Virus record (IMG/VR): IMGVR_UViG_3300022843_000001
Coordinates: 64,001-128,000 of that record
DNA length: 64,000 bases
DNA from: a virus
Strand: one strand, 5' to 3'
In this document: positions 1 through 64,000 of the stretch, piece after piece
How positions within the stretch are numbered: position 1 is the first letter of the stretch
Layout: each line of letters begins with the position of its first letter
Translations under genes and position numbers: made by a program
The notes under the pieces: model-generated
What the model saw: the letters and a program-made list of their open reading frames with translations, nothing else
Told to the model about the DNA's origin: nothing
The model's database searches: none

Positions 1-477
1 CATATGATCTTGTATTGTATCTATTGGTGTCAACTTACGCTTCCAAGGTTCGTCCAAGGTGCCTGTCCTTATAGTGCTATAATCATTCATACCGCACTGT
101 GCATCATGCATAGTCATTACATTGTGGCCATCCATATCAGACCACAAAGTTGCACCAATAAATGCAACATCTTCTAGCCGCGTGACGCCCTTTTCTAAAA
201 CACTCACATTATCAAATTCTATTAGTTCGTTTGATATGCGATTATGTGTAGTTGGAAAGTTTGTCCCGTAATGCTCATGATTTCCAAGCACAAATATAAC
301 TTCTTTGAAGCGATAAGACATTTCTTCGATGAAATATCTATAGGACGATTTACGTTTAGCAAGGCCAATATCTCCTGCAAGAACAAGAACCGTATCTTTG
401 TCTTGAGGTAGATCGGGGATTTCCATATCGCCTTGACTAAACTCAAGATGTAAATCTGACATTATTCTAATTTTCAT
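1..477 (-). CDS. Calcineurin-like metallophosphoesterase (runs off the left edge; not in the ORF track)
   Basis: Hand translation from ATG at 477: MKIRIMSDLHLEF...LAGDIG...VLGNHEHY...FIGATLWSD. These are the DxH, GD and GNHE motifs. The frame stays open to base 1. Confidence 0.85.
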   Translation of the reverse strand, partial: MKIRIMSDLHLEFSQGDMEIPDLPQDKDTVLVLAGDIGLAKRKSSYRYFIEEMSYRFKEVIFVLGNHEHYGTNFPTTHNRISNELIEFDNVSVLEKGVTRLEDVAFIGATLWSDMDGHNVMTMHDAQCGMNDYSTIRTGTLDEPWKRKLTPIDTIQDHM

Positions 478-781
478 TTTTTACAGTCCCATCATCTTGT
501 AACAAAACTAAGAAAGGAGCAAGGTCACCTGTCCATTTGCTTTCATGACCGCATTGGCCGCACGAACAAACATAATAAGATAATTCATTCATGTTTACAG
601 GATCATAAAATCTTTTTTTGTGTTTATATTTAACTCCTGAAACACTGAACCACTCGTTACAGCTAGGACATTTAATGTCTGTCCCTGTTCTTTTTAAATG
701 CCGTTTGGTTACTTGATCATAGAAATAGGAATATAAGCGCGTATGCAGCTTGTCTATTATATTTTGAGGCTTCACATTCAT
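467..781 (-). CDS. Hypothetical Cys-rich (zinc-ribbon-like) early protein
   Basis: CPSC...CSCGQC. The true start is probably MNVKPQ at 781 (AAGGA upstream), because the longer ORF start reads through the promoter at 812-840. Confidence 0.6.
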   Translation of the reverse strand: MNVKPQNIIDKLHTRLYSYFYDQVTKRHLKRTGTDIKCPSCNEWFSVSGVKYKHKKRFYDPVNMNELSYYVCSCGQCGHESKWTGDLAPFLVLLQDDGTVKNEN

Positions 782-811
782 ATCGTCACAATCCTTAATT
801 TCTATACATGT

Positions 812-840
812 ATTATACCATAGTCGCGGCACAATGTCAA
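812..840 (-). promoter_or_regulatory. Sigma70-type early promoter (TTGACA-17-TATAAT, extended -10), with an upstream palindrome at 871-886
   Basis: Perfect consensus boxes; 797-877 is identical to 40701-40781. Confidence 0.9.
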
Positions 841-885
841 TAACTAATTTCAGTTTAGTTAGAATTAGTTGTTATATCGATATAA

Positions 886-2718
886 CTATTGTGTTAACCA
901 AACCTTTCTTAATGCAGGGTCAGCGCCAAACATTATTTCAAATTGATTTTCGTCATCAATAGATATAGTTGAAAATTCTGGTTTGTTGATTATATCGTAA
1001 TATTCCTCCTCGGTTAATGAAGCAAGACCTTTTATATATCTGTGATGATACCCAGCACTAGACTTGTTTGATTTGAATTCTTTGGCATCCTTATAAGAAT
1101 AGAACCAAGAAGCGGTCTTCTTATTAGAAGAAATCATAATAGGTGTTCGAGTAAGATGCACTCGCTTTTCGTCGTATAACCGCGGCCAGAATTTGTAGAA
1201 GAATGCAATTAGCAATCCACCGATATGGTTGCCGTCATGGTCTGCGTCTGCAAGTATGGCAATATTCCGGTAGGTCATATCATCAATGCTGTCTGGGTCG
1301 TTGATATTTAAACCAAGAACCGCGACCAATTCGCCTAACTCTTTATTCTTTAGAACATCGGCAGGTTTCATGTTCCAAGTATTCATTACAACACCGCGCA
1401 ATGGAAAACCACCTACAGTCTTGGGATTACGAACCTTTAACAAATAACCAATCGCGGAGTCACCTTCACATAGAAATAAGGTACCTGTAGTACCTGAAGC
1501 TGCAATGTGTTTCGGCACCTTAATCTTTCTAAGTTTCTTTTGTGCAAGTGTTGCCGCTCTATTATCAGCCGCCAGCTTCTTGGCCAACTGCGCTTCAACG
1601 ATAGGTCCAATAATATCATCTGAACCCATTATTTTCTTAGCAATCTTTTCGAAATCAATAACACCTGTTTTGTTGTAGTGTTCCTTAACTCCGGTTATAT
1701 TCGACGTTAGACGTTCCTTTGTCTGTGAATCGTAGTTAGGGTCGGTAAAATTGCGGGCAAACATGACAAAGGTAAGACCATTCTTGATCGTAGATTTGGT
1801 CACATCAATTTTAAATTTGCGTTTCACCAACTTGGCCAATATCTCCACAATCTCATTTATGATGTAATCAACATAAGTACCACCCATGCGAGTATTAACA
1901 CCATTGATATATGACGTAGTCTTGAACCCGTCTTCAGACGAAGTGATGAAATAGGTCAAATCGGTTGTCACGTTGAAAACTGTGCTTGCATCAGGGTCAG
2001 TCTGAAACAACTGAGCATATTTCTTTATATTAGATTCTTTAATACGAGTCTTGTTGAATTTGAATTTGATTTCAGGGAATGCAATCTGTAGGCTCGTTAA
2101 TCGATCTTGAATCAACTCCTCAGTATTAACGTCTGATATGTTATCAATACCGAACAATGCAAAGTCAGGGGTAAATGTAACTCTAGTACCGCTACCTTCC
2201 TTAGTTGAGTTAGAAACATCAATACTATTTGCACCATCCTTGCATTGCACTTTAACAAGATTTTTCTTCTGCCATGTTTCACCAATGAATTTCGAAGACA
2301 TAAAATTGGTACATGCAGAACCTACACCGTTGGCGCCAATCGTGGTACGTTCATCATCAAACGATGTACCCGCGTTAGTTTTTGTCCATGCAGCAACAGG
2401 CCTGACTACTTTATCACCAGTATGGTCTGTTACCATCTCTTGAGGTATACCGCGACCATTATCTTCGATAGTGATTGCATTACCTTTAACTGACACTGAA
2501 ATTTGGTTGGCGTGTTTGAATTTGGTCCGGATGGATTCATCAATTGCATTATCAATGATCTCGTCTACCATCTTGTTTAAGGCAGGAACATAATTAATAG
2601 ACTTCCATTTGCCCACGACAAAGCGCTCAAGACTTTCAGATGCAGTAGAACCAAGATACATCCCAGGCCTAGTGCGTACATGTTCGCGAGGGGATAATAT
2701 TTTAAACTCTTCTTTCAT
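886..2718 (-). CDS. gp39: DNA topoisomerase II large subunit (gp39+gp60 fused)
   Basis: RPGMYLGS, EIIDNAIDE, DNGRGIP, GANGVG (GHKL ATPase); EGDSA, PLRG and DADHDG (TOPRIM). Confidence 0.95.
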   Translation of the reverse strand: MKEEFKILSPREHVRTRPGMYLGSTASESLERFVVGKWKSINYVPALNKMVDEIIDNAIDESIRTKFKHANQISVSVKGNAITIEDNGRGIPQEMVTDHTGDKVVRPVAAWTKTNAGTSFDDERTTIGANGVGSACTNFMSSKFIGETWQKKNLVKVQCKDGANSIDVSNSTKEGSGTRVTFTPDFALFGIDNISDVNTEELIQDRLTSLQIAFPEIKFKFNKTRIKESNIKKYAQLFQTDPDASTVFNVTTDLTYFITSSEDGFKTTSYINGVNTRMGGTYVDYIINEIVEILAKLVKRKFKIDVTKSTIKNGLTFVMFARNFTDPNYDSQTKERLTSNITGVKEHYNKTGVIDFEKIAKKIMGSDDIIGPIVEAQLAKKLAADNRAATLAQKKLRKIKVPKHIAASGTTGTLFLCEGDSAIGYLLKVRNPKTVGGFPLRGVVMNTWNMKPADVLKNKELGELVAVLGLNINDPDSIDDMTYRNIAILADADHDGNHIGGLLIAFFYKFWPRLYDEKRVHLTRTPIMISSNKKTASWFYSYKDAKEFKSNKSSAGYHHRYIKGLASLTEEEYYDIINKPEFSTISIDDENQFEIMFGADPALRKVWLTQ

Positions 2719-3011
2719 AGAGAAACAACCGGCAGTTTTGAAAACATAACAAAAGCAGTATCGTTTATAGTAGGGGTTGTGGAATTATACATTTCAGCAT
2801 CCCATAGTGATTGGGGTCGATCAATCGAACCTTCTGCGATACGGGTCATGTTGAGGGTGTCTTGTTCGTATCGCAATGCTGCGCGTTCTGCGGTTATACG
2901 AGAAGGATAAACACCAACTATTGAATCTTCTGTTGTTTTAACTGTAAACATAGTTTCAAAATCTAGCATTGTGTCTTTCATTTCTTGTTTTGTCATATTA
3001 AATCGGTTCAT
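2715..3011 (-). CDS. Hypothetical early protein
   Basis: 98-aa ORF directly below the promoter at 3045-3072; overlaps the topoisomerase start. Confidence 0.6.
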   Translation of the reverse strand: MNRFNMTKQEMKDTMLDFETMFTVKTTEDSIVGVYPSRITAERAALRYEQDTLNMTRIAEGSIDRPQSLWDAEMYNSTTPTINDTAFVMFSKLPVVSL

Positions 3012-3044
3012 TATATTTCACCTTGTTTATTAATTTATATATGT

Positions 3045-3072
3045 ATTATATCATAACCCATGAGTATGTCAA
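3045..3072 (-). promoter_or_regulatory. Sigma70-type early promoter (16-bp spacer), palindrome at 3103-3118
   Basis: TTGACA and TATAAT boxes; downstream ACAT leader like the other copies. Confidence 0.8.
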
Positions 3073-3137
3073 CAACTAATTGAACTAATTGTCACAAATA
3101 TTTTTATATGGGTATAAACTTAGTTAATAACGTTTTA

Positions 3138-3413
3138 TTATGCAGTTTTCGTATACGAATTCATCATATTAATAATAATGGCGTCACATTGTATCGTACT
3201 ATCGATAATGTCTGCCAATATACAGTCGACTGGGTAGTATGCATTTTCTATCTGTTTAGAAATGGCATAGTCTATATATTCATTCAAGTGGGTCACCGGC
3301 TTGTCTGATGAAAAATTCCAATGGCCTGCATGATCGCGAAAAAGTGGGTCACCGTCGACCCAGTGATTAGGTTTGTATCTTGCAGGAAATTTGTCTATTT
3401 TTGGGTTTTTCAT
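3138..3413 (-). CDS. Hypothetical protein
   Basis: 91-aa ORF with a 4-bp overlap on the upstream gene. Confidence 0.55.
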   Translation of the reverse strand: MKNPKIDKFPARYKPNHWVDGDPLFRDHAGHWNFSSDKPVTHLNEYIDYAISKQIENAYYPVDCILADIIDSTIQCDAIIINMMNSYTKTA

Positions 3414-4024
3414 GTCAATTCTTCATTCTCGATATCTGCTTCTGAATCACCATCCCATTCGTCTTCCACCACATCTTCAACCTCTTTTTCTTTAAGCATA
3501 TTTTGTAATCTTTCGATCACTTCTTCGCTAGTCATCCAAAGATCTTTGTTGTCTAACATTGACTGAATCTCTCTTTCCGTCAAAAAACTTCTATAAATAT
3601 CATACAAAAAGTTTTCAGACCATCGCCGCTCATATATGATATTATCATACATTTCACCACCTTTACCCGAAGTGCCGCCACTGTAATTATGAAACATAAA
3701 CATAGAGTGCTCTGCAACTTCATAAGAGTCAGCACATAACATTATAATGGTAGCGGCCGACATACAAGAACCTTCAATAGAAACCATAACATATGCCTTG
3801 GTCTCTTTAAGTGATCGAGCAAATTGAATAGCAGTATATAAATTGCCTCCATCGGAATTTATATAGATCTTTATAACGTCTTGTTCTGATGCTTTTCGTA
3901 TCACATCAAACCAATTTATATATTGTTCTGGTGCTTCTATGTTACCGGACAAATAAAACTCATATAGATGTCCTATCGGAGTTTTTACAAAGGTGTCAGT
4001 TTCTATTAAATCGCTTATATTCAT
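3410..4024 (-). CDS. ClpP-like (S14) serine peptidase
   Basis: IYINSDGG, CMSAAT (catalytic Ser) and MFHNYS (His), the ClpP/crotonase pattern. Confidence 0.8.
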   Translation of the reverse strand: MNISDLIETDTFVKTPIGHLYEFYLSGNIEAPEQYINWFDVIRKASEQDVIKIYINSDGGNLYTAIQFARSLKETKAYVMVSIEGSCMSAATIIMLCADSYEVAEHSMFMFHNYSGGTSGKGGEMYDNIIYERRWSENFLYDIYRSFLTEREIQSMLDNKDLWMTSEEVIERLQNMLKEKEVEDVVEDEWDGDSEADIENEELT

Positions 4025-4670
4025 TTCGTACCTTAATTAATTTAGGGATCCATTTATAAATCGGCTCTATAAAAATCTGGGGTTTTTGGTAATCAACCCC
4101 GATTGCTATAACAGACTGTTCGGGTACTAATCCAGTTTGTTCATATAAAGCCGCACCGTAAAATGCACATTGCATAAAATAACTTTCTATCCATTCTATT
4201 TTCTTAGGTTTTGCCGACGTTTTAAAATCAATAATCGATAACTTACCATTCCAGTTTGCTATACAATCAACGCGTCCTGCTATTTGTAACTTGTCGGAAT
4301 ATAACGCAACTTCCTGAGCATATATATCACCCACAGCAAGATCAAGCACAGGTTTTAGTGATGAAAATAAACTCGTCACAATTGGCATATAACCAGCAGA
4401 ATAATGCTCCTTGTTTGCCAAATAGTCTTCTGCTATTTGATGAAGTGCAGTTCCTCTAGTTGCCGCATGTCTTGATGTTCTATCTGCTTCGTCTTGACCA
4501 ACGTTTTTCTTCCATTGGTCAATAGCATCTTTGGACAACATAGACAAAATTGTGGTGATAGAAGGATATCTATCACCAGCGGGGGTAGTATACAAACGCT
4601 CGCCATCCACCATCTCTGCGAGCAGATCTTTATAGATTAATGGCAAGCCGACGTGGTTAAACATTACCAA
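3996..4670 (-). CDS. PD-(D/E)XK (Cas4/RecB-like) exonuclease
   Basis: YPSITTIL, RGTALH, AGRVDC, IIDFKTS, QCAFY. Confidence 0.85.
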   Translation of the reverse strand: MVMFNHVGLPLIYKDLLAEMVDGERLYTTPAGDRYPSITTILSMLSKDAIDQWKKNVGQDEADRTSRHAATRGTALHQIAEDYLANKEHYSAGYMPIVTSLFSSLKPVLDLAVGDIYAQEVALYSDKLQIAGRVDCIANWNGKLSIIDFKTSAKPKKIEWIESYFMQCAFYGAALYEQTGLVPEQSVIAIGVDYQKPQIFIEPIYKWIPKLIKVRNEYKRFNRN

Positions 4671-5356
4671 TCAACACCTAGTTTCATGTGTTCCTTGGTC
4701 ATGATGTACTCACGAACTAGATCACTTCTCACAATGTCTTCCCAACCAAATTCCACGCTTTTAAACATCTTCATATTCGAAAGTATTTCGAGAAATGTAT
4801 TAATGTCTTCTTTGTCTTTTCTGGTTGTAAAATCAGATTGATGATAGTCACCACAAGCAATAAACTTGCAGTTATTACCTAATCGGGTGATAGTTGTATT
4901 CAGTTCTCTACCAGAAAGATTTTGCATTTCGTCAACAACTACAATTGCATTGTCTATAGTGATGCCTCGAAGGTATGAAGTTGAAACAAATTGTACATCA
5001 CCTGCCGCTTTTAAACTCTCCCATGCATTGCTCTTATTGAACAGATCGTTGCAGATACAAACATACGGTGCTTCATAAACTAATTTCTTTTCGTCTTCGT
5101 CGCCTGGGAGAAAACCTATATCTCTCGATGGAACAATTGATCTTACAATAATAAGTTGCTTATATTTAGTCTCCTTGTCTAATACATCAACCAACGCATT
5201 AGCTATGGCTATATAAGTTTTTCCTGTACCGGCAGAACCAGAAAGGATTAAATGATAATTATCATTGTATGCCTTAAAAACCTTTTCTTGATTTTTAGTT
5301 ATAGGCCCGAAATTTTTAAGGTCTTCTAAACGTAACTTTGTTGCTCTTGGCTTCAT
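4664..5356 (-). CDS. phoH: PhoH-family ATPase
   Basis: GSAGTGKT, IGFLPG, YLRGITIDNAIVVVDEMQN, TRLG...GDYHQSD. Confidence 0.95.
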   Translation of the reverse strand: MKPRATKLRLEDLKNFGPITKNQEKVFKAYNDNYHLILSGSAGTGKTYIAIANALVDVLDKETKYKQLIIVRSIVPSRDIGFLPGDEDEKKLVYEAPYVCICNDLFNKSNAWESLKAAGDVQFVSTSYLRGITIDNAIVVVDEMQNLSGRELNTTITRLGNNCKFIACGDYHQSDFTTRKDKEDINTFLEILSNMKMFKSVEFGWEDIVRSDLVREYIMTKEHMKLGVDW

Positions 5357-5358
5357 AT

Positions 5359-5589
5359 TTAATAGTCTGGTATGTTGTTAACTTTACACGTTTCCTTGAC
5401 TTTAGATATCATTTCTCGGAATCCGTCATCTACTTTTATATTGGTGCCAACACCACTAACGATTTTGGGTGAACCGACGATCTGCTTTATATGTGGGTTG
5501 TCTGTTAAGAAGACTCCCATAGAGGCATAACTCATTAGTTGCTCAAATCGTTCTTCAGTTTTAGTGTTTTCAAAATCGTATAATGGCAT
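5359..5589 (-). CDS. FmdB-like small protein
   Basis: MPLYDFEN...FEQLMS N-terminus typical of FmdB-like phage proteins; start refined to 5589. Confidence 0.6.
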   Translation of the reverse strand: MPLYDFENTKTEERFEQLMSYASMGVFLTDNPHIKQIVGSPKIVSGVGTNIKVDDGFREMISKVKETCKVNNIPDY

Positions 5590-5602
5590 TTGCTTCTCTT
5601 GG

Positions 5603-5764
5603 TTAGTATTTCGATTCTTGTATGTCAACGATCTTCGAGTTAAGAAACTCTAACTTCGTCTGTATTTTGTGCGCCTGTTTGTGGTTGCCCTCCTTTTCTA
5701 ATCGATAAAGATAATGCTTCAATTCCTTTGAATCCTTTTTAAGACGTTCTATTTGTGGAGACAT
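5603..5764 (-). CDS. Small helical protein (53 aa, not in the ORF track)
   Basis: Hand translation MSPQIERLKKDSKELKHYLYRLEKEGNHKQAHKIQTKLEFLNSKIVDIQESKY; GAGG 5 nt upstream of ATG; fills the gap between genes. Confidence 0.7.
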   Translation of the reverse strand: MSPQIERLKKDSKELKHYLYRLEKEGNHKQAHKIQTKLEFLNSKIVDIQESKY

Positions 5765-5779
5765 ACTTACCTCTTTTAT

Positions 5780-5817
5780 AAAAAAAGGCTGGTGTCGACT
5801 TTACTTCAACACCAGCC
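5780..5817 (-). terminator. Intrinsic terminator
   Basis: GGCTGGTGTTGA...TCGACACCAGCC stem followed by 7 U on the minus strand. Confidence 0.8.
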
Positions 5818-5847
5818 GCTAGTGTACGTGATCAACAATCACAAAAC

Positions 5848-5855
5848 TATTTATA
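5848..5855 (-). promoter_or_regulatory. T4 late promoter TATAAATA
   Basis: Exact consensus, overlapping the stop codon of the upstream gene. Confidence 0.65.
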
Positions 5856-6315
5856 AAAGGTCTTTGCTCGCAATAAGATGCGGAAACTCTGCAGTGATAA
5901 CCTTTACGGTCAGCCCTTTAACCACACCAGCCATCTTTTTGTCTTTCATCAATACTAAATATTCGGCATCAAGTGGGTGTATTTTTTCCAACATACTGAT
6001 AAATGCCGCCTCTTTCATAATGGGAGTCATTGAAGTTCTTTCTCCTACAACAAAATTGGCAAGTTGTGAAGATAATTTATCTAGGTTGATAGGCACCATC
6101 TTTTCTTCATTTTCAAGATAAAACGGAGTATAAGGAACTTCGCCCTTAGGTATAGACCACTGAATGGTGTCATCAAATGACCCTTTGAGAAAATCTCGCA
6201 GACCTAATGAGTTATGTAGTCTTAGTAGTTTAGATTTGTTAGCTGCACCTGTTGTTTCATGTACTTCTGCAAGCACTTCATGTAAATATTTCTTCATAAA
6301 AATTCTCCCACACAC
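5851..6315 (-). CDS. Conserved myovirus hypothetical protein next to RNase H
   Basis: 154-aa ORF overlapping the rnh 3' end; the likely start is MKKYL. Confidence 0.6.
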   Translation of the reverse strand: MCGRIFMKKYLHEVLAEVHETTGAANKSKLLRLHNSLGLRDFLKGSFDDTIQWSIPKGEVPYTPFYLENEEKMVPINLDKLSSQLANFVVGERTSMTPIMKEAAFISMLEKIHPLDAEYLVLMKDKKMAGVVKGLTVKVITAEFPHLIASKDLL

Positions 6316-7166
6316 TCAATTAAGAGGCGCATTCTGTTAGTTATTAAATAATTGAGCACTTTGTTGTTGCCCTTCGCAATCTTCGCCATCTCGTCATCGT
6401 GAGTTTTATATATATTTTCCATAATGTCTTCTGGTGTATAAGATAAGTCTACAAGAGTTCGGTTTCTGATATAGTTGCGCCATTGGTCTTTGGTTAAATG
6501 CTTCTCTAATTCATCCTCGGTCATATTGGTAAGAGGTTCAATAAAAGATTTAAGAATTGGTTTCTGTCTACCACCTTCAACAAAGATCTTATCGTGACTG
6601 TGCATACTAGGAACACCATCCCCTTTGTCTCCACGTATAATATGTTCCCGCAGATATTTTACAGGGTCTGCATCCTTAACCTGCTTCTTTTGTACAGGGG
6701 CAAATTGTTTAACATTTGAATGGCGGTGCAACTGAATAAAGTCGTGATCACCAGAAACAATCATTACCTTTTCGCCTTGGCCAAATTCCTGAGTACGTTC
6801 GACAAGACCGCCAATTATATCGTCTGCCTCAGCACCTTCCACATAAACAACACTATATGGAAAATTGTTCTGTAGATCTTCGCGAACACCATTAATGATT
6901 TCGAATAGTTGTTCCCAATCAATTCCTTTTGCTACTGCCTTATCTCTGTCTTCTTTTCGTTTAAATTTGTATTCAGGAAAATAAGATCTGCGCCACGAGG
7001 TTGCGTCACAGCAGATTACCATGGTACCATATTCTTTGCGAAATTTAAGATTATACATTCTAATCGAATTTAAAATCTGGTGCTTGATGATATCGGCGCG
7101 GGTGTGATCGAGATTGTTTACCATAATATTTGCAATGGCGATTGCATTATAATCTATAAGTATCAC
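6294..7166 (-). CDS. rnh: T4 RNase H (5'-3' exonuclease)
   Basis: LIDYN, SWRRSYFPEYK, EADDIIG, SGDHDFIQL, IRGDKGDGVP. Confidence 0.93.
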   Translation of the reverse strand: MILIDYNAIAIANIMVNNLDHTRADIIKHQILNSIRMYNLKFRKEYGTMVICCDATSWRRSYFPEYKFKRKEDRDKAVAKGIDWEQLFEIINGVREDLQNNFPYSVVYVEGAEADDIIGGLVERTQEFGQGEKVMIVSGDHDFIQLHRHSNVKQFAPVQKKQVKDADPVKYLREHIIRGDKGDGVPSMHSHDKIFVEGGRQKPILKSFIEPLTNMTEDELEKHLTKDQWRNYIRNRTLVDLSYTPEDIMENIYKTHDDEMAKIAKGNNKVLNYLITNRMRLLIECVGEFL

Positions 7167-7196
7167 TTGTTTTCCTATTTGTTAATCATTTCATGT

Positions 7197-7225
7197 ATTA
7201 TATCATGGCTAGATGCTGTTGTCAA
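7197..7225 (-). promoter_or_regulatory. Sigma70-type promoter for rnh
   Basis: TTGACA-17-TATAAT. Confidence 0.85.
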
Positions 7226-7226
7226 C

Positions 7227-7643
7227 CTATTTAAAAAGAGTTTTAACATGTTTTCGGTGAATTCGGCACCCAATGAAGGCATTATAATAATCTTCTGGCC
7301 TAAGCAACACCTCAAGATCAAATTGCAGCTTTGCCTCCATATAGTTCATTTCGCCTTTAGTCATGCAGAGCTCGAGTATCTCTCGTTGGAATCTGTCTTG
7401 TCCAAATTCCTCAACAAGAGACTTTACTAACTCACTGCTTCCATAATACTTTTGCCAGTCAGTTTCGACAATCTTTTTTCGTTTGCGGGTTTTGCCTTTG
7501 AGGGGTGGCAATTTACGGATAGACATAAGAGTCTTCTTGCCGACATATTTCATACCATTTGTGGTATCTGTTATGCAGTATATAAAACCTTTCCATTCAC
7601 CAATATCAGCAGAGGTAAACTCTTTACCTTTATAAATCCACAT
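7227..7643 (-). CDS. GIY-YIG endonuclease (single domain)
   Basis: GFIYCIT...KYVGKK, WQKYYGSS, EAKLQF; start refined to MWIYK at 7643. Confidence 0.8.
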   Translation of the reverse strand: MWIYKGKEFTSADIGEWKGFIYCITDTTNGMKYVGKKTLMSIRKLPPLKGKTRKRKKIVETDWQKYYGSSELVKSLVEEFGQDRFQREILELCMTKGEMNYMEAKLQFDLEVLLRPEDYYNAFIGCRIHRKHVKTLFK

Positions 7644-7806
7644 TTTGAGGAATCCCTTTTTTGTGGTTATCCAGAATGCTGCAAGTCTGCATCTCACATT
7701 CCATGCCATCAATATGGGTACATCCATTTTCAAGATAGTAATCACAGGCCCATACTGGGTCGTTCGGGTGCAAAATTCTGCCTATGAACCCTTCATAATC
7801 AAACAT
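7630..7806 (-). CDS. Small Cys/His-rich protein (58 aa, not in the ORF track)
   Basis: MFDYEGFIGRILHPNDPVWACDYYLENGCTHIDGMECEMQTCSILDNHKKGIPQNVDL; AGGA upstream; below a late promoter. Confidence 0.65.
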   Translation of the reverse strand: MFDYEGFIGRILHPNDPVWACDYYLENGCTHIDGMECEMQTCSILDNHKKGIPQNVDL

Positions 7807-7830
7807 AAAAATATTTCCTAATCAAACAAT

Positions 7831-7869
7831 TATTTATATGTGTGGCCAAGGAAGACCACACATATAAAT
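7831..7869 (-). promoter_or_regulatory. Hairpin after nrdA-C overlapping a late promoter
   Basis: 14-bp arms ATTTATATGTGTGG/CCACACATATAAAT (7832-7869); TATAAATA at 7831-7838. Confidence 0.7.
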
Positions 7870-7873
7870 TATA

Positions 7874-8899
7874 TCAGCCCTCGCATGCTTCACAAGAGCC
7901 ACTTGATGCTTTTACCCCCGATTCAGATCGTATATAATACAAAGATTTTATGAAAGGATCTTTGAATGCCATTTCATGTATTTTTGAAATTACTTCTTCT
8001 TTCTCGTCAGCACTAAAAAATAAGTTAATAGATTGTGCCTGATCGATATGTCTTTGACGCGCCGATGCCAATCGAATAATCGATTCTTGGTTGATTTCAA
8101 ACGCCGTCTTGAAAACTTCTTTCTGGTGATCATCAAGCCATTCAACATCCTGAACTGAACCGTTATCATCTATAATAGCATTTATAGTCTTCGGATTAAA
8201 AACACCTTTCTCTTTCATAACTGCTATGAGTACCGGATTGATTCTGTCAACTTCGCCAGCACTAGTTCTTTGCACGTATGCATTTTTGTATATAGGTTCA
8301 ATTCCTTGAGATACAGAGCCACATAAAATTGCCGAGGACAAATTAGGGGCAATTGCCATGCGGTGAGTGTTACGCAAACCGTAACCAACGCACCATTCCG
8401 GTTCACCTAGGGTTTCTGCTAACCAACGGCTAGCACGCTCTGAAGCTGTTGCCAGTTGTTTAAAAATTGAGTTGTTGATCATATGCGCTTCCATACTTTC
8501 AAAAGCAATGTTTTTCTGTTGTAAATAAGTATGAAAACCTAATGTACCTAAACCTAACGCTCTACTCTTTTCTGTGAAGCGAACTGCCTTTTCTAATCCA
8601 CGAATCTTTTTGCCTTCTTGGATAAATTCTTCGGCCACGCAGTCAAGAAAAACGGTTGCGTCAAATATAACTTCGTCTGGGTCTTTCATATTATCATATT
8701 GAGATAGGTTGATTGACGAAAGAACACAAGTAAAAGTAACATCATCAAAGCCTTCTCCTGTATCACTAGAAGTTGCATTCAATGTAATTTCAGTACAATT
8801 GTGTACTAATATATCATTTGCAAAGAAGTTATGATTATTCTCTACTGTAAGATCAAACACCGCTTCTTTATTATCTAAATATTCTATTGTTAAACTCAT
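7874..8899 (-). CDS. nrdA: Ribonucleotide reductase alpha, C-terminal half, preceded by a 34-aa IntC
   Basis: MSLTIEY...VFDLTV...HNFFANDILVHN followed by CTEI. Also LGLGTLG, AIAPN, DQAQS, KSLYY. Confidence 0.92.
   Translation of the reverse strand: MSLTIEYLDNKEAVFDLTVENNHNFFANDILVHNCTEITLNATSSDTGEGFDDVTFTCVLSSINLSQYDNMKDPDEVIFDATVFLDCVAEEFIQEGKKIRGLEKAVRFTEKSRALGLGTLGFHTYLQQKNIAFESMEAHMINNSIFKQLATASERASRWLAETLGEPEWCVGYGLRNTHRMAIAPNLSSAILCGSVSQGIEPIYKNAYVQRTSAGEVDRINPVLIAVMKEKGVFNPKTINAIIDDNGSVQDVEWLDDHQKEVFKTAFEINQESIIRLASARQRHIDQAQSINLFFSADEKEEVISKIHEMAFKDPFIKSLYYIRSESGVKASSGSCEACEG
8798..8899 (-). mobile_element. Split intein, C-fragment (IntC)
   Basis: Block F (VFDLTVENNHNFFAN) and block G (ILVHN), with Cys at +1. 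Confidence 0.92.
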
Positions 8900-9654
8900 A
8901 TTTTCTTATTCCTATGATTATTGCCGTCAAGCAAGGTTAAATCTGTTATTTTAAATGTTTCTATTAGCAACGTTTGTATATTTTCGTTCCATACCGGTTC
9001 TCTATATTTTCCTTTCAAACTCTTAGGTAGCGGTTGACCATAGACTTCGACAAAGTATCTTTTAGTCATGGCCATACTCCATCTTCCATATTTTTTAAAT
9101 ATTATTTTACAGGCCTCGAGTATATCTTCATTTGATATACCAGTAAATCTTGGGTTTTTTTCACCAGTGACAGAAGCACCAGTTTTTAATTTCCATTCAT
9201 CCGATCTTTTCATTCCTACATGAAAAAACACCCATTTACCAGATAGTACATGTGGATGATCTTTTTTAACTCGACCAATTCGAACTCCAGTAATAGAATC
9301 TTTTACAATTAAAGTTCCGGTGTGTCGTTTCGAAACTTCTGCTGCAATGATCTTGCGAGCTGCAGAATACGCTCTAGATGATAATCTTTTTCCCTTTGAC
9401 ACAACTCTACCCATATTGATCAAAGCCTGGTTTGCTTTATATCTGCCCTGCCCTGTTGCTAATTTAGCGAGCAATACATGAGCAATCCAATGTTCTTTTT
9501 GTGTCAGAAGTATCATATTAAAACTTTCATCTGTACCGCCAAATGATCTTGGTAGTATGTGATGATTTTCGTATTTAAAATCGCGATCTTTTTTAGATCG
9601 ACCTAGGTTTCGTCTGCTTTCTATTAAATTATTGTACAAGTTCAGATAGTTCAT
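8896..9654 (-). mobile_element. Free-standing HNH homing endonuclease inside fractured nrdA
   Basis: YENHHILPRSFGG...NMILLT.KEHWIAH; stop overlaps the IntC start (ATGA). Confidence 0.88.
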
Positions 9655-9658
9655 TTTT

Positions 9659-9693
9659 AATCCTGTTTAGTACTATTTATACTAAACAGGATT
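9659..9693 (-). promoter_or_regulatory. Stem-loop carrying a late promoter and sequestering the endonuclease RBS
   Basis: 14-bp perfect arms AATCCTGTTTAGTA/TACTAAACAGGATT; TATAAATA at 9674-9681 across the loop; AGGA in the 3' arm. Confidence 0.85.
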
Positions 9694-9723
9694 TCCAAAC
9701 ATAAAGATGTTAATGAATAGAGA

Positions 9724-10863
9724 TTACCCTATTACAAGTTCGTCATCTTCAAGCAATTCTTTCGCCATAACATATCCACGATTTTTTGTAAATATTTTAT
9801 GATCTGGAGTACATTTAATAGATTTTCCAGTTTCATCATCCGTGATTTTCATAATAGTAGCGTTAGGGTTTGTTTCCGCACCATCAGTAATTGTTTCCCA
9901 ATTGCCCAATTTATTCTCAACATCATACGACCAGATTTTCCAATCATCGAGATTATTGTTATAATGATTTTCAATGAAATGTTGCAAGGTACAAGATTTA
10001 ACACCAGAAACATCTCCTTTAACTGTTATAATAGTATCTCCAGTCATACATAAATTTGATGCATATACTTGCAGACCGCGATCCTTGTACATTGCTGGGC
10101 TTTGTCTGTTTACTTTATCAACAAAGAAGAAATATCCCTTACCTGTCAACATTTTAATCTTCAATGCTTTCTGATATCGGGCAACTGCATCTTCCTCACC
10201 TTTGTCTAAACGTTCGATAAAATCGTCACTTATATTCCAACCAACATTCACATCGTCAGGCATTGTTTCTACGTGCTGACACATCTCCCAAAAATCACCG
10301 CTTTCGATAGGAATATATCCTGCCCATGAACCCCGTCTAGTACTTCCTTGAGAAACGTCTCGAGACATCTGCACAAAGTCCTTGAATACAGGTACAACAC
10401 CACTTGCGGCGCCACCACCTTTGATATGCGTACCTCGTTCACGAATAGCGCCAAGATACGAACTTGTACCAAAACCGTTCTTTGAAAGGAGAGCACCTTC
10501 TTTCTGGGCTTCATAGAAATTATACACCGAATCACCAACGTAACTTCCAGAACACGATACAGGCATACCACGAGTCGTTCCCATATTTGCCATTACTGGT
10601 GTACTTGGAGCAAGAAAACCATTCCACATCAAATCGAAGAATTTAGTATTCCATTCTTCGCTCGATTCGCCCATGTGCTTCGAGGCGGTTTTTGCGATAC
10701 GTTCAAACGTCGACCGAACATCCGGTTCAGATTCCGTTTGATATTTTTCCTTAAACATTTGCCACCCAGGAGTGGTGTAGTAATCGGGAATTCTGCCAGA
10801 CGCCTGTAACTTCTTACGTTCCCTGCCCAGCTCTTTATAAATTGATACGTGTTCTTCTACCAT
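9724..10863 (-). CDS. nrdA: Ribonucleotide reductase alpha, N-terminal half, ending in a 108-aa IntN
   Basis: PSTPV, GMPVSC, SQGSTRRG, ASNL followed by CMTGDT. Start refined to MVEEH (TAATG overlap with nrdB); no ATP-cone visible. Confidence 0.92.
   Translation of the reverse strand: MVEEHVSIYKELGRERKKLQASGRIPDYYTTPGWQMFKEKYQTESEPDVRSTFERIAKTASKHMGESSEEWNTKFFDLMWNGFLAPSTPVMANMGTTRGMPVSCSGSYVGDSVYNFYEAQKEGALLSKNGFGTSSYLGAIRERGTHIKGGGAASGVVPVFKDFVQMSRDVSQGSTRRGSWAGYIPIESGDFWEMCQHVETMPDDVNVGWNISDDFIERLDKGEEDAVARYQKALKIKMLTGKGYFFFVDKVNRQSPAMYKDRGLQVYASNLCMTGDTIITVKGDVSGVKSCTLQHFIENHYNNNLDDWKIWSYDVENKLGNWETITDGAETNPNATIMKITDDETGKSIKCTPDHKIFTKNRGYVMAKELLEDDELVIG
9727..10050 (-). mobile_element. 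Split intein, N-fragment (IntN)
   Basis: Cys1 block A (CMTGDTII), block B (CTPDHKIFT), acidic end AKELLEDDELVIG then stop. Confidence 0.92.
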
Positions 10864-11864
10864 TATACTTGTCCCCATATGAAGTTAGTTTCTTTCCAGT
10901 CTCTGTTATATTCTGATCCAGTTGATATAAAGAAGTCATGAAGCTTTGATGAATTGATATTACGATAAAACCATTTCTCTATAGGATTGTATGTAGGTTT
11001 ATATAGCTTTTGATAACCAAGTTGTTCAAGACACAAATCAATTCTTGACTGTACGAACATGTCTAGCTGATGTTCTGTAATGCCACGAATGTTTCCTTTC
11101 TCAAAAATCATCTTGATAATTTCTTTTTCATGCTCGTAAGTTTTTGTAGCTACCTTAATAATATCCTTCTCTAAAGTTTCAAGTTCTTTCTTGGTTAAAT
11201 TGGCTTCTCTCATTAAGGTCTTGAACAACCAAGCATCTGCCATTGCGTGTAGATTTTCATCCTTAACTGAGAAGTTAATACCAGCAATTAGGTTTGTCAG
11301 TTTGTTTTTGCCTTCGGCTTGAAAGTGTTTTAGAAAGGCGAAGTTTGCATATAACACAGCACCTTCAACAAAGGAAAACGCGCCAAGACTTCTTAACAAA
11401 TCCATGTTGTTGTCACTTGGTGACAACAACACATCTCCAATCCACGATATACGATCACTCAATACTTTGTTTTCTTTGTAAGAGTTGTAAAATTCGTTGG
11501 TTGCAAGACCAAGAATTTCGTTTATCTTTGAATAGAAAGGTGCATGAACATTTATTTCCACATAGGCGAACATATTTGCCATTCGCTGAATGTCTGGCCG
11601 AGGAAATGATTTTGCAACACGAGCTGACCAATATTCATTGCCAACATTTAGTTCATATTCTGTGAACAGTTGTAGTACAGTTGTAACGCCGTGTAGTTCT
11701 GCTTCGTCGAGGTTGTTCTTGAGATCATGAAGATCTTTCTCCATCGATATCTCGCGTTCTGTCCATAATATATCTTGTTGTTCTTCCGAAAATGCTATTG
11801 CTTCAGGATAGTCAAACGTATATTCGGATTTTTTGGTTCTTATTCTTGGTAATTCCTCGCTCAT
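10863..11864 (-). CDS. nrdB: Ribonucleotide reductase beta subunit
   Basis: WTEREI, EINVHAPFYS, VEGAVLY..F, KDENLH di-iron motifs. Confidence 0.92.
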   Translation of the reverse strand: MSEELPRIRTKKSEYTFDYPEAIAFSEEQQDILWTEREISMEKDLHDLKNNLDEAELHGVTTVLQLFTEYELNVGNEYWSARVAKSFPRPDIQRMANMFAYVEINVHAPFYSKINEILGLATNEFYNSYKENKVLSDRISWIGDVLLSPSDNNMDLLRSLGAFSFVEGAVLYANFAFLKHFQAEGKNKLTNLIAGINFSVKDENLHAMADAWLFKTLMREANLTKKELETLEKDIIKVATKTYEHEKEIIKMIFEKGNIRGITEHQLDMFVQSRIDLCLEQLGYQKLYKPTYNPIEKWFYRNINSSKLHDFFISTGSEYNRDWKETNFIWGQV

Positions 11865-11905
11865 TCGTTGTATTCCTATAGTTCAATGTTTAATTTCGTA
11901 AGACT

Positions 11906-11934
11906 ATTATACATCATTCAGGTGCACTTGTCAA
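11906..11934 (-). promoter_or_regulatory. Sigma70-type promoter for nrdB/nrdA
   Basis: TTGACA-17-TATAAT. Confidence 0.85.
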
Positions 11935-11957
11935 CCCAAAGCTAGAATTATTTGGTA

Positions 11958-12019
11958 TTGACAAATAGTTGGTTATGTGTTATAATAACTAAGTTGTGCC
12001 GGGGCAGGTTGGTATACAC
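11958..12019 (+). promoter_or_regulatory. Plus-strand sigma70 promoter followed by a conserved G-rich 33-mer (copy A)
   Basis: TTGACA-17-TATAAT with TGn; AACTAAGTTGTGCCGGGGCAGGTTGGTATACAC matches 48506-48538 at 31/33. Confidence 0.8.
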
Positions 12020-12045
12020 AATATACTAATTTATGCTGGCAGAGT

Positions 12046-12053
12046 TATTTATA
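12046..12053 (-). promoter_or_regulatory. T4 late promoter
   Basis: TATAAATA, convergent with the plus-strand promoter at 11958. Confidence 0.6.
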
Positions 12054-12055
12054 AG

Positions 12056-12096
12056 ACTGGATTACCGAGATAGGGGGGAATCAACGGTAATCCAGT
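12056..12096. terminator. Stem-loop, possibly a bidirectional terminator
   Basis: 12-bp perfect arms ACTGGATTACCG/CGGTAATCCAGT just after the holin-like gene. Confidence 0.7.
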
Positions 12097-12102
12097 ATTT
12101 AT

Positions 12103-12627
12103 TTAACGATTCTTTGCTTCTGGCATAGCCATGGCTCTTTCACCAAACCACCACATAGTAGCTGTTGATGCGGCAAACACAGTTGAATATAAAACGTATC
12201 TTACCAATTCCACAACTTCTGTTGCATTAAAAATAACTTGTTTGTCCATTGCAATGGATGCATAATCTGTTAATGTTCCATCTAATATCATTTTCAGTTG
12301 CACGATAACAAGTCCCCATAAAGTTAAAGTCAATATAGGACGGAATAATGTCTTCGCGGCAACAACCCATTTGTAATTTGGTTGACCGTTAAGTGCCACC
12401 TCACTCTGGTGGGTAACATTCATTGCTTCCCATGATGCTAAATTTGAGTCGCTGTTCATCTTAAGTACAAGAAGATCTTTCTGAAATTCTCGTTCAGCGG
12501 CTTGTTCTATTGCCTTTGCGGCCCGTTCTTTGTTTTTTACAAAAGCGCCTAATGCAGAACCAAGTATTCCCACAATACCGCCAGAACCTACCGACAGTGC
12601 TCCTCCTATTAATGTCATCCAATCCAT
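12103..12627 (-). CDS. Holin-like membrane protein (3-TM type)
   Basis: Hydrophobic segments, FRPILTLTLW and terminal MWWFGER; start refined to MDWM (TAATG overlap). Confidence 0.6.
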   Translation of the reverse strand: MDWMTLIGGALSVGSGGIVGILGSALGAFVKNKERAAKAIEQAAEREFQKDLLVLKMNSDSNLASWEAMNVTHQSEVALNGQPNYKWVVAAKTLFRPILTLTLWGLVIVQLKMILDGTLTDYASIAMDKQVIFNATEVVELVRYVLYSTVFAASTATMWWFGERAMAMPEAKNR

Positions 12628-12785
12628 TACACAGACCACCTTTTTATAAATTCTTTAAAAGACTTCATGCGCTTTCGACGCATTATGTTCTTAGGGTTGT
12701 CAGAATACAGTCTCTGCTTCTTGGTAGGAGGCATTGATACATTGCCATCCCCTGCGTTATTAGTCGGAGCGTCTTCGGTTAACAT
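12627..12785 (-). CDS. Small late protein (52 aa, not in the ORF track)
   Basis: MLTEDAPTNNAGDGNVSMPP...MKSFKEFIKRWSV; overlaps both neighbours. Confidence 0.7.
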   Translation of the reverse strand: MLTEDAPTNNAGDGNVSMPPTKKQRLYSDNPKNIMRRKRMKSFKEFIKRWSV

Positions 12786-13363
12786 TTCTTTATATCCTTT
12801 CGTGTTATATAGAGCGCTTGTTTTGACATAAGATGCTTAATTTTATACACATCCATACCAAATATATTACCTACAGAATTACAATTAGATTCTATGATAA
12901 TTTTATTTCCTGTATGGCCTGTAACTATGCCTGTAATTGGAGATACAATGTCTCTATTGAGTTGATAGGTGCCTTCCATTAGACAACCGTCCTTTAAAAC
13001 AAACCATTCAAGATCTTCATTTATAGAAGAACCCTCGAATTGTAATTTTTCAACAATTTGATCGTGTTCGAAGTCGACTTCATGCTCTTTTAGCAAATAT
13101 AGTGCTGCAGCATAAGAAACTAATGCTGAACGGCCGAATGGTACTTTATTCATTATACGCTTAACATTAAACACAAGACGATTAAACACTGAATACGCTG
13201 CCTTTTCTTCTGTTGTATTCAGATCAGCAACTTTCTTTAGTGCTTTGCCTTCAGTGTCCACTATGCCCAACTTGAATGCATCAGTTGTGTTCCATTTTTG
13301 CGTTAGAAGACGCAAAAACTTAAAGGTATAGTATGTATTAATTGCTCCTGATATTAAACCCAT
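12779..13363 (-). CDS. Conserved T4-like hypothetical protein
   Basis: YTFKFLRLLTQKW...AFKLGIVD...FNRLVFNVKR pattern; in the late cluster. Confidence 0.65.
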   Translation of the reverse strand: MGLISGAINTYYTFKFLRLLTQKWNTTDAFKLGIVDTEGKALKKVADLNTTEEKAAYSVFNRLVFNVKRIMNKVPFGRSALVSYAAALYLLKEHEVDFEHDQIVEKLQFEGSSINEDLEWFVLKDGCLMEGTYQLNRDIVSPITGIVTGHTGNKIIIESNCNSVGNIFGMDVYKIKHLMSKQALYITRKDIKKC

Positions 13364-13370
13364 GGTGCCT

Positions 13371-13742
13371 CTATATTGATCTAAGTTTTTTTACGATAGT
13401 GGCATCAATCTTATATGTCACCAGCGCATCCTCTGTCAAATAATTCAAGTATATAAGAAACGTTTTTAATGTGTTCCAATACTCTCGTTTTATTTTAAAG
13501 AATGTAAGTTTATGTCCACCTTCGATACCAAACACATTATAGATTATAATCAAGTGATTAAGTATCAAGCGTTCCTGCAGATCTTCATTGTCGTCTGAAT
13601 ATCTTTTTAATAATCTGTTCAAATATTTAAATCTGTTCAAATCGTCACAAAACTCCTCAACATTGGAACATTGAGGGTTGTTGTATACATGAGACGCATA
13701 CATCACAAAATTGTCGCCATTCACGGTATCAAATATATGCAT
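13371..13742 (-). CDS. Conserved T4-like hypothetical protein
   Basis: YNNPQC...EEF.DDLNRFKY...ERLILNHLIIIYNVFG pattern. Confidence 0.65.
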   Translation of the reverse strand: MHIFDTVNGDNFVMYASHVYNNPQCSNVEEFCDDLNRFKYLNRLLKRYSDDNEDLQERLILNHLIIIYNVFGIEGGHKLTFFKIKREYWNTLKTFLIYLNYLTEDALVTYKIDATIVKKLRSI

Positions 13743-13756
13743 AATATTTTTTGATC

Positions 13757-14101
13757 TTATCTTAAATTAAATGGGGTTTTAACACCACCAATCGCTGATT
13801 TGCCTTTTTTAGACCCTTTGCTTTTCTTAGTTGTAGTAGGTGATTCTTTTTCTACTTCAATACTAACAACATCGTCAACTATCACATCGTCAACTATCAC
13901 ATCGTCAACTATCACATCGTCAACTATCACATCGTCAACTATCACACAGGTTTCTTCATGGCCGCCTATCTTGGCAACACCATTCCATGCTGCACACTGT
14001 TCTTCAGTTAACTTTGCGCCTTTTAACTTCTCGCCACGTTTGGTGTAATAACCACTGACCTTGGCAATAGCGTTTTTGAATTGTCCTCTTTTTCTTTCCA
14101 T
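13757..14101 (-). CDS. Small basic/acidic protein with (VIVDD)5
   Basis: ORF track; contains a tandem repeat. Confidence 0.6.
   Translation of the reverse strand: MERKRGQFKNAIAKVSGYYTKRGEKLKGAKLTEEQCAAWNGVAKIGGHEETCVIVDDVIVDDVIVDDVIVDDVIVDDVVSIEVEKESPTTTKKSKGSKKGKSAIGGVKTPFNLR
13869..13945. repeat. 15-bp tandem repeat, five perfect copies (ACATCGTCAACTATC)
   Basis: Read directly; encodes VIVDD x5 on the minus strand. Confidence 0.95.
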
Positions 14102-14126
14102 TACATTTCTCGTTTTGTTTATATGT

Positions 14127-14573
14127 TTATTTATCAGACTTAGAAAGAAGTCCTAAAAATTTAGATTCTTTCATTTCTGATTTTTCGTCGTCCCCTTTCC
14201 AGTTAGCATCAACGTAGTCGTAAAATTTCTTTTCGTCGTCTCCAGATAATTCACCTTGGCTTTTGACACCAAACTTCTTTAATGCAGCAGCGAAGAATTT
14301 TTTATATGCAGGGCCATCGTTTTTTGTGTCTTTATCTGCCCCTTCATTTTTTGTGTCGTCTTCGTCTTCGTCTTCTTCGTCGTCCTTTTTGGTAGCAGGA
14401 CCATTTGCGGCAGGGTCAGCTGTAACCTTTTCTTTGGGTTTTGGCTCGTCTCCATCAGTGTCAACGGGTGTGTCTTCTTCGTCTTCGACTTCAACTTTAA
14501 CTTCTGTCTTTGCTTTCGATGCTTCAATCATTGCACGATATACATTGACTAGATCTGATAGTTCTTCTTTCAT
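14127..14573 (-). CDS. Acidic low-complexity protein, probably head-associated
   Basis: D/E/K-rich linker plus a YKKFFAAALKKFGV...FYDYVDANW domain. Confidence 0.6.
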   Translation of the reverse strand: MKEELSDLVNVYRAMIEASKAKTEVKVEVEDEEDTPVDTDGDEPKPKEKVTADPAANGPATKKDDEEDEDEDDTKNEGADKDTKNDGPAYKKFFAAALKKFGVKSQGELSGDDEKKFYDYVDANWKGDDEKSEMKESKFLGLLSKSDK

Positions 14574-14578
14574 TGTTA

Positions 14579-14857
14579 TTATCCTAATAATGGTAATGCT
14601 ATGTGAATTGCCGTACCGATGTATATAAAGCCGAGAGCGATGTATATAACGACAAGAGATTTTGTATGTTTTTGATTTGAATTAGACACAATGTTATTTT
14701 CTATGGACTTAATTCTATTATCATGATCATGCACTATATCATTTATAGATGCAATGGTGGTGTTCTGGGATATAATAATATCCAAGGATTTTAATAATAT
14801 TGTCGTATTATTCTCGATTCGATCCAATCGGCCGTCTAAAGACGTTTCTTCTTCCAT
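14579..14857 (-). CDS. Coiled-coil protein with a C-terminal transmembrane helix
   Basis: RLDRIENN heptads; hydrophobic C-terminus. Confidence 0.6.
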   Translation of the reverse strand: MEEETSLDGRLDRIENNTTILLKSLDIIISQNTTIASINDIVHDHDNRIKSIENNIVSNSNQKHTKSLVVIYIALGFIYIGTAIHIALPLLG

Positions 14858-14859
14858 TA

Positions 14860-15075
14860 TTATCCAACCTTTACGATTTCTTTTGCTTGTTTTTCAGCGT
14901 TTCTTTTAGATTCGCCATACTTCACCAACAAAGCTGTCATTGTTTTAATGTCTTTCTTATCAGCAGCATCGTTAAATGCATCGGCATCCTTTCCGCTATA
15001 TATCTTAACTAGTGCGTCTTCTTCCAATGTGCCTTCTGTGTGCAAGTCTTCTTTGAATTGAAAATATGATTTCAT
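14860..15075 (-). CDS. Probable internal head protein
   Basis: N-terminus MKSYFQFKED resembles the T4 capsid-targeting sequence. Confidence 0.55.
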   Translation of the reverse strand: MKSYFQFKEDLHTEGTLEEDALVKIYSGKDADAFNDAADKKDIKTMTALLVKYGESKRNAEKQAKEIVKVG

Positions 15076-15104
15076 GATAGTCCTTAATGTATATTAGTCT
15101 AAAG

Positions 15105-15923
15105 TTATTTGTTTATAATTGCAACGTCTGTTAACCATTTTCGGATTTTCTTGCCATTACTTTCTACGATCACGTAGTTAGAACCGGTCACGATTATCAG
15201 GCCGACTTGATCCGTATTATCAAGAAGCACGTAGTCTCCTTTCTCAAACAAGTTGCCTTCTATGTAGCTTTCTCTTGTTTCAGAAACTGATCTTAATTGA
15301 ATATGCTTTCGGAAAGTATAGGATTCTTTAAGTCCCATGCCTGAACGAACAGCATTGAATAATAATTTACCGTCTTTGAACGCCTTTGGCAGTCCTTTTT
15401 GAAACATTTCAAAATCGTTTGCTTCAGCGGCAGCACGCATCTTAGAGGCGGACATTCCACTTACTTCGTCGCTGTCAGGATCTCTATCACCAGCAGAAAC
15501 AACATTCAGTGTCTCGAAGTTATAAAATCCGTGCCGACCTTTTACGCCATTGTACTTATTTATGATTTTATCGAACTCTGCTACTCTGTCAGAACCAACA
15601 ACCATGGTTGCCTTAATGTATCCTTTATCAAACAAGAACACCATAACATCGAAGACATTTCGTATTTTCTTATCTAAAATGATGTTTCGTGCATGTTTTG
15701 GAAACATCTTCCTCATGAACTTTACTTTGGACACGTAGTCCAAAGGATTCTTCTTGGGATCATTAGAAGAAGACGCAAATACGAAATAATCCGCTTTACT
15801 ATTTACAGTTGACAACTTTTTAATAAGTTTTTCGTGCCCAGTTGTAGGTGGGTTAAACCTGCCAAAAGTAAAGACTGCTTCGTTCGTCTCTTCTGTGATG
15901 TATTGACTAAATGATTTAATCAT
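15105..15923 (-). CDS. HIGH-superfamily nucleotidyltransferase (cytidylyltransferase/NMNAT-like)
   Basis: FTFGRFNPPTTGH, VVGSDR, SAGDRDPD, MSASKMR; N-terminus MIKSFSQYITEE. Confidence 0.85.
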   Translation of the reverse strand: MIKSFSQYITEETNEAVFTFGRFNPPTTGHEKLIKKLSTVNSKADYFVFASSSNDPKKNPLDYVSKVKFMRKMFPKHARNIILDKKIRNVFDVMVFLFDKGYIKATMVVGSDRVAEFDKIINKYNGVKGRHGFYNFETLNVVSAGDRDPDSDEVSGMSASKMRAAAEANDFEMFQKGLPKAFKDGKLLFNAVRSGMGLKESYTFRKHIQLRSVSETRESYIEGNLFEKGDYVLLDNTDQVGLIIVTGSNYVIVESNGKKIRKWLTDVAIINK

Positions 15924-16320
15924 CTGACAAATCTTCCTTTTTTGTACTACGTTTGCCGCGTTCGGCTTGTTTTATTTTCGGCAATAGTTTTTTAGACAAT
16001 CTACTTATAGCAGCGCTCTTCTTGGCAACCTTCTTTTCTAAGGCACCTCGTGCAGCAAAGGAAAGATCACCCTTCGACTTATCTTTTAAAATCTTTTTCT
16101 CTATTTCTTTTCGAGCATGTTTATTAGCTCGACTTTTCAGTTTTTCAGGAGACGCTATACGATTTGCGGCACGTTTCTTACCCGCTTTAATTTTGGACTT
16201 ATTCTTTCTCATTGCGGCCCGCATCTTCATCCGCCCTCGAGCATCTAATGCTTCGTCGAAGTCATCTTCATCTTCGTCGAAGTCATCTTCATTGTTTACA
16301 TATTCCTTGAAGGATAACAT
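15916..16320 (-). CDS. Basic probable internal/prohead core protein
   Basis: MLSFKEYVNNE, then an acidic stretch and a very K/R-rich body. Confidence 0.6.
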   Translation of the reverse strand: MLSFKEYVNNEDDFDEDEDDFDEALDARGRMKMRAAMRKNKSKIKAGKKRAANRIASPEKLKSRANKHARKEIEKKILKDKSKGDLSFAARGALEKKVAKKSAAISRLSKKLLPKIKQAERGKRSTKKEDLSDD

Positions 16321-16406
16321 ATTTGTACCTGTTAGTTATTTGCGCGCTGCAGCGCTTTGTGCCATTGTTGGCATATCCATGTTCTTTCTCCGAGCACGCC
16401 AGCCTT

Positions 16407-16802
16407 TTATTTATTTGATTCTTCTACAGTGCCTATTTTATCTTGCACCCAAGCAGAGGTGCCGAATTCAGCACCTCTCTTTTTTGCCAACGCGATTGCC
16501 GCTACTTTAGTCATGTTAGGTTGTATAACTTTATTGTCTTTGTATACAGTGTATTTGTCACCCACTTTGCGAGCTTCGTCAAGATCAAAAGCAGCATCAA
16601 CCGCTTTATTACCATGTCTATCACGAAGAATTTGTGAAATTGCACCTCCCTTATCAAAGCCTTGTACGTTTATAACTTTATTAGTAGATTGTATAATACC
16701 CCGAAGCTCCTTGACAGATTTCTTTTTCAGATCGGCATATTCTTTTTTTACTTTCTCAATACGCCCTTTGTTTTCAAGAATAAATTCTTTATATGTTTTC
16801 AT
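16407..16802 (-). CDS. Probable internal head protein
   Basis: Start refined to MKTYKEFILE, nearly identical to T4 MKTYQEFIAE. Confidence 0.65.
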   Translation of the reverse strand: MKTYKEFILENKGRIEKVKKEYADLKKKSVKELRGIIQSTNKVINVQGFDKGGAISQILRDRHGNKAVDAAFDLDEARKVGDKYTVYKDNKVIQPNMTKVAAIALAKKRGAEFGTSAWVQDKIGTVEESNK

Positions 16803-16813
16803 TTCTGTACCTA

Positions 16814-18064
16814 TTATCTTGTGGGAGAATCCCATCCTTTGAGTATTTCGTCGCTAAAATTTGCGTAGGAGAAACTTAACTGATCGACCAACTTAAAAGC
16901 ATTACCTTTTGCGTGATCAATCGCTACAAAACCTTCATGACCAGTAACTTCAAATCCATTCTTCGTTCTTAGGAACGTGGACATATTGTCAATCTTATTC
17001 AACTTTCCAACTATGATCAATTTTACATCACCTAATAGATTTTGCAATTCAAAAAGATCGATAAGTTGTTTTTTGTTACTATCAGAGAAAAACTTCATAA
17101 AGTCGTCACGGGCAATGATCTTTCGTTCTTTACCTGCATCCGATTTTAATTTATCTATCTCTTTCTGATATTTATTATTTATATATGCAATTAGACCAGT
17201 AACATGCTTTTTAGGGTCGGAAGACATTGTTCCGCCGCGGATAAAACTGTTTGCATATGTCTCAATGGTCTGTGCAAGATTAGGGGTAGTTTCTATTTGT
17301 TTTAAAGTTTTGGATGATACTTTCTGAAACAACTTGCCGGCCTGACTCAACTTCTTGTCAATCGAATTAGTTTCTTTCTTGGTTAACGATACACTGCCAC
17401 TCAGATTCTTAACGTTAGCATCATCGAACCAAACGTTTTTCGTTTGAGTGAATTGTTTTGCATCAAGTTTAAAGGATGCATTAAGGTCAGCAAATGTACT
17501 ACCTTTGTATTCCGTATGAAGCACGATGCCCATCTTGGACCCTTGAATTTTCTTTGCAAGTTTAGAATCTGTTGGTACTGCATATAAAATTGTGTTTGGG
17601 TGAAATGTCAGATAATTCTCGCCATCTATCTTTTGTGTTTTCAAGTCGCTAGCGCTATACATCATATCGCCCTGAAAGATTCCTTTTGGATTTAACTTTG
17701 GAAGTTCTTTGAGCGCAATTTTCATTTTTACATTTAAGTCAGCACTTGATATGTCGGCATCAATGTCAGCGTCAGTCATATAAAACTTAGGAGTTTTTGC
17801 AAATATACCTTTCTTTGCCACGAAGAATTTTCCAGCATCAGGTTCGCCGCTTGGTACTTGACCAAAGAATATGGCAGGGGCGCCGTCCCATTTCATCGTC
17901 ACATCTATTTTAGATGTAGATGTTCCAGCCAAGGTGTTTCTTAAATCTCGCAGAGATTCTATTGCTTGTCTTGTACCTTTAACACCTTTATACAGAACTA
18001 GATTCTGTATGTGCTGCATGTGAGCATTAACTTCTTCGGTTACATAAGATTTGAAGGATATCAT
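16814..18064 (-). CDS. ATP-dependent ligase-like (covalent nucleotidyltransferase fold) protein
   Basis: MKWDGAP (KxDG), FQGDMM, HEGFV, FKLVD; N-terminus MISFKSYVTEE. Confidence 0.6.
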   Translation of the reverse strand: MISFKSYVTEEVNAHMQHIQNLVLYKGVKGTRQAIESLRDLRNTLAGTSTSKIDVTMKWDGAPAIFFGQVPSGEPDAGKFFVAKKGIFAKTPKFYMTDADIDADISSADLNVKMKIALKELPKLNPKGIFQGDMMYSASDLKTQKIDGENYLTFHPNTILYAVPTDSKLAKKIQGSKMGIVLHTEYKGSTFADLNASFKLDAKQFTQTKNVWFDDANVKNLSGSVSLTKKETNSIDKKLSQAGKLFQKVSSKTLKQIETTPNLAQTIETYANSFIRGGTMSSDPKKHVTGLIAYINNKYQKEIDKLKSDAGKERKIIARDDFMKFFSDSNKKQLIDLFELQNLLGDVKLIIVGKLNKIDNMSTFLRTKNGFEVTGHEGFVAIDHAKGNAFKLVDQLSFSYANFSDEILKGWDSPTR

Positions 18065-19341
18065 GAGGCCTTCACATAAGCAGCAGACATTTCGGATTCA
18101 GAGGCAGCGTAACCAATCATAGCCGTTATAACTTTTGTTTTCATTGTTTTTGATAATTTATTAAATTGAAAAAGAAGTTGAGCTCCCATTATCTTGGACA
18201 TAAAAAATGTTGCGTCCTTTTCGTCTACCTTCTTTTTAAAGTCGGAATACTTGATAGAAGGTTCCCCCAATGTTGTGTAATAATCGTAAAACTTGCGAAG
18301 ATTATCTTCTGTTTTTATGCCCAAGGTTTTTTGTGGCATAAATAATGATCGGCCGATATTTTTCATCAAAACGGCAACAGGTCCGCCTGAAATCTTTCCT
18401 TGATTGGCAAACTTACCTTTTATCTCACCTTGCCATGTTGACCCAAATGTTCGGAATTGAATTTCACCACCGTCATATTGAATGTATACATCGTTAGATT
18501 GAAAAAATGATCTCTTTCCTGTCGTGAACTTGGTAAATTGGTATTCTTTTCGTTTCTCCGTAAAGTTCTTCTTTTCTAAAGAAACCTTACCTTGTGCCTG
18601 CTTCAAAGAAACACCAACAAGAATGCCTTCATTTCCTGCATTCAAAATTAAGTTGTTTAATTCTAATATACTTTGAGTACCTTCAATATCGAGCGCTTCT
18701 GCTTTACTTGTTGCCATCCAAATATCAGCAGGGGTCCATTTGTTTAAGTTAGTAAAGAGTTTTTCAATTTTGTTCAGCTTTTTGAATTGATTGTCTATTC
18801 GTGCAATAAAAGCAGAACCTCTATGAAATATATATTTCTTACCTTTATATAAACTTTCTTTGTGAAGTTTCTCCGCGGTAAGTATACATGAATCTCTCCA
18901 AACATCGTCAAGATTATCTACGATATTATTAATTGGCTCGTCAACGTTGACACTATTAGCTGCACCATGTAGGGATTCGGCACTATATTTGCCGCCTTTA
19001 TACCATCTGTCTGCTAAATACAGACATTGCGCGGATTCTGTTAATTTTGTAACAGCTGCACCTGCGCCACTACCACCGCCTGCTGTTTTTGCGACAATAG
19101 TTATCTTGTCGGATAGTTGAGTTTCGCCTACTGAAGATTTGTTCGATATGGGTTGAAAATTGCCGCCAAGTTGTGTTGCAATGTCTTTCAGTGCTTTAAC
19201 TCGTTCGGAGTTACTGTCTACCATTATTGCAATAATTCGGCCCTGTACTTTCTTAATTTTAGAATAACCTATATCGTTTAATAGTGTTATTACTGAGTCG
19301 GTTACAGCATACTCAATTAAGAAGCTTTTAAAACTTTGCAT
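18061..19341 (-). CDS. Putative PD-(D/E)XK restriction-endonuclease-like protein
   Basis: TESAQC, WTPADIW...GVSLKQ; N-terminus MQSFKSFLIE. Confidence 0.5.
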   Translation of the reverse strand: MQSFKSFLIEYAVTDSVITLLNDIGYSKIKKVQGRIIAIMVDSNSERVKALKDIATQLGGNFQPISNKSSVGETQLSDKITIVAKTAGGGSGAGAAVTKLTESAQCLYLADRWYKGGKYSAESLHGAANSVNVDEPINNIVDNLDDVWRDSCILTAEKLHKESLYKGKKYIFHRGSAFIARIDNQFKKLNKIEKLFTNLNKWTPADIWMATSKAEALDIEGTQSILELNNLILNAGNEGILVGVSLKQAQGKVSLEKKNFTEKRKEYQFTKFTTGKRSFFQSNDVYIQYDGGEIQFRTFGSTWQGEIKGKFANQGKISGGPVAVLMKNIGRSLFMPQKTLGIKTEDNLRKFYDYYTTLGEPSIKYSDFKKKVDEKDATFFMSKIMGAQLLFQFNKLSKTMKTKVITAMIGYAASESEMSAAYVKAS

Positions 19342-19366
19342 TATTCGACATTCCCATACAATATAG

Positions 19367-19879
19367 TTAGTTATTAATGTTATTTATAACATCTTTTACC
19401 TCGCGACCCGTAGAAACTATAAACTTATTATACAATATTTCTTCCCATTCGTCAGCTTCTATCTCCCAAGGAAAATTCCAAGGACAGTCGATATAGTCTT
19501 GATCGTCGTATACATTAACTTCTTTCCATATACGATAATGTTTATCATTATATCTTTCCTTCAACTCTCCAGAGGCCATTTGTTTAACATGGACCATTTC
19601 ATGAAAAAGAGTTAACATCATTGTCTTTTTATCTATATTAGTAACAAGAAGTTGAAATTCTCGAGGCCTGATATTAGAATCCATCCATTCAGCACTCCCA
19701 AAGTCACCATTTTTGAGCCGACCGATCTCTACATTTATAAAAAGACTACGGTATCTTGGCATCAATACGCGTTTGGCAAATGAGATACATTCCTGTATTA
19801 GCAATCTTTGTTCTTTGTTGCCGCCTTTCACATAAATATGTGTGTTATCTACTCTGGTTAATATATCGTTCTGACTCAT
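19367..19879 (-). CDS. HExxH zinc metallopeptidase-like (SprT-like) protein
   Basis: TLFHEMVHVKQ and PWEIEA. Confidence 0.75.
   Translation of the reverse strand: MSQNDILTRVDNTHIYVKGGNKEQRLLIQECISFAKRVLMPRYRSLFINVEIGRLKNGDFGSAEWMDSNIRPREFQLLVTNIDKKTMMLTLFHEMVHVKQMASGELKERYNDKHYRIWKEVNVYDDQDYIDCPWNFPWEIEADEWEEILYNKFIVSTGREVKDVINNINN
19381..19388 (-). promoter_or_regulatory. T4 late promoter heading the internal-protein cluster
   Basis: TATAAATA 40 bp upstream of the 19341 start. Confidence 0.75.
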
Positions 19880-20085
19880 AGATCTTTTTTAGAGTGCTTA
19901 ACAAGATCACCAGATTTCGATATTTTGAGATAACCTTCTGCTTCAAGATATTCCATTGTAGTTGAAATGATAGTATTAGTATGTTTTTCCTGCTGCTTAG
20001 CGCTAATGTTTGCGTTTTGCATCAAAAGTGAGAATGCCCAACATCCTAATAGTACTAATATTTCCCAAGATTCAAATGTATACAT
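19876..20085 (-). CDS. Small membrane-anchored hypothetical protein
   Basis: Hydrophobic N-terminus; overlaps both neighbours. Confidence 0.55.
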   Translation of the reverse strand: MYTFESWEILVLLGCWAFSLLMQNANISAKQQEKHTNTIISTTMEYLEAEGYLKISKSGDLVKHSKKDL

Positions 20086-20885
20086 TATACATCCATGTCA
20101 ATATATTTGCTCATTGGGAATAATCTGCTAATCGCAAGAGCAATAGCTTTAGCAAGTTCCATATGTTCTTTTTGAGTACCGTTGCTCATTCTCAATTCGC
20201 AATAATGAATCCAACTTCGTATAGTACCATTTACATATAAACGAGATTTAGTTAAACCTTCAGGCAAAACAACTCTTGCTTGTTCCTTTGCAATTCCATG
20301 TTCAATCGCCCATTCATAAACATTTTTAGTGTAAGTCATTAGTTCGGCCTGAGCTTTATACCAATATGCGGCAACTTCCATGGCGTCAGAGTCTTCAGGA
20401 TCAAGATTTACAGAGTTCTGCCTATTTTTATTGTCTTGAAAACGACACTCTCGCGGTTCTACAAACATACCTTCCATGTCAGTAGGATCGGCATATCGTT
20501 GACTAAATTCCTGAAAGGAGAATGATCGGTGGCGCAGCAGTTGTCGAGCAATGTCTCTCGTTGTATCGACCTCAATTGTTGCAGACACCATCTCGAAAGG
20601 CGAGAAGTGTTTATGCTTTATAAGATAACGAAGCAATTTATCATTAGTTTCTACGTTCATTTGTCCAGCAGGGTTTGATACCCGGGCACAATAAGCAATC
20701 AATTCTTCAAGGCCTGTTCTTACTTCTTCATCACCGTGGAAGTTAACTTGAGGGGTTACACCTAGGTTTGATACCCGGGCACAATAAGCAATCAATTCTT
20801 CAAGGCCTGTTCTTACTTCTTCATCACCGTGGAAGTTAACTTGAGTGGTTACACCTACTAATCTTGCGTTCATATTTTTCACCAT
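20085..20885 (-). CDS. thyX: Flavin-dependent thymidylate synthase with an internal 31-aa duplication
   Basis: AYCARVS, HFSPFEM, RHRSFSFQEFSQRY, QARVVLP. Confidence 0.93.
   Translation of the reverse strand: MVKNMNARLVGVTTQVNFHGDEEVRTGLEELIAYCARVSNLGVTPQVNFHGDEEVRTGLEELIAYCARVSNPAGQMNVETNDKLLRYLIKHKHFSPFEMVSATIEVDTTRDIARQLLRHRSFSFQEFSQRYADPTDMEGMFVEPRECRFQDNKNRQNSVNLDPEDSDAMEVAAYWYKAQAELMTYTKNVYEWAIEHGIAKEQARVVLPEGLTKSRLYVNGTIRSWIHYCELRMSNGTQKEHMELAKAIALAISRLFPMSKYIDMDV
20672..20857. repeat. 93-bp tandem duplication within thyX
   Basis: 20672-20764 vs 20765-20857, one mismatch (20753 G / 20846 T). Confidence 0.95.
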
Positions 20886-21112
20886 TTTAAAGAGTTAATG
20901 AGATCGTGAGTTAATGCACGAGCTGTTTGAAAACCTACTTTTCCAAAGAGCAGCCGATCTTTGTGTGTAGAATTATTGAATCCAAATTCCATAATTGATA
21001 TAAAAATCTCTCCAATACAAAGCAAAATTGCTAGGACTAATACTACGGGAACTAACACAATCATTATCAAGACTCGAATCAACCATTTTACAGTTCTAAT
21101 TATTTGTTTCAT
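20879..21112 (-). CDS. Small membrane protein
   Basis: Long hydrophobic segment. Confidence 0.5.
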   Translation of the reverse strand: MKQIIRTVKWLIRVLIMIVLVPVVLVLAILLCIGEIFISIMEFGFNNSTHKDRLLFGKVGFQTARALTHDLINSLKW

Positions 21113-21197
21113 TATTTAATCTTTCCTTATTTTCTTCGTTTAGTAAATCTTGACCATTCTTCGTTAATCCAACAAAGGTCTTGATTCATAATATATT

Positions 21198-22586
21198 CTA
21201 CATCTTAAAGTTTGTAAATTCAGGTTTGTCTCTATTACCAAAACTATTTATGGGTGCGTCAGTTGTCCCTGGACTAGTTTCTATCAGACTTTGAGCACCT
21301 TCTTCAACATCATACAACTTCATTTTAGGTCTGTCAACACCTATAACAAATCGTTTATAAGTACTCAAATCTGCATAACGATTCTTAAGTTGTTTAACCA
21401 TAATCTGATTAAGTTTTTCTAGTTCGTCATTAGTTATTAGTGCGAACATAAAATCAGCCGTGGCGGGTAAACCCCATGATTCACTTGTGTTTGTAAGATC
21501 AACATCTGAATTGTTAGCGCCATCACGATTTGACTGTGTTGCCGTAACGACAGGTAGATTATTTTCCACCGCAAGTCCTCGCAATTCTTCAGCAATAGAT
21601 TTTACCAAGGTATAGCTATTAATACTTCCGCCAATTCCTTTCATTCTTGAGGATGAACATATGTTTAGATAATCAATAAAGATAATCGTCGGCACGAAGT
21701 TCTTCTTCAACTTAAGTTCATCCAACAATGCTCGGAAATGGCCGGCGTGTGCTGCCCCTGTTGGATATTCCTTGATGATTAACTTACCATTAGTTTTTGC
21801 CTGTATTTTGTCAACCTTCGACATATACATATCTGAACTTAGATTAGTAATTTGATCTAGTGGCACATTAAAAAGATTTGCGTCTATACGCTCCGCAATT
21901 CTTTCTTCTGCCATTTCCATAGTAATATATAGTACATTTTTCTGTTGAGCAAGAGATGCCGCGGCCATGTGACACATAAACAAACTCTTACCAACACCTG
22001 TGCTTGCAAGTATTACATTCAGAGTTTTGTTTGGAAGACCTCCTTTAGTAATTCTGTTGAAGTAATCTAGATCAAAAGGAGTTCGAACCTCTTTTTGGTG
22101 ATAAAAATCATAGCGATCTGAAGCATTTTCGAAATAGTCATGACCTACACTGGCATCAAATGTAACCGCAAGTGCTCGTTGTAACAAGTCAGGTAATGAG
22201 TTTTTGCTAAGATTGTCATGAGTGCCATCAATGATAGTAATTGATTCCATGATTGCAAGATAAATAGCTCGATCTTGGCACCACTTTTCTGTATTTTCAT
22301 ATAACCACTCAGGGTTAACATCTTCAACCTTGTCCAACTCATTCAACACAATAAGTGCATCTGAATATTGGTGTTCAGTTATATCACTATTCTGTAATTC
22401 AATAGATATCGCTTCAATATTTGGCAGATTATTATATTTACTAACAAAGGAAACTATTGTTTCGAACACCGACCGATGGATTCCTTCAAAGTAATCTTTT
22501 TTAAGAAAAGGTATTACTTTTCGAGTAAACGAGTCATTTGCTAATAGATTTCGCAAAATAGTAGTTTGTATAGACGCTGTACCCAT
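21198..22586 (-). CDS. gp41: Replicative DNA helicase
   Basis: ASTGVGKS, YITMEMAEERIAERIDAN, IDYLNI, ATQSNR, QLKNRY. Confidence 0.96.
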   Translation of the reverse strand: MGTASIQTTILRNLLANDSFTRKVIPFLKKDYFEGIHRSVFETIVSFVSKYNNLPNIEAISIELQNSDITEHQYSDALIVLNELDKVEDVNPEWLYENTEKWCQDRAIYLAIMESITIIDGTHDNLSKNSLPDLLQRALAVTFDASVGHDYFENASDRYDFYHQKEVRTPFDLDYFNRITKGGLPNKTLNVILASTGVGKSLFMCHMAAASLAQQKNVLYITMEMAEERIAERIDANLFNVPLDQITNLSSDMYMSKVDKIQAKTNGKLIIKEYPTGAAHAGHFRALLDELKLKKNFVPTIIFIDYLNICSSSRMKGIGGSINSYTLVKSIAEELRGLAVENNLPVVTATQSNRDGANNSDVDLTNTSESWGLPATADFMFALITNDELEKLNQIMVKQLKNRYADLSTYKRFVIGVDRPKMKLYDVEEGAQSLIETSPGTTDAPINSFGNRDKPEFTNFKM

Positions 22587-22969
22587 TATTCAGAAGGCTC
22601 GTCTTTGGTTTTCTCGGCTGGCATTTCACCTATCTTTGCTTCTAATGAATCTGTTATAACATGAGTCAACAAATCGCCGATGTAATTCTGAAAATAAGAA
22701 TCATGTTCTAATGAGGGGTCACCTTCGATCAACTTCCAGTCAAAAGAAACTTTAAGTCCCTCAACATCATTCGAATCTTCTTCATGAACCTGAACTTGGC
22801 CAAACTGAAATTTTGTATCTGTCCACTGGCCGGTAGTCAAATGAATTGTATAATGGTCGTCTTCAGGTCTTTCGACAAATTTGAAATCGTCGTTTGATAT
22901 AATATGAGGCATATAGTTTCCATAATTAAGTTTATAATACATTGTATCATAAAAGGGGTTGTTTGTCAA
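22586..22969 (-). CDS. Hypothetical protein in the gp40 position (between uvsX and 41)
   Basis: Synteny only. The true start is likely downstream (MPHII), since the ORF start overlaps a promoter. Confidence 0.55.
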   Translation of the reverse strand: MTNNPFYDTMYYKLNYGNYMPHIISNDDFKFVERPEDDHYTIHLTTGQWTDTKFQFGQVQVHEEDSNDVEGLKVSFDWKLIEGDPSLEHDSYFQNYIGDLLTHVITDSLEAKIGEMPAEKTKDEPSE

Positions 22970-22973
22970 CCCC
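22941..22973 (-). promoter_or_regulatory. uvsX terminator overlapping a sigma70 promoter
   Basis: GGGGTTG/CAACCCC stem plus UUUU; TTGACA (22964-22969)-17-TACAAT. Confidence 0.75.
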
Positions 22974-22980
22974 CATCAGA

Positions 22981-24030
22981 TTATTCTTCCATTTCAGCAA
23001 TGAACTCGTCGGACCACACCGCAGCTGCGCCGATGGTATATTGTCCTTCCACAAATTTCTGAAACTTCACGTCTTCGAGAATAGGGTTCCAGAATTCAGA
23101 ATTCATGATTTCTTTCAGACGTTTGTTGCCACCAATTTCACCTGTCTCCTGATTTACAGGAGCATACCAACCATTCTTAGGTTTGACAACATGACCAGAT
23201 TCCATAGCGACTTCAAGTAAACCACTGTACTTTTCGATGCCACCTTCCCAAGAGACACTAACAGGTATTTTAGACTTCTCTTTAACGAATCGAGATTTTT
23301 CCACATTAATCACAAAATCATAACCAGTAACTTCTGTTCCAGTTTTTGTTTGACGACGGCCGATAATCCAAATGGTGTTCGCACTATAATAGATACCCGT
23401 ACCACCAGATACAATCGCTCTACTAAACATTTCCATAGATTGGTAGGTATGATTAATCGCTAGCATAGGAATGGCTTTCATAGCAAGATAAGGTGTACAC
23501 ATTCGAAATAAACCTTTTAATGCTTTTGCTCGAGTCATATCAGCAACCGACTTTTCGTTAATCGCATCATCCACTTCTTTCTTGCTAGCAAGGTTGCCGA
23601 TAGAGTCAATTACTATAATAACTTTATCCTGTACTTCGATTTCTTCGAGTTGACTAACGATATCAAACTTTAGTTCTTCTACGTTGGTGATCGGTGTATG
23701 TAATACCCTACTAGTATCAATTCCGAAAGTTTCAAAATATGCCTGAGGCGAGCCAAATTCACTATCATAAAATAGTATAACTGCATCGGCATGCTTTTTT
23801 AAATACGCGGCCGCCATTAGCAATGCGAAAGATGTTTTGAAGTGCTTCGAAGGTCCGGCCAACACCGTAAGTCCAGCGGTAAGACCGCCTTCTAATTTTC
23901 CTGATAATGCCACATTGATCATCGGCACATCAGTCTTTATTGTCTCGATGTTGCTAAACAACTTTGACTCAGAAAGAACCGCGGCCTGTTTCACCTTGGA
24001 GTTCTTCTTTAATTTATCCATCACGCTCAT
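22981..24030 (-). CDS. uvsX: RecA-like recombinase
   Basis: AGPSKHFKTSF, YDSEFG, IDSIGNLASKKE, SGGTGIYYSA. Confidence 0.96.
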   Translation of the reverse strand: MSVMDKLKKNSKVKQAAVLSESKLFSNIETIKTDVPMINVALSGKLEGGLTAGLTVLAGPSKHFKTSFALLMAAAYLKKHADAVILFYDSEFGSPQAYFETFGIDTSRVLHTPITNVEELKFDIVSQLEEIEVQDKVIIVIDSIGNLASKKEVDDAINEKSVADMTRAKALKGLFRMCTPYLAMKAIPMLAINHTYQSMEMFSRAIVSGGTGIYYSANTIWIIGRRQTKTGTEVTGYDFVINVEKSRFVKEKSKIPVSVSWEGGIEKYSGLLEVAMESGHVVKPKNGWYAPVNQETGEIGGNKRLKEIMNSEFWNPILEDVKFQKFVEGQYTIGAAAVWSDEFIAEMEE

Positions 24031-24063
24031 ATATTTTTACCTGTAAATTGTTTGTTAAATGAT

Positions 24064-24092
24064 ATTATAACACAAACTGACAGGGTTGTCAA
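24064..24092 (-). promoter_or_regulatory. Sigma70-type promoter for uvsX
   Basis: TTGACA-17-TATAAT. Confidence 0.85.
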
Positions 24093-24096
24093 CCTA

Positions 24097-25572
24097 TTAA
24101 TATCCATTAATTTCTTTATAAAGCGCAAAAGACATACTACCCATAGCGATGTTGTGTTTAGCCGAGATCATTACAAGATTCGAAAATTCTGTCTTTCCAC
24201 CCCTAGAGTGAGCAACAAGGTGACCGCCGTGAGCATCTTCCATTTTTAATGGTTTTCCATCTACTGCACATTTATAACCTTGTTCCGCCAGTTTGGATTC
24301 TCGCATTGTCTTCGAAAAGAATCGTCTTGTGTCTTTGATTGTAATCAATTGGGTAAAATCAAGATATTGTGTAAACCAACCCAAACATGTTTTCATTCTT
24401 TCGGCATCATCATATTCACCCAATGTATCTTTGAACTGAAGACCTATTGTCTTGTTTTGATTGTAAGGAGATACCTGATTCTCAGGCTCTTCCATATCAG
24501 CAACAGGTTTGAAGAATTTTTCATCCATTACTTTTTTCAATGCATCAAAATACGCCGCATCATCGATTATTTTGAATGAGCCGAACTCCTTTTCCATGTA
24601 CATCCAAACCCTCTTAAACAACTCAAATTCTCTTTTACCAAGACCGCTATTCAATTTCATCTTTTTGACTTCAGCCATTCTTTTGACATGATCCAAGGTC
24701 TTATGTACCTTTTTCTTTAAATTATCAACCTTTTTAAAGTCCAAATCTTCATCAGAATACATCTCTAAAAGTTGTTTCTCAGCGGCTAAACCAATACCTC
24801 CTTTATCATCACTGTGATATCTATAGTATATTCTAGCAACAATTTCATCTATTTTGAGTCGGCTTGGGTCGAATGTCAACCAAGCCAGATTCTTAACACT
24901 ATAATCGAAAAGTGGGTGACACGTTGAGTTAATGCCCGCAACCAATCGCGCAGTTTCTCTAACCGCGTTGGCGATTGCAATGTCTCCATAAGAGTTAAGA
25001 GTTTCTTGTCTGTTAACTGGAGTCGTCTTATTCAATGTTCTGAATATATCACCAATTTCACTTGGGGTTAAGTTAACATATACGGCAAAAAGCAAAGGAT
25101 ACTTCAAGAAATCATCTCTTTCTTCGTCTGAATAATCCACCCAAAGTTTTCCATCAACATGAAACTGGTTATTCACAAAAGCATAAATATATCTTTTTCT
25201 GTTGCCGCCATCAATACTTGCGAATGTGTAAGAATCAGCCGGAACTAGACCAGTACCCTTCTGAGAGATTCTCTTTCCATCGAACTGATAAGGTTTAAGC
25301 GCGGATTTTTTTGGAATTTTGTGAATAGTGATCTGACCGATATCATAACCTTTCATCATCGTAGAGATAATACCTTGCGCCTTCGAAGGTGTTTTTTCGG
25401 TACCTTCCAATTTCGGAGCAACGTCTAAACGCTGACCAACAGGTTGAGTATCGATAATGTTATACAGTAATAAGTATTCTTTAACCGTGATGGTTTCACG
25501 AAAGAACTTAAGTCCTCTTTTTACATAAGGTTTGTTTTTACCCATTCCTAATAATTTATTCACATCAGACAT
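24097..25572 (-). CDS. DUF262 (ParB/GmrS-like) plus C-terminal HNH nuclease, GmrSD-like
   Basis: IISTMMKGYDIG, SIDGGNRKR, IFRTLN; C-terminal GHLVAHSRGGKTEFSNLVMISAKHN. Confidence 0.75.
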   Translation of the reverse strand: MSDVNKLLGMGKNKPYVKRGLKFFRETITVKEYLLLYNIIDTQPVGQRLDVAPKLEGTEKTPSKAQGIISTMMKGYDIGQITIHKIPKKSALKPYQFDGKRISQKGTGLVPADSYTFASIDGGNRKRYIYAFVNNQFHVDGKLWVDYSDEERDDFLKYPLLFAVYVNLTPSEIGDIFRTLNKTTPVNRQETLNSYGDIAIANAVRETARLVAGINSTCHPLFDYSVKNLAWLTFDPSRLKIDEIVARIYYRYHSDDKGGIGLAAEKQLLEMYSDEDLDFKKVDNLKKKVHKTLDHVKRMAEVKKMKLNSGLGKREFELFKRVWMYMEKEFGSFKIIDDAAYFDALKKVMDEKFFKPVADMEEPENQVSPYNQNKTIGLQFKDTLGEYDDAERMKTCLGWFTQYLDFTQLITIKDTRRFFSKTMRESKLAEQGYKCAVDGKPLKMEDAHGGHLVAHSRGGKTEFSNLVMISAKHNIAMGSMSFALYKEINGY

Positions 25573-25603
25573 AATATAGACTCTTCAATTAATTTATACA
25601 TGT

Positions 25604-25632
25604 ATTATACCATAGGTGTGGTATAATGTCAA
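25604..25632 (-). promoter_or_regulatory. Sigma70-type early promoter, palindrome at 25663-25678
   Basis: TTGACA-17-TATAAT; ATTATACCA/TGGTATAAT inverted repeat across the -10 box and spacer. Confidence 0.88.
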
Positions 25633-25677
25633 CAACTGATTTCAGTTTTCTTATAACTTGTGGTTGTATCGATATAA

Positions 25678-26619
25678 CTAATAGTTATTACGGTAAATGT
25701 ATTCTATTGCTCTTTCTGCTTCCAATTCAAAAGGTCTTTGGCCGTACCAGTTTCCAGTCTCTAGATCGATTTGACGGCATAATTGTGCAATTTCATGTGA
25801 TGTTATAGGGTACTCCATTCGTACAGCATTCGCGGCTATCTGAACCATTAAGGAATACATTTTGTGATACCAGCCAGTCCCTGATATTTCCTTGTATTGA
25901 TCAATCATGTACTTCTTGACGAACTTGCAGTCATGAAAAGACGTCCAAGACACTTTAGTTTGTTCCTGATTGTCCTTTCGTTGTTGTATAATCATTTCCT
26001 GCATAGCAGCAGGTAAGCGCTCGAAGAAGTTGCCACCGACTTTTCGTTCTGTAGGCGGCATAGGGTGTTTCTTTATAAGTTCGTCAACATCGAGTACAGC
26101 GCCAGTGTTTGTAAAGATAAAATTATTAGCACCATCATAACACGCAGGAATATAGTACATACGACTAAAATCTTTAACTTGTTGATCTCCCATTGAACCG
26201 AAAGTGGTGTTGAGAGCATACCAAAAGTCTCTAATGTTTTCCGTCTTGATGATATTTTTAACAGGAAACACCAACCTGAATTTAGGTTTGTCTTTAGTAC
26301 TTGAAGCTGTGCTATAACAAATATAGTAATAAGCACCAAATCTATTATGAAGTTCATCTTTTAAGTCTCCTTTACATTCATGATCATCTATGTCGAGCGC
26401 GGCCCATGCGCCCCATCCGGTAACATTTTTGTTCGCTCTTGTTGTTCCTTCAATATAAGTAGCAGGAGATATCAAACAAGCATTTTTCTTTCCAGCACAC
26501 GGTACCTTACTTAAACCATACAACAGCGACTCAAATTCAGCAAAGGTTTTAAACTCTGCCAATTTGTGAGTCTTGTTGTCATATAAATCATTAAATATGG
26601 TGAATGCAGTATCAGACAT
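25678..26619 (-). CDS. Archaeo-eukaryotic-type (Prim-Pol) primase-like protein
   Basis: AALDID (DxD), [22 protein letters not shown]; helical C-terminal domain. Confidence 0.7.
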
Positions 26620-27568
26620 ATAGCTTGAAATATTCTATAGTTTTCTCAAGGCCCTGATGTAAACTTACTTTTGGTTCCCAATCTAATTCTTTCTTAGCTT
26701 TAGTTATATCTGGGCAGCGTTGCTTAGGATCATCGAGAGGAAGGGGTTTATTTACGATTTTAGATTTAGTGTCAGTCATCGCAATTACCACCTCGGCCAG
26801 TTCACGTATTGTAAATTCTACAGGATTGCCAAGATTAAAACAAGGGTTGTTTAAATTTACATTTGTATTCATTAAACTAACAAGACCGTCAACCAAATCA
26901 TCAACATATTGGAATGATCTTGTTTGAGTACCATCTCCATATATTGTAATGTCTTCACCACGAAGTGCCTGCATTATAAAGTTTGACACCACTCGCCCAT
27001 CAAGTGGGTCCATTTGTGGCCCGTAGGTGTTGAATATTCTAGCAATCTTCACCTCAGTCCCGTATGATCTGTTATAATCCAAACATAAAGATTCTGCGGC
27101 ACGTTTACCTTCGTCATAACAACTACGAATACCATTTGGATTTACATTACCAAAATATGATTCTGGTTGCGGAGTGATGCTTGGGTCTCCATAAACTTCA
27201 CTGGTAGATGCCTGAATTATAGGACATTTATTTGACCGAGCTATTTCTAGGACATTTATCATGCCGTAGACATTCGTTTTCATTGTGTGTACAGGATCGT
27301 TTTGATATGCTGGAGGTGAAGCAGCACAGGCTAAGTTGAATATCATATCAACAGACATCATAGAATAAGGGTTTATAATATCGTGTTCAACCACAGTGAA
27401 GGGCATACCTTTCGCTGTATCCGAGTTTGGATTCAAATGCTTGATATTAACCATTCTGCCGGTTTGAAAATTGTCTAGACAAATGACCTCATGACCGGCG
27501 CCCAACAATCTTTTACAAAGATGGCCGCCTATAAATCCTGCGCCGCCTGTTACCAGTATTTTACTCAT
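26612..27568 (-). CDS. UDP-glucuronate decarboxylase (UDP-xylose synthase-like SDR)
   Basis: [78 protein letters not shown]. Confidence 0.9.
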
Positions 27569-27857
27569 CTTCTACATCCACGTAGCGTAGCAGAGTATCT
27601 TCAAATCGATCAAGTTGTGGAAACCAAATAGACTTAGTTTTATGTGTCATAGGTTGTTCCATTCTTTCTGCAAATAATTGATAGTCTTCTTCACATCTAA
27701 AACGTACCCTTACTATACGATGCACTCCGGCCTCGTCTCGTTTACCACTAGAATCATGAACATACTCAGGCATGCCATCCCAATCTAATGGCATGGATTC
27801 TTCTTCTTGTCCAGTATTGACAAATAAACTGTTTACTACAGGTCTTTTAACGGCCAT
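27561..27857 (-). CDS. Small acidic protein of the type seen beside TAGT glycosyltransferases
   Basis: WDGMPEY...[14 protein letters not shown]...KTKSIWFP. Confidence 0.6.
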
Positions 27858-27892
27858 GGCCTGATATTCCTCATTTAATTAGATTATAATCT

Positions 27893-27921
27893 ATTATAAC
27901 ACAAAGAGATGGTGTTGTCAA
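27893..27921 (-). promoter_or_regulatory. Sigma70-type promoter
   Basis: TTGACA-17-TATAAT. Confidence 0.85.
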
Positions 27922-27923
27922 CC

Positions 27924-28775
27924 TTAATCAACCTTCGGTTCTTCTAGTCTGGTTAATTCCATTCCGTAGTTATCAACACCTTTTTTAATGTTAAGGCCTT
28001 CTTTCTTGATTAATCGGTTATTCTCGAAAGATCGATAGTCCACATGATGATGCCACCGGCCGTATTTTTCCACAATCTCTACAACATCTGGGTGTTGATC
28101 ATACAAAGACTTGGCAAACTTGAATCGATTGTCTTTGTCAGCGCCATAGACTTCATCGGTATTACCACCTTTCATGCTCAGAGTACCTGTTTTACCGCAA
28201 AGAAAAGCATTGAACAATATAGTACAATCCCCGTCTTTCAACACTCTAAGACTTAGATCAGTGTCCTCATTATATTTGCCGCGCCACCGGTGAACAGTAT
28301 CGTTGGCAATTAACAAACAACTGTAGACGCGAGTGTTTGCCAGATATGCTGGACGAGTAGTAGATCGCTTTGGTATAAAATAGAAATATTGCATTCCCGC
28401 AATCTTGACATTTTCATATCGATCTGTAAAATCCTCTGCGGCACGAAAAGTTGTGCCAGAAGTTACACGGACTCGTTTGTTCTTGTTGAATCGATAAAAA
28501 CATTTAATGTTGTCGTCAAGAATCCAGTGGCGTTCATGGCCTTCAGATATACTGTGATCCCAAACCCAATTTCTAGCAGGTATACTTCCTTGCCCTAGAT
28601 TGCTGAACGGCAACACCAATATTTTAGCAGGGTCAATAACCGCAGCATATTCATCATACTCCTGAGGCTCGATTACAATCCTGTAGGGAACCTTCATCAG
28701 TTCCAAAGCATCTGAAGTCTGGCGAGATTCCCACCGACCCTTCGATATAATATAGACAGGATATTTCGGGTTCAT
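27924..28775 (-). CDS. TAGT/GREB1-like GT-A glycosyltransferase
   Basis: YPVYIISKGR, VIEPQEYDEY, GSIPARNWVW, WILDDNI (DxD-like), YSCLLI, YNEDTDLSL, GGNT. Confidence 0.8.
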   Translation of the reverse strand: MNPKYPVYIISKGRWESRQTSDALELMKVPYRIVIEPQEYDEYAAVIDPAKILVLPFSNLGQGSIPARNWVWDHSISEGHERHWILDDNIKCFYRFNKNKRVRVTSGTTFRAAEDFTDRYENVKIAGMQYFYFIPKRSTTRPAYLANTRVYSCLLIANDTVHRWRGKYNEDTDLSLRVLKDGDCTILFNAFLCGKTGTLSMKGGNTDEVYGADKDNRFKFAKSLYDQHPDVVEIVEKYGRWHHHVDYRSFENNRLIKKEGLNIKKGVDNYGMELTRLEEPKVD

Positions 28776-29188
28776 TTATAATCGCCCAATAAAGGTAACA
28801 GATTTGGTTCAGAATAATCCTCTCCTTTCAAAATCTTACCATCACTTCGATATATAGGATTGCCGAATTGATCCAATTTTGACATATTAGAACGTTGAAC
28901 TTCATTAAAGGTTAAGTCTAGAGGTATACCGTAGGTATGGCCTGCACCGTATGTCACATACAGAATATCAGTTAAGGCATCCGCTATCTCAACCATATCG
29001 TCATCGAGCACCGCCGCCTCTAATTCTAAGAGTTCTTCCCGTATCAATTCGATGCGAAGCAAGGCCTCGGCTTTAGTTGGAAAAGCCGGAAATGTTCGTA
29101 CAGGTTGCCCAAAGGTTTCCATGAAACGCCCTACTTTTGCAAAGTTACTTTCAGAATTACTCATAATTATCTTTTCCTGTTTATACAT
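28772..29188 (-). CDS. MazG-like (PRA-PH family) nucleotide pyrophosphohydrolase
   Basis: LIREELLEL...EIADALTDILYV.YG...EVQRSNMSK...DGKILK; the likely start is MSNSES. Confidence 0.88.
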   Translation of the reverse strand: MYKQEKIIMSNSESNFAKVGRFMETFGQPVRTFPAFPTKAEALLRIELIREELLELEAAVLDDDMVEIADALTDILYVTYGAGHTYGIPLDLTFNEVQRSNMSKLDQFGNPIYRSDGKILKGEDYSEPNLLPLLGDYK

Positions 29189-29190
29189 GT

Positions 29191-29219
29191 ATTATACACT
29201 AATTATTAGTGTTTGTCAA
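29191..29219 (-). promoter_or_regulatory. Sigma70-type promoter
   Basis: TTGACA-17-TATAAT; the spacer is the near-palindrome ACACTAAT-T-ATTAGTGT. Confidence 0.85.
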
Positions 29220-29226
29220 CAACTAT

Positions 29227-31728
29227 TTACATAAAGTCAAGAAGACTCGTGGTTGGTTCGATTTCCCAACCTATGGCTGTCAATATAGGCAATATGGCGT
29301 TTGTAAATGATTTTTCAAACTGCGTATTATAATCTATGTGTCTATTCAACTGAAGTTCTGGTGGCAAATAATCAGGATATGATATCACATTTTCTCTGAT
29401 AGGATTAGGCACCTTTAGATAACAGAACTTTATCTTTTCACCATTCTTGGCCAGATCGTATTCTTTTAATCCGCGGTCATTAATATGGTGATTATAAAGC
29501 AAAGCACCTCTGACATGGATAGGAGTTCTTTTTCCGTATATCGTAAGATTGTTCTGAAACTTGCCGATATCACTTAATCCACGAGGAAAAGAAATGTCTT
29601 CAATAGGCAGGGTGAAGAATTTCGTCTTGAACTCCGCAATTGATTTTTGTGTTTTTTCTTCTGATCCAGATATAATGACCTTGAACATAGATTTTAGCGC
29701 TTCACGACAAACCGCAGGAGTGCTTGATTTAATTGCCTCGATACCCATAATTTTCATCTTAGGTTCTGCATATTGAACACCTTCGCTGTTGTGTACATTC
29801 AGTATATAGCGTTTCTTCGCAGTCCATATACCAATATCGGCAATAACTTCTCTTTCCATAACCATACGATTTTCATAAGCATCAGCATTGGTTGCCATTC
29901 TAGCATATGATTGTGCTATCATAGGTTCAAATTGATCTTTGCACATTTTATCAATCAACTCAACAGTCTTTGCTTTATCTTCACCTAAACCAAGTTTCTT
30001 AACTAAAGGCCCGAAGTTTAAATAATTAGAATCTGTATCAGCGGCCACAACATAGTCAACATCAACAGAATCTACAATCCGATTCATAAACTTATTGAAT
30101 GCTTTATCGGCCCAACGAACTGCAAGTTGACCAGACAAAGTAATTGCTTCTGCTATACGAACATCGTAATGTCTGAAATGTCGATTACCCATAGCACCAT
30201 ACAAACTGTTCATAAGTATCTTGATTGACATTTGCTGATTGTCTAAAATAGAGATAGCTTTTTCTAATCTAAACACTTCCTGTTTATCCGCTTTATCTAC
30301 ATTCTGCAATAATTGCTGATTGGCCAACATCGCCTTCTTGATTTCTTTTCGCTGTGCATAATAATCTACGATGATCTCTGGGATTATACCTCTTGAATCC
30401 TTGGTAAAATGAGCACCGTTAACTGCCATAGAAGTGTTTGGGTGTACATTAATAGGTTGTTGTTCGTCCAAAAATAGATCAACATCACAACCTCTGGTCG
30501 TTGGGTCAAGAATAGTCTCGGGAGACATATTAAACTGTGTGATAATAAGAGGATAAAGTGAAGCCAAATCGAATGAAACAATCCAATTGTGAAGTCCAAC
30601 TTGCACAGGTTTGACATAACCACCAACAAAGGGAATCTTCGCTTTGCTTGTCTTGGGTTGCAGTACAATGTTTCTATCATGGAGCTTTCTGTATATAATA
30701 GCATCCCAAATTGCTGTTGTACCCATTGTGTCCTGATAATTCACACCGCCTCGATAGGCCATGGTCATTGCAAGCGAGATCAATCCTAATTTATCTTCAA
30801 TGCGGTTAACAAGTTCAACGTCTTTGATGTTGTAGTCAATAAACAACTGAAAGTTTTCCGTATAAAGACCATGCAAACCTTTGTATTCCTCATAAGAGAT
30901 CTTTCGTTCACCAAGAACAACCGACGCAATATGATCTAACTTATAAGATTCCTGAGCGCCAAGAGTATTCAATGTGAACTTTTTAAATAGCTCTAGATAA
31001 TCTAAGGATGCTACACCTGTAATCTCCCAAGTTTGTTGCTTCTTGCCAAATATATTTACATCTCTTGGAGATATAAGACCCCAAGGAGATAATTTCTTGG
31101 CAAATTCTTCACCAAGTACTCGCGTTATCCTGTTAACCAAATATGGTATATCATAAAACCGAGTGTTCCAACCAGTAATAACATCCGGTGTATTAATTGG
31201 AGACGACCAATGTGAAACGAATCTCATTAGCATATTTGCTTCGTCTGAGCATTGGTGATACTCTACGTCTTTACGTCTATTATCATATGCTTTCATGCCC
31301 CAGACATAATATCTATCTTTTTGCCATAATGCAATAGATATAATTCGATTCGCCGCTGTGTCTGGCGCTGACCACCCATCATCATATTCAGTTTCAATGT
31401 CGATATTAGCAACATTTATCTCGTCCCGATTGAATGATGTTTTGCCTGGGTATTGTTCCTGAATGTGTTGAACAATATAGTTTTGATTGCCGTATACTTC
31501 GAAGTTAGGGACGTCCTTGTATTGATCAACAAAATCCTTTGCTTCTCGCATGGAGTCGAATTTAATAGGGGAAACGTCGATCCCATGAAGTGATTTGTGA
31601 GAACCGTCACTGTCAGGGATATACAGTGTAGGTTTAAACTTTACTCGTTTCTGATCGCGGTGACCGTCTTTATAACCACGATAAAGCAGAGAATTGCCGT
31701 ATCTGGCTACGTTGGTGTAATATCTCAT
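29227..31728 (-). CDS. gp43: Family B DNA polymerase
   Basis: DIET, TGWNTRFYDIPYL, YKLDHIA, YNIKDV, SFDLASLYP, KILMNSLYG, ADTDS, KKRY. Confidence 0.97.
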   Translation of the reverse strand: MRYYTNVARYGNSLLYRGYKDGHRDQKRVKFKPTLYIPDSDGSHKSLHGIDVSPIKFDSMREAKDFVDQYKDVPNFEVYGNQNYIVQHIQEQYPGKTSFNRDEINVANIDIETEYDDGWSAPDTAANRIISIALWQKDRYYVWGMKAYDNRRKDVEYHQCSDEANMLMRFVSHWSSPINTPDVITGWNTRFYDIPYLVNRITRVLGEEFAKKLSPWGLISPRDVNIFGKKQQTWEITGVASLDYLELFKKFTLNTLGAQESYKLDHIASVVLGERKISYEEYKGLHGLYTENFQLFIDYNIKDVELVNRIEDKLGLISLAMTMAYRGGVNYQDTMGTTAIWDAIIYRKLHDRNIVLQPKTSKAKIPFVGGYVKPVQVGLHNWIVSFDLASLYPLIITQFNMSPETILDPTTRGCDVDLFLDEQQPINVHPNTSMAVNGAHFTKDSRGIIPEIIVDYYAQRKEIKKAMLANQQLLQNVDKADKQEVFRLEKAISILDNQQMSIKILMNSLYGAMGNRHFRHYDVRIAEAITLSGQLAVRWADKAFNKFMNRIVDSVDVDYVVAADTDSNYLNFGPLVKKLGLGEDKAKTVELIDKMCKDQFEPMIAQSYARMATNADAYENRMVMEREVIADIGIWTAKKRYILNVHNSEGVQYAEPKMKIMGIEAIKSSTPAVCREALKSMFKVIISGSEEKTQKSIAEFKTKFFTLPIEDISFPRGLSDIGKFQNNLTIYGKRTPIHVRGALLYNHHINDRGLKEYDLAKNGEKIKFCYLKVPNPIRENVISYPDYLPPELQLNRHIDYNTQFEKSFTNAILPILTAIGWEIEPTTSLLDFM

Positions 31729-31756
31729 ATGAATCCATAATTAAGTGGGTAAACCC

Positions 31757-31785
31757 ATTATATCATAATAATGGGTACTTGTCAA
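31757..31785 (-). promoter_or_regulatory. Sigma70-type promoter for gp43
   Basis: TTGACA-17-TATAAT; ACCCATTAT/ATAATGGGT inverted repeat at 31753-31776. Confidence 0.85.
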
Positions 31786-31788
31786 TGT

Positions 31789-32088
31789 TTAATAAACTAT
31801 TTTGGATTCTGGCGTAATGATTTGTTGAGTTTCGGGAAAAATGCTTCTATAATGGGCCAACAATTCCGCATTAGGTTCAGTCATGAACAATATTGCCTCT
31901 ACGTTCAGATCTAGACCTTCGTCCAAATCTGCGTAAGGCATAAATCTGCCGACAGCAAGACCTTCATCAGTCGGTATGATTATGGAAATGTCGTTTATAG
32001 TCATTTTACCAAGTGTGTACGATGCTGTGATTTCTGCCAGAAGTTCTTCACCTGAAGTCAATCTTATTAAACTTATTTTATTCGTCAT
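31789..32088 (-). CDS. Conserved hypothetical protein between regA and 43
   Basis: LIRLTSGEELLAEI...FMPY pattern; synteny. Confidence 0.6.
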   Translation of the reverse strand: MTNKISLIRLTSGEELLAEITASYTLGKMTINDISIIIPTDEGLAVGRFMPYADLDEGLDLNVEAILFMTEPNAELLAHYRSIFPETQQIITPESKIVY

Positions 32089-32115
32089 AATGTATATTCT
32101 CTTTAATGTAGTTTG

Positions 32116-32538
32116 TTAGCTAGCAGTACCTATATTGTATTTGGGTATAAGTTCCCATTTATATTTGTCTTTATGTGAAATGATTTTAATTTGTTTCAGA
32201 GGAGCAACATCTGCGGCCTGATCTTCATTTAGTATCGTAATCAATCCCCAATCAGACAATAATGTCGTAATGCTATTTCTTCTCTGAATATCATTTTCAA
32301 ACAAGTTAGACGATTTTCCATCTAATAAAAACAGTTCTTTAAAATGTACTATAAAATAGTGTCCTTGTTTGTGTAATATATGGCATGATTGAAATAGTCT
32401 ATTTTCTTTTTTCGAAGCAACACCCATACGCGTAAGAGTTTCTCTTACCTTTAAAAAATCGTCTGGAGCACTAAGAGAGACTTCTAGCATACAAGCCGGA
32501 GTCCATTCAATTACTACGTTTTCGTTTTCCTGTTCCAC
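32116..32538 (-). CDS. regA: Translational repressor RegA
   Basis: PDDFLKVRETLTRMG, CHILHKQG.YFIVHFKELF, W.LIPKYNIG. Confidence 0.96.
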   Translation of the reverse strand: MEQENENVVIEWTPACMLEVSLSAPDDFLKVRETLTRMGVASKKENRLFQSCHILHKQGHYFIVHFKELFLLDGKSSNLFENDIQRRNSITTLLSDWGLITILNEDQAADVAPLKQIKIISHKDKYKWELIPKYNIGTAS

Positions 32539-32911
32539 CTTGGCACACCCTTTTGGATAGTTTTATCACTTGTTCATTAGATAATATTTTCAAAACTTGG
32601 CGAGCCTTTTCGTTACTATAGCCATAATATGTTTTGATCACATCGATATCGCTTGATTCCTCAGCTTTAAACCACTTGGAGAATCGTTTGCGTTTCCTTA
32701 AAGTATTTATATAAAAGTGAAACTGCAATTTAGAATCAAGGTGATATGCTCTATTCATTTCATTTGCAAAGAGTATGCTATCTTCAAAATATGAAAGACC
32801 TCGATTGACAACAAACGGAGCATATGCTTTTTCGTCTATGTCATCAACCATAATATCCTGCTTAGTTGTGTTTATAGCATTCAGATAATCGAAGGGCGAC
32901 AGTGCACTCAT
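32507..32911 (-). CDS. gp62: Clamp loader small subunit
   Basis: SPFDYLNAIN, PFVVNRGLS, LRKRKRFSKW, YYGYSNEKA. Confidence 0.93.
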   Translation of the reverse strand: MSALSPFDYLNAINTTKQDIMVDDIDEKAYAPFVVNRGLSYFEDSILFANEMNRAYHLDSKLQFHFYINTLRKRKRFSKWFKAEESSDIDVIKTYYGYSNEKARQVLKILSNEQVIKLSKRVCQGGTGKRKRSN

Positions 32912-33498
32912 TAAGATATAGCTATGATTAGTTGTTGCATACGAAGAACGTCTACGACAATATCGTGCTCCGGGTCATGTTTTTTAAACTTTTTTCCCAA
33001 TCCGTCGGGCATAAAGCTATTTTTGATATCAGAACCATAAGATAAACCTTCAATAAAAGATCTTGTGTCTCGTACAGTCCAGAAGTTATGCGGTTCGGGG
33101 TAACCTAATTGCTTTGCCCATGCAGTTGTAATCATTGGGTCAAATGTATTTCCACGAGTAAAGACTCGGGTCACACCAGCCGCTTCATTTTTAATGATTC
33201 CGATAAGATTAGTAATAGATTGATCTACTCCTGGATTAGGAACCAATTGAGTATTTCTTACGGCTGCAGGCAGCGCTTCCCACCATGCTACAGTTTCTAA
33301 ATTAATCTTTCGTTTATAGGTTTTTACCTGTTCTGCCACGTCAAATTTGAAGAATTTAGTTGCATCTAGCAACTCTTGAAATGTGTATGGATTTGTTGTG
33401 AATCTTTCTGGTTCATATCGCATCGTGGCGATAGATAATACAGGCAAGGTAACCACGTCAGTGTCTAGTGTTTCGTAATCGTATATTAAGTTAGTCAT
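32911..33498 (-). CDS. dexA: DexA-like 3'-5' exonuclease
   Basis: DYETL, TVAWW, TRGNTFD, FWTVRDTRS, HDPEHD (DEDDh); start refined to MTNLI. Confidence 0.85.
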   Translation of the reverse strand: MTNLIYDYETLDTDVVTLPVLSIATMRYEPERFTTNPYTFQELLDATKFFKFDVAEQVKTYKRKINLETVAWWEALPAAVRNTQLVPNPGVDQSITNLIGIIKNEAAGVTRVFTRGNTFDPMITTAWAKQLGYPEPHNFWTVRDTRSFIEGLSYGSDIKNSFMPDGLGKKFKKHDPEHDIVVDVLRMQQLIIAIS

Positions 33499-34433
33499 TA
33501 TTTGAACTCCGTTGAGGACATTATTTCTGTCAAACATGCCACGACATTAATCTCTTTGTCAGCACAAAATGCATCGCGAAATTGATAATCAGCAATGATA
33601 AGTACGACAGTTGGTATTGATGATGGCGCGATTGAATCTGACATTGAATCATATATGCGTCTAAATATTACATGAGACTCTGTATCGATATTGTCTGCAA
33701 CCCATTTTCTCATTAACTTGAAGTTTTTATCCTTCAAATAAGCAAGAAGATTATTAAAGCTTTCATCACCTAGATTGACCAGAATGCCTGTATCAATTTT
33801 ACCCGATATAGAGTATCGCTGACATTCGTTTAATATACGGCGAAAATCTGGAAAGTATCTCTGTACAAGTTCAGCAAGGACTTTCTTGTCGTATTCGATG
33901 CCTTCCTTATCAAGGATGCCTGCGGTACGTTTGAAGATGCCATTCGCAATGGCAGGTTTTTGTGCTGAAGGTATAGAAAAATCATAGACCGAACATCTCG
34001 AATGAAGCGGCTCGATAATACGATTGCGGAAGTTGCACGTTAGAATGAACCGACAGTTGTTGGAAAATTCTTCGATGAAACCGCGAAGCGCAGGTTGGGT
34101 AGATTGTGGATTTAGATAATCTGCTTCATCTAGAATCACAACTTTATAACCACCTTGAAGTGATACAGTAGAAGCAAATTGCTTTATAGTTGTTCGCAGA
34201 GTATCAATATTGCCATTTTCCGACCCGTTTATAATAAGATAATCAAGATCAAGTTCTTTACAAAGCGCTTTGGCAACGGTCGTTTTACCAACACCTGCAG
34301 TACCAGCAAACAACATATTTGGCACTTCACCTGATTTGATGATTTCAGAAAATGTCTTCTTTAGATCACTGGTGAGAATAGTATCATTAATTGTTACCGG
34401 CCGGTACTTTTCGACAAATAGAAATTCACTCAT
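33498..34433 (-). CDS. gp44: Clamp loader large subunit
   Basis: EKYRP, GTAGVGKTT, LDEADYL, QPALRGFIEEFS, PLHSRC. Confidence 0.96.
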   Translation of the reverse strand: MSEFLFVEKYRPVTINDTILTSDLKKTFSEIIKSGEVPNMLFAGTAGVGKTTVAKALCKELDLDYLIINGSENGNIDTLRTTIKQFASTVSLQGGYKVVILDEADYLNPQSTQPALRGFIEEFSNNCRFILTCNFRNRIIEPLHSRCSVYDFSIPSAQKPAIANGIFKRTAGILDKEGIEYDKKVLAELVQRYFPDFRRILNECQRYSISGKIDTGILVNLGDESFNNLLAYLKDKNFKLMRKWVADNIDTESHVIFRRIYDSMSDSIAPSSIPTVVLIIADYQFRDAFCADKEINVVACLTEIMSSTEFK

Positions 34434-34437
34434 AATA

Positions 34438-34635
34438 TTAATTCACACACACGGCTGAAATATACTCACCACGAACTTCAAATTTGCCCCAGAAAGGGGT
34501 AAAGCATATGTTATTATAATCATTGCCTTCGTCATCACACGAAGTAACGACCTCTGAGGTCAACAGTTGAGGATTGTCTTTTCCAAATTTAATAAGACCG
34601 TTCGTGTATTCTTCTAATGTCATTTCATTTCTCAT
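34438..34635 (-). CDS. Small hypothetical early protein
   Basis: Directly under the duplicated promoter cassette. Confidence 0.55.
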   Translation of the reverse strand: MRNEMTLEEYTNGLIKFGKDNPQLLTSEVVTSCDDEGNDYNNICFTPFWGKFEVRGEYISAVCVN

Positions 34636-34699
34636 TATGTAATTGAAGCACCATTATATCACAAATGGTGCTTCGTGTCAACCATTTTTAATGTTATTT
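34627..34699 (-). repeat. Promoter/stem-loop cassette, copy 1 (promoter 34653-34681)
   Basis: Matches 35090-35161 with one substitution and a 1-nt indel; 11-bp arms GAAGCACCATT/AATGGTGCTTC; includes the ATGAGAAAT start. Confidence 0.9.
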
Positions 34700-35098
34700 A
34701 ATTAATGGAAGGTTGGCTACGTATTCTACTAACCAGACTTTTGGTGCTAAATAGATTTGCAACCATGTTAGATTTAAACATACAGTGTAAATTGTGGACC
34801 AGACTATAACTCTTATAATTGTGCCAAGTCCTACATACCCTATCCAAAAATCGTCAGACGGGTTTTTATTGTAAGTTGATAAACCTATTTTTATGTCTAT
34901 TAACAATGATATTGTTAATCCAATCAAACCAATGATAAACATGATTAAACTATAGGTGCCATACCATAAAATCAATTGTTCTAAATATACTGGTAACTCA
35001 CCTGCTAAAAATTCTTTTGCTTCACTAGCGTTATCTAAAACGCCTGTGACTAGTTGAGTCAATGCTGTTTCAAGTGCTTGGTTCATGTTATTTCTCAT
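34694..35098 (-). CDS. Membrane protein
   Basis: Two or three hydrophobic segments; ends APKVWLVEYVANLPLIK. Confidence 0.65.
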   Translation of the reverse strand: MRNNMNQALETALTQLVTGVLDNASEAKEFLAGELPVYLEQLILWYGTYSLIMFIIGLIGLTISLLIDIKIGLSTYNKNPSDDFWIGYVGLGTIIRVIVWSTIYTVCLNLTWLQIYLAPKVWLVEYVANLPLIK

Positions 35099-35161
35099 TT
35101 TGTAATTGAAGCACCATTATATCACAAATGGTGCTTCGTGTCAACCATTTTAATGTTATTT
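35090..35161 (-). repeat. Promoter/stem-loop cassette, copy 2 (promoter 35116-35144)
   Basis: See copy 1; offset 463 bp. Confidence 0.9.
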
Positions 35162-35294
35162 TGTCAAACTTGATTCGAAGTCAATGTCTGGAATTATTGA
35201 TTGAGGTTTAAAAATTACTCTGTAATGATATATACTGACACCTTTGCTTTCTAACTGCTCGGCAGAATAATTTTAATAATTTTACGTTTTTCAT
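35156..35294 (-). pseudogene. Deleted/frameshifted remnant of a phage lipoprotein-like gene
   Basis: AAGGAG and ATG MKNVKLL at 35294; a second frame reads NYSAEQLESKGVSIYHYRVIFKPQSIIPDIDFESSLTK*, recognised from memory as the C-terminus of a widespread phage protein. Confidence 0.5.
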
Positions 35295-35328
35295 TACATA
35301 CTCCTTGTTGCTTATGATAGGTGCTTTT

Positions 35329-35385
35329 TATTTAATCAAAGGCAGGTTGGCTACGTATTCTACTAACCAGACTTTTGGTGCTATT
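35329..35385 (-). pseudogene. Orphan second copy of the 3' end of the 34694-35098 gene
   Basis: 40 identical bp (35344-35383 = 34710-34749); encodes APKVWLVEYVANLPLIK* with synonymous changes in the last codons. Confidence 0.8.
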
Positions 35386-35392
35386 GCGATCT

Positions 35393-35584
35393 TCAATCAT
35401 CATCGACAATCTCATAATCAGACTTATCAATTTCTGATATTTCGACATCTCGCCATTCGTAATGAGTTGAGTTGGATATTCCGTGAGCACTGAACACTTG
35501 CTGTAACTTAAGTCCCACTGGACCGTCATAATTAGATATAATCTTAGCAGGATCGCAGCCAGTGCATTTTTTAAGTCGAATCAT
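35393..35584 (-). CDS. Small hypothetical protein
   Basis: 63-aa ORF with CTGC; abuts the upstream gene. Confidence 0.5.
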   Translation of the reverse strand: MIRLKKCTGCDPAKIISNYDGPVGLKLQQVFSAHGISNSTHYEWRDVEISEIDKSDYEIVDDD

Positions 35585-35586
35585 TA

Positions 35587-36003
35587 TTAATGCCCCTTAG
35601 ATTTTAGGAAATCTACCATTGCCATCATGTCGATCTTCCAAGCTTTTGGGCTTTCTTGGTACGGTGTTACTCTAAAGTAATCGGATAGAATGTTGGTTTT
35701 ATGTATACCCATCTCATGTAGACCTAGTATTATATCTCCTAAGCGAAATGCGTCTAACGCCGCTAACTTATTATAGTTTTTACCAAAATCGTGAGGATCT
35801 AGAACCTCACGAAAATTTGATCTTAGCGTTCCAGCCATTACAGCTCCAGCAAAACACGCGTAACAGATTTGGTCAACATCACAATAATCGTGCCATCGGG
35901 TCATATTGACTATATAATTAGGGTTTTTTTCTATCAACTCTAAATCGTTCAAGGCCAAAAGTATGAGTTCTGACGGTACGTCTGGTAGCTTTAATTTTTT
36001 CAT
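35587..36003 (-). CDS. Hypothetical protein
   Basis: 138-aa ORF containing CYACFAGAVM. Confidence 0.6.
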   Translation of the reverse strand: MKKLKLPDVPSELILLALNDLELIEKNPNYIVNMTRWHDYCDVDQICYACFAGAVMAGTLRSNFREVLDPHDFGKNYNKLAALDAFRLGDIILGLHEMGIHKTNILSDYFRVTPYQESPKAWKIDMMAMVDFLKSKGH

Positions 36004-36120
36004 AATATATATACTTTTTGTTTAAAATTAGTAAGGCTGGTTACGTTATCCAGCAATGCAGCGCGATCAGTTCGGCATTCGCAGTTTTTTAGATCATCTC
36101 ATTGTTATTTTGTGTTGCTG

Positions 36121-36369
36121 TTACCCCGTAGTAATAGATTCATACAACTCAACAATATCTTCCTGTTCTTGTTGAATCTCGGTAAAATTTTGCTTGTGGT
36201 AGATTGCAGCAATCTTTTTTACGTTTTTCTTGTCAAGATCAAGTTCGTCAGCAATTCTTGCCACCGCTTCTTTCTGGAAATCCCTTTCGGCGTCATTACG
36301 AGTCATACTGTTTGATATTTCAGTAATGGCATCTTTTAACTTTTTTACATCTGCAGGATTGCTTAACAT
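36121..36369 (-). CDS. dsbA: DsbA-like double-stranded DNA-binding protein
   Basis: ELDLDKK..KKIAAIYHKQN...EDIVELYESI resembles the T4 DsbA C-terminus. Confidence 0.75.
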   Translation of the reverse strand: MLSNPADVKKLKDAITEISNSMTRNDAERDFQKEAVARIADELDLDKKNVKKIAAIYHKQNFTEIQQEQEDIVELYESITTG

Positions 36370-36641
36370 TATTTAGTACCTTCAGTTAGAAATTGTGGCT
36401 TGTTGTCTGATGCAGATTCTTCTACTTCTTTAGCTTGAGGAGCAACCGACTTGATGAAGGTCACTACTCGGGTTCTTAGAGCGCCGACAGTTTCCATTTC
36501 GGCGCCTTCAAATGCTCCTCGTTTTGAACAGTTGTCAATAATGCCAATCATTCCTACAAGATCATTTAACTGCAGTTGTTCAGCAGCACCTTCGGTTTCA
36601 ACAGTAGGTGTTACTTTGGTTGATGTATCAGATTCGTTCAT
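36369..36641 (-). CDS. Conserved hypothetical protein
   Basis: LNDL...IID.CSKRGAFEG.EM..VG pattern. Confidence 0.6.
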   Translation of the reverse strand: MNESDTSTKVTPTVETEGAAEQLQLNDLVGMIGIIDNCSKRGAFEGAEMETVGALRTRVVTFIKSVAPQAKEVEESASDNKPQFLTEGTK

Positions 36642-36688
36642 ATTATTTGTCTCAAATTTTACGTTGCATTATATTTTAATGTGTAACC

Positions 36689-36717
36689 ATTATACACCAT
36701 TTTAATGTGTTTGTCAA
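36689..36717 (-). promoter_or_regulatory. Sigma70-type promoter
   Basis: TTGACA-17-TATAAT. Confidence 0.85.
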
Positions 36718-36728
36718 TACCTAATTTA

Positions 36729-36773
36729 TATAAATAATAAAAACAAACCGGTTGGCGTTTTCAGCACCAACCG
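36729..36773 (+). promoter_or_regulatory. Plus-strand late promoter and leader hairpin
   Basis: TATAAATA at 36729-36736; CGGTTGG/CCAACCG stem. Confidence 0.6.
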
Positions 36774-36803
36774 ATTCTAACATCACAATACGGACATATT
36801 GCA

Positions 36804-36974
36804 ATGCCTACAATCTATTTATATCTAAAAACCCATAACATCACTGGGTTAAAATACCTCGGCAAAACTACCCAAGAACCGCACAAATATTGGGGTTCTG
36901 GAATAGATTGGCTGTTACATATCAAGAAATATGGTTATAATGTAACACGGTCTGGTTGGTCTATCCAAAGCTAG
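36804..36974 (+). pseudogene. Truncated Seg-like GIY-YIG homing endonuclease (56 aa)
   Basis: MPTIYLYLKTHNITGLKYLGKTTQEPHKYWGSGIDWLLHIKKYGYNVT then a stop inside the gp45 3' end. Confidence 0.8.
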
Positions 36975-37650
36975 AAGACTTCTCCAAAGCAACCCAATAC
37001 TCGATGGCGCCAGAATCATTTACAAAATGTGAGATTAACTTTGAGGATATTGATACCTCGTAATTACCTGACATAAACTTATAGTTTCCAATATTGAACA
37101 CGAAAGAAAACGGTACATCAGGACGAGTACTCGTATCAGCCGTGATATCAATAGAATAGGAATTTGCTGTATTGTTTTTAACTTCACCTATAACTGCGGT
37201 GATAGGTGAATTTTTGTCACCATCGCCTGATATGGTCATATCAGTAGAGCCAAGTGTTGCCGCGGCTTTCCTAAGTGCATTAATGTCAGAATCAGACATG
37301 GTAAACTTAAGATCGATGTTTGGCATATTTACATCTTTTTCGGGCTTTGTAAGAAACGAGGCATCTGAAAAGAAATATTTAACCGATTGACGACCACTTG
37401 ATATTCTGGCAAACATTGCGTCTGAACTCAAAGCAATTTCTGGTTCTTCAAACATGCCATGCACACCAAGGAATTCGTTCAGATCATATATACCGAATGA
37501 TGTATCGAATTCTTCTTGGATAGTGGCTTTTGCGAGGATATTCTTACCTTCAGATATAGTTCGGATTACTGAACCTACATCGAGCACGATATTAGAATTG
37601 ATGGATGCCAAATTTTTTAAAATACTGACTGTGTTTGCACTAAGTTTCAT
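36961..37650 (-). CDS. gp45: Sliding clamp
   Basis: MKLS..TVSILKNLASIN, FGIYDLNEFL, YWVALE. Confidence 0.95.
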   Translation of the reverse strand: MKLSANTVSILKNLASINSNIVLDVGSVIRTISEGKNILAKATIQEEFDTSFGIYDLNEFLGVHGMFEEPEIALSSDAMFARISSGRQSVKYFFSDASFLTKPEKDVNMPNIDLKFTMSDSDINALRKAAATLGSTDMTISGDGDKNSPITAVIGEVKNNTANSYSIDITADTSTRPDVPFSFVFNIGNYKFMSGNYEVSISSKLISHFVNDSGAIEYWVALEKSSSFG

Positions 37651-37692
37651 AATTAATCTTTCTCACTTGTTGTAATTGTAAATAGTATGACT

Positions 37693-37721
37693 ATTATATC
37701 ATACTAAATTGGGTTTGTCAA
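37693..37721 (-). promoter_or_regulatory. Sigma70-type promoter for gp45
   Basis: TTGACA-17-TATAAT; the -10 box sits between arms TAGTATGA/TCATACTA. Confidence 0.87.
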
Positions 37722-37739
37722 CCTTTTAGTACACAATAA

Positions 37740-38735
37740 TTAAAGAATTTCTTGTTGGAAAAACCAAGCTCGCGCCTTAGCACTGGTACCTTTGCTTATA
37801 TCCCTCATCTCTAAGGAGTTATCCTTAATCACGTCTGATTCTTCTTTTGCGATATCATTATTCACCCATTGAATAAAGGCGCTTAAGTATTGTCGATCAA
37901 AATCTAATAAGTTATCTGTCTGGGCAAGTTTATGGTGCGGCACATTAGGTAAAATCTCTGCTGCAGCCTGATTTAATCGATTTTCAGTTACCGCGTATTC
38001 GATAAATTCCATAATAGAGTTTAACTTTTCTACATCAACAGGGGCCAAAGTTTTTACTTTAGATATGCTGTGTTTTTCACCTTTAATTTTAAAAGATAAA
38101 AGTTCACCGCTATCTGAAATATGTTCCCATACAACACCCTCGCCTATACCTAAATTACCAAAGAACTTGCCTACTGGGCACTCAGCTTCGATTTTTTCTG
38201 TAATATCAATCAGCTGATTTTGCACTTTCTCTGGATTAGCAAAATCGATTTCAATTGATTGCGACCAGATTGTCAGACAATCAGTAATACAGTCAAGGCT
38301 CGACTTAAACTCTGGACGATTGTCGATCCATTTGCTATCGTCTCCATTCACCAATTTTACACCAAACGTGTAAAAGAACTTTGGTAAACCAGAAACGGCA
38401 ACATTTGGGGATATTTGCTGGCCAGCAAACTCGCCGTATATGACAACCGTATCATTGCTGCCTACAAGATTTGAACTGATAAGATCTTGTTTATATCTTA
38501 AAAACTCGTATTCATAAAGACTGGCCCAGGCGGCAAATCCTTGATTATCATCACCAATCCTAATTTCCTTGTTTCTCGATTGCAGAATTATATCATCATT
38601 GGGTGCAATGACCACGGAAGCATTGGTGCCATGAAGTTTAACAGTGCCTTTAAACGTAAGCAATGGCATTGCACCGTGTCTGGTAACTTCTCTTATAGTA
38701 TTTCTATATTGGGATACAGATGGATATTTAATCAT
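37740..38735 (-). CDS. RNA ligase (Rnl2-like family)
   Basis: TVKLHGTN (motif I), YGEFAG, GEGVVW, FKIKGEKHS. Confidence 0.85.
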   Translation of the reverse strand: MIKYPSVSQYRNTIREVTRHGAMPLLTFKGTVKLHGTNASVVIAPNDDIILQSRNKEIRIGDDNQGFAAWASLYEYEFLRYKQDLISSNLVGSNDTVVIYGEFAGQQISPNVAVSGLPKFFYTFGVKLVNGDDSKWIDNRPEFKSSLDCITDCLTIWSQSIEIDFANPEKVQNQLIDITEKIEAECPVGKFFGNLGIGEGVVWEHISDSGELLSFKIKGEKHSISKVKTLAPVDVEKLNSIMEFIEYAVTENRLNQAAAEILPNVPHHKLAQTDNLLDFDRQYLSAFIQWVNNDIAKEESDVIKDNSLEMRDISKGTSAKARAWFFQQEIL

Positions 38736-39393
38736 GTAATAAATCTCTAATGTTGGATTTTAAGTCTTGAATGTCACCATGATTGCTAATAGTGCATTTC
38801 GGGCTACAACCTATCCAAGCCCATTCACTTTCATGGACATGTTCAAGCATTTTTGGTTTTTCCTCTGGGTATTTAATTTGGTCGATTTCAGTGTTCCAAA
38901 TCTTTGCAGAAGTGAACCACACAGGTCGCACTCCACGCTCTATCATCCACAAATCACCATTAGTTTTTAACCAAGCAATTTCGTTAGGGAATCTAACGTC
39001 TGTGACGACTACATTACCCAACTTTGCAATTTTGCTCTCCAAAATATTCAACCAAATATCTGAATGAAAGTTGTTGCGAAGAACCTCAGTACCTAAAGTC
39101 TGCAGAGCAGTTCTTGGGGACCAAGGTTTACCCAACTTTTGTGACCAAAAGACGTCTGGGGTATCTCTTTGACTTCTTGATTCATCGGTAAGACCTTCCA
39201 ACATCTCACGGTCCCAATCAAACAAGATAGCAACTACATCCTTTAACGATTCAGCAAAGCTTAGACGAGTATAACCATAATCTGAAACCAGAATGTCTCC
39301 AGCCGTGTCTTTGCCTGAACCGATAGAGCCACATAAACCTATAAGATCAGGTAGATTGGATTTATTTTTTTCGGTTAATTTACAAGTTTTCAT
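38728..39393 (-). CDS. gp1: Deoxynucleoside monophosphate kinase
   Basis: GSIGSGKDT, SFAESLKD, PRTALQTLGTEV, VVTDVRFPNE. Confidence 0.92.
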   Translation of the reverse strand: MKTCKLTEKNKSNLPDLIGLCGSIGSGKDTAGDILVSDYGYTRLSFAESLKDVVAILFDWDREMLEGLTDESRSQRDTPDVFWSQKLGKPWSPRTALQTLGTEVLRNNFHSDIWLNILESKIAKLGNVVVTDVRFPNEIAWLKTNGDLWMIERGVRPVWFTSAKIWNTEIDQIKYPEEKPKMLEHVHESEWAWIGCSPKCTISNHGDIQDLKSNIRDLLHD

Positions 39394-39410
39394 AATTTTT
39401 CCTAGAGCCG

Positions 39411-40679
39411 TTATAGATATGGTGCGTCATCACTATTAGATTCAGCATCAATATCAATATCAATATCAGCATCGACCTTAGTGTAAAGATCAAGAAACGC
39501 TTCTTTAGTTTCTTCATCAAAGCGATTAACACATAACTGAATGGATTTCATTTTATCCTTAAAGATTGAATGTGTTTGGACAATATGACACAAACGTCTA
39601 GTCGAAATAATCTCATCAATTGCATCCATTGCAAATGTATCACGAATTGTTTTTGACCAGTTCGTAAGATTATCTGCAAATTTATCATCAACTTCACCTG
39701 AGTAAAGTTGCATATGTTTTAGGACGATTCGTTTTTCAACAGATGGCGATGGATATGGTTGTTCCAACGTAATAGCGAAGCGTTCAAGAAATGCCTCGTC
39801 TATAATTGTCGCCGCGGCAAAACGGCCATCGTCTGAACCTTTGCCTTTAGTATTAGCAGTAGCAACAACATTGAATCCTTCGGCAGGACGAATGATCTCA
39901 CCTGTCTTTTTAAGTAAAACAGGTTTGCCTTCTAAAATCGCCTGAAGACACATAATCTTGTTAGTACCACGGTCAATTTCGTCAAGCAACAAAATATCGC
40001 CGTTTTCCATTGCCTGAATAACAGGGCCTTTCTGGAAAACAGTATCACCATTAATCAAACGAAAACCACCTAGCAAATCATCTTCATCTGTTTCTGGTGA
40101 GATTTGAACTCGAACACAAGAACGTTTCAGCTTTGCACAAGCCTGTTCTATCATAAGAGTTTTACCGTTTCCAGAAAGACCAGAAGTAAACATAGGGTAG
40201 AACATTTTTGATTTTATAATTTTAACCACATCCCGAAAATGTCCCCATTCGACATAGGTGTCTAAAACTTCAGGTATGAATGTTTCCATTAAAGTCGAAG
40301 TGGGCGCAGGTCCCTTGTCTTCCTTGGTAAAAGAGATCACATTTTCAACAACAGGAATGGCGTCGGTATTTTTAACAGAAAACAGACTTGCAATCTCTGA
40401 AAGATCGTAAAGACCATTTTCAAGTTTAGGTTGGGCAACGGCGATTTGTCGCCCGAAGTTATGTGAGTAACCTAGGTCACGTGCCGCGTCGGCAACGTCA
40501 TCAGCTCGAAATTCTGTCTTTGAGGGATATTGATTAAAGATAGATCTTGCAACCTCGACGATCTTAGCAACCGTAGTGTCTGTGACCTTCATCGAAGGTT
40601 TATCCATAACAGACATACGGCGTTTAAATATTTTAGCAACAGCAACGGTAGTGCCAACAACGGTAGTAGCATCTTTCAT
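39411..40679 (-). CDS. CobS/MoxR-like AAA+ ATPase
   Basis: GLSGNGKT, ETDEDDLLGG, LLLDEID, ATANTKG, AFLERF, ISTRRL. Confidence 0.9.
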   Translation of the reverse strand: MKDATTVVGTTVAVAKIFKRRMSVMDKPSMKVTDTTVAKIVEVARSIFNQYPSKTEFRADDVADAARDLGYSHNFGRQIAVAQPKLENGLYDLSEIASLFSVKNTDAIPVVENVISFTKEDKGPAPTSTLMETFIPEVLDTYVEWGHFRDVVKIIKSKMFYPMFTSGLSGNGKTLMIEQACAKLKRSCVRVQISPETDEDDLLGGFRLINGDTVFQKGPVIQAMENGDILLLDEIDRGTNKIMCLQAILEGKPVLLKKTGEIIRPAEGFNVVATANTKGKGSDDGRFAAATIIDEAFLERFAITLEQPYPSPSVEKRIVLKHMQLYSGEVDDKFADNLTNWSKTIRDTFAMDAIDEIISTRRLCHIVQTHSIFKDKMKSIQLCVNRFDEETKEAFLDLYTKVDADIDIDIDAESNSDDAPYL

Positions 40680-40700
40680 AATATAAGTCTCTTATTTCTC

Positions 40701-40790
40701 AATTTCTATACATGTATTATACCATAGTCGCGGCACAATGTCAATAACTAATTTCAGTTTAGTTAGAATTAGTTGTTATATTAATATAAC
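40701..40790 (-). promoter_or_regulatory. Early promoter cassette (promoter 40716-40744, palindrome 40775-40790), duplicate of 797-877
   Basis: 81-bp perfect identity. Confidence 0.92.
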
Positions 40791-40804
40791 TTTTAATTAT
40801 AACG

Positions 40805-43039
40805 TTATGCAATCATTTCGATAAACTTGGTAGCAAACAATCGGGTAGATTTTTTACCAACGCTGTGTTTCTTAAATGCGCTACGTATCTGAGTCGCGGT
40901 GGCATTTTCCTGAACTTCAAATTCTTTCTTTTCAGCATTAAGATCTTTGGTATTCATAAAAAACAGACGGTTATAGCCTAGAACGTTATCGACAGGAACA
41001 AAATGATTTTTTCTAAATTCCTTGTTCATAGAGTATATATCAAAGGGCTTTTTATATCCACAAAACGCTGCATAATTCATTTTTTTTTCCATTTGTCTTT
41101 TATTTGTCGCTACAAAGTAACCAATAACATTAAATTCAGTCTGAAGATATTCAAACATATCTTTTTGCAGATTTTTATATCGATCTTCTCGAGTATTATA
41201 TGTGTATATTTTACCATCAATTTCTACTTTATAATGTTGTGGCAACCGGCCGAACTGCCGGTTGAAGTACGCTGGGTCTACTCGATGAGCATTCATACTA
41301 GGGTCTAGGTGATGATTTACATCACCGCCGTCCCCGTCAGTCAAAAATATCGCGGTTACCTTTTGCACATTATTTAATCTCTTAAAATCCCGAATTATAT
41401 GTCTAGCCATCATGATGGTTTCGACCAGAGGTGTGCCACCTAATCGATAATCTTGTATAGGATAGTTCCTGCGAATTAAATCACCATAAGGTCCTTCAAT
41501 AGCTAATTCCAAAAGAAAATGATAACTTGAAGTGTATTCATCTTTATTCATCCGTGATGATAGTATATGTCTAATAATACTATCGCTAACGTCAATATCT
41601 TGATCTTGAAGTGTATGAGTGATCCCTATCACTTTCTCCCTATGTTTTGATTCATTAGAAGAAGAACACGTAAAAGTATAAATATCAAAGGGTATATAAG
41701 CTCGTTTACAAAATGCGGCCAGTATCAAACTCTGCTTAATAACATCTCCTAAATCACCGTTCATAGAGCCAGAAGCGTCGATAAACATAACCATTCCATG
41801 GCTCTTAGCATCCGCCAAATTAGTAACAGATTTGAAAACATCGTCGTCATATTTGTAAGAAAACATGCGGTTAACGTCAAGCACACCTTTAGAAGAAGTC
41901 GTGGCCCGTTGATATTGAAAAGCATGTTTTTTTAAGTCAAATTCCTTAATCATCAACGATACAGAAGATTTAGACGTTTCCATAAAATCATCATATTTTT
42001 TTTTGTTGTGTGTAGACATCTCCTTAAAAGTAATCTTTTTTTCGATTAAAGCGGTTTCTTGATAGTTCTTTCGATTATCAAGAACTTCTTTATAACCAAC
42101 AACACAAGTTTTAGTAGTCTTTTTCGAAACAGCTTTAATATAATGAATGAACTCGCCACCGTTTTGAGTTAGATCGCCATTCTTTTCGTGTTCACGAAAC
42201 GCCGAATCTGTAAAAGGTTCGGGTGGAGTTTCAAAATCATCTTTCTTTGACATATCCACATCATGCGAACCTTTTTTGCCCATTGATCCGGCAGAATCCT
42301 CATCGGCTTGATCACTTGGCTCATCACCACCAGAATCTTCCTCGGCTTCCTCGGCTTGATCACTTGGCTCATCACTGACAGAATCCTCAGCGACTTCATC
42401 ACTGGCAGAATCCTCAGCGACTTCATCACTTGGCTCTTCATCTTCAAGATTGTCGATCAAATCTTTCATTTCCTTTTCCTTTTCCTTTTGTCTTTCTTTT
42501 AGCTCGTCGGCATAACCACCAAGCATTCTACAAACTCTAAGAGTGTCTTCCCAAGTTTCAACCGCCATTGCAGCTTTAAGCAAAGGTTGTTCTTCATCTG
42601 TAAAGTTGATATCTAACAAATTACGAACCTTGGCTTTAATGTTTAGTCGATCTATAAAATGTAGAGAGTTAACATCTTTGTCGTCAATACCGAAGAAGTT
42701 TCTATTTAACAAATCCATATAACCGCGTTTGAAACAAAGAACAAGTCCTGGATAGGTTCTAATCACCAACTTTTCAATTCTAATGTCTTCAATTATATTA
42801 ATAAACGATCTTGGTATGCCAGGGACTTCTTCTTTAGCATCATGCCAACCTTGTGTTGGAGTGTAAAGAGCATGGCCAACTTCGTGGCCAATCATCAGGT
42901 CATTAAGATGTTTAGATTCAGAGGTCCACAAAGGAAGACCAAGAGTACGAGTTTTAGGAACAAAGAAGGCTGTTTTGTAGTTTCCAACTTGAACCGTAAT
43001 ATCTTCTTTGGCTAGTAGATTAACAATGAGTTTATTCAT
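40805..43039 (-). CDS. HExxH peptidase-like plus vWA (CobT-like) partner of the AAA+ ATPase
   Basis: HEVGHAL, NIIEDIRIEK, acidic repeat linker, MIDAS DASGSM, GGTPL, FLTDG. Confidence 0.85.
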   Translation of the reverse strand: MNKLIVNLLAKEDITVQVGNYKTAFFVPKTRTLGLPLWTSESKHLNDLMIGHEVGHALYTPTQGWHDAKEEVPGIPRSFINIIEDIRIEKLVIRTYPGLVLCFKRGYMDLLNRNFFGIDDKDVNSLHFIDRLNIKAKVRNLLDINFTDEEQPLLKAAMAVETWEDTLRVCRMLGGYADELKERQKEKEKEMKDLIDNLEDEEPSDEVAEDSASDEVAEDSVSDEPSDQAEEAEEDSGGDEPSDQADEDSAGSMGKKGSHDVDMSKKDDFETPPEPFTDSAFREHEKNGDLTQNGGEFIHYIKAVSKKTTKTCVVGYKEVLDNRKNYQETALIEKKITFKEMSTHNKKKYDDFMETSKSSVSLMIKEFDLKKHAFQYQRATTSSKGVLDVNRMFSYKYDDDVFKSVTNLADAKSHGMVMFIDASGSMNGDLGDVIKQSLILAAFCKRAYIPFDIYTFTCSSSNESKHREKVIGITHTLQDQDIDVSDSIIRHILSSRMNKDEYTSSYHFLLELAIEGPYGDLIRRNYPIQDYRLGGTPLVETIMMARHIIRDFKRLNNVQKVTAIFLTDGDGGDVNHHLDPSMNAHRVDPAYFNRQFGRLPQHYKVEIDGKIYTYNTREDRYKNLQKDMFEYLQTEFNVIGYFVATNKRQMEKKMNYAAFCGYKKPFDIYSMNKEFRKNHFVPVDNVLGYNRLFFMNTKDLNAEKKEFEVQENATATQIRSAFKKHSVGKKSTRLFATKFIEMIA
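42292..42431. repeat. 27-bp and 48-bp imperfect direct repeats encoding the acidic linker
   Basis: SDEVAEDS x2 and EPSDQA x2 with repeated DNA. Confidence 0.75.
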
Positions 43040-43068
43040 TTCTTCAATTCCTTAATTTCTATACATGT

Positions 43069-43097
43069 ATTATACCATAACCCAAGTACAATGTCAA
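43069..43097 (-). promoter_or_regulatory. Sigma70-type early promoter, palindrome at 43118-43133
   Basis: TTGACA-17-TATAAT; same ACATGTATAGAAATTAAGG leader as at 793-811. Confidence 0.88.
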
Positions 43098-43188
43098 TAA
43101 CAATTTGCAAACTTGTAGTTATAACGATATAACTAAATGTTATATCGGTAAGATTATTTGGTGTAGGTGTTTTCCAATTCATACGACC

Positions 43189-43217
43189 ATTATATAGGGA
43201 TTTCAGTATAATGTCAA
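43189..43217 (-). promoter_or_regulatory. Second tandem sigma70 promoter, palindrome at 43248-43263
   Basis: TTGACA-17-TATAAT, 120 bp upstream of the previous promoter. Confidence 0.85.
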
Positions 43218-43348
43218 CAACTATTTTTGATTTAGACAGAACTTGGAGTTATAACGTTATAACATTTAGTTATATAAGATACGCTGAGTACGCTGCATGC
43301 TTTTAGAGTTGCTTGGTGATTACCGTGAAGGATTCAAGCCAGATATGT

Positions 43349-43391
43349 AAAAAATGTTCTAGTACCGACACATTACGAAGGTACTAGAACG
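43349..43391 (-). terminator. Intrinsic terminator after gp46
   Basis: GTTCTAGTACC/GGTACTAGAAC stem plus a U-tract. Confidence 0.82.
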
Positions 43392-43397
43392 TTTCTA

Positions 43398-45113
43398 TTA
43401 TTTTATGACACTAAAGTTACGAGACTTGACGAATTCTATCTTAGATCGAAACTTATCCGCGAGCATATCGCCTTTGTGAGATATGATAAAGGTGTTGCTT
43501 TCGGTGCCCAGAGTGTCCATTATCTTCATAAGGTTATCAACTGAGTCCTGATCAAGACTAGAGTCAAATGTTTCATCCAATATCAACAAGTTGGTGCTAG
43601 CGCTGTTCTTTAACTTCGCGATCTGTCGCCACGCAAATAACAAGGAAATATCAATCTTCATCTTCTCCCCTTCACTGAATGAGGAATAGCTGAAAGCATC
43701 TCTATATCTTGATCTGATGGTCTCGTTAAAGTTTTCATCGATGTTGAAGTCCACAAAGAAGTCAAGAATCTGTAAATACTTATTTACAATAATATTCATG
43801 ACAGGAAGATACTCTTTTATGATTTTTGTCTTTATGCCTGTGTCCTTCAACATCTCATTACAAGCATTAAAATACGTTTGCTCTTCATTAAGTTTAGATT
43901 TAGTTTCAACCATAATGTCTCTTTGATTTATAAGATCATTTAGATTTTCGGTTGCTACACCAATATCTCCATCCTGATTACTTAATTTAATGAGACCAGC
44001 ATTCTTATTATTGATAATACTATTCAGTCTTTTGATAACAGACATGTTATTTCGAATGGTCCCTTTATGATCATTCATTTTGTCCATCTCTTGCTGTAGT
44101 TCAGTCATGGCCAATTTGTTTGAATTTGAAGTATCTTCAAGAGTTGCCATTGCCTGTTGCAACTCTGTTGCTTTTGATTCACACGATCTGATATTATGAT
44201 TCTTGGTATTTTCCTCAATTTGAATACCACACGAAGGACAATGATCATTGTCCGTGTAGAACTTAGCATCCTTTACTATATCATTCATTTTTTGTTTGAA
44301 TTGTGCGGCGTATTCAACCAACTTAAGATTTTGATCGTTAGATTTATTCAATTCTTTTAATACCACATCAAACCTTGTATCGATCTCTGACTGTAAGTCG
44401 CTGTTGTGTTGATCATACTTAGTTATGTCTGCTGCAAGGCTTTCAACTTCTGTCTGTATACCAACCAAAGTGTTCTGATTAAGTACTGCTACTTTGTCTA
44501 TATGACCTTTCTGCATATCTATCTTGTCTTTAAGAAGATCGTTCTGATAGACAACTTCTTTTAGATGATCTTTATTCTTATTAAGTCGATCTTTCATGAT
44601 ACTATTCATTTTAGAAAATATGTTTATATCTAAAAGATCTTCTATTACTTCGCGCCGATGACCAGCAGGCAGCTGCATAAACGGAATAAAAGAACTAGAA
44701 CCTAAAACTACAATCTGATGAAACGATTTGTGGTTCATCTTAATTATGTTGAGTTCAAGAAACTTCTGATAATCCCTTGCTTTTGCATCTTGGTTGATTA
44801 ATGTATCATTCTGATATATTTCAAAACGAGCAGGCTTGATGCCTCGTATAATAAGAAAAGATTGCTTTCCTATATTAAATTCAACTTCCGCTACACAATT
44901 CTTTCCGTTAATAGAGTTTATCAGTTGTGGCTTTGTGATGTTTCTATGAGGTTTGCCAAATAGTGCAAATGACAAAGCATCTGTCATAGTAGACTTTCCA
45001 GAACCATTCTTGCCTACAACTAGTGTAGTTTGAGATCGATCAAGAGCAATCTCAGTAAAAGCATCGCCCGTACTGAGAAAGTTTTTATATCGAAGTTTAG
45101 TAAAGTGTATAAT
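43398..45113 (-). CDS. gp46: Recombination endonuclease ATPase subunit (Rad50-like); start extended to a probable AUU
   Basis: The in-frame extension IIHFTKLRYKNFLSTG...GKNGSGKST contains Walker A upstream of the first ATG; also SFSEGEK and LDETFDS. Confidence 0.93.
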   Translation of the reverse strand: MIHFTKLRYKNFLSTGDAFTEIALDRSQTTLVVGKNGSGKSTMTDALSFALFGKPHRNITKPQLINSINGKNCVAEVEFNIGKQSFLIIRGIKPARFEIYQNDTLINQDAKARDYQKFLELNIIKMNHKSFHQIVVLGSSSFIPFMQLPAGHRREVIEDLLDINIFSKMNSIMKDRLNKNKDHLKEVVYQNDLLKDKIDMQKGHIDKVAVLNQNTLVGIQTEVESLAADITKYDQHNSDLQSEIDTRFDVVLKELNKSNDQNLKLVEYAAQFKQKMNDIVKDAKFYTDNDHCPSCGIQIEENTKNHNIRSCESKATELQQAMATLEDTSNSNKLAMTELQQEMDKMNDHKGTIRNNMSVIKRLNSIINNKNAGLIKLSNQDGDIGVATENLNDLINQRDIMVETKSKLNEEQTYFNACNEMLKDTGIKTKIIKEYLPVMNIIVNKYLQILDFFVDFNIDENFNETIRSRYRDAFSYSSFSEGEKMKIDISLLFAWRQIAKLKNSASTNLLILDETFDSSLDQDSVDNLMKIMDTLGTESNTFIISHKGDMLADKFRSKIEFVKSRNFSVIK

Positions 45114-45151
45114 AGGTAGTACCCCAATTCATTATGTAATTTTGCATTAAG

Positions 45152-45748
45152 TTATTTCTCATACCAATTTCTCATCAGATTGTCTTTCCAAGGTAACATC
45201 CTTAAGTTATCTTTTTGAGACAATTCCTCAGCTGAAAGGCCGTTTTCAAATCCGAATTTAATCGTTATAATATGGTCCAGTTGGTATCCGCCATCAACAC
45301 CACATATAGTTCGGGGATGATCGTTCGGATTAATTTCCTCTTTGTACATTTCATATATTTTCTGTGTAAGTCGATGCACTCTACCTCCAAATTTTTTAAA
45401 TTCTGGCGTAGTGTCTTTGCTTTGAGCCTTACTGAATGACTCAGTCTGCGTATATGATCTATCAATATTTCGTACTTTAGTTAGATATTCCTCATTTATA
45501 TGCATACATGATCTAGAACAATATTTACGATTGCTAGATGGAACGACTAACATTAACACTCCACACTCCCCGCAAATTTTGTTATTTTTTGGCCCGTGTT
45601 TTGGTCCACTTCCAACTTGGCGCTTTGCACATATTTGATAATGCTTTAATAATCTGCTTACTGTAGGTCTAGATATATTAAAGTTCTTCATAATTTCATC
45701 ATAGGTATGGTCTTTAACCCATAATATATCTTCTTCTGATAAACGCAT
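45152..45748 (-). mobile_element. Free-standing HNH homing endonuclease
   Basis: CGVDGGYQLDHII...NLRMLPWKDN; Zn-like CGEC...CSRSC; late promoter at 45771-45778. Confidence 0.8.
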
Positions 45749-45773
45749 ATTAATCTCTTTTGTATGGAGTTAT

Positions 45774-45818
45774 TTATACATTTCCATTTTTCCATTTCAG
45801 TTTAGTAAAACTTATCAT
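45774..45818 (-). pseudogene. Stranded original 5' end of gp46
   Basis: MISFTKLKWKNGNV* parallels IIHFTKLRYKN; ATG lies 1 nt after the upstream stop. Confidence 0.7.
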
Positions 45819-45819
45819 A

Positions 45820-46314
45820 TTAGTGCTTCCAAGTTACCGCCTGATGACCTTTATGTTTAACCATCCAGTCTGCGCAGTAACTTGCAGCAAAAGCATCTGG
45901 TTTCGCCTTGGCTTTCATGCCAGTCATACCCATTACATAACCAGTCGCTTCGTTAATAACGATACTGGAGTTATGCTTTTTATTAGGGTTAATGTCAAGG
46001 TGGATTTCACATTCAAAGTTTTCTAATTCTTCTGCTAATTCCATATACAAACCAACGACCTTATACGACTCATTCATAAGACGCATTCTAGGTTTTGCTT
46101 TGTTTGGGTCATAATCCCGTTCAGTATCGCTGTAACCAAATACTCTACAACCATGGCGGCCGCTAAGATGAATTACCACCACGGTAGTATATCTGGCATA
46201 CCACGTATTGCCTTTCTTATACTTAACGGAGTCACAACCTAAATAGATCTTTGAGTCGTCCTCTACTGTGGTAAGGAATTCTTTAATTTCTTCAATTTCA
46301 ATCTGATTAAACAT
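45820..46314 (-). CDS. RNase H-like (DUF458-type) protein
   Basis: IYLGCDS, RYTTVVVIH, RMRLMNE, EIHLDIN, ASYCAD. Confidence 0.75.
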   Translation of the reverse strand: MFNQIEIEEIKEFLTTVEDDSKIYLGCDSVKYKKGNTWYARYTTVVVIHLSGRHGCRVFGYSDTERDYDPNKAKPRMRLMNESYKVVGLYMELAEELENFECEIHLDINPNKKHNSSIVINEATGYVMGMTGMKAKAKPDAFAASYCADWMVKHKGHQAVTWKH

Positions 46315-46317
46315 TAT

Positions 46318-47379
46318 TTAAACTACCTCTAAATTTAAAGCCTCAATGTAGACTTCTTGCATCAATTGCTTGATTCTTTCTTTATTCAAATCCGTTTCTA
46401 CATTCATCACGTAACCATCCAATAACTCCGTGGTATCTTCTACCGTAATGTTATTGTCTGAGGTGTTCATCCCTGCAAATTCATCGAACGATTCCGCGAT
46501 CTTTAGATCATGGACGCCCACATCATTAATCCTATCAACAAACTTATCAAAAGAGTAAGGGTCGGATTTATGTACAACCACGATCTTTATAAATTTGTCT
46601 GTGAACTTTTGCACATCAACTGTGCTATAGTCGGTGGTCTTATCATCATATATTATCTTCTCAAATAGAGTCACCGAATTATGTACTGGACTCATGATTC
46701 GAGTATCTGTATCAAATATATGGAAATACTTAGGATCATGAGCATCAGCCCATGTAAATTCAAGTTGTGACCCAAGATATGTTATATTGCCCTGAGAAGA
46801 CTTTGTATGAAAGTGCCCAGACCACACCTGTTCAAAGCGCTTGAATGCCTCCATACCCATACCATGCTGGTTTTTAATACCTTTCATCATATCAAAACCC
46901 ACCAACTCTAGGTGTGCTCCAAGAAAGTCTGCTTTACAGTTCTGCACAAAGTTCATGCTTTCTTTATAGTTATAGTTATTAATCCACGGCAACAGGGCAA
47001 TATTGCAACCGTCATAGTTCATAACCCGTGGCTCCATTACTATATTTATCTCGTTCATGTAATGACCTAGCAACTCTTTTAGTGAACAAAGATCGTTGTC
47101 ATTCTTATAAAAAACATCATGATTCCCAGGTATGATATCCATAGTGATACCAAACTTCTTTAGGTTGTCTAGAAAGTGCTTACGATTTTCGTGAAGTGCT
47201 TTAAAGTTTATAAACTTTCGGTGGTCGTAATAGTCACCCAGATGAATAATTGTAGTGATGCCATGTTTAACTAAATAAGGAAAAAACACATTCTCATAAA
47301 AGTCGGCCTGATACCTAATAAAGATCTCAGACGAGTTTCGTATACCACAATGAGTATCATTTAAAAATGCAATTTTCAT
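46318..47379 (-). CDS. gp47: Recombination endonuclease (Mre11-like)
   Basis: NDTHCG, HLGDYYD, PGNHD, GAHLE, SGHFH. Confidence 0.95.
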   Translation of the reverse strand: MKIAFLNDTHCGIRNSSEIFIRYQADFYENVFFPYLVKHGITTIIHLGDYYDHRKFINFKALHENRKHFLDNLKKFGITMDIIPGNHDVFYKNDNDLCSLKELLGHYMNEINIVMEPRVMNYDGCNIALLPWINNYNYKESMNFVQNCKADFLGAHLELVGFDMMKGIKNQHGMGMEAFKRFEQVWSGHFHTKSSQGNITYLGSQLEFTWADAHDPKYFHIFDTDTRIMSPVHNSVTLFEKIIYDDKTTDYSTVDVQKFTDKFIKIVVVHKSDPYSFDKFVDRINDVGVHDLKIAESFDEFAGMNTSDNNITVEDTTELLDGYVMNVETDLNKERIKQLMQEVYIEALNLEVV

Positions 47380-47612
47380 GATAGATCTTTACTTTCAGGC
47401 CAGTTTCTGAGTCCTTTGCTTTTCAATTCAAGATCAGTCATTATCTTAATAACATAATCTGACGCGTTATTAAGATTTAGTCGAATTGAATATTCATCAA
47501 CATTGTGGCCAAATGGCTGGTCATTTCTTACTAGCATTTCAAATGCTTCTGTATATCTATTAGAAGATAATAGATATGTTTTGTATTTTGCCTTCATAAA
47601 AATGTTGCTCAA
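47376..47612 (-). CDS. Small hypothetical protein
   Basis: ORF track; the likely start is MKAKY. Confidence 0.45.
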   Translation of the reverse strand: MSNIFMKAKYKTYLLSSNRYTEAFEMLVRNDQPFGHNVDEYSIRLNLNNASDYVIKIMTDLELKSKGLRNWPESKDLS

Positions 47613-47623
47613 ATTAAAGTTTG

Positions 47624-47791
47624 TTAGTTATCATTGTCGCTAATATCCCAATCCTGTCGTTCCGAATCCATTCGAGAATCATTAAATGCCGTCATATATT
47701 TTGTAGATACCAATTCAGTTTTTACTGCTGAATCTGATTTTACTACCACAACCTCTTGAAGTTTTACGTTATCTTCGGGTGTATAAAACAT
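47624..47791 (-). CDS. Small hypothetical protein (55 aa, not in the ORF track)
   Basis: MFYTPEDNVKLQEVVVVKSD...DWDISDNDN; starts 4 nt after the gp55 stop. Confidence 0.5.
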   Translation of the reverse strand: MFYTPEDNVKLQEVVVVKSDSAVKTELVSTKYMTAFNDSRMDSERQDWDISDNDN

Positions 47792-47795
47792 ATTT

Positions 47796-48392
47796 CTACC
47801 TATTGAATGTGAATAATTCCAACCCTTCTTTTTTAGCTTTTTGTGCTTTCTTCTCAGCTTTTATCTTTTTCTTGGTAAACCCATCGTCTTCCTTTACTCT
47901 TTGAATTCGTGATCTTAAATCATCGACAAAGGTATGATCAATGCTACTTAAATGGTTTAGTTCTTCATCATTTAGATACATAAAATCATCGTAACCAGAT
48001 CTTTCTATGAATTTAAATTTAATATCTTGTTGCTTCTTCTCCTTTGCTATTCGACGCAAAAATGCAAAATAGCTAATTTGAGTAAAGTACGAAAAGGCAT
48101 TTGGATTACCCGTTCGAGTTGCTGCTTCAATGTTATAGTTAACTATGGCTCGTAAGTTGTTTTCTACTGCATCCATTACCATCTCATCTCGATATGTATA
48201 TCTAATGAAGTTTGATTTGTAGGACAACCCTTCTGCTATTTTTAGAAAGCATCTGGCAATATATTCTGGAACAACTGGCACCACGGTTTCATTTTCTTTG
48301 GCCGTGTTTGCAATCTTAACATAATCACAAACTGCTTGTGAGAAGTTTTTATTGTTCACGTAATGCGGTTTATCTTTAGGTTTAATCTTCAT
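47796..48392 (-). CDS. gp55: Late transcription sigma factor
   Basis: HYVNNK.F, IAEGLSYKSNFIRYTYRDEMVMDAVEN, NAFSYFTQI...AFLRRI.KEKKQ. Confidence 0.96.
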   Translation of the reverse strand: MKIKPKDKPHYVNNKNFSQAVCDYVKIANTAKENETVVPVVPEYIARCFLKIAEGLSYKSNFIRYTYRDEMVMDAVENNLRAIVNYNIEAATRTGNPNAFSYFTQISYFAFLRRIAKEKKQQDIKFKFIERSGYDDFMYLNDEELNHLSSIDHTFVDDLRSRIQRVKEDDGFTKKKIKAEKKAQKAKKEGLELFTFNR

Positions 48393-48413
48393 TGTTTGTT
48401 TCCTTTATAATGT

Positions 48414-48442
48414 ATTATACACCATCTTGGCGTATTTGTCAA
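48414..48442 (-). promoter_or_regulatory. Sigma70-type promoter for gp55
   Basis: TTGACA-17-TATAAT. Confidence 0.87.
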
Positions 48443-48476
48443 TAACTATTTAATATTAAACTTATTCACAAAATGG

Positions 48477-48538
48477 TTGACAAACTTGTGTAGTTGTGTT
48501 ATAATAACTAAGTCGTGCCGGGGCAGGTTGGTGTACAC
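48477..48538 (+). promoter_or_regulatory. Plus-strand sigma70 promoter followed by the conserved G-rich 33-mer (copy B)
   Basis: TTGACA-17-TATAAT with TGn; AACTAAGTCGTGCCGGGGCAGGTTGGTGTACAC. Confidence 0.8.
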
Positions 48539-48545
48539 TAAATAT

Positions 48546-48902
48546 CTAATGTAAGGTCAACCCTTCGGGATTGCCCTCCTGCGGTTCTTCTTCCTGCAAG
48601 GCATCCTTTAATTCCTGTCCTACGATTTTACTTAATGCATCCACGTAAAAGTTACACATTTCTGCATTAGGCTCTGCTATAACAATTCCAGTCTTCATAA
48701 TTGTCACGGTGTTGTTCTCTGCAAAGTTCATGAAGTCCTTCATATAATAAGTATACTTATCTTCTTCTGAATTGCTTTTAACTACTTCAAGACTGTCTTG
48801 CATTTCAATATAGACATCATTTTGGAATGTAACATTACCTACAATAAACTCTCCAGTGGCAAGTTTTATATACAATAATTGTACTTCATTTATAGCTCTC
48901 AT
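48546..48902 (-). CDS. Conserved hypothetical protein downstream of uvsW
   Basis: IKLATGEFIVG N-terminus; overlaps the uvsW stop. Confidence 0.6.
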   Translation of the reverse strand: MRAINEVQLLYIKLATGEFIVGNVTFQNDVYIEMQDSLEVVKSNSEEDKYTYYMKDFMNFAENNTVTIMKTGIVIAEPNAEMCNFYVDALSKIVGQELKDALQEEEPQEGNPEGLTLH

Positions 48903-49813
48903 TTTAAAGGTACCTCATAAACTTTATAATCAAATTCTTGTTGACTGTATATCTTAATTCTTTCTGCTGCATGATTTAATGCATAATTTTTATGTGATTT
49001 CCAATGCAAGTCGTCTGCAATGTCATACACGGTTGTAATTCTTCCATCATCAGATTTTCTCAAACCACGTCCTATCGATTGTAAAATCTTAATTTGGCTC
49101 TTCGACGGAGATGCAAAGACAATATTGTGTAGGTTCCTAATATTTATACCTGTAGAAAATACACCTAAACTAGCAACAATAATCGCATTCTTTTGTGTTT
49201 CAGTTAGTTTCCGTACATACTCTCTGGTATCGGCATCAGTCTTACCAGACACATAAAAGATCTTTCTTCTTTCGTGAGCATGCTTTTCTATAAGAGCATG
49301 TAGTGGTATACCATGCTTTTCCACAAACTGAAACAAGATTAAAGTATTACCATCTAGATCAAGAGCAAGATTTTTGATAAAGTTGTTACGTTTTTCGTGC
49401 CGAACAATAAAATCAATCTCGTCAGGATACTTCATCTTCTTAACTAACTTACATTCTTCATCTCTAAACTTCAACAATAGAATGTTAATATTCAGGCCAG
49501 CGAGAGTTCCATCATCAATAAGTTTCTTGGTTGTTGTCACGTAATGTGCTTTACCAAAGTGACCTTCAAGCTGCAATCTATGGCTCTTTGCAGAGCTGTC
49601 TTTGATAGTACCGGTAGTGCCAAATCTATATGCTGCTTCTGATAAGTTGGACATAATAGAGGTCAGAGACTTTGCTGTAGCGAGGTGCGCTTCATCCACT
49701 ACGACACAACCATACCTTTCAAACCAACTCTTATTGAGCTTGTATATAGACTGCCATGTTGATATTACAATTCTGGGTGTTGTAGTTTTTCTAGTTATTT
49801 TTTTTATTTTCAT
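48899..49813 (-). CDS. uvsW: UvsW helicase, C-terminal half
   Basis: ISTWQS, DEAH, GTTGT, STGINI, QSIGRGLR; basic MKIKKITRK head. Confidence 0.92.
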   Translation of the reverse strand: MKIKKITRKTTTPRIVISTWQSIYKLNKSWFERYGCVVVDEAHLATAKSLTSIMSNLSEAAYRFGTTGTIKDSSAKSHRLQLEGHFGKAHYVTTTKKLIDDGTLAGLNINILLLKFRDEECKLVKKMKYPDEIDFIVRHEKRNNFIKNLALDLDGNTLILFQFVEKHGIPLHALIEKHAHERRKIFYVSGKTDADTREYVRKLTETQKNAIIVASLGVFSTGINIRNLHNIVFASPSKSQIKILQSIGRGLRKSDDGRITTVYDIADDLHWKSHKNYALNHAAERIKIYSQQEFDYKVYEVPLK

Positions 49814-50639
49814 GATATGATCTTATATGTTTAGGGATGCAATGTGCCGCCATAGCTCTATCACAATATTCACATTTGATTTTGGGTTTTGATCGACCCT
49901 TCGCTTTAGTTGTAGTACCCTTATTGTGACCTTGTTGGATCCAATCATCTCCGGGCTTTTCGTTTGCTTGAGTACGTTCATAGGTTACAGTATTATACCA
50001 ACACTTTCTACCTTTCATATCAGGCATAGAATCAAGTTTTTTCTGAACAAAAACAGGATTTTGCATAGGATTGTTAGTATTCCACACATTCGTTTTATTT
50101 TTAGTACGAGTTTCTATAGACTTCTTATGAGTTTCCTCATCATTGAAGGGACTGTGCTCTTTCATAAACTCGCGTTGATTTTCTCTTTTCCCCGAATTCC
50201 ATTCAGCAACCATCATCTCAGATTGAGTGATGGCGTCCCTTCGCCCATCTTTGTAACTAGCTTTCATATCTTCGGACATCATGGCTGCAAGGTCTCTTTT
50301 TAGACTTTCGTATACCCTATTGGTTACACGACTTTCTGTGTTATTTGATTTCATAGACATTGCTGTATATGCCCTTAACATAGAATATCGACCTTTGTCC
50401 GTTATAAATTTAGGCAACAGCACGTGTGCTAAATAATGTTCCCTTGCTGTTAATCTTACCATATTATTTTTTGCATTACAACCACCAAGAGATTTAGGTA
50501 ATATGTGATGGTTTTCGGTGTAATTGTCTCTATCTACAGGATTAGCTAACCGGTTAGCTATTATATTACAATACCAATTATAATATTTGTTTATGTTCTT
50601 GCCCTTGTAGCCATTTATCGTCAATTTCGTGAGATTCAT
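49791..50639 (-). mobile_element. Free-standing HNH homing endonuclease splitting uvsW
   Basis: TENHHILPKSLGG...NMVRLTAREHYLAH; C-terminal CEYC...H...H; late promoter at 50676-50683 inside the upstream CDS. Confidence 0.88.
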
Positions 50640-51402
50640 TTAGTTCGTCTGCTCTTATTTTACATTTCTTATTGTTATTTATAATATCTATAAACGCATT
50701 GCCTAAAAATCTATACAATTTACCATCAATCGTCTCTATTTCTATGTATACTTTTGTGGGTGGTACCTTATCTTGCCCCGAGTATATAATATGGCAAAGA
50801 TCATCAGACATAAACCCGTCGTCAAATTCTGAATAATCCGCGAAGTCACTATTCATTTGTTTTACAAGTGAGGTTGTTGGCACTACAATTAGTATATCTT
50901 TTTCGTTGTTGTCAAGATAATAACGAAGTATAGAATATATAATAAAAGATTTGCCAGACGCAGTTGGAGATATAACCAAAGAGTTTCTATTCTCTAGGCA
51001 ATGCTCTACCGCGGCTAATTGATAGTCGTGATGCTTTATAGGTGCGCCGCGAGAAGTAAAAGTGCAGTCATTGATCCATTCCATATCATAAGAGTGTAGA
51101 GTCCCAGGCATGCCATAATAGTTATTGTGCTCTACTTCGATCTTGTAATCTCGAGTTTTGGCAAATTCTTCAACATAAGTATAGAGCCCAATAGGCAGCT
51201 GTCTATCTCTCGAGTTAAAAATGCGAATGTAGCCGTCCCATTGCTTGTTCTTATATGAGGGCATGAACTGATATCCCTCAGGTTGAAAAGCAAAGAAGTC
51301 AGTTAACTCATTGAGTATAGAAGGCTCGGCATCAACATGCAAAAACGCTTGGTTCTTCTTTTTTAAGGTTATTGTATTCCATTCTTTCATATCACATCCC
51401 AC
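50578..51402 (-). CDS. uvsW: UvsW helicase, N-terminal half with a 62-aa Hint-like tail
   Basis: WDGYIRIF, YQLAAV, SPTASGKS, VPTTSLV.QM, CHIIYSGQDK, then a foreign tail. Confidence 0.92.
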   Translation of the reverse strand: MGCDMKEWNTITLKKKNQAFLHVDAEPSILNELTDFFAFQPEGYQFMPSYKNKQWDGYIRIFNSRDRQLPIGLYTYVEEFAKTRDYKIEVEHNNYYGMPGTLHSYDMEWINDCTFTSRGAPIKHHDYQLAAVEHCLENRNSLVISPTASGKSFIIYSILRYYLDNNEKDILIVVPTTSLVKQMNSDFADYSEFDDGFMSDDLCHIIYSGQDKVPPTKVYIEIETIDGKLYRFLGNAFIDIINNNKKCKIRADELNESHEIDDKWLQGQEHKQIL

Positions 51403-51838
51403 TTGTAAATTGACGCCATTTTATAGCATTGCCGATAGTTTGGTGTCTCCATTTTATCGACTCCATTATCTCTTTCAGTACATCTACCACGTTTTTGGTG
51501 TATTCGATTCTTGCTAGTGCTGATTGTATGTGTTCATCCGCATCATAAAAATAATGCATCTCACCTTTCATGATCTTTAAACCTTGGAGTGCATCGTAAT
51601 CCCAGCCCAGCTTATCTATTGCATCTTTGGACATTTTGCCATTATACCATAGATATTTATTTTTTAGGAGTACTTGTAGTTCTGCTTCGCGCTTTTTGAG
51701 AGTAAGTCTATACATCGACCAGATCTCTATATATTTTGAATGAAGCTTAGCACCTTGGATAGATGCTGCGTCTAGATTCATCTCGTCGATGGGAGAATCG
51801 ACTTTCCACATAGCATAGATTGCTTCTAATGTTATCAT
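51392..51838 (-). CDS. uvsY: Recombination mediator
   Basis: WKVDSPID, LHSKY, KYLWYNGK; late promoter at 51873-51880. Confidence 0.9.
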   Translation of the reverse strand: MITLEAIYAMWKVDSPIDEMNLDAASIQGAKLHSKYIEIWSMYRLTLKKREAELQVLLKNKYLWYNGKMSKDAIDKLGWDYDALQGLKIMKGEMHYFYDADEHIQSALARIEYTKNVVDVLKEIMESIKWRHQTIGNAIKWRQFTSGM

Positions 51839-51883
51839 TATAAAGAGCCTTCATATAATTAGTTTACATATGTATTTATACAG

Positions 51884-52393
51884 CTATAATATCTTGTAGT
51901 AGCTGTAATTAAACGTGACGTTTGCAGTCATATATTCAACGTCAGATGCAGTTGCATCAAAAGCAACGGCAGATAAATCTACTGGAAAAGCATCAATAAA
52001 CTGTATTTGCTTATTAACATTATTTGATGAAGACAATATTGATAATGTCATATCTCGGGTTTTCTTTATGTTGTCACTTTCAACAACCTGTGCCAGAATC
52101 CAATCATGTATTTCTTGATAGTTAATTAGATTCTCGTCAATAAGAAACGTGCAGTCAAATGGACTGTAATCAATCTTATCACCATGAAAGCCTAGTTGTC
52201 TTACAGGTGTTGCAAAGTTAGCGGGTGGTAGAGAAATAGTGGGCAATGTTGCATTTTGAATAAGAAACTGAGAGTTCTTAAATTTAAGATTGTCTATAAG
52301 TAAATGAAATCCCGTAGGCGACAAATAGGAAACGTCTTCCATCATAGAAACTTCGTCTGATGAAGATATGTTGGTTTTAATATTATACGGCAT
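51884..52393 (-). CDS. gp3: gp3-like tail completion protein
   Basis: YLSPTGF, LPTISL, IDENLINYQEIHDW, DAFPVDLS; synteny; late promoter at 52421-52428. Confidence 0.7.
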   Translation of the reverse strand: MPYNIKTNISSSDEVSMMEDVSYLSPTGFHLLIDNLKFKNSQFLIQNATLPTISLPPANFATPVRQLGFHGDKIDYSPFDCTFLIDENLINYQEIHDWILAQVVESDNIKKTRDMTLSILSSSNNVNKQIQFIDAFPVDLSAVAFDATASDVEYMTANVTFNYSYYKIL

Positions 52394-52448
52394 AACGTTC
52401 TCTATTTTCTTGTATGTTACTATTTATAACATCTTTATCGGCGCCCAT

Positions 52449-52478
52449 AAAAAAAGGGTCGCAGCAATAGCGACCCTT
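52449..52478 (-). terminator. Intrinsic terminator after gp23
   Basis: AAGGGTCGC/GCGACCCTT stem plus a U-tract. Confidence 0.88.
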
Positions 52479-52507
52479 CCTATTATTTTCTAAAGATTAA
52501 TCAGGGA

Positions 52508-53854
52508 CTAAGCAGTAGAATCAATGATACCATTAACTTTAACAATTCTGTAATAAGTGTTTGTACGAACCGCACCTATTTCATTAGTACTGTCAACGAA
52601 TGGGTTTGCTACCATACCATAGCGAGTTTTGAAACCAATTTTAGGTTGGAATGTATTTTCACCAACAGCACGAACCATTGTTAAAGGAACATATGGGCAG
52701 TAGAAAAGACCTGCGTCATAAGCATTAGAACCTTTATAACCAATTGACATATAATCAACAGTGGCATATGGGTCAAGGATAACTTTCATGTTTCCGCCAA
52801 TTGTTCCTACAACAGTAGGACCAGTAACGTCATCACCAACAGTTAGACCATTCAAAGGTGAAGAATAATCAAGAAGACCAGCAGCATTCAATGAAGCAGC
52901 GATATCAGATGAAACGATAACGAAGTTACCTTTTCCACGGCGAGTATCGATTGCAATTTTGTTTGCTTCACGTTGGATGTGCAACATAAGCATCTTGATT
53001 TTTTCAATTGCCCAACGACCGTCAGCATCTGTAGAAAGGTCGTAAATACCAGCAGTTGTTAAACCAGCTTGTTGAGCACCAAGAACAGCACGTGAGTTAA
53101 CAGTACGAATTACTTCGCGGTTAACTTCAGCAAGAATTTCACCAGAAAGGATATTAGCCAATTCTGATTCAGCATCAAGACCATGTACAGCTTTAAGATC
53201 TTGTGCAAGTTCCATTGTGTATTCAGCTTTAAGAGCACGTGACTTTGCAGTTACAGTAGTCTTATCGATACTGAAAGACATTTCAGCAAAATGACCTTCG
53301 TTTGATTCACCGCTACCTAGAGCTTCAGAAGCAGCAGTAGTCATTGCTTGACCAACGCCGAAAGCGTCATTTACTGTGTCAGCAGGAGATGAGTCAGTTC
53401 CACCAAGTGAACTTGAATCAGCACCCATTGCAGAACCGGCACCGGTTAAATCACCAGCAGCGTTGTTTCCAGAGAAACCAGAGTTAGCTTCGCCAAATAA
53501 TGCTTCAGCACCACTTTGAGAAGTGTAACGAGATTTCATTGCAAAGATAAGTCCAGTAGGACCAGACATTGGCTGAACGCCAGCAATATCATATGCAATC
53601 AAATTAGGCATTGCGCGACGAACAAGAGAGATCAGAATTGGATCCCAGTTTGCCATTGGGCTTGCGCCACCAGCAGTAGCATTCGCAGCTTCGTTAAGAT
53701 AAGTGGATTGACCACGTTCTTCCATAAGAGCACGTTCAGTGTTCTCAAGAGCAACAGCAGTTACCGCGCGTTTTTGAGCATTACCAATAGTTTCAACGCC
53801 ATCAGCGTCGAGCATTGGTGCCCATTTTTCTAAAATTTCTTTTTGGTTTAGCAT
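52508..53854 (-). CDS. gp23: Major capsid protein
   Basis: DPILISLVRRAMPNLIAYDIAGVQPMSGPTGLIFAM, KSRALKAEYTMELAQDL, FQPKIGFKTRYG. Confidence 0.98.
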   Translation of the reverse strand: MLNQKEILEKWAPMLDADGVETIGNAQKRAVTAVALENTERALMEERGQSTYLNEAANATAGGASPMANWDPILISLVRRAMPNLIAYDIAGVQPMSGPTGLIFAMKSRYTSQSGAEALFGEANSGFSGNNAAGDLTGAGSAMGADSSSLGGTDSSPADTVNDAFGVGQAMTTAASEALGSGESNEGHFAEMSFSIDKTTVTAKSRALKAEYTMELAQDLKAVHGLDAESELANILSGEILAEVNREVIRTVNSRAVLGAQQAGLTTAGIYDLSTDADGRWAIEKIKMLMLHIQREANKIAIDTRRGKGNFVIVSSDIAASLNAAGLLDYSSPLNGLTVGDDVTGPTVVGTIGGNMKVILDPYATVDYMSIGYKGSNAYDAGLFYCPYVPLTMVRAVGENTFQPKIGFKTRYGMVANPFVDSTNEIGAVRTNTYYRIVKVNGIIDSTA

Positions 53855-53872
53855 TTTGTTAATAACTCCGAG

Positions 53873-54871
53873 TTATTTATTATTTAACGCAGCAATATAC
53901 TGTGTCATTGAATTAGAAAGTGACTTAGTAACAGGGCCAGCTTCGTTTAATTCATCTTCATCAGCAGTAACTACAGTGGTTTTAAAGTAAGATTCTTTTA
54001 AAGTGGTTACTTTTGTAGTAAAAGTTTCAGCACTTTCAAAATCAATATCTTCGACTAAAGTTTTTAGTTTTTCAATTTCCGATTCAGACAACCCAATTGA
54101 AGACTCACGAATGATTTGTTGCTTAACAAGTTTCGCATTTTCTTCTTTAAGTTTGATGTTACGCGCAACTTCTGTATTATAATCTTCTTCAAGACCTGCA
54201 GCTTTATTGCTAAGTTCATCAACAAGATCAACCTTGCTTTCTGGAACTTCGACATAATGCTCATCGAATACAGTTTTCAGTGAACTAATAAATGATTCCG
54301 CGATTTCGGTACGAATGCCTTTTTCTACTTCGATTGTGTTATCTTCCATCCATGTTTCAACAACATAGTTTAAATAACCATCAACCTTTTCGACTAATGC
54401 TGATTGTATAGCATCAACTTCTTCGTTTAATTTTTCAGCATATTCTTCTTCTAAACGGTCAACAGTTTCATTGATTTTAGATGTAAGAGCTGCTTCAAAT
54501 ATAACAGAAGCCTTGGCACGAAATGCTTCAGATAAAGTAGATTCGCCTTCAACTAATGCGTCAAGATCTTTTTTGAATACTTCTTCTTTCTTCAATTTCT
54601 TGGCTTTTAGTTTTGCAGCAGACGCCTTAACAGCAGCGGCAGTAGCAGCGGCAGCTTCTTCGCCGTCATCTTCTACAGATTCGTCAACGTCATCTTCGTC
54701 TTCTTCGTCTTCTTCACCTTCCTTGAAAGGTTTAGCTTTTTTCTTTCCGAAGTTGTCTAGATTTTCATCTTGCTCATCTTCGTCTTCTTCTTCTTCGGTT
54801 TCCTCATCAAACTCTTCAATGTCTTCAACGAGTTCATCTTGGAGGTCATGCGGGTTTTTGTACTTTTTCAT
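53873..54871 (-). CDS. gp22: Prohead core scaffold protein
   Basis: KASVIFEAA, VDGYLNYVVETWM, EHYVEVPE; late promoter at 54991-54998. Confidence 0.92.
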   Translation of the reverse strand: MKKYKNPHDLQDELVEDIEEFDEETEEEEDEDEQDENLDNFGKKKAKPFKEGEEDEEDEDDVDESVEDDGEEAAAATAAAVKASAAKLKAKKLKKEEVFKKDLDALVEGESTLSEAFRAKASVIFEAALTSKINETVDRLEEEYAEKLNEEVDAIQSALVEKVDGYLNYVVETWMEDNTIEVEKGIRTEIAESFISSLKTVFDEHYVEVPESKVDLVDELSNKAAGLEEDYNTEVARNIKLKEENAKLVKQQIIRESSIGLSESEIEKLKTLVEDIDFESAETFTTKVTTLKESYFKTTVVTADEDELNEAGPVTKSLSNSMTQYIAALNNK

Positions 54872-55021
54872 ATGTACAGTGCTCCTAAAATGTTAAAGTA
54901 TTGAGAGGAAATCACATGATGTAACTTCAGTCCCACTTAATCAAATAACCCATTATATAGTTAAAAACGATTATTTCAAATCATTAATTATATTTATACA
55001 AAAACGATCCTCTGGATCGAA

Positions 55022-55666
55022 TTATATCGTATTTAAGAAATCCTTAAATAATTTAAAAGATAGATCAGTATCCATCTTCTTATTTTTAAGAGTCTTTCTT
55101 TGTTCTTCCAATGTCTCCATTGCATAGACGCCATGCTTTTCATCATACAACCATTCAGCACCTTCTAAGATACCATTAACGAATGCTTCATGAGCAGAAG
55201 GGTCTTGTACAATATCAACAGTGTTAAGCATAAAATCTTCGCCTACCTGATTGATACCATTTTTTGTTACTAATGAACCCATACCCCGTGATGATACACC
55301 AAGCTGAACTCCTCCTTCAATTAAACCTTTCGCGATTAATCCCATAGGAGTATCAAGTAACTTCGCCTTTCCTAAAACATTATTTCCTTCCCAGGTCAGT
55401 TCTGTGATAAGATGAGATACTTTGTCAAGATTGATTGTAGGACCTTCTGGGTGGTTTAATTCACCAACCGATCGTCCTGCCGCTATTTGAGTTTTAGAAT
55501 ATGTCTCTACTGCCTTTTCCATGATCTTCTTTGGATATATACGGCCGTTTCGATTCTTTTTCTCTGACTGCATGAATATACCTTTTATATAGGTACTTTT
55601 CTTTTGGCCGTTAGATTCTGTGATATATTCAAGTTCTTGGCCGAAATCTTCACATATAAGTTTCAT
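55022..55666 (-). CDS. gp21: Prohead protease
   Basis: GIFMQ...NRNGRIYP, GELNHP, GVSSRGMGS, DPSAHEA. Confidence 0.96.
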   Translation of the reverse strand: MKLICEDFGQELEYITESNGQKKSTYIKGIFMQSEKKNRNGRIYPKKIMEKAVETYSKTQIAAGRSVGELNHPEGPTINLDKVSHLITELTWEGNNVLGKAKLLDTPMGLIAKGLIEGGVQLGVSSRGMGSLVTKNGINQVGEDFMLNTVDIVQDPSAHEAFVNGILEGAEWLYDEKHGVYAMETLEEQRKTLKNKKMDTDLSFKLFKDFLNTI

Positions 55667-55818
55667 TAGTCTTCCTGTTTATAGATCGACTTACCTATCT
55701 CTACTTTCTTTGCTTCAATAGCATCTGAGATACGAGCGCCAATCTCTTGTTTGAACATTGAATTAGCTTCTGGACTATCACCATCTGCTATTGATTTAAT
55801 CATTTTTTCTATTGACAT
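55666..55818 (-). CDS. Small prohead core protein (gp67/68 position; 50 aa, not in the ORF track)
   Basis: MSIEKMIKSIADGDSPEANSMFKQEIGARISDAIEAKKVEIGKSIYKQED; TAATG overlap with gp21. Confidence 0.7.
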   Translation of the reverse strand: MSIEKMIKSIADGDSPEANSMFKQEIGARISDAIEAKKVEIGKSIYKQED

Positions 55819-55831
55819 AATATTTCTCCGT

Positions 55832-56308
55832 TTATCCTTTAGGATAAGTTATAGATGTAAGTCTTAACAGAGAACTACCTGCAAATAAACTCTGTGTTTG
55901 ATTTTTGTCCATTACTAATGAACCTGCAGCTTCTATTGACATAGAAGCAACCGCTCTGTCGAATTGAATAACCTCTGCCGTTCCTGAACCATCAATATCA
56001 TCGGTAAGATTATTATCCAATGTTATTGCGTTGCCTGCTATAGCAGTTATAACTGAACCGGTGTCAATGTTTGCTGCAGTTGCAACATCTCCAATTAATA
56101 ATCCAACAACATTATCTAATGTCAAAACAGATTGACCTGACGCATTGTTGACTGAAGTTGTTTGTGGATTATTATCTACAAGAGTAATAACATGAGAATT
56201 TGAGCTATCTGTATTAGTAATTCGAACTGCCTTACCTAAAGACACAGTCGATGCTGTTGCTTGTGAGGTAGGAGAAGATATTTCCAAAGTCAGTGGTTTG
56301 TAATACAT
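55832..56308 (-). CDS. Late structural-like protein
   Basis: Beta-rich S/T/A/G composition; late promoter at 56333-56340. Confidence 0.55.
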   Translation of the reverse strand: MYYKPLTLEISSPTSQATASTVSLGKAVRITNTDSSNSHVITLVDNNPQTTSVNNASGQSVLTLDNVVGLLIGDVATAANIDTGSVITAIAGNAITLDNNLTDDIDGSGTAEVIQFDRAVASMSIEAAGSLVMDKNQTQSLFAGSSLLRLTSITYPKG

Positions 56309-56459
56309 AGTTTCTATCCTTTAATATGTTTATATTTATACAATCTATATCTAGACTATTTCAAACCTAGAAATTTGATAGTTGTTAGCAATTTGCCGAT
56401 TATTTTACCAAACGATCCCTCTTGTTCATTACTTATTCCTTCAATACAGAAGTCATCGA

Positions 56460-58067
56460 TTATATTAATAATTTATTCAGCTCATTAATTTCATCATCTG
56501 ATTTATCTGCCTTATCTTCTTCTAAGTCTAATGGTTTATCATCCACAACCAAATCTGTGGATTCACCAAAATCGTCGTCATCGTCTGGAGCCGCGTCCTT
56601 TTCGGCCTGTATTTGTTCGATGGTTAATGCGATATCTTCATCATTCTGCATTAAAATATTCTTTCTTACCCATTCAACGGAGTAGTATCTGCCAACGTAT
56701 TCGTCAACTTCTCTAAGAGTAAGGATTCTTTCCCTTAACAATTCCGCATTTTTCATTTCTGCGAAGTGAGAATCTTTAATAAAATTAACCGAAATATCGT
56801 GCTTGATTACTAACCATTCTTCTTCAGTTACAATACCTTTGAGTATTAACTGAGTATGAAGCATGTCTATGAAAAGATTTGAAAACTTTTTTCGTATACG
56901 TGAAACAAACTTTTGAAATTTAAGTTCTTCTCTTGTAGTTTCACTTGCACGACCTAACGAGATCATACCTGAGTTTTCAGTATCTAATCTAGATGCAGGT
57001 ACAGTTAATGCCTTGTATAGTTTCTTTTGAAAATATATAATATCGTCAATCTGTCCTAGATTGTCACCACCTGGGAGAGTTGATATTTCTGTTCCTCGAC
57101 CGCCTTCGCGTCTTGGTAACCAAAAATCTTCAAGCATAGACATATGTTTATTGTTGTCTTTAAGTTCACCAGTAGATGCATCGTAGACCATTTTGTTGCG
57201 ATACCGAGCCATGATATTTCTTAGATATTCCTCGGCTTTGCCTTTAGGTAGATTACCAACGTCTATATAAAATATACGTCTTTCAGGTGCCCGTGACATA
57301 CGGTAGACAACCAAGCTGTCTTCCATCATACGCAATTGATTAACCGCTTTCATTGCTTTGTGTAGATGAGAAAGCACTTGCGTTCTAGTAGGATCAAATA
57401 ATCCAGATGTTACATATGTAATAGAATCTGGAGCAACTTTAAGTCCTGTGTTGGCCGCGCCAATTCCACCAATTCCATTCTTTTCATAGATATAAAATTC
57501 GTTTGTTCCTGTAATTATCTCTGCTTTGGTTACAGGGTCAATTTCTTTTATTACTTCTTTTACCTTTCTGATCTTGGTTGAATCAATTGGTCGTACTTCA
57601 ATCAAACCTTTTTTAGGATTGTCTGGGTCTATAATTTTGTGGTAATATAACCTACCGTCAACGTACCAACGTCTAAATATATCATGACCTTGAAAATTCA
57701 TATTCAGCAATTCGCCGATATATTCAAATTCTTTTCTTATAATATTCTTTATTCTGTCTGGTTGTTTTAAATCGTCTAGCGTAATGCTAACAGGAGATGA
57801 AGAATCGTCTGACACGATTGCTTCGTTTACTATATCGTCTACAGCTGCATCACATTCAGCTTGCATTGCTATATCACGATACTTTATAATTAGTTCTTTA
57901 TCGTTTTGCGCTTGGCCGCCGTCTTGATCTAAATATGTTCCATAATGGCCGCCAGCGTCAACTACATAACCGCCGTCATCGTCATTTACCGCTGGAACAA
58001 ACGACTTATTTTCTTTGTTTTCCTTGCCTTTTCGTACTATTTCAAATCCAAAAAAATCTAATGCCAT
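56460..58067 (-). CDS. gp20: Portal protein
   Basis: FRRWYVDGR, NQLRMMEDSLVVYR.SRAPERRIFYIDVGNLP, EDFWLPRREGGRGTEI; late promoter at 58125-58132. Confidence 0.97.
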   Translation of the reverse strand: MALDFFGFEIVRKGKENKENKSFVPAVNDDDGGYVVDAGGHYGTYLDQDGGQAQNDKELIIKYRDIAMQAECDAAVDDIVNEAIVSDDSSSPVSITLDDLKQPDRIKNIIRKEFEYIGELLNMNFQGHDIFRRWYVDGRLYYHKIIDPDNPKKGLIEVRPIDSTKIRKVKEVIKEIDPVTKAEIITGTNEFYIYEKNGIGGIGAANTGLKVAPDSITYVTSGLFDPTRTQVLSHLHKAMKAVNQLRMMEDSLVVYRMSRAPERRIFYIDVGNLPKGKAEEYLRNIMARYRNKMVYDASTGELKDNNKHMSMLEDFWLPRREGGRGTEISTLPGGDNLGQIDDIIYFQKKLYKALTVPASRLDTENSGMISLGRASETTREELKFQKFVSRIRKKFSNLFIDMLHTQLILKGIVTEEEWLVIKHDISVNFIKDSHFAEMKNAELLRERILTLREVDEYVGRYYSVEWVRKNILMQNDEDIALTIEQIQAEKDAAPDDDDDFGESTDLVVDDKPLDLEEDKADKSDDEINELNKLLI

Positions 58068-58089
58068 TATACAATACCTCTTTATATAG

Positions 58090-58113
58090 AAAGGGGAGAG
58101 CGTACCCTCCCCA
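58090..58113 (-). terminator. Terminator after gp19
   Basis: GGGGAG/CTCCCC stem plus UUUCU. Confidence 0.7.
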
Positions 58114-58136
58114 TATGTTTCTATTATTTATAACGC

Positions 58137-58664
58137 CTAGCTTGTTGAACTGGATTCCCAATATTGGATTTGTAATTCAACTGTAAATTCTTCAATTGTG
58201 TTTTCACTATCATAGTTAACATCGATAGCAGAAACATTTGAAGGCCAACATCCACGGATATTGTAAGTCTTAGTAACAACTCCTTCTTTGTTTAGTTGTT
58301 CAACAACCATATCAGCTGAATAATCGGTAGGATTGCTCAAACCTGTATTATTGTTATGTTGGTTGATACCATTCATCCATTGCTCAAACGAGTTACGAAC
58401 ACTCATCTCAACATCATTGATAACCGTCAAGGTCCAAGGTTCGAAAGTTCTATCGCCTGCAATTTGCAGTTGACGACCACGAAAAGGAATCATGATTGGT
58501 GCAATGATTGATGCTGGAAGTGAAGCACCTTTGATAAGGAAAGATGCAAGTTCGGGGTCACCGCCCGCATATCCTGGAAAGTTACAAGTAACTCGGAACA
58601 TATTAGCCCGAGCACCGCCACCTTTTAATTTCGACTTGAAGTCATCTACGCCTAAAGTTGCCAT
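58137..58664 (-). CDS. gp19: Tail tube protein
   Basis: GGARANMF, LPAS, FRGRQL.IAGDRTFEPWT, IEEFTVE. Confidence 0.96.
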   Translation of the reverse strand: MATLGVDDFKSKLKGGGARANMFRVTCNFPGYAGGDPELASFLIKGASLPASIIAPIMIPFRGRQLQIAGDRTFEPWTLTVINDVEMSVRNSFEQWMNGINQHNNNTGLSNPTDYSADMVVEQLNKEGVVTKTYNIRGCWPSNVSAIDVNYDSENTIEEFTVELQIQYWESSSTS

Positions 58665-59317
58665 TAATATATCTCTCCTATTTGAGTTTGTGTTGCAATG
58701 ATGTTACTCATAACTGATTTGATTTGTGTTTCGTTTATATTCATGTGTTTATTCCTATTCTCTTGCCAGGGTATAAATCTTAAGTTGTTTATATGACCTA
58801 ATAACTCGGGAGCAATATTATTATCAAAACCATATTTAATTGATATGATATGATCTAGTTGATAAGCCCCTTCTTGGCCACACAAACCTCGAGGTTTGTC
58901 ATAATTCTTCAAAGACGATAAGTCATTTAATCTTGTAACTCTCAGCACATTCGCATAATATGCTTTCTGGGCATCTTTGTTGGAATTCCAACGTGGATGA
59001 TTCGTCCCTTGCATATTAGGCATTATTCTGCCCTTATTAGCTCTACCAGCAACATTTCCCTTCATCTGAATGCTTTTGCGGCATGTGTAACAAGTATCAG
59101 TATTTCTACTATATCTTTGCGTATAAGTTTCTTCACATAGATCACATTTACATTCAACATCAACACACGAACCGCTCAGAAGTTCAGACACCAATACTTT
59201 AATTCTTGGTATGATTCCCCATCGCGGCGCTGGATTATCAAATGAATAACCCTTTGATTGCCAATATTTCATGTTACTGGATGAAATCTTCATTTCGATA
59301 TATTTCGTTATTATCAT
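58664..59317 (-). mobile_element. Free-standing HNH homing endonuclease between gp18 and gp19
   Basis: CKCDLC, CYTC, CGQEGAYQLDHIISI...NLRFIPWQEN; its 3' end carries the gp19 RBS. Confidence 0.8.
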
Positions 59318-59348
59318 CTTTGTTTACCTTTAACAAAACCTAAAAATG

Positions 59349-59405
59349 TGTTTATGCAGAACGATAGGTTATTCGTCTCTTCGGGTGGCCACCCTAGCAT
59401 AAACA
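59349..59405 (-). other. Predicted multi-stem RNA leader
   Basis: TGTTTATGC/GCATAAACA outer stem, GGGTGGCCACCC palindrome and a second inner hairpin. Confidence 0.5.
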
Positions 59406-59415
59406 TAACTCTTAT

Positions 59416-61107
59416 TTACTGACCTGCTATTTCAGAGAATTCGACCCCCGTTCTAGTTGCAATAAAGTTCAATGTAATATAATTTATAGCTCGGGCAGGT
59501 TTGATATAAATATCAGCAACAAAGTTGTTGCTATCGATAACCTGACCCGTGTTATTAGTAGAATCACAAACAACTTTAAAGTCTGTTAAACCACGACGGC
59601 CTTTGATATCTCGTAAGAATGGTTCAACCATATTTCTGAATTGTGCGCGAGTAAACTCATCATTCAATTCAAAGAGTTGAAATTTAGATGCAGTTGCAAC
59701 AGCCTTCTCGAGGACGATAAACAGACGACGAACATTGATTCGATCAAACGCAGATGGGCGAGCCAACATAGTTTTATCACCGTAAAGAATAGTTCCTTCA
59801 CCTGGGAATGAAACGATAGGGTTAACGCGTGCCTTGTAAAGATCATCACGCTCCGCTTTTGTAGGATTATATGCAATCTTAACTGTGTTCAGAATCTGAC
59901 CACGATTAAATCCAGCAGGCGAGAACCATGCATCGGCAACACCATCTGTATAAGCACAAAGTCCTGCGGTATGTCCGTTAGCAGGAATCCAACGATAAAG
60001 ATCGTTGTATTTGTCGTAGATTTTAACAGCAGTAGAATCAGCAACAGAATATGAAGTAGATGCAAGTGCGTTAAAATATTCTAAAACGTTTGTAGCAGGA
60101 GTTGCAGCGTTAACTGTATCTGCGATTGGTGGTGATATAAAAGCAACACAATCCTTCCGGCCTTCAACCAAAGTAATTACTTTAGCGCCCAGGGTTGTTA
60201 CACCGTTAACGTCAACTGGAGCGATTAACAAGTTAATGTCAACAGTTTCAGCATCTGCAAACAGATCAAGTGCTATTGATAATTCACCAGCAGTAGCAGC
60301 AGAACCTTCAACACCACCATTAAGAGTAGTAACTTCGGTTGTACTTCCAGCAGTAAAATCAGTTATACTTGTAGTGCCAGCATCGACAGCAGTAGTGTGA
60401 TCAAGCCAGTAGATGTATTCTGATGTTGAAGCAATAACTTCAATATAGTAGTTAGAAGTACCATCAGTTTTCTTTGCATCAGAAGCAGCAGAAACATATG
60501 CGAATTTTTCTAAAACGTTTCCAGGTGTTCCTGAGATTGTACCCAATGTGTCTATAACGATAATGTGCATTTCATCAAGAGACCCACCACGAGCAACCGC
60601 GTAATCAGAAGAAGTAGGTTTAGAATCAAATTCTTTGTCGTATCGAGCAGCAGAACCTGTCCAAACTGCCCATGCGGCGTCTGACGCAGGACAAACTTCA
60701 ACTTTGATTCCGTTACCGATAGTTCCTGCAGCACGTGCGCCCCAGATACCAACAGAAGCTTCACCAGCCTTAAAATTGTCTTCGTAATGTGATAGATTTT
60801 TGATTAATAATCCAGTTCCAGAACCAGTTGCATTTACTTGTAATGCCTTTGCAGCACGAACAATTCTTAATGAATTTCCGTATTTTAGAAATGCTGCAGC
60901 TTGAAAGAATGGGGTGAAATTTGCGGTGGTTGGTTGACCGAACTTAGCAACCATATCTGTTTCTGATGAAACAGTAGTTACTTCGCCAATCGGGCCCGCC
61001 GAGAAGTCGCCAACCAAAGCACCTATCGATGTAGATACTGCGGGTACGACATTCGTTAAGTCAATTTCCTTGACTTGAACGCCTGCTGATACTTGAAATG
61101 CTGACAT
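59416..61107 (-). CDS. gp18: Tail sheath protein
   Basis: GVQVKEIDLT, AWFSPAGFNRG, SAFDRINVRRLF, IKPARAINYI.LNF; late promoter at 61167-61174. Confidence 0.97.
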   Translation of the reverse strand: MSAFQVSAGVQVKEIDLTNVVPAVSTSIGALVGDFSAGPIGEVTTVSSETDMVAKFGQPTTANFTPFFQAAAFLKYGNSLRIVRAAKALQVNATGSGTGLLIKNLSHYEDNFKAGEASVGIWGARAAGTIGNGIKVEVCPASDAAWAVWTGSAARYDKEFDSKPTSSDYAVARGGSLDEMHIIVIDTLGTISGTPGNVLEKFAYVSAASDAKKTDGTSNYYIEVIASTSEYIYWLDHTTAVDAGTTSITDFTAGSTTEVTTLNGGVEGSAATAGELSIALDLFADAETVDINLLIAPVDVNGVTTLGAKVITLVEGRKDCVAFISPPIADTVNAATPATNVLEYFNALASTSYSVADSTAVKIYDKYNDLYRWIPANGHTAGLCAYTDGVADAWFSPAGFNRGQILNTVKIAYNPTKAERDDLYKARVNPIVSFPGEGTILYGDKTMLARPSAFDRINVRRLFIVLEKAVATASKFQLFELNDEFTRAQFRNMVEPFLRDIKGRRGLTDFKVVCDSTNNTGQVIDSNNFVADIYIKPARAINYITLNFIATRTGVEFSEIAGQ

Positions 61108-61169
61108 GTTTTTATCCTTTGTTAAAATAATAAGAAATCATAATAAGGTTGTATTCAATTTACATATAT

Positions 61170-61826
61170 TTATATCAAATGGTATCTGCGAATCTTTGAT
61201 TTAGATATTCCAGTGAGACGCCAAGCCTCAGATATAGAACTATACAGCTTATTGTCTATTGATACTTCTTTAGATTGTGTTTGTATATAGCCGTTCTCAT
61301 ATAACATTTTTAAACTCTTTGACATTTGATCTCTAACACGAATATCACTCATGGCTTTAATCTTTTTGTCGACAGTTTCGCTACTCTGTTTTACCCCCAT
61401 CTTGCTTTTTGATATCTTGCTTTTTGTTTCTTCAGATTTCCTTTTTCCGGTATTAGCAATCTTCAGCTTGAGTTTAAATGATTCAGATTTAGGCTTTCTT
61501 GCACCTTCTAATGCTGATTTCTCACTGATAGCAAAATTATCCGTTTTATTGAGGAATTTTAAATTTTCAACGACTCTCATTCGTTTTAAAACTACATTTT
61601 CCCATGCTATAGCATTTGAACTATTATCAAAGATTCTTCTTATATTGATAATGTCAGGTTCGCCATATTCCATTCTGAATGATTTGACGTGCTTAGAAGA
61701 AGTAAAGTAAGATACCCATAAATCATCGGGGGTACAGTTTTTGGCATATCTTACCCCATAATAATATTTGGCATATTTCGACCATCCTATAACATAAGTA
61801 TAAGGTTTATAACTAATGGTAGACAT
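61170..61826 (-). mobile_element. Seg-like GIY-YIG/NUMOD3 homing endonuclease between gp17 and gp18
   Basis: PYTYVIGW...YYYGVR...YFTSS, and KSEETKSKISKS NUMOD3 repeats; late promoter at 61893-61900; start refined to MSTIS. Confidence 0.8.
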
Positions 61827-61904
61827 GATAGCTAATACCTCATTTGAGTTTATAGTAAGATTCATAATACGATTATCTTCAATTTACCATTATATTTATA
61901 ATAA

Positions 61905-63527
61905 TTACCAACTTGAAGATTTCATCGTTGTTGAATCGTCTATACCATATCCTCCGTCATCGATTCCGTCATCAACAAACCCAAAAGGTATAACATCATT
62001 TTCTATCATCTTCATATTTTCCGCGTGAATCATATCTCTAAGATTTATATCTGTAATCGATTGAAAGAATGGAGTTGAAGCAAACCAACCAAATAATACA
62101 AGATTCATTACTAAATCGTCGTGATGGCCGTTGGTTGCTTCATAAGAAGAACCTCTTGCTTCAAACGTGGACATTTCTATTATTGTATTTTCATCGCAAA
62201 TCTCTAGTTTATTTTCTTCTATCAGATCTTTGAAGTTGGAACAGCCGATTCTTTTTATCTTCTTGGTCATTTTTACACCAAGTGCATCCGCTTTTACTGC
62301 AGATTCCATATAAACATTTTCGTATTCTAGCTCGTAATATAATCCATTACATACCAGCGTGCCTTGATCGTTGCTTTCAATTACAGCGTACGCTTCGTTA
62401 TAAGTTTTGCAATATTTATAGATCACATCTGGAAACAATAACGGGGAAATCATATTATCTCTGAACACGCAAACCTGCTTCATAGGTCGCGAAGTTATGT
62501 CTATGATTATAAAAGTTGAATAATCCTGTCCTCTACCATGAGCAACATCTACAAAACACATATATTCATGATCGATTTCTGGTTTATAATATACGCTAGC
62601 ATTACCTTGAGTATAAACAGGTTCTGTCTTTCTAAGACTAAGTAATTTGTTGCCATCAATAAGAGTAAGGCCATAACCAATGAACTCGTTACCAAACTCT
62701 TGTCTAAATTGAAGTGCACTAGTATTTTGAATTGTTTCTTGCTTCCACGCCTCGTCTCTACCTGGGACGTCCCACCAATCAACTCGAAAATTGTTATATG
62801 AATTTACTTCCTGAACTGACCCTTCCCATAACTTGTGGAATGAATTGCCAAGACCGTTTGCGGTTGAGGTAATAATAACTCTAGAAGTTTTTCCCGAGGT
62901 TATTACAGGGTAGGTTGAAGTGTAGAATTGAACATCATTTTCAACAAAGGCAAACTCGTCAAGATACAAAAGCGAAATAGATAAACCACGAATAGAACTT
63001 CCACTTGTAGCGGCGGCAACTATACGAGAATTATTATCGAATTCAATTGAACCTTTGTTTAACGCTTTACACCCAGGTTGTAAAAAGAAAGGTACATTTT
63101 CTAACATTAGAGTAATACGAGAAAGCATCTCTCTCGAAGTAGCACCTTTGTTTGCCAATATAGCAACTACCTTTGTTGCATGGAACAAAACATACCAAAG
63201 CAAATACGCGCAAGACGAAATGGACTTACCTGACTGTCTACATGCCAGAACAATGGAAAATCTGTTTGAATTAAAATGATCAAACATATCTTCTTGGTAA
63301 TCATATAAATCGAAATCGACGAGACCTCTATCTAGATGAATTACTTTAAGATAGTTTCGTGCAAAATATGCAGGGTCTGCCATACATTTCTTGTATTCAA
63401 CAACCTGATGCTCTGTAAACTGTGTTACAACCCCTGCGCGCTTTACCTGTGAGTTGCCAAGATATGTTTGTTCAGACGCTGGTGTTACTTGGGTCTTTTG
63501 GTTTATGCTCAAGAGCTTCTCCATCAT
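61905..63527 (-). CDS. gp17: Terminase large subunit
   Basis: CRQSGKS, LDEFAF, TSTANG, QFRQEF, VDVAHG.G.DYS, HDDLVM. Confidence 0.97.
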   Translation of the reverse strand: MMEKLLSINQKTQVTPASEQTYLGNSQVKRAGVVTQFTEHQVVEYKKCMADPAYFARNYLKVIHLDRGLVDFDLYDYQEDMFDHFNSNRFSIVLACRQSGKSISSCAYLLWYVLFHATKVVAILANKGATSREMLSRITLMLENVPFFLQPGCKALNKGSIEFDNNSRIVAAATSGSSIRGLSISLLYLDEFAFVENDVQFYTSTYPVITSGKTSRVIITSTANGLGNSFHKLWEGSVQEVNSYNNFRVDWWDVPGRDEAWKQETIQNTSALQFRQEFGNEFIGYGLTLIDGNKLLSLRKTEPVYTQGNASVYYKPEIDHEYMCFVDVAHGRGQDYSTFIIIDITSRPMKQVCVFRDNMISPLLFPDVIYKYCKTYNEAYAVIESNDQGTLVCNGLYYELEYENVYMESAVKADALGVKMTKKIKRIGCSNFKDLIEENKLEICDENTIIEMSTFEARGSSYEATNGHHDDLVMNLVLFGWFASTPFFQSITDINLRDMIHAENMKMIENDVIPFGFVDDGIDDGGYGIDDSTTMKSSSW

Positions 63528-63852
63528 TAATTTGTTTTAACGCCTGTTGTAAATCCGCGGTGCTGCCAATAAACAAATTATTTGTTGTGGTGCCGTTCGG
63601 TGCATCCAAGCCAGGCTGTGAAACTTTTGTATCTATGTCTTTCTTCTTCTTTTGCAGTTCAATTAATTTTTCCGCCACTTCTGAATTTTGCTTCATAAGT
63701 GTACCCAACACTTCAAACGCTCGAGGGTGTTCAAGATTTTTCGCAAGTTCCATCATTAGATCAATTGCTTCTGCACCTTTTTCTGCTAATTCATAATATT
63801 GCTTTCGGGCAAATTCATAATCATCACGTAAATCTTTTTCATCAATAGCCAT
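63472..63852 (-). CDS. gp16: Terminase small subunit
   Basis: DDYEFAR...HPRAFEV...TNNLFIGSTADLQ. Confidence 0.93.
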   Translation of the reverse strand: MAIDEKDLRDDYEFARKQYYELAEKGAEAIDLMMELAKNLEHPRAFEVLGTLMKQNSEVAEKLIELQKKKKDIDTKVSQPGLDAPNGTTTNNLFIGSTADLQQALKQINDGEALEHKPKDPSNTSV

Positions 63853-63858
63853 TATTTA

Positions 63859-64000
63859 TTACCAATTTTCAGTTACACTTGTTAGCACATCGGTAACAAC
63901 GGTGTTTTGGATTGTTATAGTTTCTCCTGCCACGAAAAGTTCACTTGGAGAAGAAACCAGCAAAGTATTACTATTTATTTGTGTTATTTGACCCACACTT
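63859..64000 (-). CDS. C-terminal fragment of the upstream gene (gp15 position)
   Basis: Open frame SVGQITQIN...VTENW*; identity inferred from synteny only. Confidence 0.45.
   Translation of the reverse strand, partial: SVGQITQINSNTLLVSSPSELFVAGETITIQNTVVTDVLTSVTENW

Follow-up and report, generated by a model that had tools for sequence, protein, structure and literature searches.

A homing endonuclease cassette that probably supplies phage gene 46 with a non-AUG start codon

Introduction

From which codon is a phage gene translated when an endonuclease gene separates its ATG from the rest of its reading frame? This question is raised by gp46 in a stretch of viral DNA of 64,000 nucleotides (positions 64,001 to 128,000 of the IMG/VR virus record IMGVR_UViG_3300022843_000001), hereafter called the window. 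A preliminary description of this DNA proposed that an HNH endonuclease gene had inserted into the 5' end of gp46 and had brought along a replacement start that uses AUU. Here, we describe the anatomy of this locus, its recurrence in other phages and the alternative ways in which gp46 might be expressed.

Organization of the gp46 locus

All features of the locus lie on the minus strand of the window. Those related to the insertion and to its upstream neighbours are the following:

46318 to 47379, minus strand: gp47, the Mre11-type nuclease subunit and upstream partner of gp46 (Pfam Metallophos)
45820 to 46314, minus strand: RNaseH-like ORF of 164 aa between gp47 and gp46 (PF04308, phrog_11311)
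45774 to 45818, minus strand: stub of 14 codons, the stranded native 5' end of gp46, at the site of the gp46 start in the relative L002
45771 to 45778, minus strand: left end of the cassette with the T4-type late promoter box TATAAATA; the HNH ATG follows after 22 nt
45152 to 45748, minus strand: putative free-standing HNH homing-endonuclease gene of 198 codons (N-terminal HTH, Cys4 zinc ribbon, C-terminal HNH)
45159 to 45191, minus strand: ten-codon ORF remnant (LERQSDEKLV and a stop), present in full in five related cassettes
45081 to 45113, minus strand: replacement copy of gp46 codons 1-11 (IIHFTKLRYKN), right end of the cassette, recognized by alignment to the stub

The HNH site is unoccupied in the relatives L001 and L002, whose gp47 is 85-86% identical to that of the window. 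The RNaseH-like ORF (PF04308 match at E 4e-19; L002 counterpart 82% identical) ends with a stop at 45822-45820. The preliminary description had placed a 14-codon ORF 1 nt after this stop and a late promoter over its end, and both observations hold: the stub opens with an ATG at 45818-45816, reads MISFTKLKWKNGNV and ends with TAA at 45776-45774, a stop codon that the box at 45778-45771 overlaps. The stub consists of the ATG and 10 more gp46 codons (MISFTKLKWKN) followed by GNV, and the HNH insertion point falls after codon 11 of gp46/Rad50. The promoter box was found in 44 copies on this strand, relative to about 20 expected, and 23 of them are located at most 60 nt upstream of an ORF start.

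The HNH gene would encode a free-standing homing endonuclease of the T4 Mob type, as suggested by its predicted nuclease domain. In the AlphaFold model (pLDDT 93), the C-terminal domain (residues 112-198) best matched the HNH nucleases 4h9d (Z 6.2) and 5h0o (Z 5.0), with further matches to SciA, McrA and I-HmuI. An alignment of 28 family members revealed that C59, C62, C77, C81, QLDH159, N181 and N190 are invariant. At the sequence level the protein matched phrog_1271 (HNH endonuclease) weakly; Pfam, NCBIfam and PDB sequence profiles gave no family name, and a Foldseek search with the whole three-domain model yielded no match below E 0.001. Its relatives in the protein database include a 99% identical variant (P0001) and others at 53-55% identity. 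The window also carries an HNH paralogue between gp18 and gp19, without a gp19 stub.

The replacement copy shares 23/33 nucleotides with the stub, 28/33 with the L007-L011 clade and only 21/33 with L001 and L002, the closest relatives over the whole gene. We scanned the 198,785-bp genome in six frames (about 397,000 eleven-residue segments) and, the copy aside, two segments matched gp46 residues 2-11 at a minimum of 7/10, one of them being the stub, at the gp46 start position of L002. Matches to 'IIHV.KLR' elsewhere in the genome were rejected as gene copies, since they correspond to early promoters (TTGACA-N17-TATAAT). The sequences preceding the stub, the replacement copy and the gp46 genes of L007-L010 resembled one another no more than shuffled sequences did, and sliding identity against L001 and L002 displayed no 5' recombination tract. 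We found no sigma-70-like gp46 promoter within the HNH gene and no predicted terminator. Finally, read-through transcripts, unlike the late transcript, could form a hairpin that masks the HNH ribosome-binding site, but this structure is not better than shuffles (z -0.37).

The gp46 reading frame and its start

The gp46 frame itself presents the following features:

43398 to 45113, minus strand: gp46 (Rad50/SbcC-type ATPase), 571 codons, intact (SMC_N, AAA_23, phrog_77)
45129 to 45134, minus strand: two in-frame stops that close the frame upstream (TAA 45134-45132, TGA 45131-45129)
45121 to 45125, minus strand: Shine-Dalgarno sequence (SD) GGGGU, exactly 7 nt before ATT
45111 to 45113, minus strand: probable initiation codon ATT, aligned codon for codon with the start of 37 relatives
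44991 to 45014, minus strand: Walker A motif (residues 34-41, GKNGSGKS), which precedes the first canonical start
44985 to 44987, minus strand: first in-frame ATG, residue 43, chosen as the start by automatic gene callers (529-aa product)

This gene is the sole gp46 copy of the genome (phrog_77 match at E 7e-155) and is 81% identical to gp46 of L001 over its full length. The head domains are near 100% identical at the amino-acid level at about 80% nucleotide identity, a pattern that is typical of purifying selection. The frame runs continuously from 45113 to 43398 with no internal coding gap, hence nothing in it indicates a ribosomal bypass.

After the two stops, the frame reads ATT GGG GTA CTA CCT ATT (45113-45111) ATA CAC TTT, that is, IGVLP-IIHFTKLRYKNFLSTG and onwards to GKNGSGKS. 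The earlier reading of this region, with a closing TGA, a GGGGT 7 nt before the ATT and the Walker A motif ahead of the first ATG, is confirmed in full, with a TAA in addition to the TGA. ATG, GTG and TTG are all absent from the frame before 44987-44985, and gp46 is the sole long ORF of the genome with a conserved domain ahead of its first canonical start. We rejected an alternative genetic code in view of the TAA and the TGA ahead of the frame. A fusion of the HNH protein with gp46 by frameshifting is impossible since the HNH frame has already ended where that of gp46 opens. We also rejected a +1 frameshift from a 21-codon ORF (ATG 45162) into gp46 at CUU-U; the SD is 15 nt off and the slippery codon is without a following stop, unlike in prfB.

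The predicted duplex of the gp46 SD with the anti-SD (-6.0 kcal/mol) is stronger than that of 86% of the 195 long genes of the genome, and 4% of the ATT triplets on this strand possess equally good upstream pairing. A 4-bp hairpin (-3.8 kcal/mol) could sequester half of this SD.

The ATT could conceivably be an ATG that was misread or misassembled, as prior expectation alone would have it. The codon at 45111-45113, whose verification the preliminary description had recommended, is however covered by Logan contigs from four runs in four studies with zero differing letters. Moreover, 14 contigs carry the truncated 529-aa call (P0123), and none of its siblings is a 571-aa protein with an initial M. 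Together with the presence of ATT, ATC or ATA (ATH) at the same codon in nine other lineages, this makes an error extremely improbable.

Recurrence in other phages

We then surveyed the HNH family in 80 viral contigs out of the 179 relatives seen; all comparison loci are uncultured metagenomic contigs. An HNH relative is located just upstream of gp46 in 64 of these 80 loci, with gp47 upstream in 57. Most of the HNH loci at the gp46 site present both a stub and a replacement copy, often with the promoter: in ten other loci (including L050, L052, L053, L056, L058 and L059) the TATAAATA box is found 6-8 nt past the stub. The late promoter thus recurs as a conserved feature of the cassette. Equivalents of the stub exist in L050-L061 and in many other loci, several of them decayed by stops.

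The start codons differ between loci with and without the cassette. All 37 HNH-free relatives present ATG, TTG or GTG at the aligned codon and lack the N-terminal extension, and ten lineages (the window and nine others) carry ATT, ATC or ATA at the replacement start, with G never the third base. Indeed, the third base of the start codon is the only consistent nucleotide difference between replacement copies and HNH-free alleles. This comparison agrees with the earlier proposal of an insertion that brings its own start, and extends it to a cassette-borne start in ten lineages. In the window, L050, L052, L058 and L097, there is no in-frame canonical codon before Walker A (residue 34), the first one being at residue 43 or 64. 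The other five ATH lineages possess a GTG or TTG at residues -12 to 7, so the choice of the start is less certain there. Every HNH gene of the ATH contigs has a canonical start, as does gp47 in eight of the nine other ATH lineages, the aligned codon of L054 being ambiguous.

An SD was identified in all ten ATH lineages, ranging from -6.0 to -10.0 kcal/mol (the window being the weakest) and located 7-9 nt from the first codon. The median SD is -9.0 kcal/mol for ATH loci, relative to -3.05 for HNH-free relatives and -5.6 for cassette loci with canonical starts. ATH loci thus pair a weaker, AUU-type start with unusually strong SDs.

Initiation might alternatively occur at the neighbouring AUA (45110-45108), which directly follows the AUU at 10 nt from the SD and would shorten the protein by one residue. 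AUA works well in some in vitro systems (PMC5499595), and L054 possesses ATA at the start position itself. We consider this shift unlikely: the SD spacing suits the first codon in all ten lineages, and it is the first codon that aligns with the ATG of the relatives. In addition, the second codon of L056 is CTT, so the second codon is not the general start.

The loci with stubs also bear on the splicing alternative raised in the preliminary description, in which the HNH gene would reside in a self-splicing intron and splicing would join the ATG stub to codon 12. A join past stub codon 11 would restore a perfect gp46 with a canonical start, and group I introns with endonuclease genes do occur in T4-like phages (PMC2988022). 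However, we found no Rfam intron match even at E 10 and no ribozyme core, and the intervening DNA outside the HNH ORF amounts to only about 25 + 38 nt (~63 nt). In-frame stops interrupt the stubs of L052, L057 and L059, which are therefore unfit as a first exon. Furthermore, the replacement copies keep the protein pattern I-[IL]-x-F-x-x-[VILC] over diverged DNA and thus appear to be translated. C, rather than G, precedes the would-be 3' splice site. Overall, splicing is highly improbable.

We also searched for the locus in cultured phages, with no megablast match. A tblastn search with the HNH proteins of the window and of two relatives returned only distant paralogues, with no gp46-site cassette at a coverage of at least 80%. 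In phiM12, the matching HNH gene is annotated after gp18, where the window itself has its gp18/gp19 paralogue; matches in coliphages bear the label ORF 19.1, as in T6. Scanning viral contigs for exact patterns of the stub or of the replacement copy gave no matches. The one match of a degenerate stub pattern in metagenome contigs lies inside a prolyl-tRNA synthetase gene and was attributed to chance.

Phylogenies of the endonuclease and of gp46

Trees of the HNH proteins and of gp46 were built with a quick method. On the HNH tree, seven ATH rows form one clade (SH-aLRT 97). On the gp46 tree, nine ATH rows require nine changes; there, the window is sister to the HNH-free L001 (97) and L058 to the HNH-free L013 (99). 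Since ATH clusters on the first tree and scatters on the second, we infer that the odd start travels with the cassette. The two phylogenies are incongruent, which fits either horizontal spread or repeated loss. Only four well-supported independent contrasts between HNH-carrying and HNH-free loci are available on the gp46 tree, all in the same direction (sign test p 0.125). Because the layout recurs in at least nine other lineages, the odd start belongs to the mobile element and is no one-off mutation. As judged from these trees, one cassette clade has a non-AUG start (AUU, AUC or AUA) as an inherited trait, which moves with the endonuclease.

These results bear on the possibility that gp46 is untranslated, silenced by the insertion with an ORF that has yet to decay. 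The lack of a canonical start is what this explanation would predict, but the ATH layout has been maintained in an HNH clade with only about 50% identity between members, and gp46 is intact and of full length in every one of them. Mutants of T4 gene 46 show an arrest of DNA synthesis. The genome contains only one gp46, many salt-lake runs of 2017-2018 yielded assemblies of the phage, and the strong SDs are conserved. A silenced gp46 is accordingly very unlikely.

Discussion

We consider it probable, from the sequence comparisons above, that a cassette inserted after codon 11 of gp46 and that full-length gp46 is translated from the cassette's own AUU at 45113. The mobile cassette consists of a late promoter, the HNH gene, a strong ribosome-binding site and replacement gp46 codons 1-11. 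Its insertion has stranded the native ATG with its 11 codons upstream as a dead stub, and GGGGU, 7 nt upstream, would position the 30S subunit at the AUU. The protein may then be made from read-through early or middle transcripts and from the late transcript initiated at the TATAAATA box of the cassette. AUU is an established start codon in bacteria (infC, pcnB; PMC5499595, PMC3592434), although its output in E. coli reporters is 6-8 times below that of AUG (PMC3592434). Lower gp46 expression, as suggested in the preliminary description, is conceivable. We infer both that AUU is the actual initiation codon and that gp46 is made in useful amounts.

The AUU could be used mainly by ribosomes that finish translating an upstream ORF of the cassette (termination-reinitiation, or translational coupling) rather than by free 30S subunits, in which case gp46 output would be tied to translation of the cassette. 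The full form of the small ORF remnant is a 52-58-codon ORF in five related cassettes, which overlaps the 3' end of the HNH gene and reaches the gp46 start, its end lying anywhere from 5 nt ahead of the first ATH base to 6 nt past it. Similarly, the HNH stop overlaps gp46 codons 2-3 in L053, is located 11-17 nt upstream in L054 and L097, and overlaps the gp46 ATG region in clades with canonical starts. HNH-free relatives link gp46 to gp47 through an ATGA overlap, and the natural AUU of infC, 3 nt past the thrS stop, gains about two-fold from coupling (PMC3592434). In the window, however, the small ORF is reduced to 10 codons and ends 46 nt upstream, the HNH stop lies 38 nt upstream, and the only ORF spanning the start (ATG 45162 to TAA 45097) is without an evident SD. 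The strong SDs kept in all ten ATH lineages argue for direct binding of the 30S subunit. We regard predominant coupling as possible but the less expected course. Coupling and direct initiation at the AUU are compatible rather than mutually exclusive.

Why would a cassette carry a non-AUG start? Candidate selective causes are immunity to the nuclease, Rad50:Mre11 dosage and forced coupling to the selfish gene. It is plausible that the change from ATG to ATT abolishes a putative cleavage site. We propose, tentatively and with some doubt, that the non-AUG start is the self-immunity device of the cassette. The endonuclease, with HTH and zinc ribbon at one end and HNH at the other, would bind near codons 11-12 and cut about 30 bp off, at the start codon, whose final G is needed by all naive gp46 alleles (ATG, GTG, TTG). 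A carrier could then shield its rebuilt gp46 only through AUH, which would still initiate behind a strong SD. The stub would be safe since the insertion parts its ATG from the binding half-site. A hint that touches on this idea is the third base of the start codon, as the consistent difference from HNH-free alleles.

The closest parallel is the MobA/gene 60 element of T4-like phages, which combines an HNH homing endonuclease with a 50-nt ribosomal bypass (bioRxiv 10.1101/2022.08.31.505936, where Bonocora et al. 2011 is cited for this element). Both place an HNH gene inside an essential gene of DNA metabolism without intron or intein, both carry a replacement ('homR' in MobA) of the displaced host segment together with an unusual translation signal, and both occupy one fixed site in many phage clades, beside near-identical insert-free relatives. 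The MobA element, however, splits a topoisomerase into two working proteins, employs ribosome hopping, which is proven to protect against MobA nicking. In gp46, all that remains upstream is a dead stub of 11 codons, the cassette start would serve to remake the entire protein, and the oddity is a non-AUG codon.

The cassette also resembles the mORFs of fungal mitochondria that bring a replacement C-terminus (Allomyces atp6; Glomus atp6, atp9, cox2 and nad3; PMC3630166), in which an endonuclease ORF likewise carries a foreign copy of the displaced gene end and leaves the native end as a diverged unused duplicate. The gp46 cassette is their mirror image, at the 5' end, in a phage rather than an organelle, and with an HNH rather than a LAGLIDADG or GIY-YIG enzyme. 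Because it replaces a 5' end, it must also supply a ribosome-binding site and a start codon. Aeromonas phage Aeh1 (nrdA-a/mobE/nrdA-b) and other free-standing T-even endonucleases (PMC2988022) share with it a free-standing HNH gene located within or beside a conserved gene of a T4-like phage, late-promoter control and rearranged expression signals of the neighbours. In Aeh1, in contrast, both nrdA halves are needed and reassemble as proteins, and most T4 seg/mob genes are strictly intergenic and leave canonical starts. The infC and pcnB starts share the AUU and an SD at normal spacing, and infC is also positioned just past an upstream stop; the infC AUU serves IF3 autoregulation of a cellular gene, whereas the gp46 start belongs to a mobile element and varies between AUU, AUC and AUA.

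If correct, our interpretation would describe a third way for a homing endonuclease to occupy an essential gene without intron or intein, by amputating 11 codons and supplying a substitute with its own ribosome-binding site. It would also constitute a natural, replicated case of AUU, AUC and AUA starts kept over long divergence on a mobile element. If self-immunity were true, this cassette would join the gene 60 bypass as a second instance in which a homing endonuclease imposes non-standard decoding on an essential gene. Finally, gene callers shorten gp46 by 42 residues and lose Walker A, as in the 529-aa call on 14 contigs, and annotations of this core gene are thus likely wrong wherever the cassette is present.

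The gp46 locus and its start codon

The window's source record (198,785 bp, with direct terminal repeats; the window is its bases 64001-128000) is a T4-like myovirus assembled from salt-lake metagenomes, and its gp46, a Rad50/SbcC-type ATPase, is at most 48% identical to that of cultured phages. A preliminary description had proposed that insertion of an HNH gene, a putative homing endonuclease, displaced the gp46 start to AUU. Re-reading the minus strand of the window showed that all of its sequence statements on this locus were correct.

Features of the gp46 locus in the window
47379-46318, minus: gp47 (Mre11-type partner of gp46)
46314-45820, minus: RNaseH-like ORF
45818-45774, minus: 14-codon ORF MISFTKLKWKNGNV, with its stop
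45778-45771, minus: TATAAATA, putative late promoter box
45748-45152, minus: HNH ORF, 198 codons
45134-45129, minus: two in-frame stops closing the gp46 frame
45125-45121, minus: GGGGT (SD)
45113-45111, minus: ATT, putative gp46 start codon
45113 to 43398, minus: gp46 Rad50/SbcC-type frame, 571 codons, unbroken

The Walker A motif occupies gp46 residues 34-41 and the earliest in-frame ATG, GTG or TTG is residue 43. The genome carries a single gp46, which is its sole long ORF with a conserved domain preceding the first canonical start. Logan contigs (four runs from four studies, of which three carry no flag as a possible source) showed zero differing letters at 45111-45113, and an assembly slip is excluded. 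Among 15 billion predicted proteins, near-identical gp46 was found only as a 529-residue call from the ATG at 44987, recorded on 14 contigs, and no 571-residue sibling with an M start was found above 91% identity.

Other explanations of the open frame were rejected. An intron is not supported, since the insert had no Rfam match even at E 10 and only ~63 nt of it lie outside the HNH ORF. A frameshift or fusion between HNH and gp46 fails because the HNH frame is already closed where the gp46 frame opens, and a frameshift from a 21-codon ORF spanning the gp46 start lacks a prfB-like shift site. Reading TGA as sense under another genetic code does not help, as a TAA stands before the TGA.

Comparison with HNH-free relatives

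We compared gp46 with 37 HNH-free loci from viral contigs (relatives at 40-81% identity). In 37/37 the window's ATT aligns with the start codon (ATG in 31, TTG in five and GTG in one), and none of the 37 has an N-terminal extension. The closest relatives, L001 and L002, are without the 198-codon ORF: gp46 directly follows gp47 in L001, and an RNaseH-like ORF leads into gp46 via TAA-ATG in L002. Because the window's 14-codon ORF is placed exactly where gp46 of L002 starts, we interpret it as the stranded native 5' end of gp46 (the stub). Only two of ~397,000 genome windows resemble the gp46 N-terminus in this way, the stub being one of them. A repeated early-promoter unit (ATTGACA, 17 nt, ATAATACA, then GAAATTGAGAAA; window 40720 (-), and outside the window G000:C1:56746 and 41967 (-)) is a source of spurious peptide matches to this N-terminus. 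The window's gp46 is full length and 81% identical to that of L001, and between these two the ATPase head domains approach 100% amino-acid identity against ~80% nucleotide identity.

More generally, the junction between gp47 and gp46 is a hot spot for insertions: different relatives have unrelated ORFs of 77 to 269 codons there (L005, L007-L011, L016-L018, L020, L025-L028); in L018 and L020 the insert supplies a new GGAGG and TTG to gp46. In L007 (1440-1495), L008-L011 and L034 a perfect TTGACA-N17-TATAAT stops 6 nt short of the gp46 ATG and no SD intervenes; in this clade gp46 mRNA may be leaderless. The annotation of Synechococcus phage ACG-2014d (L049; KJ019034.1 112100-113916) divides gp46 into two overlapping CDS, suggesting a frameshift or a sequencing error rather than an insertion.

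The HNH gene and its promoter

Pfam detected only an N-terminal helix-turn-helix in the 198-codon ORF. Its family alignment (28 relatives) has four invariant cysteines and an invariant QLDH...N...N, and its PHROG match to HNH is weak. The AlphaFold model (pLDDT 93) comprises three modules, the C-terminal one being closest, at moderate Z, to the solved HNH nucleases 4h9d (Z 6.2) and 5h0o (Z 5.0), then SciA, McrA and I-HmuI. We accept the HNH assignment because the motif, the weak PHROG match and the moderate Z-scores agree when taken together. The TATAAATA box lies 22 nt before the HNH ATG; the coding strand holds 44 copies against ~20 expected, half of them at most 60 nt from an ORF start, and in this genome the motif behaves as a T4-type late promoter.

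A recurrent cassette at the gp46 5' end

Scanning viral contigs with the HNH alignment gave 179 relatives, of which 80 loci were taken; the comparison loci are uncultured contigs throughout. A gp46 homologue lies immediately downstream of the HNH match in 64/80 and gp47 upstream in 57, which indicates that this HNH family is specialised on the gp46 site. The most similar of these gp46 proteins, some of which are on jumbo-phage contigs, is 52% identical to the window's and the least similar 24%. The window's layout recurs in most loci with junctions read: a stub of ATG and ~10 gp46 codons, whose ATG in many cases overlaps the stop of gp47 as ATGA; TATAAATA 6-8 nt past the stub (ten loci, chiefly those nearest the window); the HNH ORF followed by a ribosome-binding site; and a second copy of gp46 codons 1-11, continuous with the remaining gp46. 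Several stubs are decayed by stops (L052, L057, L059).

An isoleucine codon (ATH) opens this replacement copy in ten distinct lineages: ATT in the window, L053, L056 and L064; ATC in L050, L052, L058, L059 and L097; and ATA in L054. No in-frame ATG, GTG or TTG occurs between the upstream stop and Walker A in the window, L050, L052, L058 and L097. A strong SD precedes the ATH by 7-9 nt in 10/10 lineages. Its median anti-SD energy is -9.0 kcal/mol, whereas HNH-free gp46 starts have a median of -3.05 and canonical-start cassette loci one of -5.6 (Mann-Whitney p ~1e-4, a statistic that ignores the relatedness of loci). These SDs look like compensation for a weak start. On the same contigs, all HNH genes have canonical starts, and gp47 starts with ATG, TTG or GTG in 8/9 other lineages; in L054, the ninth, the aligned gp47 start is ambiguous. 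At residues 2 and 4 the replacement copies retain the I/L and F of the family through differing codons, which suggests that these codons are translated. In L097 (2507-2773) the HNH gene is shortened to 88 codons while stub, SD and gp46 ATC start are retained, as expected of a decaying cassette that still supplies the gp46 start.

Inheritance of the ATH start

Trees were built by a quick method, the gp46 tree omitting the first 12 residues. The HNH tree groups seven ATH loci, among them the window, in a single clade (SH-aLRT 97) with long internal branches and ~50% pairwise identity, and the sister group contains two further ATH loci. The gp46 tree requires nine changes to explain its nine ATH rows, which is no improvement on shuffled labels. 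There L001 and L013, both HNH-free, are the sisters of the window (97) and of L058 (99), respectively. This clustering on one tree and scatter on the other indicate that the ATH start tracks the endonuclease rather than the host gene. Repeated gain of the cassette, or repeated loss by recombination between stub and replacement copy restoring a clean ATG gene, would both fit. Under either history the link between ATH and the window's HNH clade is strong descriptively and not yet statistically, since only four contrasts fall on well-supported branches (all concordant; sign test p 0.125).

Probable initiation at AUU

Pairing of the window's GGGGU with the anti-SD (-6.0 kcal/mol) beats that of 86% of the genome's 195 long genes; of the ATT triplets on this strand, only 4% pair as well. 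The RNA around the start is essentially unstructured. Since no terminator is predicted at the HNH-gp46 locus, early and middle transcripts from upstream would read through the HNH gene into gp46, and the late promoter would contribute an additional HNH-gp46 transcript. Most likely, the SD binds 30S subunits and initiator tRNA initiates at AUU. AUU is the proven start codon of infC and pcnB, although its product yield in E. coli reporters is 4- to 8-fold below that of AUG (PMC5499595, PMC3592434).

Translational coupling may contribute. Five related cassettes share a conserved 52-58-codon ORF (L050:3040-3198; L052:3046-3213; L058:2826-2993; L059:2827-2994; L064:2314-2490) that begins with ATG or GTG within the HNH 'PW(K/Q)EN' codons in another frame, overlaps the HNH 3' end by ~12-16 codons and terminates no more than a few bases from the gp46 ATH, its final codons (K-R-R) making up the SD. 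This ORF may encode a small protein of its own or extend HNH by frameshifting. In other related cassettes the HNH stop itself adjoins the gp46 start. The window retains only a 10-codon remnant (45159-45191, minus), so that direct SD-driven initiation would have to carry most of the load there.

One of the phage's 21 tRNA genes (G000:C1:139756-139830 (-), outside the window) has anticodon CAT and a U1-U72 mismatch capping its acceptor stem; of the three anticodon-stem G-C pairs that characterise initiator tRNA it has only two. It may be an initiator, elongator Met or Ile2 tRNA, and if an initiator it might bear on non-AUG starts.

The third base of the start codon

None of the ten lineages has G as the third base, which is always T, C or A, and this base is the sole consistent nucleotide difference between replacement copies and HNH-free alleles. 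In L056 the replacement copy agrees with its own stub at 9 of residues 2-11, and its start is nonetheless ATT. Three readings remain. A bipartite enzyme might need the start-codon G, so that its loss confers self-immunity, in parallel with the gene 60 bypass, which protects against MobA (bioRxiv 10.1101/2022.08.31.505936); as a family-wide rule, however, this conflicts with other clades that have ATG, TTG or GTG at the same position, or ATG one codon upstream. Alternatively, the non-AUG start might control dosage or enforce coupling by making gp46 dependent on cassette expression, much as embedded promoters favour the keeping of T4 endonuclease genes (PMC2988022). Finally, a tolerated variant might have hitch-hiked neutrally.

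In distant clades of the cassette family (L074, L078, L081, L084, L091, L103, L110 and others, jumbo-phage contigs included) the ATG of the replacement copy is shifted upstream by one codon relative to the native start, the position matching the stub's ATG holds an additional Thr, Ala or Ser codon, and the HNH stop overlaps the new start.

Related systems

We found no description in the literature of an endonuclease at the gp46 5' end or of a non-AUG gp46 start, and no phage with the gp46-site cassette in the cultured-phage collection. The nearest parallel in logic is the MobA/gene 60 element, in which an HNH gene lies within an essential gene, the element itself encodes a replacement segment, and translation is unusual. 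In anatomy the nearest are fungal mitochondrial mORFs (PMC3630166), a mirror image of the present case: they carry a replacement C-terminus with them, and the native C-terminus stays behind as a stub. The Aeh1 nrdA/mobE split (PMC2988022) differs in that both gene pieces remain functional.

A 217-aa HNH paralogue (window 58664-59317, minus) lies between gp18 (tail sheath) and gp19 (tail tube), where a gp19 stub is absent. Among its cultured-phage relatives are coliphage ORFs designated 19.1, the T6 label, and a gene of Sinorhizobium phiM12 annotated as lying after gp18.

What the first reader, a model, noticed from the sequence alone, without database searches (positions are those of the whole stretch)
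48899..51402. uvsW split in two, apparently held by a non-splicing intein-derived clasp
Seen: the helicase is broken by an HNH gene between CHIIYSGQDK and TPRIVISTWQS. Walker A (PTASGKS) is in one ORF and Walker B (DEAH) in the other. The N-half ends in a 62-aa foreign tail (50581-50766: VYIEIETIDGKLYRF...IRADELNESHEIDD, acidic). The C-half starts with a basic MKIKKITRK. Established: the second half of an IntN typically reads like 'eIetedGk.i..T..H...v.AdeL..gd.i', an IntC starts like 'mvkIk.i', and in Npu DnaE these acidic and basic pieces bind first (capture-and-collapse). Seen: no Cys1 block A, no TxxH and no terminal HN + C/S/T, so splicing should be impossible. Inference: a decayed split intein kept only its assembly strands, and these act as a heterodimerisation clasp that rebuilds a two-chain helicase. 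This is a different break from T4's C-terminal UvsW/UvsW.1. I know of no described case.
Basis: partly seen in the sequence, partly recalled or inferred. Interest (0 to 1): 0.9.

Follow-up and report, generated by a model that had tools for sequence, protein, structure and literature searches.

The report
Half-intein clasp in split UvsW helicase
A selfish nuclease gene has cut this phage's UvsW repair-helicase gene in two and brought along two short peptides that are the splicing-dead middle part of an intein; they most likely just dock the two protein halves together, a third way, besides introns and inteins, to make such an insertion harmless.

Summary
On the minus strand, uvsW is split after SGQDK into three parts: an N-half with a 62-aa tail, an HNH homing-endonuclease gene, and a C-half that starts with the 9-aa leader MKIKKITRK. 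An 86%-identical phage has the unsplit gene. Phages only 40-58% identical carry the same three-part cassette at the same site, so it is a mobile element.

Three lines of evidence show the tail is homologous to the second half of an intein N-fragment:
- hhalign gives E 2e-8 with clean controls.
- The tail-only profile retrieves genuine inteins from 1.8 billion proteins.
- A confident AF2 model matches almost only Hint-fold structures.

The leader aligns to the first IntC strand. Cys1, TxxH and the terminal Asn are absent throughout the family, so splicing is not expected. Both helicase halves are under strong purifying selection. The same catalytically empty tail also ends other split phage proteins: a second UvsW site, other SF2 helicases, PolB and DnaE.

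That the tail and leader bind each other is inferred, not shown; the complex predictor was unavailable. The concept has published precedents: Aeh1 NrdA tails (Crona 2011) and the T4 gp39/gp60 'pendant' (2024). The demonstrated Hint ancestry appears to be new. This scan has noted the same module on other DNA before.

The parts
50767..51390 (-). uvsW N-extein: UvsW_N domain plus the first part of RecA-like domain 1 (Walker A, motif Ia), ending ...IYSGQDK
   Evidence: ORF and translation. Pfam UvsW_N 4.6e-19, ResIII/DEAD N-part. 86% identical to unsplit L001. pN 0.083 against pS 0.79. Start at ATG 51390 inferred from the 270-aa database copy P0001.
50581..50766 (-). 62-aa C-terminal tail (stop codon at 50578-50580): a non-catalytic homologue of the second half of an intein N-fragment, with four beta-strands and a short helix over DKWL
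   Evidence: Conserved family. hhalign to UvsW inteins: prob 95%, E 2.2e-8, controls <=16.5 against 45. AF2 pLDDT 84.5. Foldseek and VIA top matches are nearly all Hint fold.
50676..50683 (-). TATAAATA, a T4-type late-promoter-like motif inside the tail codons, 36 nt upstream of the HNH start
   Evidence: Motif enriched in the window, 23 against 8.3 expected. An exact copy lies upstream of the middle gene in 7 of 11 cassettes. Function inferred.
49791..50639 (-). Free-standing HNH homing endonuclease gene. It overlaps the tail ORF by 62 nt and the C-half ORF by 23 nt.
   Evidence: phrog_655 homing endonuclease 3.5e-35. Weak Pfam HNH. Homologous ORFs in L010, L012 and others. 40% identical to the HNH inside the RNR split intein of the same phage.
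49787..49813 (-). 9-aa N-terminal leader MKIKKITRK of the C-half: the counterpart of the first beta-strand of an intein C-fragment
   Evidence: Conserved M-K-I-x-K-I-E/T in 11 loci. hhalign of tail+leader extends collinearly into the first IntC strand; score rises from 39.7 to 44.9. An in-frame stop 4 codons upstream prevents any longer N-terminus.
48899..49786 (-). uvsW C-extein: the rest of RecA-like domain 1 (TWQS strand, DEAH, motif III) and RecA-like domain 2, including the stop codon
   Evidence: Translation. Pfam Helicase_C and ResIII C-part. pN 0.058 against pS 0.77 relative to L001.

Best explanation
A mobile homing-endonuclease cassette sits in the loop before the TWQS strand of RecA-like domain 1 of uvsW. 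The cassette consists of a 62-aa in-frame tail, an HNH gene with what looks like its own late promoter, and a 9-aa leader with its own start codon.

The tail and leader are the middle of a Hint (intein) domain: the second half of IntN plus the first IntC strand. Block A, the TxxH of block B, and blocks F/G are missing, so no peptide bond can be made or broken.

After translation of the two chains, the tail and leader most likely pair into a small half-Hint lobe. The expected contact is a beta-hairpin across the old split site, helped by an acidic patch on the tail and a basic leader. This would bring the two halves of the ATPase core sheet together and give a non-covalent two-chain helicase.

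Shown here: the split, its mobility, the Hint homology, the absence of catalytic residues, and selection on both halves. Inferred: tail-leader binding and its role in assembly.
For: - Empty site in the 86%-identical L001, and the same cassette in phages 40-58% identical.
- DNA homology to the empty site stops and resumes exactly at the cassette ends, with about 26 nt of altered target sequence.
- Tail family: 126 representatives at E<=1e-3 in 1.8 billion proteins, including genuine inteins such as P0149 at 5.9e-8.
- hhalign of tails against UvsW inteins: prob 95%, E 2.2e-8. Reversed and shuffled controls score <=16.5 against 45.
- Adding the leader extends the alignment into the first IntC strand.
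- AF2 tail model pLDDT 84.5, built from an alignment without true inteins.
- The tail persists with different cargo: a D12 methyltransferase in L020 and a non-HNH ORF in L023.
- The tail occurs at a second UvsW site and in PolB, DnaE and other helicases.
- A fused in-frame form, P0219, folds with the leader-like segment as a strand.
- pN/pS is about 0.1 or less for both exteins.
- Published analogues: Aeh1 NrdA tails are essential (PMC3045599); the T4 gp39/gp60 extensions form a pendant proposed as an assembly chaperone (PMC11461880).
Against: - No direct test of binding was possible (complex prediction unavailable).
- In Aeh1 NrdA the tails were not needed for heterodimer formation.
- Single-sequence and small-profile searches of the tail against Pfam and PDB sequences found no intein.
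- Part of the tail's conservation could come from overlap with the HNH start and an embedded promoter.
- Charge covariation between tail and leader is not significant (rho -0.52, p 0.10, n=11).
- The time since the split in this lineage is unknown, so low pN/pS does not prove the split form is functional.
Confidence: 0.62

Rival explanations
1. The tail and leader are needed for the split helicase, but not as the heterodimerisation clasp. They might act in folding or solubility of the fragments, in positioning the ATPase site, or in a higher-order or partner interaction, as found for the Aeh1 NrdA tails.
For: In Aeh1 NrdA the tail-less halves still formed the heterodimer but lost dimerisation, NrdB binding and activity. 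The two halves of one RecA domain share a large native interface that may suffice for binding. The invariant Trp and the DKWL helix have no counterpart in inteins.
Against: The retained pieces are exactly those that flank the natural intein split site and are collinear with IntN-end and IntC-start. In P0219 they sit as one compact insert. In T4 topo II the two extensions form one pendant domain.
Confidence: 0.17
2. The tail and leader do nothing for the helicase. They are kept because they serve the selfish cassette: they carry its promoter, ribosome-binding and overlap signals, and its immunity to re-cleavage. Alternatively they are a slowly decaying relic.
For: TATAAATA lies inside the tail codons, and an exact copy lies upstream of the middle gene in 7 of 11 cassettes. 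The tail end overlaps the conserved HNH N-terminus. The sequence around the site is recoded.
Against: Conservation is at the protein level, with a hydrophobic beta pattern and an invariant Trp, across tails only about 20-45% identical. The DEI.DKWL motif is kept where there is no overlap with the middle gene (L012, L020, L022, L023). The motif is also kept where the cargo is a methyltransferase. AF2 gives a confident fold.
Confidence: 0.12
3. The two chains are still ligated by an unorthodox protein-splicing reaction, perhaps with a third component.
For: Hint ancestry. The first extein residue after the leader is Thr here and Thr, Ser or Lys elsewhere. Genuine split inteins sit in the same gene family and the same genome.
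Against: Tail plus leader is about 70 residues, roughly half of a minimal Hint domain. There is no conserved nucleophile at the N-junction, no TxxH, no block F/G and no terminal Asn in any member. Pfam Intein_splicing does not match.
Confidence: 0.03
4. The interruption is removed at the RNA level (group I intron) or skipped by the ribosome (a gene-60-like bypass), giving a single-chain UvsW.
For: T4-like phages carry endonuclease-bearing group I introns, and the MobA cassette has a bypass element.
Against: No Rfam family matches at E<=10 over 48500-51800. The HNH ORF leaves about 128 nt on the 5' side and nothing on the 3' side for an intron core. The tail is a conserved folded protein. The C-half has its own conserved start and leader in every relative.
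Confidence: 0.02

Closest known systems
Aeromonas phage Aeh1 nrdA-a / mobE / nrdA-b (Friedrich 2007; Crona et al. 2011, PMC3045599)
   Same: An HNH Mob-type endonuclease inserted inside an essential replication gene of a T4-like phage. It adds a foreign C-terminal tail to the upstream piece and an N-terminal tail to the downstream piece. There is no RNA or protein splicing, and the tails are essential for activity. The authors speculated on a degenerate-intein origin.
   Different: Those tails had no database matches and no demonstrated fold. Their charges are the other way round (basic C-tail, acidic N-tail). They were not needed for heterodimer formation. Here the tail is a 45-62-aa folded unit with demonstrable Hint homology, and it belongs to a large portable family.
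T4 gene 39 / mobA / gene 60 cassette (Manning & Atkins 2022, bioRxiv 10.1101/2022.08.31.505936; cryo-EM of T4 topo II, PMC11461880, PDB 8yo3)
   Same: A conserved CTE (about 44 aa) and NTE carried by the mobile element. The endonuclease can be swapped or lost, and secondary fusions occur. The two extensions form one roughly 70-aa pendant outside the host domain, proposed as an assembly chaperone. The gp39 CTE aligns to my tail profile (E 1.3e-4, 36 columns), and gp60 begins MKFVKID.
   Different: Different host gene. It has a translational bypass element that is absent here. Neither paper claims intein or Hint ancestry. The homology to the UvsW tail is only tentative: 54% probability, and 8yo3 was not among Foldseek's matches.
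'Fractured genes': split inteins flanking a free-standing endonuclease (Dassa et al. 2009, PMC2677866)
   Same: The same layout: N-piece+IntN / endonuclease / IntC+C-piece, in phage DNA-metabolism genes. A canonical example lies in this same window (RNR, 7874-10878) with a homologous HNH. Genuine split inteins also occur at two other UvsW sites.
   Different: Those inteins are complete and catalytic: Cys1, TxxH and HN+Cys. Here only the second half of IntN and the first IntC strand remain, so the product stays in two chains.
Npu DnaE split intein 'capture and collapse' assembly (Shah et al. 2013; recalled from memory, not read here)
   Same: The pieces retained here correspond to the regions said to associate first, namely the second half of IntN and the start of IntC. 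VIA aligns the tail to Npu IntN residues 49-99.
   Different: In Npu the association is followed by folding of the rest of the domain and by splicing. Here there is no 'rest'.

Membership tests
Intein / split intein (protein-splicing Hint domain) | Hint-fold homology | tested here: met
   Met for about half a domain only. hhalign E 2.2e-8 with controls. The tail profile retrieves true inteins. Foldseek and VIA matches are almost only Hint fold.
Intein / split intein (protein-splicing Hint domain) | Block A with N-terminal Cys/Ser nucleophile at the extein junction | tested here: not met
   Residues after SGxxK are variable (V, N, I, D, S, R...), and the first roughly 50 intein positions have no counterpart.
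Intein / split intein (protein-splicing Hint domain) | Block B TxxH | tested here: not met
   The aligned position reads LGNAF here and EGNxx, SDKDQ and similar in relatives. No member has both the Thr and the His.
Intein / split intein (protein-splicing Hint domain) | Blocks F/G with terminal (H)N followed by a Cys/Ser/Thr extein residue | tested here: not met
   The leader is 7-11 aa and ends before any block F/G. An in-frame stop 4 codons upstream of the ATG excludes a longer IntC.
Intein / split intein (protein-splicing Hint domain) | Protein splicing activity | not testable with these tools
   Needs protein work.
Fractured gene (Dassa 2009) | Host gene in two adjacent same-strand ORFs with a free-standing endonuclease gene between them | tested here: met
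Fractured gene (Dassa 2009) | Complete, catalytically competent split intein on the two pieces | tested here: not met
   See the intein rows above. Contrast with the RNR locus in the same window, where Pfam Intein_splicing matches both pieces.
Endonuclease cassette with rescuing CTE/NTE tails (Aeh1 nrdA-mobE; T4 39-mobA-60) | Mob-like HNH gene inserted within an ORF, adding in-frame foreign extensions to both new termini | tested here: met
Endonuclease cassette with rescuing CTE/NTE tails (Aeh1 nrdA-mobE; T4 39-mobA-60) | Extensions conserved among insertions and retained when the endonuclease is replaced or lost | tested here: met
Endonuclease cassette with rescuing CTE/NTE tails (Aeh1 nrdA-mobE; T4 39-mobA-60) | Extensions required for activity of the split enzyme | not testable with these tools
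   Only indirect evidence: selection on both halves and conservation of the tail.
Endonuclease cassette with rescuing CTE/NTE tails (Aeh1 nrdA-mobE; T4 39-mobA-60) | Sequence or structure homology of the tail to the T4 gp39 CTE | tested here: inconclusive
   hhalign E 1.3e-4, prob 54%, 36 columns. 8yo3 is not among the Foldseek candidates.
UvsW (SF2 helicase of T4-like phages) | UvsW_N domain, SF2 motifs I-VI, synteny next to uvsY | tested here: met
   Pfam. uvsY lies directly upstream here (ORF 51392-51838) and is annotated as PF11056 directly upstream of uvsW in the related loci. The unsplit homologue matches T4 UvsW 2OCA at 1.3e-96.
Group I intron with endonuclease ORF | Catalytic RNA core detectable by covariance model, with room for it outside the ORF | tested here: not met
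   No Rfam match at E<=10. About 128 nt on the 5' side and 0 nt on the 3' side lie outside the HNH ORF. A very divergent core cannot be formally excluded.

The most novel reading that the evidence does not exclude
The tail/leader pair is one member of a general, portable 'half-Hint clasp' that homing-endonuclease cassettes carry into the middle of essential phage genes (UvsW at two sites, other SF2 helicases, PolB, DnaE, and possibly RNA ligase and radical-SAM enzymes). It would be a third general way, besides self-splicing introns and inteins, to neutralise an insertion. The textbook T4 gp39/gp60 'pendant', and perhaps the Aeh1 NrdA tails, would be the same dead half-intein. The module would also be a natural, small, non-covalent heterodimerisation tag.
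Probability: 0.5. Interest if true: 0.85.

Novelty: new variant of a known kind. Interest (0 to 1): 0.72.

Why it matters
Homing endonucleases are thought to enter coding sequence safely only inside introns or inteins. Two bench-studied exceptions (Aeh1 NrdA and T4 topoisomerase II) showed that mobile-element-borne tails can rescue a split enzyme, but where the tails came from and what they look like was unknown.

Here the tail can be traced by sequence and by fold to the part of a split intein that flanks the natural split site, with every catalytic block removed. It also recurs in many genes and lineages. That turns Crona et al.'s speculation into a testable statement. It suggests how split inteins can be simplified into pure assembly devices, or how inteins were built from such lobes. 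It gives an explanation for why so many phage replication genes are found 'in pieces'. It also offers a family of small natural heterodimerising peptide pairs for protein engineering.

Tried and rejected
- The tail alone against Pfam gave only chance-level hits.
- Tail profiles of 3 and 12 sequences against PDB sequences found no inteins.
- BLASTP of the tail against P0041 gave E 0.039, and a 3-sequence hhalign gave only 16% probability. Deeper alignments were needed.
- Rfam with lax thresholds found nothing.
- The sigma-70 promoter and terminator scan was no different from shuffles.
- megablast of the locus against the phage collection found no match.
- Alignments A7 and A9 for folding P0219 were misaligned at the insert and were discarded. 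A10 was used although the C-half leaders are scattered in it, so the P0219 model is only weak support, and strand partners could not be read from the output.
- A search for other fused forms found only P0219's own cluster, from one 4-kb contig.
- The ESM Atlas was unavailable twice.
- pdb_via did not bring up the T4 topo II chain.
- Charge covariation between tail patch and leader is not significant.
- dS is saturated, so only pN/pS could be given.
Full report
**1. What is there**

The window is bases 64001-128000 of a complete 198,785-bp phage record with terminal repeats. It is a T4-like phage, with gp23, gp19-like, uvsY and gp55-like neighbours. On the minus strand, directly after uvsY, one search shows three ORFs:
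- An N-half at 50578-51402. It probably starts at the ATG at 51390, as in the 270-aa database copy.
- A 282-aa ORF at 49791-50639.
- A C-half at 48899-49813.

Pfam places UvsW_N and profile positions 3-95 of ResIII in the first ORF, and positions 96-163 of ResIII plus Helicase_C in the third. Walker A is in the first and DEAH in the third. The middle ORF is a homing endonuclease (phrog_655, E 3.5e-35; weak Pfam HNH). The tail ORF and the HNH ORF overlap by 62 nt, and the HNH ORF and the C-half overlap by 23 nt.

**2. It is a mobile cassette, and the empty site exists**

The closest relative in IMG/VR (L001, 86% identical) has one unbroken 514-aa uvsW that reads SGQDK-NTKK-RITITTWQS. L002-L009 are also unbroken. 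DNA similarity between the window and L001 stops at the Lys codon of SGQDK and resumes at the TWQ codons, with about 26 nt of recoded target between.

So the insert is the 62-aa tail, the HNH gene and the 9-aa leader MKIKKITRK. The same three-part layout occurs at the same site in phages whose helicase is only 40-58% identical (L010-L013, L015-L019, L021-L024). Roughly 30 of the 120 nearest database clusters carry a tail at this site, and at least 64 read through unbroken.

The unbroken homologue matches T4 UvsW (2OCA) at E 1.3e-96. The break falls in the loop just before the VVVGTWQ strand, inside the central sheet of RecA-like domain 1. This is a different break from T4's UvsW/UvsW.1.

**3. 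The tail is a conserved, folded protein module**

Tails 20-45% identical to the window's share three things: a beta pattern, a K.A.D.T..DEI.D.W(L/I) end, and an invariant Trp.

Part of that end overlaps the conserved N-terminus of the HNH ORF in another frame. However, the motif is equally conserved in L012, L020, L022 and L023, where there is no overlap.

The cargo between tail and leader varies. It is HNH in most loci, a D12 methyltransferase in L020/L025, and an ORF without PHROG matches in L023.

AF2, given 20 tail-only sequences and no true inteins, predicts four strands (7-11, 17-21, 25-30, 33-38) and a helix over DKWL, with mean pLDDT 84.5.

**4. The tail is homologous to the second half of an intein N-fragment**

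Genuine inteins occur in this helicase family at other sites: after GDE in Walker B (P0041, P0061; split), and after TGTLDGxQ (P0005, P0033 split; L020 contiguous). Three independent lines tie the tail to them.

(i) Profile-profile comparison.
- 24 tails against 5 UvsW inteins gives probability 95.3%, E 2.2e-8 and score 45.0.
- It aligns tail positions 6-46 with intein columns 52-90, that is, from the strand before block B to the GD.I end of IntN.
- Reversed profiles score 8.4-8.8. Forty column-shuffled profiles have median 9.2 and maximum 16.5.

(ii) Exhaustive database search.
- The 12-sequence tail-only profile, searched against 1.84 billion representatives, finds 126 proteins at E<=1e-3.
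- Among them are true inteins with Cys1 and TxxH in UvsW, NrdA and other hosts, for example P0149 at 5.9e-8, and P0192, P0234, P0182, P0183 and P0190.

(iii) Structure comparison.
- Foldseek's first twelve rows are all Hint-fold proteins, as are about 20 of the rows listed. Hint-fold matches have rmsd 1.2-2.0 A over 41-45 residues and probability up to 0.97, although no E-value reaches significance.

Single-sequence and shallow-profile searches failed. That explains why Pfam's Intein_splicing model does not flag these proteins.

**5. The leader corresponds to the first IntC strand**

An in-frame stop four codons upstream fixes the C-half's N-terminus. Eleven loci share M-K-I-x-K-I-E/T followed by a few residues and the native Pro-x-strand.

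For a local comparison only, each locus's leader was appended to its own tail. The hhalign match to complete inteins then extends collinearly into the first IntC strand: 62 columns, score 44.9, E 5.4e-8, against 39.7 and 3.8e-7 for the tails alone. This is a modest gain, because the leader is so short.

**6. Splicing is not expected**

Nothing corresponds to block A. The block B position lacks both Thr and His in every member. There is no block F/G and no terminal Asn. Tail plus leader total about 70 residues, half of a minimal Hint domain.

The contrast is visible in the same window. At 7874-10878 a ribonucleotide reductase is split by a homologous HNH gene (40% identity, E 2e-21). There the N-piece ends in a full IntN with Cys1 and TPDH, and the C-piece starts with a full IntC ending HN|C. 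Pfam Intein_splicing matches both pieces. The uvsW cassette looks like that arrangement with the catalytic parts removed.

RNA-level repair is unlikely. There is no Rfam match at E<=10, and no room for an intron core outside the HNH ORF.

**7. The module is portable**

The same catalytically empty tail ends several other split proteins:
- UvsW pieces broken at a second site in RecA-like domain 2 (L020/L025, P0127, P0177, P0202 and others)
- Other SF2 helicases (P0166, P0175)
- A PolB exonuclease-domain fragment (P0179)
- A Pol III alpha fragment (P0230)
- By motif only, an RNA-ligase-like protein (P0193) and radical-SAM-like proteins (P0210, P0191)

L020/L025 encodes UvsW in three pieces, with two such tails and, in between, a canonical contiguous mini-intein.

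P0219 is a single-chain UvsW with tail, linker and a leader-like strand fused in frame at site 1. AF2 gives the insert pLDDT 78-93 and a strand at the leader-like VVLDI. However, this form was found in only one 4-kb contig, and the input alignment was imperfect.

**8. Selection**

Against the unbroken L001, pN is 0.083 (N-extein) and 0.058 (C-extein), while pS is saturated at 0.77-0.79. All helicase motifs are intact. The time since insertion is unknown. The maintenance of intact halves in many deeply diverged split lineages nevertheless argues that the two-chain form works.

**9. Mechanism proposed**

- Shown: the items in sections 1-8.
- Inferred: after separate translation, the tail's last segment and the leader pair across what was the intein split site and complete a small half-Hint lobe. 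This would tether the two halves of the RecA1 sheet so that the ATPase core can fold.
- The tail's patch before the Trp is acidic (-1 to -5) and most leaders are basic (+1 to +5). The covariation is not significant (rho -0.52, p 0.10, n=11).
- The complex predictor was not available.

The main rival is that the pieces are needed for activity but not for heterodimerisation, as in Aeh1 NrdA.

**10. What is known**

- Crona et al. 2011 showed that mobE-derived tails on Aeh1 NrdA-a/b are essential. They found no database matches and speculated on a degenerate intein.
- Manning & Atkins 2022 described conserved CTE/NTE extensions of the MobA cassette in T4-type topoisomerase genes. They reported endonuclease replacement and secondary fusion, and suggested that such tails may be a general strategy.
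- The 2024 cryo-EM study of T4 topo II shows the gp39 and gp60 extensions forming a roughly 70-aa pendant outside TOPRIM, proposed as an assembly chaperone. It does not mention inteins.
- The gp39 extension aligns to my tail profile (E 1.3e-4, probability 54%), and gp60 starts MKFVKID. The solved chains (8yo3 and others) did not appear among Foldseek's matches, so this link is tentative.
- No paper in the held library describes the UvsW tails or a Hint origin for such tails.
- Earlier notes of this scan report the same idea on other genomes. They were used as leads only.

**11. Verdict**

The feature is real. Its origin as a Hint-derived, non-catalytic module is well supported. Its function as an assembly clasp is plausible but unproven. 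It is a new variant of a known kind.

Noticed in passing
window 7874-10878 (-): A canonical 'fractured gene' in the same phage. The ribonucleotide reductase large subunit is split into an N-piece with a complete IntN (9724-10878), an HNH endonuclease gene (8896-9654) and an IntC+C-piece (7874-8899). Pfam Intein_splicing matches both pieces. The HNH is 40% identical to the one in uvsW.
   Followed up: yes
window 50676-50683 (-) and whole window: The T4 late-promoter motif TATAAATA is enriched (23 against 8.3 expected). One copy lies inside the tail codons, 36 nt before the HNH start. An exact copy lies upstream of the middle gene in 7 of 11 related cassettes, so the endonuclease seems to carry its own late promoter within the tail-coding sequence.
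   Followed up: partly
L020 880-3965 / L025 3088-6517: UvsW in three pieces. The first is an N-half+tail, followed by a D12 methyltransferase gene in place of the endonuclease. The middle piece has a leader, a canonical contiguous mini-intein and a second tail. A 93-aa last piece follows.
   Followed up: partly
P0219 (628 aa; one 4,077-nt Logan contig): A single-chain UvsW with tail, linker and leader-like strand fused in frame at site 1, plus a second non-catalytic insertion at site 2. This may be a 'hit and run' fusion like that described for topoisomerase by Manning & Atkins.
   Followed up: partly
P0184 (603 aa): A UvsW N-half that carries the site-1 tail and also a full-size LAGLIDADG-type intein inside Walker A (SPTG|C...THN|SGKS).
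   Followed up: no
window 50578-50639 (-): Dual-coding overlap. The tail's conserved EIDDKWL is read in another frame as the conserved KLTINGY start of the HNH protein. The same overlap occurs in L010, L013, L015, L018, L019, L021 and L024.
   Followed up: partly
P0050, P0056, P0060, P0088, P0092, P0094: A tail subfamily at the same UvsW site. It ends right after the (D/E)-(D/E)-hydrophobic end, like a normal IntN, and lacks the DKWL helix and the Trp.
   Followed up: no
P0238 (293 aa): A protein with tandem repeats of a tail-plus-leader-like unit and no Pfam family above threshold. It may show that this half-Hint lobe can exist as an autonomous repeat.
   Followed up: no
L023 3850-4599; L028 4518-5321; L027 4669-4965: The genes between the halves differ. 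L023 has a 249-aa ORF with no PHROG hit. L028 has a 267-aa endonuclease-like ORF (phrog_15427) inside a genuine split intein. L027 has only a 98-aa ORF inside another genuine split intein.
   Followed up: partly
L031 (T4) 3781-3990 (-) and 2853-2990 (-): The C-terminal extension of T4 gp39 aligns to the UvsW tail profile (E 1.3e-4), and gp60 begins MKFVKID, which resembles the leader.
   Followed up: partly
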